Below are positions 1-64,000 of a stretch of DNA of 64,000 nt, in pieces. The notes under the pieces are model-generated. The model saw nothing but the letters and a program-made list of their open reading frames with translations, searched no databases and had not been told where the DNA came from. The position numbers and the translations under genes were made by a program. Where the stretch lies: NCBI GenBank assembly GCA_964492735.1, contig CAZBLE010000002.1, positions 135 through 64,134 of the forward strand, given 5' to 3'. Origin of the DNA: an uncultured Gammaproteobacteria bacterium (GTDB lineage Bacteria > Patescibacteriota > Patescibacteriia > UBA9570 > XYC2-FULL-38-9). The stretch's first letter is position 1, and every line of letters starts with the position of its first letter.

Positions 1-39649: not shown

Positions 39650-40682
39650 CGCTTTCAATAATGTGTTGCACGGTTTGTGCAAATGAGATCCCGATTGCGG
39701 CTGCGCCTTGCGGAACCAGGCTGGTTTGCGTCATGCCGGGAACGGTGTTGGTTTCTAAAATGACAATGTCGTTATTGCGCGTACTGTCGAGTAAAAAATC
39801 TGTGCGACTCACGCCGTTGCATTCAAATAATTGATGACACAGTAGTGCTTTTGCTTGAATTTCTTTTGTGAGCTCCGCAGAAATTGGAGCAGGAGTGATT
39901 TCTTCTGATGCGCCAGGGGTATATTTGGCTTTATAATCAAAAAATACACCATCCTTTGGCTTGATCAGTGTTGGGAGAAGCGGGGTTGGGGTACCATTCA
40001 CATCAAGAACGCCACACGATAATTCATCGCCGCTGACAAGTTCTTGAATCAGAATGCGGTCATCGTCTGCGCCCGCAAGCTCCAGGGCCTTCGCGAGGTC
40101 TTCTATTGTTTCAACGGGTGAAGTCCCAACACTTGAGCCGCCACTGGCTGGTTTCACAAAACATGGAAAACCAAAGCCGCTTTCAATCCGATTGGTGATT
40201 GTTTCGATGGTTTCGTTTTCAGTAAGCGGCCATTGAACGGTCATTGATTGTGGCGTGCGAATGCCATGCGCAGTGAGTACATCTTGAAAGCGTGGCTTAT
40301 CCATTGTAATCGCCGCAGCTTTTTGAGATGAACCGGTGTATGGAACGCCCACAAGATCAAAAAATCCTTGAAGCTGGCCATTTTCTCCTTCACCGCCGTG
40401 AATCAAAATGTAGGCGAGGTCAATAAGCTTCCATTTTTGTAATTCCAACAATCCTTCAAGCGCGGAATATTCAGTTACCGTGTCTTCAGCAAGCGGCCAA
40501 ATAGAGAGGTCGCCATTCCAGTTTTCTTTCGGGATTTGCCAACGCCCGTCTCGCGTTACAATGACTGGTGTGACGACATAGCGTTCATGATCAATGACAG
40601 CGAGCACATTTTTTGCGCTATTGATTGAGACATTGTGTTCACCAGATGTGCCGCCACAAAAAAGAGTAATGGATTGTTTCAT
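39636..40682 (-). CDS. ddl: D-alanine--D-alanine ligase
   Basis: N-terminus LFCGGTSGEHNVSINSAKNV; ATP-grasp region with FVKPASGGSSVG; C-terminal NGVSRTDFLLD...ILETNTVPGMT. Confidence 0.85.
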   Translation of the reverse strand: MKQSITLFCGGTSGEHNVSINSAKNVLAVIDHERYVVTPVIVTRDGRWQIPKENWNGDLSIWPLAEDTVTEYSALEGLLELQKWKLIDLAYILIHGGEGENGQLQGFFDLVGVPYTGSSQKAAAITMDKPRFQDVLTAHGIRTPQSMTVQWPLTENETIETITNRIESGFGFPCFVKPASGGSSVGTSPVETIEDLAKALELAGADDDRILIQELVSGDELSCGVLDVNGTPTPLLPTLIKPKDGVFFDYKAKYTPGASEEITPAPISAELTKEIQAKALLCHQLFECNGVSRTDFLLDSTRNNDIVILETNTVPGMTQTSLVPQGAAAIGISFAQTVQHIIESATKL

Positions 40683-40694
40683 AGAAAAAAAGGG

Positions 40695-42260
40695 TTATTG
40701 ATTTTTGAGAATGGTTTGAATTTTTTTCAGCTGCTCAGCTCGTTCATCATTTGGCAACTTGTCGATTTGCCCAACAAATGCGCGAGCTTCATCAGCGTCA
40801 ACACCATTTTTGTGCAAATAATCTGCGAACATTGTTTGTGCGGTCGCTTGATATGCGCCTGGGTTTCCTTCCAGTGTATCAAGCTCGTGACTTGCTGAAA
40901 GGAGTTGGTCAAACAAGCCCACGAGACGTGATGGTATGTTCAGTGGAAAGGTGGCTGTTGCGGCATCACGTGTGACGATTGAAAGCAAGGTGTTGTATTT
41001 CTCACGTGCAATCACAGATTTTTCCGCCTTCGTTTGAGCTCCCTCAAAGGCTGCTTTCATTGCGGTGAGCTTTTCGCGTTCAAGAATCGCTCGAGTTGTC
41101 GGCAAGAGGTCTGGTAACATTTCTTCGAATAATCGCAAGCTTTCTAAACGAGCAGCAGGCGTAAGCGGAACATCTTTGTCGTATTGTTGGGAGTGCCAAA
41201 TTGCTTCATCTGTTGGTGAAACAACGGTTAACGCCGTTTCAATATTCCCATCTCCAAATGTTGTGTCAACGCCGACGACAATCATTTCTTGGGGATTTTG
41301 TGAAAGATAAAATGCACCGCGTGTATGCTTTGCGTCAATAATGTTTGTTGCTGGAAGATATAAAAGACCATTGTCAGCGAGATGAAAGAGCTTGTCTGCG
41401 ATAGCATAGCTTGTGATGTTTACTCGTTCATTATCTCGGCAGACGCCAATTCCATCTACAACAAGTTTCTCAATTGTTTTGTTGAAATGCGCGCTTGTGA
41501 GCTTTTTGTCATATTCCGGAAAAATAGAAGCGAGACGTTTGTCATATGCAAGTTGCACAGCAGGGGCTTGGAGAACGTACATCCAATCTGCTGCTGTGAG
41601 CTGCTCAAGATCGTGTTCAGTTTCAACATCTTTGCCAAGTGAGCGCGCTGCATCAATCCAGTCTTCAATAAATAATTCAGTCACATGTTTGATATTGCCA
41701 ATGTCCATGTTGCCGTACACAGTCGTGAAATTTGGATAGTCACCTGCTTTCATGAACAATGGTTCATCTTCTGTTTTCAGTATAGGATTTGGCTTAAATG
41801 GCGCGTATTGCTTTTCAAAAATATGTCGATGCCAGGCAAATGTTTGATTGCCCATTTCTGGGGCGAGCTGCTGATCCCACTCTTCTCGACTATTCCAAGA
41901 AGTGATGCGGAGTGATTGATCGTAATTAAAAATAACACGAATATCGCCATTAGCTTCTTCGGTTGTTTCGATCCGCTCTAATGGTGTGAGGGTTGCTGAT
42001 TGTTCTGTTCCTGTGTCTTTTCGAAAAAGCTCGCTTGAGCAGGCAGCGGCGATGACAGTCGCGAGCGTAAAGATGCTACCAGCCCGCGGGTTTTCTCGAA
42101 GCATGCCGGTGAGACGATCTACTGCACTTCTGTGCGCAGGTTCTGCGTCAGCAAACCATGGGTCGTTTAAGTCGATAGACTCTGTGTCTGGTGCTTCAAC
42201 AGAAGGTTTTCGAAACGGGCGGGGGAATCGGTCAAATCGCATAGAATAAGAGCTCATCAA
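40695..42260 (-). CDS. Hypothetical 521-aa protein located upstream of ddl
   Basis: No TM segment and no recognised motif. Confidence 0.4.
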   Translation of the reverse strand: MMSSYSMRFDRFPRPFRKPSVEAPDTESIDLNDPWFADAEPAHRSAVDRLTGMLRENPRAGSIFTLATVIAAACSSELFRKDTGTEQSATLTPLERIETTEEANGDIRVIFNYDQSLRITSWNSREEWDQQLAPEMGNQTFAWHRHIFEKQYAPFKPNPILKTEDEPLFMKAGDYPNFTTVYGNMDIGNIKHVTELFIEDWIDAARSLGKDVETEHDLEQLTAADWMYVLQAPAVQLAYDKRLASIFPEYDKKLTSAHFNKTIEKLVVDGIGVCRDNERVNITSYAIADKLFHLADNGLLYLPATNIIDAKHTRGAFYLSQNPQEMIVVGVDTTFGDGNIETALTVVSPTDEAIWHSQQYDKDVPLTPAARLESLRLFEEMLPDLLPTTRAILEREKLTAMKAAFEGAQTKAEKSVIAREKYNTLLSIVTRDAATATFPLNIPSRLVGLFDQLLSASHELDTLEGNPGAYQATAQTMFADYLHKNGVDADEARAFVGQIDKLPNDERAEQLKKIQTILKNQ

Positions 42261-42346
42261 ATTATACTTATGAGTATAGCAATTTTCAGGCGTATTGACA
42301 AAAAATCGTTAATTTGATATGTTATAAACATATATTAACGATTTTT

Positions 42347-43228
42347 ATGGCGACAAAGCTGCAATATCAAAAACGAATTCAAGATTTGGAAGCACAATAC
42401 AACGCCTTAAAAATAGGGAAAGGGTCATTGTTGCAGCTGATTGATGAAGCGGAGTTGCCAGAAGGTGTTTATAATTCGAATGCAATTGAGAATTCAACAT
42501 TAACGCTGAAAGAAACAGAAAAGATTTTATTAGAAATGGAGCTATCTCGTAATGCGCCGTTGCGAGAAGTGTTTGAGGCCAAGAACTTAGCGCGTGTCAG
42601 TGATTTTGTTCGTTTGAAAGCGCAAGATGCGGAATTGTCTGCTGATTTGATAGTGTTATTACATCAGATGCTGTTGACGAATATTGACGATGATATTGCC
42701 GGGCGGTTTCGAGCAACGGGTGAGTATGTTCGTATCGGTACGCATATCGCTCCAGCTCCTGAGCAGATACATCAATTACTAGAGGCTGTATTTACGCAGT
42801 ATCAATTGGATAAAGAATCATTTTTTCTTGATAAGATTGCACGGTTTCATCTTGAATTTGAACGGATTCACCCATTTAATGATGGGAATGGTCGCATTGG
42901 TCGAATGCTTATGAATTACCAATTGCAGCGAATGGGTTTGCCGACGATCATGATTCGAGATAAAGAAAAGCAATTATATTATCAAGGTTTTCATGAATAC
43001 GAATCGACGATGAGCAATACAGCCAAGATGGAGCGGGTATTGTTTTTGGCTCTTTCTGAATCGTTGCATAAACGATTGGCATACTTGCGAGGCGATCGGA
43101 TTGATAGTTTGTCTGCATTCGCAAAAGCTGAAGGGTTATCATTGCATACATTGATTAATGCTGCGCGGAGACAAACGCTGCCAGCATTTCGAGAGCGTGG
43201 TGTATGGAAGATTGGCTTCTCGTCATGA
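42347..43228 (+). CDS. fic: Fic-family protein (AMPylase-type) with an N-terminal inhibitory motif
   Basis: Fic core HPFNDGNGRIGRMLMNYQL (HPFx[D/E]GNGR). The upstream SNAIEN matches the (S/T)xxxE(G/N) auto-inhibition helix of class II Fic proteins. Confidence 0.8.
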   Translation: MATKLQYQKRIQDLEAQYNALKIGKGSLLQLIDEAELPEGVYNSNAIENSTLTLKETEKILLEMELSRNAPLREVFEAKNLARVSDFVRLKAQDAELSADLIVLLHQMLLTNIDDDIAGRFRATGEYVRIGTHIAPAPEQIHQLLEAVFTQYQLDKESFFLDKIARFHLEFERIHPFNDGNGRIGRMLMNYQLQRMGLPTIMIRDKEKQLYYQGFHEYESTMSNTAKMERVLFLALSESLHKRLAYLRGDRIDSLSAFAKAEGLSLHTLINAARRQTLPAFRERGVWKIGFSS

Positions 43229-43253
43229 TTGTGCTTTTTTCTGTAAAGGTAGC

Positions 43254-43282
43254 TTGACATCGTGCGGTACTTTTTTTATAGT
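43254..43282 (+). promoter_or_regulatory. sigma70-like promoter TTGACA-17-TATAGT immediately upstream of the XRE regulator (near-leaderless)
   Basis: TTGACAtcgtgcggtacttttttTATAGT, with the ATG 9 nt downstream. Confidence 0.45.
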
Positions 43283-43290
43283 ATTTCGGT

Positions 43291-43506
43291 ATGCCAAAGT
43301 TATTCCAAGAAGCATTGCAAACAACGGTTGGCGAAAAACGTCGCGCAGCAGATTTGTCACAACAACAGTTGGCAGAAATGGTGCATGTCTCACGACAAAC
43401 GATTATCGCAATTGAAAAAGGCAACTACTCACCGACAGTTATCCTGGCTTTAAAAATTGCTCGTGTGCTTGGCGCGCGAGTAGAAGATCTCTTTTTTTAT
43501 GAATAA
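43291..43506 (+). CDS. XRE-family helix-turn-helix transcriptional regulator (71 aa)
   Basis: LSQQQLAEMVHVSRQTIIAIEKGNYSPTVILALKIARVLGARVEDL is a canonical XRE HTH. Confidence 0.8.
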   Translation: MPKLFQEALQTTVGEKRRAADLSQQQLAEMVHVSRQTIIAIEKGNYSPTVILALKIARVLGARVEDLFFYE

Positions 43507-43873
43507 TTACATCCCTCGTTTTCTATTCGATAGTACAGTGTTTACTAGCTTCATTATCGCATTGATTTTTTTAGTGAATCCATTTGGGCTATGGATGCCA
43601 ACAATGATGCATATGCTGGTGCTCGGTATTTTTATTGCAAGCCTCCTATTTTTTATCGCTCTTTTCTGGAAGGAACGAGTTGTTGATGAGCGTGAAGCAG
43701 CGCATAGTTTGTTCGCCGGGAGAGTTGCATTTATTTCAGGCATATTAACGGCAGCCGTGGCAATTGTCGTTCAAAGTATTCGTCATGAAATTGATGTGTG
43801 GCTGGCTATCGTGCTTTGCGTTATGGTTATTTCAAAGTATTGCGCGCGTTTATACGCAGAGTATAAAAAATAG
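43499..43873 (+). CDS. Small membrane protein co-transcribed with the XRE regulator (start overlaps its stop)
   Basis: Three to four predicted TM helices. The XRE plus small membrane protein pairing is a recurring two-gene arrangement. Function unknown. Confidence 0.5.
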   Translation: MNNYIPRFLFDSTVFTSFIIALIFLVNPFGLWMPTMMHMLVLGIFIASLLFFIALFWKERVVDEREAAHSLFAGRVAFISGILTAAVAIVVQSIRHEIDVWLAIVLCVMVISKYCARLYAEYKK

Positions 43874-43941
43874 TGTCAAGTTAACTTGACTTACTTTTTG
43901 CCGCACGGTATTCTTATGAAAGAATTATTATATCTTTTTCT

Positions 43942-44418
43942 ATGAATACAAAAACAACTCTTTCAATCATCAGTATCGCTATCGCTATTGTTATTGCATT
44001 ATTTGGAGCCGCAGCCTATGAGATGATGAAAGGCGCAGACGAGGTGATGGAGAATACAAATTCGGAATCAATGATGAATTCGAAGACTGACACAATGATG
44101 AAAAAAGAAGGTGCGTATGTTGCCTATGATTCTTCTGCGATTGCTGCGGCAGCAACAACTGGTCAGGCTGTCTTGTTTTTTCATGCACCGTGGTGTCCAA
44201 CATGTTCTGCTCTAAACAAAGACATTGAAGGCAGTCTTTCAGATATTCCAGCAGGGCTGACAATTTTCAAGACAGATTATGATTCCAATACAGAGCTGAA
44301 AAAGAAATATGGTGTGACATACCAACACACTTTAGTGCAAGTCGACAAAAATGGCGCGATGATTAAAAAATGGTCAGGTGGAAATACACTGGAATCCGTT
44401 GTCTCACAAGTTCAATAA
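43942..44418 (+). CDS. Membrane-anchored thioredoxin-like protein (atypical WCPTC active site)
   Basis: N-terminal TM, then FFHAPWCPTCSALNKD in a thioredoxin-fold context. Confidence 0.6.
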   Translation: MNTKTTLSIISIAIAIVIALFGAAAYEMMKGADEVMENTNSESMMNSKTDTMMKKEGAYVAYDSSAIAAAATTGQAVLFFHAPWCPTCSALNKDIEGSLSDIPAGLTIFKTDYDSNTELKKKYGVTYQHTLVQVDKNGAMIKKWSGGNTLESVVSQVQ

Positions 44419-44435
44419 TTTAGCCGTATATTTCT

Positions 44436-46193
44436 ATGAGCCTTCTGCTATTATCGTTTCTTGGCGGCATTCTTACAATTCTCAGCCCATGTGTGTTGCC
44501 GTTGTTGCCAGTGATTGTTGGTGGTTCGCTCGCGCAGGCGAATCGTATGCGACCAGTGATTATCACGCTGTCGTTAACAACTTCGTTAGTCTTGTTCACG
44601 TTGTTGCTTAAATTCAGCACAGCCTTTATTGATATTCCGCCGCGTACATGGTCCATTATTTCTGGGTCACTGGTTATCGGACTTGGTATCATCACACTAT
44701 TTCCGCAATTATGGGAGAAATTTTCTGTCGCACTGCGTTTATCGGATAGATCAAATGCAGTGCTGCTCCAGTCAGCAAAAAAACAAACCTGGCTTGGGCC
44801 GGTATTGATTGGATTTTCTCTTGGCCCAGTGTTTTCAAGTTGTAGTCCGACATATGCATTAATTTTAGCAACGGTTTTACCGCAAAGTTTTTTAGTTGGC
44901 TTGGTGAATTTAGCAGCATACGCAGCAGGACTCGCAACAGTGCTGTTATTGATTGCGATATTTGGTCAGCGGTTGGTGCAAAAATTGAAATGGGCAGCAG
45001 ATCCAGAAGGGTGGTTTAAAAAAATACTTGCAGTACTGTTTATTGTTGTTGGGATTGCAATTGTATCGGGAGTTGATAAGGATATTGAAACGCGTTTGGT
45101 TGAAAAAGGCTTTGGCGTTACTGGTATTGAATCTCAATTTGTGCAAAATATTTCACTAGACATGGATGATGCGTCGGGGTATACAAATGCTTCTGAAGTA
45201 GTTCATAAAAAATCGTCGGTTACAATGAATGTGAAATCTCCAAAGCCAGCTCCAGAACTTGCTGGTTTGCAAGAGTGGATGAATAGTAATCCATTAACCC
45301 TAGAACAGCTGAAAGGGAAAGTTGTGCTCGTTGATTTTTGGACATACAGCTGTATCAATTGTATTCGTACATTGCCGGTGTTAAATCAATGGAATGAAAC
45401 CTATGCAAAAGACGGGCTGGTGATCATCGGTGTGCATGCGCCAGAGTTTGCTTTTGAAAAAGAACCAGCGAATGTGAAAGCAGCCATTGAGAAGTATGCG
45501 ATCAAATACCCAGTTGCGCTTGATAATAAGTTTGAGACTTGGCGAGCGTATAATAATCGCTATTGGCCCGCAAAATATTTTATAGATAAAACCGGTGAAT
45601 TGCGCCACACCCATTTTGGAGAAGGGGATTACGAAGAGAGCGAAAAGATTATCCAAGCGTTGCTTGCGGAAGATGGCGGCAGTGTTTCAACTGCAGGGAT
45701 TTCAACTACTGCAATGGAAAATGATCAAAAGCAAGTTGCAAGTCGCAGTCAAACACCGGAAACATATCTTGGTTCTGCGCGATTTGATGATTTTGCAAAT
45801 ACAGATCAATTTACAGATGGTGTTATTGTGCCGTATTCAACACAAAAAATTTCGCAAAATGAATGGACGCTGGGAGGCGATTGGCTAGTTGATGCAGAAA
45901 GTGCAACGGCAAAATCAGATGATGCAACACTGCAACTACGATTTGCTGCAAAGAAGGTTTATGTTGTTGCGCGTGCGGATACCGCTGAACCAAAAATAAT
46001 GAAGGTGTTATTGAATGGTCAGCCGATTTCCGCAGCAGACGCTGGAGCTGATGTTGTTAATGGTGTTGTCACGGTGGATAGTGATCGATTATATGAGATT
46101 ACTAATTTTAGTACGTTTCATTCAGGAGATGTGTTAGAGTTGCAGTCAGAGAGTGATATTTCACTTCATGCATTTACCTTCGGGAATGAATAG
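44436..46193 (+). CDS. Fusion of a CcdA/DsbD-type transmembrane thiol-disulfide transporter with a TlpA/ResA-like periplasmic thioredoxin domain, plus an extra C-terminal domain
   Basis: TM domain with ILSPCVLPLLPVIVGG and a second Cys-containing helix. Redoxin domain VVLVDFWTYSCINCIRTLPVLNQW with a CxxC. ~200 further residues of unknown fold. Confidence 0.7.
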   Translation: MSLLLLSFLGGILTILSPCVLPLLPVIVGGSLAQANRMRPVIITLSLTTSLVLFTLLLKFSTAFIDIPPRTWSIISGSLVIGLGIITLFPQLWEKFSVALRLSDRSNAVLLQSAKKQTWLGPVLIGFSLGPVFSSCSPTYALILATVLPQSFLVGLVNLAAYAAGLATVLLLIAIFGQRLVQKLKWAADPEGWFKKILAVLFIVVGIAIVSGVDKDIETRLVEKGFGVTGIESQFVQNISLDMDDASGYTNASEVVHKKSSVTMNVKSPKPAPELAGLQEWMNSNPLTLEQLKGKVVLVDFWTYSCINCIRTLPVLNQWNETYAKDGLVIIGVHAPEFAFEKEPANVKAAIEKYAIKYPVALDNKFETWRAYNNRYWPAKYFIDKTGELRHTHFGEGDYEESEKIIQALLAEDGGSVSTAGISTTAMENDQKQVASRSQTPETYLGSARFDDFANTDQFTDGVIVPYSTQKISQNEWTLGGDWLVDAESATAKSDDATLQLRFAAKKVYVVARADTAEPKIMKVLLNGQPISAADAGADVVNGVVTVDSDRLYEITNFSTFHSGDVLELQSESDISLHAFTFGNE

Positions 46194-46209
46194 TTTTAAG
46201 TTATAGATA

Positions 46210-46866
46210 TTGTTAAAAATGTTACATCACCGACCAAACGACATTATTAGTGGCTTATTGCATCTCATTGGTTTTGGGTTATCGGTCGCAGCGCTCGTTG
46301 TTCTTGTTGTGTATGCGCAAACCGGCGCGCAAGTGGCGACTGTGACGATTTTTGGGAGTGGGTTGCTCTTATTGTATTTCGCAAGTAGCGCCTATCATTT
46401 ATTTCCACCGCATCGAGCACGCACAAAAGCCATCTTGCGCATTTTTGATCACTTGATGATTTATGTGTTAATCGCCGCGACCTACACGCCTATTTGCATT
46501 GTGGTGATTGGAGGCGGCTGGGGTTGGACGTTGTTTAGTATTGGCTGGGGACTGGCAGTGTTTGGTATTATTTTGACGGCGATTCCGAAGCTCCGTCCGC
46601 CGGTCTGGTTTAGTGTTATGCATTATCTTGCAATGGGCTGGTTGGTGGTTTTCGCACTGCCGGTTGTGATGCAAGTGATTCCCACGGCGTTATTTTTCTG
46701 GCTCGTGCTTGGCGGTGTGTGTTACACGGTTGGGGCAGTTTGTTTCGCGTTCAGCTTTTTTTGGAAACCACGCTGGTTTGGCTGGCATGAAGTATTTCAT
46801 CTGCTCGTTATCGCCGGCAGTTTTTGCCATTTCTGGTTTTTGCTTTCGTATTTGCGTGTGGCGTGA
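46210..46866 (+). CDS. Hemolysin III-family (PAQR/YqfA-like) membrane protein
   Basis: Seven TM helices with SSAYHLFPP...IFDHLMIYVLIAATYTP...HEVFHLLV motifs. Confidence 0.75.
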   Translation: MLKMLHHRPNDIISGLLHLIGFGLSVAALVVLVVYAQTGAQVATVTIFGSGLLLLYFASSAYHLFPPHRARTKAILRIFDHLMIYVLIAATYTPICIVVIGGGWGWTLFSIGWGLAVFGIILTAIPKLRPPVWFSVMHYLAMGWLVVFALPVVMQVIPTALFFWLVLGGVCYTVGAVCFAFSFFWKPRWFGWHEVFHLLVIAGSFCHFWFLLSYLRVA

Positions 46867-46887
46867 TCTATGTAAAATAGTTGAATA

Positions 46888-46915
46888 AAAAAAGATGCGG
46901 AGTGGTCAGGTCCGC
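46888..46915 (-). terminator. Putative rho-independent terminator downstream of the 46938-47423 gene
   Basis: The minus strand reads GCGGAcctgaccacTCCGCatcttttttt. Confidence 0.4.
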
Positions 46916-46937
46916 GATGCTTTACGACATGTGCTGC

Positions 46938-47423
46938 TCAGTTGCTGCTGTAGTTTGGCCCTGCGCCGTAGAGCGTTTTGCCGTTCCGTGTAATCATTAT
47001 GACCTTCTCTTCAGCGATTAACGCTTCCAAGATTTTATCAAAGGGAACTCTTTGTTCACACCGCCCTTTAAGGGCTTGGTAGCTCAGGAGTACGCTTCCT
47101 TGAAGGGACTGCAGAATACGTGCCCGAACTCGGGGATACGTTTTTACGTCAGGGGCATCGACTTCATCTTCCCATGCATGGGTGATGACAGCGCTCACGC
47201 TTATGTCTCTCGGGATCACTGTCTTGTATTGTAAGACAACCCCTCGGCCATTACCGGTGCGCTCGACGCCATCTCTGTCGAGCAAGGCATTCCAAAGCTT
47301 TTGTTGGAGGTGTTCGCTTTGAATACTTAGCAGGGACATAAGGTCTGCCTTCTTTATCCCTGTTGGAACGCTCTCAAGAAGTTGAACAGCCTGGGCGACA
47401 AGATCATTACTGATGATCATCAT
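46938..47423 (-). CDS. Hypothetical 161-aa protein with moderately elevated GC content
   Basis: GGAG-like Shine-Dalgarno before the ATGATG start. No family recognised. Confidence 0.4.
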   Translation of the reverse strand: MMIISNDLVAQAVQLLESVPTGIKKADLMSLLSIQSEHLQQKLWNALLDRDGVERTGNGRGVVLQYKTVIPRDISVSAVITHAWEDEVDAPDVKTYPRVRARILQSLQGSVLLSYQALKGRCEQRVPFDKILEALIAEEKVIMITRNGKTLYGAGPNYSSN

Positions 47424-47502
47424 AATACTCCATGTGTTTTGAGTATTTTATAACACTACGGACTTTTTCAGCTATGGTCAACCCAGAGTATTTTTGTGCT
47501 TG

Positions 47503-47907
47503 CTAGTTAAACGTCACAGAAAAATTATACATGCCCATGGCACAGAGCGCATTGATTTTCGCGCCAGGTTCTTGCGGAGGAATTTCAATGGTCGTTTCAC
47601 CAGATGGTGGCAGCGTGGCTTCATAATCTAAATCCGGAATCCGTAACGCTGATGAACAATCATAGGTTCCATTGGTTTCGACTTTCAGCAGCGTTGGAAT
47701 TCCAGCTTTGGCTTCAGTTTTTAGTGGCGCATATCCACCCTTTGCGCTGATGTCGATGATTTGTTTGCCGTCGACTATCGCCACATTTGATTCTGCCGCA
47801 GTTGTATTTGAATTTGCGTTTTGGTTTTGAGATGTGTTGAATAACAACAGCATGCCGCCAACCGCGAAGATGATGACGAGAATTGCGGAAATAAAATATA
47901 TTTTCAT
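47503..47907 (-). CDS. Membrane-anchored cupredoxin-fold-like protein lacking His (possible Cys/Met Cu(I) site)
   Basis: N-terminal TM, then a beta-rich domain with the spacing EIxAKGGYAP...DCSS...IPDL...CAMGMY, reminiscent of the Cupredoxin_1 family. The protein contains no His at all. Confidence 0.4.
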   Translation of the reverse strand: MKIYFISAILVIIFAVGGMLLLFNTSQNQNANSNTTAAESNVAIVDGKQIIDISAKGGYAPLKTEAKAGIPTLLKVETNGTYDCSSALRIPDLDYEATLPPSGETTIEIPPQEPGAKINALCAMGMYNFSVTFN

Positions 47908-47916
47908 AGATCTATA

Positions 47917-48942
47917 TTAGAATGTAAAGAGCGGTGGAATTAAGCCAATTCCAACAAAGCTGTTGAGAATAGTGAAGACTGCAAACAAAATAACGATAAG
48001 TCCGGCGCTCTTGAAAAAGATTCCAGCCTTGGAATTATTTTGAATACTCAGTGAACTGAAACTGACAAGCGCGAGCACTGGAAATGTACCAAGTGCAAAC
48101 GCGAGCATCGTGAGGCCACCTTCGAGAAAATTTCCCGTTTGCAAAGTCGCAATTTGCATTGATTGGGTGAAGCCGCACGGCAAGAAAAAGGTTGCAATGC
48201 CGACGAGTGCTGGAGTGAACGTGTGATTGAGTTTTGAAACATTGAGCGCATGTTTTGAAAGCCATTTTGGCATGGCTGGCTGCAACCGTTTGGTGAATTC
48301 AAAAACATCCAATAAATTAATTCCAAGAATCAGCATAACAAGACTGACAATGATGCCAAGCACGAATGTTCCAGTTGAGCCAAATTGAAAGACAGCTCCA
48401 ACTGTGCCAATCAGACCGCCGAGCAGAAAAAAGGATACAATCCGACCGATGTGAAATAACAGTTGCGGCCGAATTTTCCCGCCGTCTTTTGCAAACGTCG
48501 CGGACATCGATAGCAGCAAGCCACCAACCACTGCCATACAGGTTGAAACTGATGCAATCAGGCCAATCACAAAGGCTGTGTCATATGTCAGGCTTCCTGT
48601 ATTCACCAGATTTACAATCCCGAGTTTCTGCAACAGAATAAACAGAAAGCCAAAACCAAATGCAATTGGCAAGGCAATAGCAAATTCCTTCCAGTCCACG
48701 GATTTTTTTTGTTTGTGAATCGCGAGGGAATAGCCGTGTTCTGAAATGAGTGGAGTTAATTCAGTGGCGATTTGTTCCAGCGTCATCTCACCAAAATCGC
48801 CAGTGATTTCGACGGTGTGATTCGCAAGATTTGATTTAGCTGCAGTGATTCGCGGATCTTCCGCAAGTTCGTTTTCTGTTAGCACAACACAAGCCGAGCA
48901 GGTCATGCCGTGAACGTGAAGGGTGAAGGTTTTTTGTGACAT
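47917..48942 (-). CDS. Heavy-metal-associated (HMA) domain fused to a DsbD_2/CcdA-like membrane domain
   Basis: N-terminal GMTCSACV metal-binding motif; membrane domain with conserved Cys-containing helices (SVSTCMAVVGG, FFLPCGFTQSM). Confidence 0.65.
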   Translation of the reverse strand: MSQKTFTLHVHGMTCSACVVLTENELAEDPRITAAKSNLANHTVEITGDFGEMTLEQIATELTPLISEHGYSLAIHKQKKSVDWKEFAIALPIAFGFGFLFILLQKLGIVNLVNTGSLTYDTAFVIGLIASVSTCMAVVGGLLLSMSATFAKDGGKIRPQLLFHIGRIVSFFLLGGLIGTVGAVFQFGSTGTFVLGIIVSLVMLILGINLLDVFEFTKRLQPAMPKWLSKHALNVSKLNHTFTPALVGIATFFLPCGFTQSMQIATLQTGNFLEGGLTMLAFALGTFPVLALVSFSSLSIQNNSKAGIFFKSAGLIVILFAVFTILNSFVGIGLIPPLFTF

Positions 48943-48949
48943 ATGTGAA

Positions 48950-58513: not shown

Positions 58514-58525
58514 AACAATATTGTT
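58514..58525. promoter_or_regulatory. Perfect 12-bp palindrome AACAATATTGTT in the promoter region of the HigB-like operon (candidate autoregulatory operator)
   Basis: It lies 23 nt upstream of the operon start codon and overlaps a TATAAT-like element. Confidence 0.4.
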
Positions 58526-58858
58526 ATAATAATGCAAGTGGGTAGATATTGTCAAATATTAATCCCAATAAACATTTCTTTGTTTCGATTCTAGTTTTTG
58601 ATATGCATTTCGAACAAAAACCTATCAAACAAAAATAATTTAAAGGCTCACCATATTTTTATAAAGAGTTTTTGGTTATTGTATTTGTGATAGGTGTTGT
58701 CAGTTTTGAGTGTAGAAAAAATAATATTTTTAGAATTAGAGTTTTGAAACGTGAGTAGGTCCTGACTCTCAAAAAGATAGAATAAATTATTATTCCGTGA
58801 GTTGTAAGCGTTAGTTAACATTTTGGCTAAATTTTCTAGTTGATATACACTTATTTTT

Positions 58859-59893
58859 ATGAATAGAGAAAGACTAGGGCAAAGGCCCGTGGCAGAAACA
58901 TCTCCAGATCAGCAACCCGTTCTTCTGTTTGGTGATCAGCGGGTTGCGTACACAATAGCTGCTGATGGAGATCCTGTCCCAGAAGGGCAGTACGCAATAA
59001 CCGTTGCGGTTGATGATCTTCAAGACCGAGAAGCAATTCAAGCATCTGTTCGCGCTGAATTAGAAAAGCAGTTCTGGTTTTTATCGACTGAATTTACAGG
59101 CGAGACTTTGCATGAATTATTTTCAATACAATTAGCAGATGGCGTTGCGATTCAGTTGTACAACTTTCGAGAAGGTGCTTTGTTGCCTGGTGAGGTGGAA
59201 AAAATTGCAGGGGCTTTGAAAAAATATTATGACGCGCTTCGTGATAAAACCCAGTGGCGAGTCGAGAGCGTGCAAGTGTGCTCAAAAGATGTGCCAAATC
59301 TGTTGAATGGTGAGCCGTATTATGGAATGAGTAATGAAGAGCAGCATCGATTTGAGTTGTATCCCGCGAGCTTCGGCAAAGGGCGATATGACGATGACTT
59401 TGATGTATCTTCTCTTGAAGCGGTTGTATTACATGAGCCAAGTCATGTGAATTTTCAACATGTATGGCAGGCAAATGCAGCGATGTTGGGGTGGGAGATT
59501 GTTGAAGATGTTCTGTTGGAGTTGCCTGGAGGTGAACGGACAATTTGGTATAACGCGACTCCGAAAGACTGTCCGACAGACTATGCTGCGTTGTATCCGT
59601 ATGAAGATATCCCTGAAAGTGTTGCGATGTGGTTTTTAGCGCCAGAGCAATTAAGTGCAACACGCCGAGAGATTGTTGAGCGGTTGTTTACGCGTGATGG
59701 CTTAAGTGAAAACGCCGCACCTCAAGTCACGCACGTGATGCCGCAGCTTCCAACCGCGCCGCATGTGTCTATACGCGTTACACAAAAACAGAATCGCAGG
59801 TCTTTGTTCGGAGTAGTTCAGGCAGTTGCCGCGCCAGAAAAACCAGTAGTGTCTTTGGAGGAATATCGAAAGTTACGTGCGTCTCAAAAATAA
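58859..59893 (+). CDS. Hypothetical 344-aa cytoplasmic protein with an HExxH motif (VVLHEPSHVNFQH) followed by LGWEIVED
   Basis: HExxH plus a downstream Glu-containing block suggests a zincin-like metallopeptidase. No signal peptide. Confidence 0.4.
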   Translation: MNRERLGQRPVAETSPDQQPVLLFGDQRVAYTIAADGDPVPEGQYAITVAVDDLQDREAIQASVRAELEKQFWFLSTEFTGETLHELFSIQLADGVAIQLYNFREGALLPGEVEKIAGALKKYYDALRDKTQWRVESVQVCSKDVPNLLNGEPYYGMSNEEQHRFELYPASFGKGRYDDDFDVSSLEAVVLHEPSHVNFQHVWQANAAMLGWEIVEDVLLELPGGERTIWYNATPKDCPTDYAALYPYEDIPESVAMWFLAPEQLSATRREIVERLFTRDGLSENAAPQVTHVMPQLPTAPHVSIRVTQKQNRRSLFGVVQAVAAPEKPVVSLEEYRKLRASQK

Positions 59894-59913
59894 AAAATAT
59901 GCCGTGGTGTTTT

Positions 59914-61230
59914 TTAAGAAGACTGCTTCCATTGTCCAGAACGTACATAATCAACCCCGCGTTTTATATCTTCTTGTCCGACACGATCTCCAAGTATCAC
60001 TTTTTCTAAACGCTCTAAAAACCCCGCGTCAAATTTACGCGCAATAGCATCTGTCATTTCCTCAAACATTGTGCGCCCAGCAGGCAAGCGGGCTTTGTCA
60101 TGGTCGGATTCAAGTAAAGCGCTGACTGCGAGTTTTGCATCAATCCGTTGATTCGCATCACCTTGTTGATCGGCGCTATTTCCATAAAATACATGCATTG
60201 CAAGCACGCGTTCGAACACATAGGCATATGGCTCTGCCGTAAATAAACCAGCAATCTCTCCTGGTGACATGTCTTTCATTGAAGGAGAACGTGTTTCTTT
60301 CTTCGCAAGAGCAGCAAAATGCTGTCGCGTGAGACGCTCAACCGTTGCTTCGTTGAGCCAACCAAGAAGTGATGGCGTTTCATTCGTATAAGGCGTGCCC
60401 ATGTCGTTGTACTGTCTTTTTTTTGATCGTAACATCAATCCTATGCGCTGAGCTCTTGTGTCCTCATCTCCGGCCGCTGCGTCTTCTGTTTTTTCAGATA
60501 ACGCATGATATAATTCGTGAGTCAGCACAACTTTTAATTTTGTAAAATCTTTTTGTACGTACGCCGCTTTTATTTTTATGAGATGGGAGCTGTCTAAGTA
60601 TTCGCCTAATCCATTCATATCACCTCCGACTTTGTTTGCATCAATTAATTGAACGACAATTCCATTGAGTCGTTCATCTATTTCTTGGTCGGACAATGTA
60701 ATACCTAAATCTTCACGAACCATTTTTACTTCAGTTGTAAAATCAGTAATCAGTCCTTGAAAATATTCCTTTGCTTCCGCTTCATTGAGCTGAATGTTCT
60801 CTAACTGTTTTCGAAAAACGTCTGCTAGTAGTTGATAAGGACGTGGATCTTCAATCGGACTTTGCTCTGTTGTAGGTTTCAGAGTTTTAAAAAGAGCTTC
60901 AAATTCACGAGAGCCATCATCGAGTTGCTGAAATATTTCTGTTATTTTTTGGAGGAGTCCCTGATCTTCAGGTGCGAGCCCGTCTCCGCGGAGCAGTGAC
61001 TCTTTTGTGTTTTTGTAGTTTGCGGGGTCTACGAGTTTTACTGCGAGCATTACAGATTGTAGATCTTCCTGTGTCAGACGATCAACATTCGTAACTAAGC
61101 CTTGTATTCTGTTTTCATATTCAAAGTCAACGTTATTATATCCATCTATTTTTTCCCCATAGATGCCAAATGCACGCGGTTTGTCCGGGTCTGTTTGCGG
61201 TGTTCTTTTCGTATGCTGTTCCATGCCCAT
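59914..61230 (-). CDS. Hypothetical 438-aa protein with an HExxH motif (VVLTHELYHAL) followed by LLGWLNEATVE
   Basis: Convergent with the previous gene. Shares the HExxH...LGWxxE pattern. No signal peptide. Confidence 0.4.
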   Translation of the reverse strand: MGMEQHTKRTPQTDPDKPRAFGIYGEKIDGYNNVDFEYENRIQGLVTNVDRLTQEDLQSVMLAVKLVDPANYKNTKESLLRGDGLAPEDQGLLQKITEIFQQLDDGSREFEALFKTLKPTTEQSPIEDPRPYQLLADVFRKQLENIQLNEAEAKEYFQGLITDFTTEVKMVREDLGITLSDQEIDERLNGIVVQLIDANKVGGDMNGLGEYLDSSHLIKIKAAYVQKDFTKLKVVLTHELYHALSEKTEDAAAGDEDTRAQRIGLMLRSKKRQYNDMGTPYTNETPSLLGWLNEATVERLTRQHFAALAKKETRSPSMKDMSPGEIAGLFTAEPYAYVFERVLAMHVFYGNSADQQGDANQRIDAKLAVSALLESDHDKARLPAGRTMFEEMTDAIARKFDAGFLERLEKVILGDRVGQEDIKRGVDYVRSGQWKQSS

Positions 61231-61273
61231 AATACGAGTGTACTGAAAAGCAGCAAGCCGCGCAATCTGCTGA

Positions 61274-61318
61274 GAAAAAAATCCCCATGAAAGGGGATTT
61301 TAAAATGAGTGTGGACCC
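61274..61318. repeat. Direct repeat copy 2: terminator hairpin plus aaaatgagtgtggacc, which includes an 8-nt match to the tRNA-Ala 3' end
   Basis: AAAAAAATCCCCatgaaaGGGGATTTTaaaatgagTGTGGACC. Confidence 0.7.
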
Positions 61319-61412
61319 TGGCTTCCAAAGTGGAACGAATTCTTCTTTGAGCCGCAGCGACTGGCGGCCATTTTACGTAGTCAATACTTTGTAGTAAGCT
61401 CATGCGTATTAT

Positions 61413-62039
61413 ATGAAAAAACAATTCATACTTTTTGATTTTGATGGTGTCATTGCAGATACGCTTGATCTTGCATATGAAATTGAATTAAATCTCTGTC
61501 CTCAATTAAAACAAGAGGAATTCAGTCTGCGTTTTAATGGAAATATTAACGACTGGGAAGACCCCATCAATTACCATTCAGATGATTGTGATCATAATGC
61601 AATTGATTTTTGGAGTGAGTTGATTCCACGAATGCTCACTGAAACACAAATTTTTCCTGGCATGCAGAATGTCATTGCTCAACTTGAGCAACACTATACA
61701 CTTATTATTATTTCATCCTCAATCACGAGTCCAATACAGCAGTTTTTAGAAAAACATACATTTGGAAGTCATTTCGATTGGGTGATGGGAAACGATCTCC
61801 ATAAAAGCAAAGTTGAGAAGATAAAAATGGTATTTGATAAATACGACATTACCGCCGAACAGTGCATCTTTATTACGGATACGGTAGGTGATATGAAAGA
61901 AGCTAATAAGATGGACGTACCTGCAATTGCTGTAACTTGGGGATTTCAAAGCCGTGAAATGCTTGAGAAAGGGCCTTACACCCGAATTGTTGATCAACCT
62001 TCGGATATTTTGAAGGCCGTTGCGGAACGTTTTGCTTAA
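61413..62039 (+). CDS. HAD-superfamily hydrolase (phosphatase-like)
   Basis: ILFDFDGVIADT is HAD motif I (DxDG). The C-terminal region carries HAD motifs III/IV (Lys and GD.xxD). Confidence 0.7.
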   Translation: MKKQFILFDFDGVIADTLDLAYEIELNLCPQLKQEEFSLRFNGNINDWEDPINYHSDDCDHNAIDFWSELIPRMLTETQIFPGMQNVIAQLEQHYTLIIISSSITSPIQQFLEKHTFGSHFDWVMGNDLHKSKVEKIKMVFDKYDITAEQCIFITDTVGDMKEANKMDVPAIAVTWGFQSREMLEKGPYTRIVDQPSDILKAVAERFA

Positions 62040-62041
62040 AC

Positions 62042-62082
62042 AAAAATCCCCATGAAAGGGGACTTTAAAATGGTTGTGGACC
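62042..62082. repeat. Direct repeat copy 3 (master copy): terminator hairpin immediately downstream of, and overlapping, the tRNA-Ala 3' end
   Basis: AAAAATCCCCatgaaaGGGGACTTTaaaatggtTGTGGACC; it functions as the tRNA-Ala terminator. Confidence 0.7.
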
Positions 62083-62149
62083 TTACAGGACTCGAACCTG
62101 CCACCTCCTGCGTGCAAAGCAGGCGCTCTACCAGATGAGCTAAAGGCCC
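62077..62149 (-). tRNA. tRNA-Ala (anticodon UGC) with a G3:U70 identity pair; CCA not encoded
   Basis: Reverse complement: GGGCCTTTAGCTCATCTGGTAGAGCGCCTGCTTTGCACGCAGGAGGTGGCAGGTTCGAGTCCTGTAAGGTCCA. The anticodon stem CCTGC/GCAGG closes the loop TTTGCAC. Confidence 0.8.
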
Positions 62150-62173
62150 AGAATTTATAGCAAAAGCAGTATA

Positions 62174-62401
62174 CTATTGGATGAAGATCCAGTCAAGAAT
62201 ATCAACAATCTGTCCGCTCATAATCATAAAAGCGAAGAGAATAAGCAAAACGCCGAGGATTTTATGGAATGTCCAGGTGCCGCCACTGCCAATTTTGTCT
62301 TCTGCCCATTGAATATAGCCAAAATTTTGAATCAGCCATTCAGTTTTGAGAATCTCAAACACTCCGATCGCAATTAACGTAAAACCAAAAAGATATTTCA
62401 T
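62174..62401 (-). CDS. Small two-TM membrane protein (75 aa), hypothetical
   Basis: Two hydrophobic helices. No family recognised. Confidence 0.4.
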   Translation of the reverse strand: MKYLFGFTLIAIGVFEILKTEWLIQNFGYIQWAEDKIGSGGTWTFHKILGVLLILFAFMIMSGQIVDILDWIFIQ

Positions 62402-62435
62402 AGGTTGATGATACGTAATTTATTCAATTCCTGCA

Positions 62436-62466
62436 ATAAAAAATACCCTGACTTCAGGGTATTTAT
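62436..62466. terminator. Rho-independent terminator (bidirectional hairpin)
   Basis: aataaaaaATACCCTGacttCAGGGTATttatg. Confidence 0.6.
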
Positions 62467-62578
62467 GTGTTCGTACTAGGGGATGGAGTAGTAGGTGCGG
62501 TCAGGAATGTGTCTGCGGGAAACTGTTGCGCAGGGTCGCAACTTTCCCGAGACACTTCCTGTAAAGCACCGTCATGCT

Positions 62579-64000
62579 CTATTTCTTCGTCTTAAATGTT
62601 TTCCACGCTGAGTATTTTCCACAACCAATTGTGTTACACGCTTGTACACGGAATTGATACTGTGTTCCGGCTTTTAATTTTTTCACTGTCTTGTTCAACC
62701 CAGTGATTTTTTTATACTTTGTCACTTTTGATTTTCCTTTTTCACGAACTGAAAGAGTATAGGTTTTCACACTTGATCCAAGTGGCGCGTCCCATGCAAG
62801 CTGCACCTGATTGGTTTTAAGCTTGCGACCAACTAGTGCTTTTGATTTTGCTGGTTTCGCTTTGTCACGCACACTCGTCATTGCAAAGCGGGTCAAATGG
62901 TCTGTCTGCAATGTCATTTCTGTTTTACTGGCGTAAGATGCAAGCCCTTCGGCCATGAATTGACCAGTTTCTGGTTGGTAGAAACTTGGTGTCAGTTCTG
63001 CAGTGCTCACACCCGCATCAATCAACTCTTTGTCAATTGGTAAGGTAATGTCAGCTGGTCGTGCTAATTGAGATACTTCAATACCGTCAGAATTCCAAAC
63101 ACTCATTTCATACGCAATGCCAACCTGTGCTAAACCGTTGCTATATACAATTTCTGGAATCGGTGCAATTTGGGCAGTGATGGTGCCTGCGGTATCAGCT
63201 GCGTAGGGTGCGAGTTGGATTTTTGCGCCTTCAGAGTTACTTAATGCACACACGCTTGCAGCATCGCAGGTTGTTTGAGCGGCTGCTGGAAATTCAATGC
63301 CTGTTGAACTGACATCTGGAAAATTGACTGAACTCTTTTTTGTAATCTTTACATCGCGCTGTACCATTGCAAGTTCACCATTTTGGTCAACACCACTTAC
63401 AATTGCGGTCCAATTTCCATCTGAAATATCAACCGTATATTTACTACCATTTACAGCAGCTTCAACCGCTTTGCCAGTTTCAGAATAGAATACAACATTG
63501 GCTTGTGTTAGGTCTTTGTCGAGCGTACCTTTCACCGCATTGTCTGCATCAGTGAATTGCGCGTCAGGCAAGGTTTTTGCAGCGCCGGCTATTGTGAACG
63601 TTTGAGACCCTGGAACAACTTGATCTGTTAATTCTGGTTGGTCAGAAAAATAGGCAGTGTACTTTCCGTCCGGTAGTGCTTGTGAAAATGAACCATTTGC
63701 GGCTGTTTTTGTTGTCACAGTCACAACATCTTCCATATTGATGTTTGTTTTTGCTGCATCAGCTGCATCTTCTAAGGCAGGAAGGTTTGTAATTGTGACA
63801 CGTGCTTCTGGAACAACAACACCAGCTTTATCTTTTACAACACCAGTGACTGAGCCTCCAGTAACAACGTGTGCTGATAGTTGAACGCCAGTTGTTGCAG
63901 TACCAGCAGTGACAGTTGCGGTGTCTGAAGAGACGCCGGTAACAAAGGCGGTTGCAGTAAGATCATTGATTTTTGGAACGACTTGCCATTTGCCTGGTCC
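62579..64000 (-). CDS. Large surface protein, C-terminal part (the ORF stays open to the window edge, so the N-terminus is outside the window); Ig-like repeats and a C-terminal FN3 domain
   Basis: The C-terminus KTYTLSVREKGKSKVTKYKKITGLNKTVKKLKAGTQYQFRVQACNTIGCGKYSAWKTFKTKK is FN3-like. I translated the minus strand past the tracked Met (63736) and found no stop up to position 64000. Confidence 0.6.
   Translation of the reverse strand, partial: GPGKWQVVPKINDLTATAFVTGVSSDTATVTAGTATTGVQLSAHVVTGGSVTGVVKDKAGVVVPEARVTITNLPALEDAADAAKTNINMEDVVTVTTKTAANGSFSQALPDGKYTAYFSDQPELTDQVVPGSQTFTIAGAAKTLPDAQFTDADNAVKGTLDKDLTQANVVFYSETGKAVEAAVNGSKYTVDISDGNWTAIVSGVDQNGELAMVQRDVKITKKSSVNFPDVSSTGIEFPAAAQTTCDAASVCALSNSEGAKIQLAPYAADTAGTITAQIAPIPEIVYSNGLAQVGIAYEMSVWNSDGIEVSQLARPADITLPIDKELIDAGVSTAELTPSFYQPETGQFMAEGLASYASKTEMTLQTDHLTRFAMTSVRDKAKPAKSKALVGRKLKTNQVQLAWDAPLGSSVKTYTLSVREKGKSKVTKYKKITGLNKTVKKLKAGTQYQFRVQACNTIGCGKYSAWKTFKTKK

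Follow-up and report, generated by a model that had tools for sequence, protein, structure and literature searches.

Gluzincins, the closest described counterparts of one of the two proteins considered here (B), include the minigluzincins abylysin, jannalysin and selecase, the peptidase domain of M9 collagenases, anthrax lethal factor (LF) of family M34, and IrrE/ImmA of family M78. Their "glutamate helix" is defined by the motif E-x-x-[AFTSG] (PMC7213743). Further points of comparison are Peptidase_Mx (PF15887) and the M34-type (PPEP/lethal factor) motif YPxE(Y/F)FAEA..LYLY. M1 aminopeptidases have the signature HExxH-x18-E, with WLNEGF. A known system of another kind is the tRNA-integrated genomic island, in which direct repeats containing the 3′ end of a tRNA flank DNA that is missing in a relative.

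The stretch of DNA analyzed here, hereafter the window, is 64 kb long, belongs to a CPR bacterium and encodes two HExxH proteins side by side. Gene A (58859..59893, plus strand) encodes a protein of 344 aa and gene B (59914..61230, minus strand) one of 438 aa, both delimited by ORF calls. The genes are convergent, with 20 nt separating their stop codons. An earlier note on this DNA had given the same outer coordinates, lengths, convergent arrangement and HExxH motifs and had seen no signal peptide in either product, all of which stands. In the reading favored here, to which we assign a probability of about 60%, A and B are separate, soluble zincin-type metallohydrolases, likeliest peptidases, from two small families found mainly in Patescibacteria; they do not form a pair, and B is an insertion.

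Conservation of HExxH in the two families

The A family is small and restricted to Patescibacteria, with 16 homologues found; its alignment (A2) holds 17 sequences and reaches down to ~30% identity. B is a near-orphan. Its sole close match, on contig L008, is 100% identical to it, and its eight distant relatives share 19–25% identity with it in the alignment and 24–32% over the matched stretches. Homologues of both families are thinly sampled and lie mostly on short metagenomic contigs. A profile search of genome contigs with alignment A2 gave three loci, and a metagenome scan with alignment A1 gave one, a duplicate of locus L018.

The A motif reads HEPSH (residues 192–196; 59432..59446, plus strand), and its H192, E193 and H196 are invariant in the alignment of all 17 family members; it is the presumed source of two zinc ligands and of the catalytic base. 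The B motif, HELYH (residues 238–242; 60505..60519, minus strand), is placed by both alignment and model, and H238, E239 and H242 are kept in 9/9 sequences at 19–25% identity. HExxH by itself is common, being present in 6 of the 58 long stop-to-stop stretches of the window. Because the motif is invariant within each family, A and B are both probably zincin-type metallohydrolases, which agrees with the earlier proposal of two such enzymes from unrecognised families; the HExxH of B also falls on a helix of its model.

We infer metal binding, catalysis, peptidase activity and a cytoplasmic location for A and B. Neither protein has a TM-like segment or a hydrophobic N-terminus: the highest mean Kyte-Doolittle value over 19 residues is 1.09 in A and 0.87 in B, and the neighboring MFS transporters, for scale, reach 2.3–2.8 on the same measure. 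In the proposed mechanism, Zn2+ would be held by the two HExxH histidines on an active-site helix together with one downstream acidic residue. The HExxH Glu would activate a water molecule for cleavage of a peptide bond, and the substrate would be held by the strand just before the helix, RRLELYPA in A and residues 217–221 in B.

Protein B and the gluzincins

The AF2 model of B has an average pLDDT of 59, with a confident core. Strands 192–196, 209–212 and 217–221 come before helix 229–244, which bears HExxH (pLDDT 76–87), and WLNE starts helix 290–309 (pLDDT 81–90). Between the second His and W291 lie 49 residues that include a predicted β-hairpin insert, and long helical regions occupy the N- and C-terminus.

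W291-L-N-E294 (60349..60360, minus strand; alignment and model) is invariant in 9/9 members of the B family. S245, G264 and Y337 are likewise kept throughout; the family motif is HExxHxxSG...WLNEAxTE. From alignment and model, the presumed third zinc ligand is E294, on a glutamate helix of gluzincin type, and the earlier suggestion that the Glu of LGWLNE serves this purpose in B is credible, as this residue sits within the invariant W-L-N-E. With E294 of WLNE(A)xTE as the downstream ligand, HExxH and the acidic residue would sit on adjacent helices of B, the gluzincin arrangement. The family consensus NEAxTE fits E-x-x-[AFTSG]; the window protein itself reads E-A-T-V.

Like the gluzincins, B has its HExxH on a predicted helix, an invariant Glu, the putative third ligand, opening the next predicted helix and, in the model, a β-sheet before the HExxH helix. 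It differs from them in its 49-residue gap from His to W291 and its long terminal helical regions, and it matches none of them significantly (Foldseek E 0.3 and PDB profile E 0.5 at best). The W-L-N-E of B also recalls the third-ligand motif WLNEG of the M1 aminopeptidases. This is a resemblance of motif only: the spacing from second His to Glu is 51 in B instead of 18, the architecture differs, and no M1 Pfam model matches. A search of the literature for the WLNEA motif found nothing relevant.

Foldseek with the B model gave no significant match to any solved zincin. Its top non-significant PDB matches are nearly all gluzincins, with abylysin (4jiu) first (probability 0.92, E 0.3) and jannalysin, selecase, collagenases G, H and T, anthrax LF and ArdC further in the list. 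The named matches in BFVD are IrrE-like proteins, PolyVal metallopeptidase, lethal factor, SprT and M48. In sequence searches, where the sub-threshold matches of both proteins are also mostly metallopeptidase models, the best E-values of B are those with SprT-like PF10263 (E 0.052), DUF6782 PF20573 (E 0.063) and IrrE 3dte (E 0.5–1.8), yet against PF10263, PF20573 and M78 IrrE-ImmA it stays below the gathering threshold, and the PDB profile matches are not significant. A match of B to 4rzp (E 2e-4) was discarded; 4rzp is an engineered helical protein, aligned to the C-terminal helices of B.

Protein A and its candidate third ligand

L210-G211-W212 (59486..59494, plus strand) is invariant across the A family. 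In the alignment, the position of the Glu after LGW is occupied by E, Q, H, D, N, K or A, and because the acidic positions following LGW vary in this way they are not a credible site for a metal ligand. Likelier candidates stand ~50 residues past HExxH, in the conserved stretch S-Y-A-x-x-x-P-[DE]-[DE]-D-x-[AP]-[ED]-S-V-[AV]-x-[WYF]-[FL]-[LF]. Here all members share D250, and each has either E or D at position 253 (D250-I-P-E253 in the window protein; 59606..59617, plus strand), in the motif [ED]-[ST]-V-[AV]-x-[WYF]-[FL]-[LF]. From family conservation, D250 or E/D253 is the likeliest candidate for the third zinc ligand of A, and in the proposed mechanism the downstream ligand would be one of these two within D-x-x-[ED]-[ST]-V. 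The overall family motif is HExxH...LGW...ELPGG...D-x-x-[ED]-S-V.

The model of A, built from five sequences, has a mean pLDDT of 52.8, falling to ~35 around HExxH, and contains a separate N-terminal α/β domain of ~140 residues. The model is poor, and the candidate ligands D250 and E/D253 come from conservation. Its Foldseek matches (ribosomal eS7, rmsd ~19) are meaningless.

The sub-threshold matches of A are Peptidase_Mx, HtpX and PPEP, and the only ones of metallopeptidase type fall on the stretch ~50 residues past HExxH, which resembles Peptidase_Mx and the M34-type motif. The best A-family score against PF15887 is 15.0 bits (E 0.017; gathering threshold 27 bits), with residues 221–265 of member P0008 aligned to positions 136–180 of the model, still below threshold; PF15887 does not match the window protein. 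The stretch around D250-E253 also resembles the PPEP sequence YPTEYFAEAASLYLY at the level of motif, without significance. The local alignment to PPEP-2 (6fpc) has a PDB E of 0.84, with a second segment at −0.1 bit, and the order of the PPEP alignment relative to HExxH is not colinear. At the aligned position, Asp replaces Glu in half of the A family, and A differs from both known groups by its extra N-terminal domain of ~140 aa.

Searches for known families

No model of Pfam, NCBIfam, PHROGs or PADLOC came to or close to its threshold with A, B or any member of their families. Sequence searches of the PDB, run with single sequences and with profiles of the full length or of the core only, reached at best E 0.36, for a de novo designed protein; among metallopeptidases, IrrE scored best (E 0.5). 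No curated family matches A or B, in line with the earlier observation that neither belongs to a standard peptidase family.

The missing family match can also be read differently, with A, B or both inactive as peptidases, either as pseudo-enzymes or as HExxH hydrolases acting on non-peptide substrates. The alternation of E and D at the putative third ligand of A, its separate 140-residue N-terminal domain and the splitting of one homologue (L018/L020) in two by a frameshift would fit such a reading. Against this, the H, E and H of the motif never vary in either family, which argues for retained catalysis, and wherever a weak match carries a functional name, it is that of a metallopeptidase. 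A lack of peptidase activity is considered unlikely for these proteins. A and B can be annotated as putative zincin/gluzincin-like enzymes of a CPR bacterium with family-specific motifs. Beyond annotation, their significance is small.

Relationship between A and B

The two proteins had been joined in the earlier note by a common HExxH...LGWxxE signature. HExxH and LGW do occur in both, but LGWxxE fits only B (LGWLNE, residue 289): A reads LGWEIVE, i.e., LGWxxxE, so the pattern LGW..E is absent from it. The spacing also differs, with 16 residues from second His to W in A and 49 in B. Nor does the signature hold within the families, as the Glu varies in the A family, and the L and G before WLNE vary in the B family.

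The occurrence of LGW in both proteins is a chance-level match. The 100-aa stretches after HExxH have six tripeptides in common, against an average of 2.2 in shuffles, and 88% of these shuffles share at least one tripeptide. Compared at full length, A and B have 27 tripeptides in common where 30.7 ± 5.4 are expected. Pairwise BLASTP finds no similarity between the two, and the hhalign alignments (probabilities 16.8% and 26.3%, over 63 and 40 columns) are confined to a generic strand and the HExxH helix, ending at HExxH. On these comparisons, A and B belong to different small, uncharacterised families that are not specifically related.

Co-occurrence was scanned with the HMMs of both families over all loci collected by then. 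A and B are found together only in the window and on the identical contig L008; elsewhere, A loci hold no B relative and B loci no A relative. Neighborhood conservation, proposed earlier as a check, likewise speaks against a pair, since neighbors differ at every locus. Neighbors are unrelated at the more distant A loci and at each of the five B loci, and what follows A is different in every one of four close lineages. In the lineage at 71% identity (L009), the stop codon of A abuts the hairpin, followed by tRNA-Ala with no gene between; at 52% (L001) an acetyltransferase gene follows A before tRNA-Ala; and in the 62% lineage (L021) a convergent glycosyltransferase gene lies downstream. A positional link between the families was also considered, as an ApbE/NQR-like block is found at both A locus L012 and B locus L016, and a Na/Ca exchanger at both L012 and B locus L014. 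It was rejected as a functional link because, with 12 pairs of loci compared and genomes of ~1000 genes, ~1–2 such coincidences are expected, and because the two families never occur at one of these loci together.

These results bear on the possibility that A and B are paralogues forming a two-gene module on an acquired islet, for instance an effector/immunity or defense module or a protease pair associated with a toxin. In its favor, the two neighboring genes converge, their products each have HExxH and no signal peptide, and hhalign weakly aligns strand and HExxH helix. Just upstream of A lies a low-GC, TA-like module (57202..58491, minus strand) that encodes a Gp49-like protein, an XRE-HTH protein and a 158-aa protein. 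The lack of pairwise similarity, the chance-level LGW in a different register, the varying Glu of the A family and the absence of any locus shared between the families all weigh against such a module, as do the four different downstream neighbors. An effector, immunity or defense role, raised earlier, also finds no backing: PADLOC-DB contains no family that matches A or B at E ≤ 1, and tblastn of both against phages and plasmids gave no match.

Nor does A look like islet cargo: its GC (46.5%, against 43.6% for the window) matches the genome, and A stays near tRNA-Ala in three lineages. The paralogous module is already largely refuted and has become highly improbable; with it goes a false lead, the supposed paired signature or defense module. 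A functional interaction of A and B specific to this one genome would be a further alternative to two unpaired enzymes.

A variable slot beside tRNA-Ala

A lies no more than ~2.3 kb from tRNA-Ala in the window, in L009 and in L001, and all its other neighbors differ among these three. In the window, tRNA-Ala(UGC) is found at 62076..62149 (minus strand). Directly 3′ of it is a hairpin, its terminator (62033..62082, minus strand), and an orphan copy of ~50 nt lies between B and the next gene (61268..61317, minus strand). This copy has a 9-bp stem, a 6-nt loop and a minus-strand U-run. The two copies, at 88% identity, each include the tRNA-Ala 3′ end, GGTCCAC. Between these hairpin/tRNA-3′-end repeats is a gene for a HAD-family hydrolase (61413..62039, plus strand); relatives lack it in the interval from A to tRNA-Ala. 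This gene and B look inserted; only the TA-like module, at 34–36% GC, is compositionally foreign, and it was not found next to A or B homologues at other loci.

These observations fit a model in which A would keep its place within ~2.3 kb of tRNA-Ala in the close clade, while B and, separately, the HAD gene would be lineage-specific insertions into a variable slot between A and the tRNA. The junction of the slot would be marked by the duplicated terminator hairpin bearing the tRNA 3′ end. As in tRNA-integrated genomic islands, direct repeats with a tRNA 3′ end flank DNA that a relative lacks. The locus departs from such islands in having no integrase, in a repeat that is mostly terminator hairpin with just 7 nt of tRNA, and in inserted units that are single genes; moreover A, which lies inside the outer repeats, is near the tRNA in relatives too.

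B could alternatively be the cargo or remnant of a small integrase-less element inserted at the 3′ end of tRNA-Ala, encoding an accessory protease of that element, e.g., an IrrE/ImmA- or ArdC-like regulator or anti-restriction protease, and not a housekeeping enzyme. The ~50-nt direct repeats with GGTCCAC at 61268–61317 and 62033–62082, the third hairpin copy and the state of L009, which has neither B nor HAD at the equivalent place, are consistent with this, as are the weak IrrE- and ArdC-type matches of B and the fact that its sole close match is an identical copy. However, the repeats tightly flank HAD and not B alone, and no integrase or recombinase turned up when the ORFs called at 57.2–62.0 kb were compared with Pfam and NCBIfam. 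B has a genome-typical GC of 42.4% and no phage or plasmid relatives, and its distant relatives sit among housekeeping genes (SerRS/SecA, DNA polymerase III γ/τ, poly(A) polymerase and RNase J) instead of mobile elements. Such an origin of B is considered unlikely.

Still less probable is the combined proposal that A and B represent two new zincin families restricted to Patescibacteria and that B is a single-gene cargo, an accessory protease, brought into a hypervariable slot beside tRNA-Ala by an integrase-independent mechanism that reuses the terminator hairpin and the tRNA 3′ end as its junction. If true, it would point to cassette-like gene gain in reduced CPR genomes, and B would be, for instance, regulatory or anti-defense, not housekeeping. 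The small variable slot beside tRNA-Ala documented here may interest work on gene gain in reduced CPR genomes. The core of the hairpin occurs three times in the 64 kb, where 0.01 occurrences are expected; the third copy (57050..57099, minus strand), downstream of the low-GC module, is the most diverged, at 72% identity.

Two Neighboring HExxH Proteins Without a Common Signature

ORF A (58859..59893, plus strand) encodes a 344-aa protein with HEPSH at residues 192-196, and ORF B (59914..61230, minus strand) a 438-aa protein with HELYH at residues 238-242. Both ORFs have exactly the positions given in the earlier note, which had also described the products as free of signal peptides; the genes are convergent, their stop codons 20 nt apart. 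A 19-residue hydropathy scan bears this out: both proteins lack a hydrophobic N-terminus and any TM-like segment, with peaks of 1.09 (A) and 0.87 (B) compared with 2.3-2.8 in the adjoining MFS transporters. A and B are most likely independent soluble zinc metallohydrolases, probably peptidases, that do not form a conserved pair, a reading with an overall probability of about 0.6. The HExxH motif of each would provide two zinc ligands and the catalytic base, and the third ligand would be E294 for B and, for A, either E/D253 or D250. Activity of both as zinc peptidases is rather likely, and it is highly probable that they are neither related nor a conserved pair and have no common signature.

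The pair had been proposed as related metallopeptidases with the signature HExxH...LGWxxE. The pattern LGW..E is present in B (LGWLNE) only, whereas A reads LGWEIVE. The tripeptide LGW is the sole element common to both, and its Trp follows the second His by 16 residues in A and by 49 in B. Shuffled 100-aa stretches following HExxH have a mean of 2.2 tripeptides in common, with at least one in 88% of shuffles; the whole proteins have 27 in common, against 30.7 +/- 5.4 expected. BLASTP of A against B returned no alignment better than E = 3.3, and profile-profile comparison of the two families gave probabilities of 16.8% (full-length) and 26.3% (cores alone). Both profile alignments are limited to a short strand and the HExxH helix, a context widespread among small zincins. 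The conclusion is that A and B have no specific relationship; the common ground would at most be the very broad zincin superfamily.

The Family of A

A has 16 homologs at 29-71% identity (alignment A2), from MAGs labeled "Patescibacteria group bacterium", "Candidatus Uhrbacteria" and, in one case, Gammaproteobacteria. The window is Patescibacteria-like, and its partial 16S rRNA gene (1-979, minus strand; model positions 1-1014, cut by the window edge) could serve for taxonomic placement of the organism. Invariant residues in the family are R164, E166, H192, E193, H196, W203, L210-G211-W212, L222-P-G-G225, N232, P239, D250, V255, L265 and R269. The suggestion that a Glu of the LGW block supplies the third zinc ligand fails for A: E216, the position originally favored, is E, Q, H, D, N, K or A among family members, and E213 is Glu in 14 of 17 sequences; neither is credible as a metal ligand. 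Residue 253 is E or D without exception, and together with D250 it lies in the motif D-x-x-[ED]-[ST]-V-[AV]-x-[WYF]-[FL]-[LF].

All functional hints for A are below threshold. In two family members, Peptidase_Mx (PF15887) aligns with the stretch around D250/E253 at 15 bits, short of the cut-off of 27, and the same stretch has a non-significant local match to the PPEP-2 motif YPTEYFAEAASLYLY. That motif presumably harbors the third-ligand Glu, by analogy with M34 peptidases. The AF2 model of A (5 sequences; mean pLDDT 52.8, about 35 near HExxH) was unusable, and its Foldseek matches are noise. In the Patescibacteria MAG H41-bin182, the A homolog is split into two overlapping frames (locus L018, 9878-10360 and 10305-10904, spanning 9878-10904; L020 is the same site), hence the 190-aa length of database entry P0017; the split reflects either an assembly error or pseudogenization by frameshift.

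The Family and Predicted Fold of B

A word-indexed search with B matched only a 100% identical copy; 8 distant relatives (E 2e-6 to 6e-4; alignment A3) emerged when 1.84 billion representatives were searched exhaustively with phmmer. Invariant residues in the family are H238, E239, H242, S245, G264, W291-L292-N293-E294 and Y337. E294 is therefore a plausible third ligand, the part of the earlier proposal that stands, and L289 and G290 of the LGW are variable (RFGW, RFRW, SLNW or RLTW). The AF2 model of B (9 sequences) has a mean pLDDT of 59 with a confident core. It predicts a long helix (residues 130-175), strands at 192-196, 209-212 and 217-221, the HExxH-bearing helix (229-244, pLDDT 76-87), a beta-hairpin insert, and a helix starting with WLNE (290-309, pLDDT 81-90). 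Gluzincins have an active-site helix and a "glutamate helix" with an E-x-x-[AFTSG] motif (PMC7213743), and the predicted layout of B, an active-site helix followed by the WLNE helix, would be the same. Foldseek of the model against the PDB gave no significant match (best, abylysin 4jiu, E 0.3, prob 0.92); the non-significant list consists mostly of gluzincins, including minigluzincins, collagenases G/H/T, anthrax lethal factor and ArdC. Named BFVD matches were IrrE-like, PolyVal metallopeptidase, lethal factor, SprT and M48.

Pfam, NCBIfam, PHROG and PADLOC scans returned no model at threshold for A, B or any family member. A and B would represent two new zincin-superfamily members, each with few known relatives, in a CPR genome. 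An effector, immunity or defense role, as had been raised, is unsupported: neither protein has a PADLOC match, no phage or plasmid relatives were found, and no partner genes are conserved among the loci compared.

Genomic Neighborhood

The window order is MFS transporter, tRNA-Ser, MFS transporter, a hairpin copy, a low-GC three-gene module (Gp49-like, XRE-HTH, 158-aa protein), A (+), B (-), a second hairpin copy, a HAD hydrolase (61413..62039, +), a third hairpin copy, tRNA-Ala(UGC) (62076..62149, -), a small membrane protein (-) and an fn3 surface protein. In the relative L009 (A 71% identical), the A stop codon is followed directly by CAAAATCCCCATGAAAGGGGATTTTAAAATGGTTGTGGACC and then by tRNA-Ala on the opposite strand, with neither B nor HAD between. 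In L001 (52%) a small membrane protein precedes A, and an acetyltransferase lies between A and tRNA-Ala; in L021 (the 62% lineage) the convergent gene downstream of A is a glycosyltransferase. Neighbors are unrelated and mostly housekeeping at the distant A loci (L002-L007, L012, L017-L019) and at all five B-family loci (L010, L011, L014-L016). When all loci fetched up to that comparison were searched with both HMMs, the window and L008 were the only places where the families co-occur; L008, 2792 nt long and derived from another sample, is 100% identical to the window. Three lineages thus have A close to tRNA-Ala, and B fills a variable slot in a lineage-specific way; the A-B pair is not a conserved unit, and the adjacency is an accident of insertion.

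The 75-aa small membrane protein (62174-62401, minus) has a 49%-identical homolog in L001 (9695-9985, plus), directly upstream of the A homolog. A, tRNA-Ala and this gene thus stay within about 2-3.5 kb in both, with order and orientation rearranged. The A locus L012 has a three-gene block (unknown, ApbE, NQR/NAD_binding_1; 43-47% identity) in common with the B locus L016, and a Na/Ca exchanger (35%) with the B locus L014, compatible with chance or with residual synteny among small CPR genomes.

The hairpin is a terminator-like element of ~50 nt (57050-57099, 61268-61317 and 62033-62082) with its U-run on the minus strand, a 9-10 bp stem, a 6-nt loop and a fold of -13 to -15 kcal/mol. Its 17-nt core (ATCCCCATGAAAGGGGA) does not occur beyond the three copies in 64 kb, where 0.01 matches are expected. 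tRNA-Ala is followed immediately on its 3' side by the copy at 62033, its terminator. The 88%-identical copy at 61268 bears GGTCCAC, the last bases of tRNA-Ala, with no tRNA present there. These two of the three copies carry GGTCCAC and flank HAD like att sites, which looks like a duplicated junction. The same hairpin lies between A and tRNA-Ala in L009, and the B segment sits between the A stop codon and copy 61268, where L009 is empty. Pfam and NCBIfam scans found no integrase at the A/B/HAD slot, which is regarded as a small hot spot for insertion and rearrangement. GC is 46.5% in A and 42.4% in B, compared with 43.6% for the window; among local genes compared, low GC is limited to the three-gene module and HAD (36.8%).

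Other Features of the Window

The module (57202-58491, minus; 34-36% GC) is an operon of overlapping genes encoding a Gp49/HigB-like protein (PF05973, weak, E 0.004), an XRE-type HTH protein (PF01381, 4e-14; weak RmrA, MqsA and HipB-type matches) and a 158-aa protein with no family match. Its make-up suggests an acquired TA module of the HigBA-like kind plus one additional gene, and it is not beside A homologs at other loci. ARAGORN places tRNA-Ser with anticodon ACT at 55537-55624 (minus; by eye, loop TTACTAA and a long variable arm) and tRNA-Ile with anticodon TAT at 25872-25948 (minus), both anticodons being unusual in bacteria. A copper/redox cluster at 44436-52824 comprises a DsbD-thioredoxin fusion, HlyIII, a cupredoxin, HMA-DsbD_2, a P-type Cu ATPase with an HMA domain and a multicopper oxidase.
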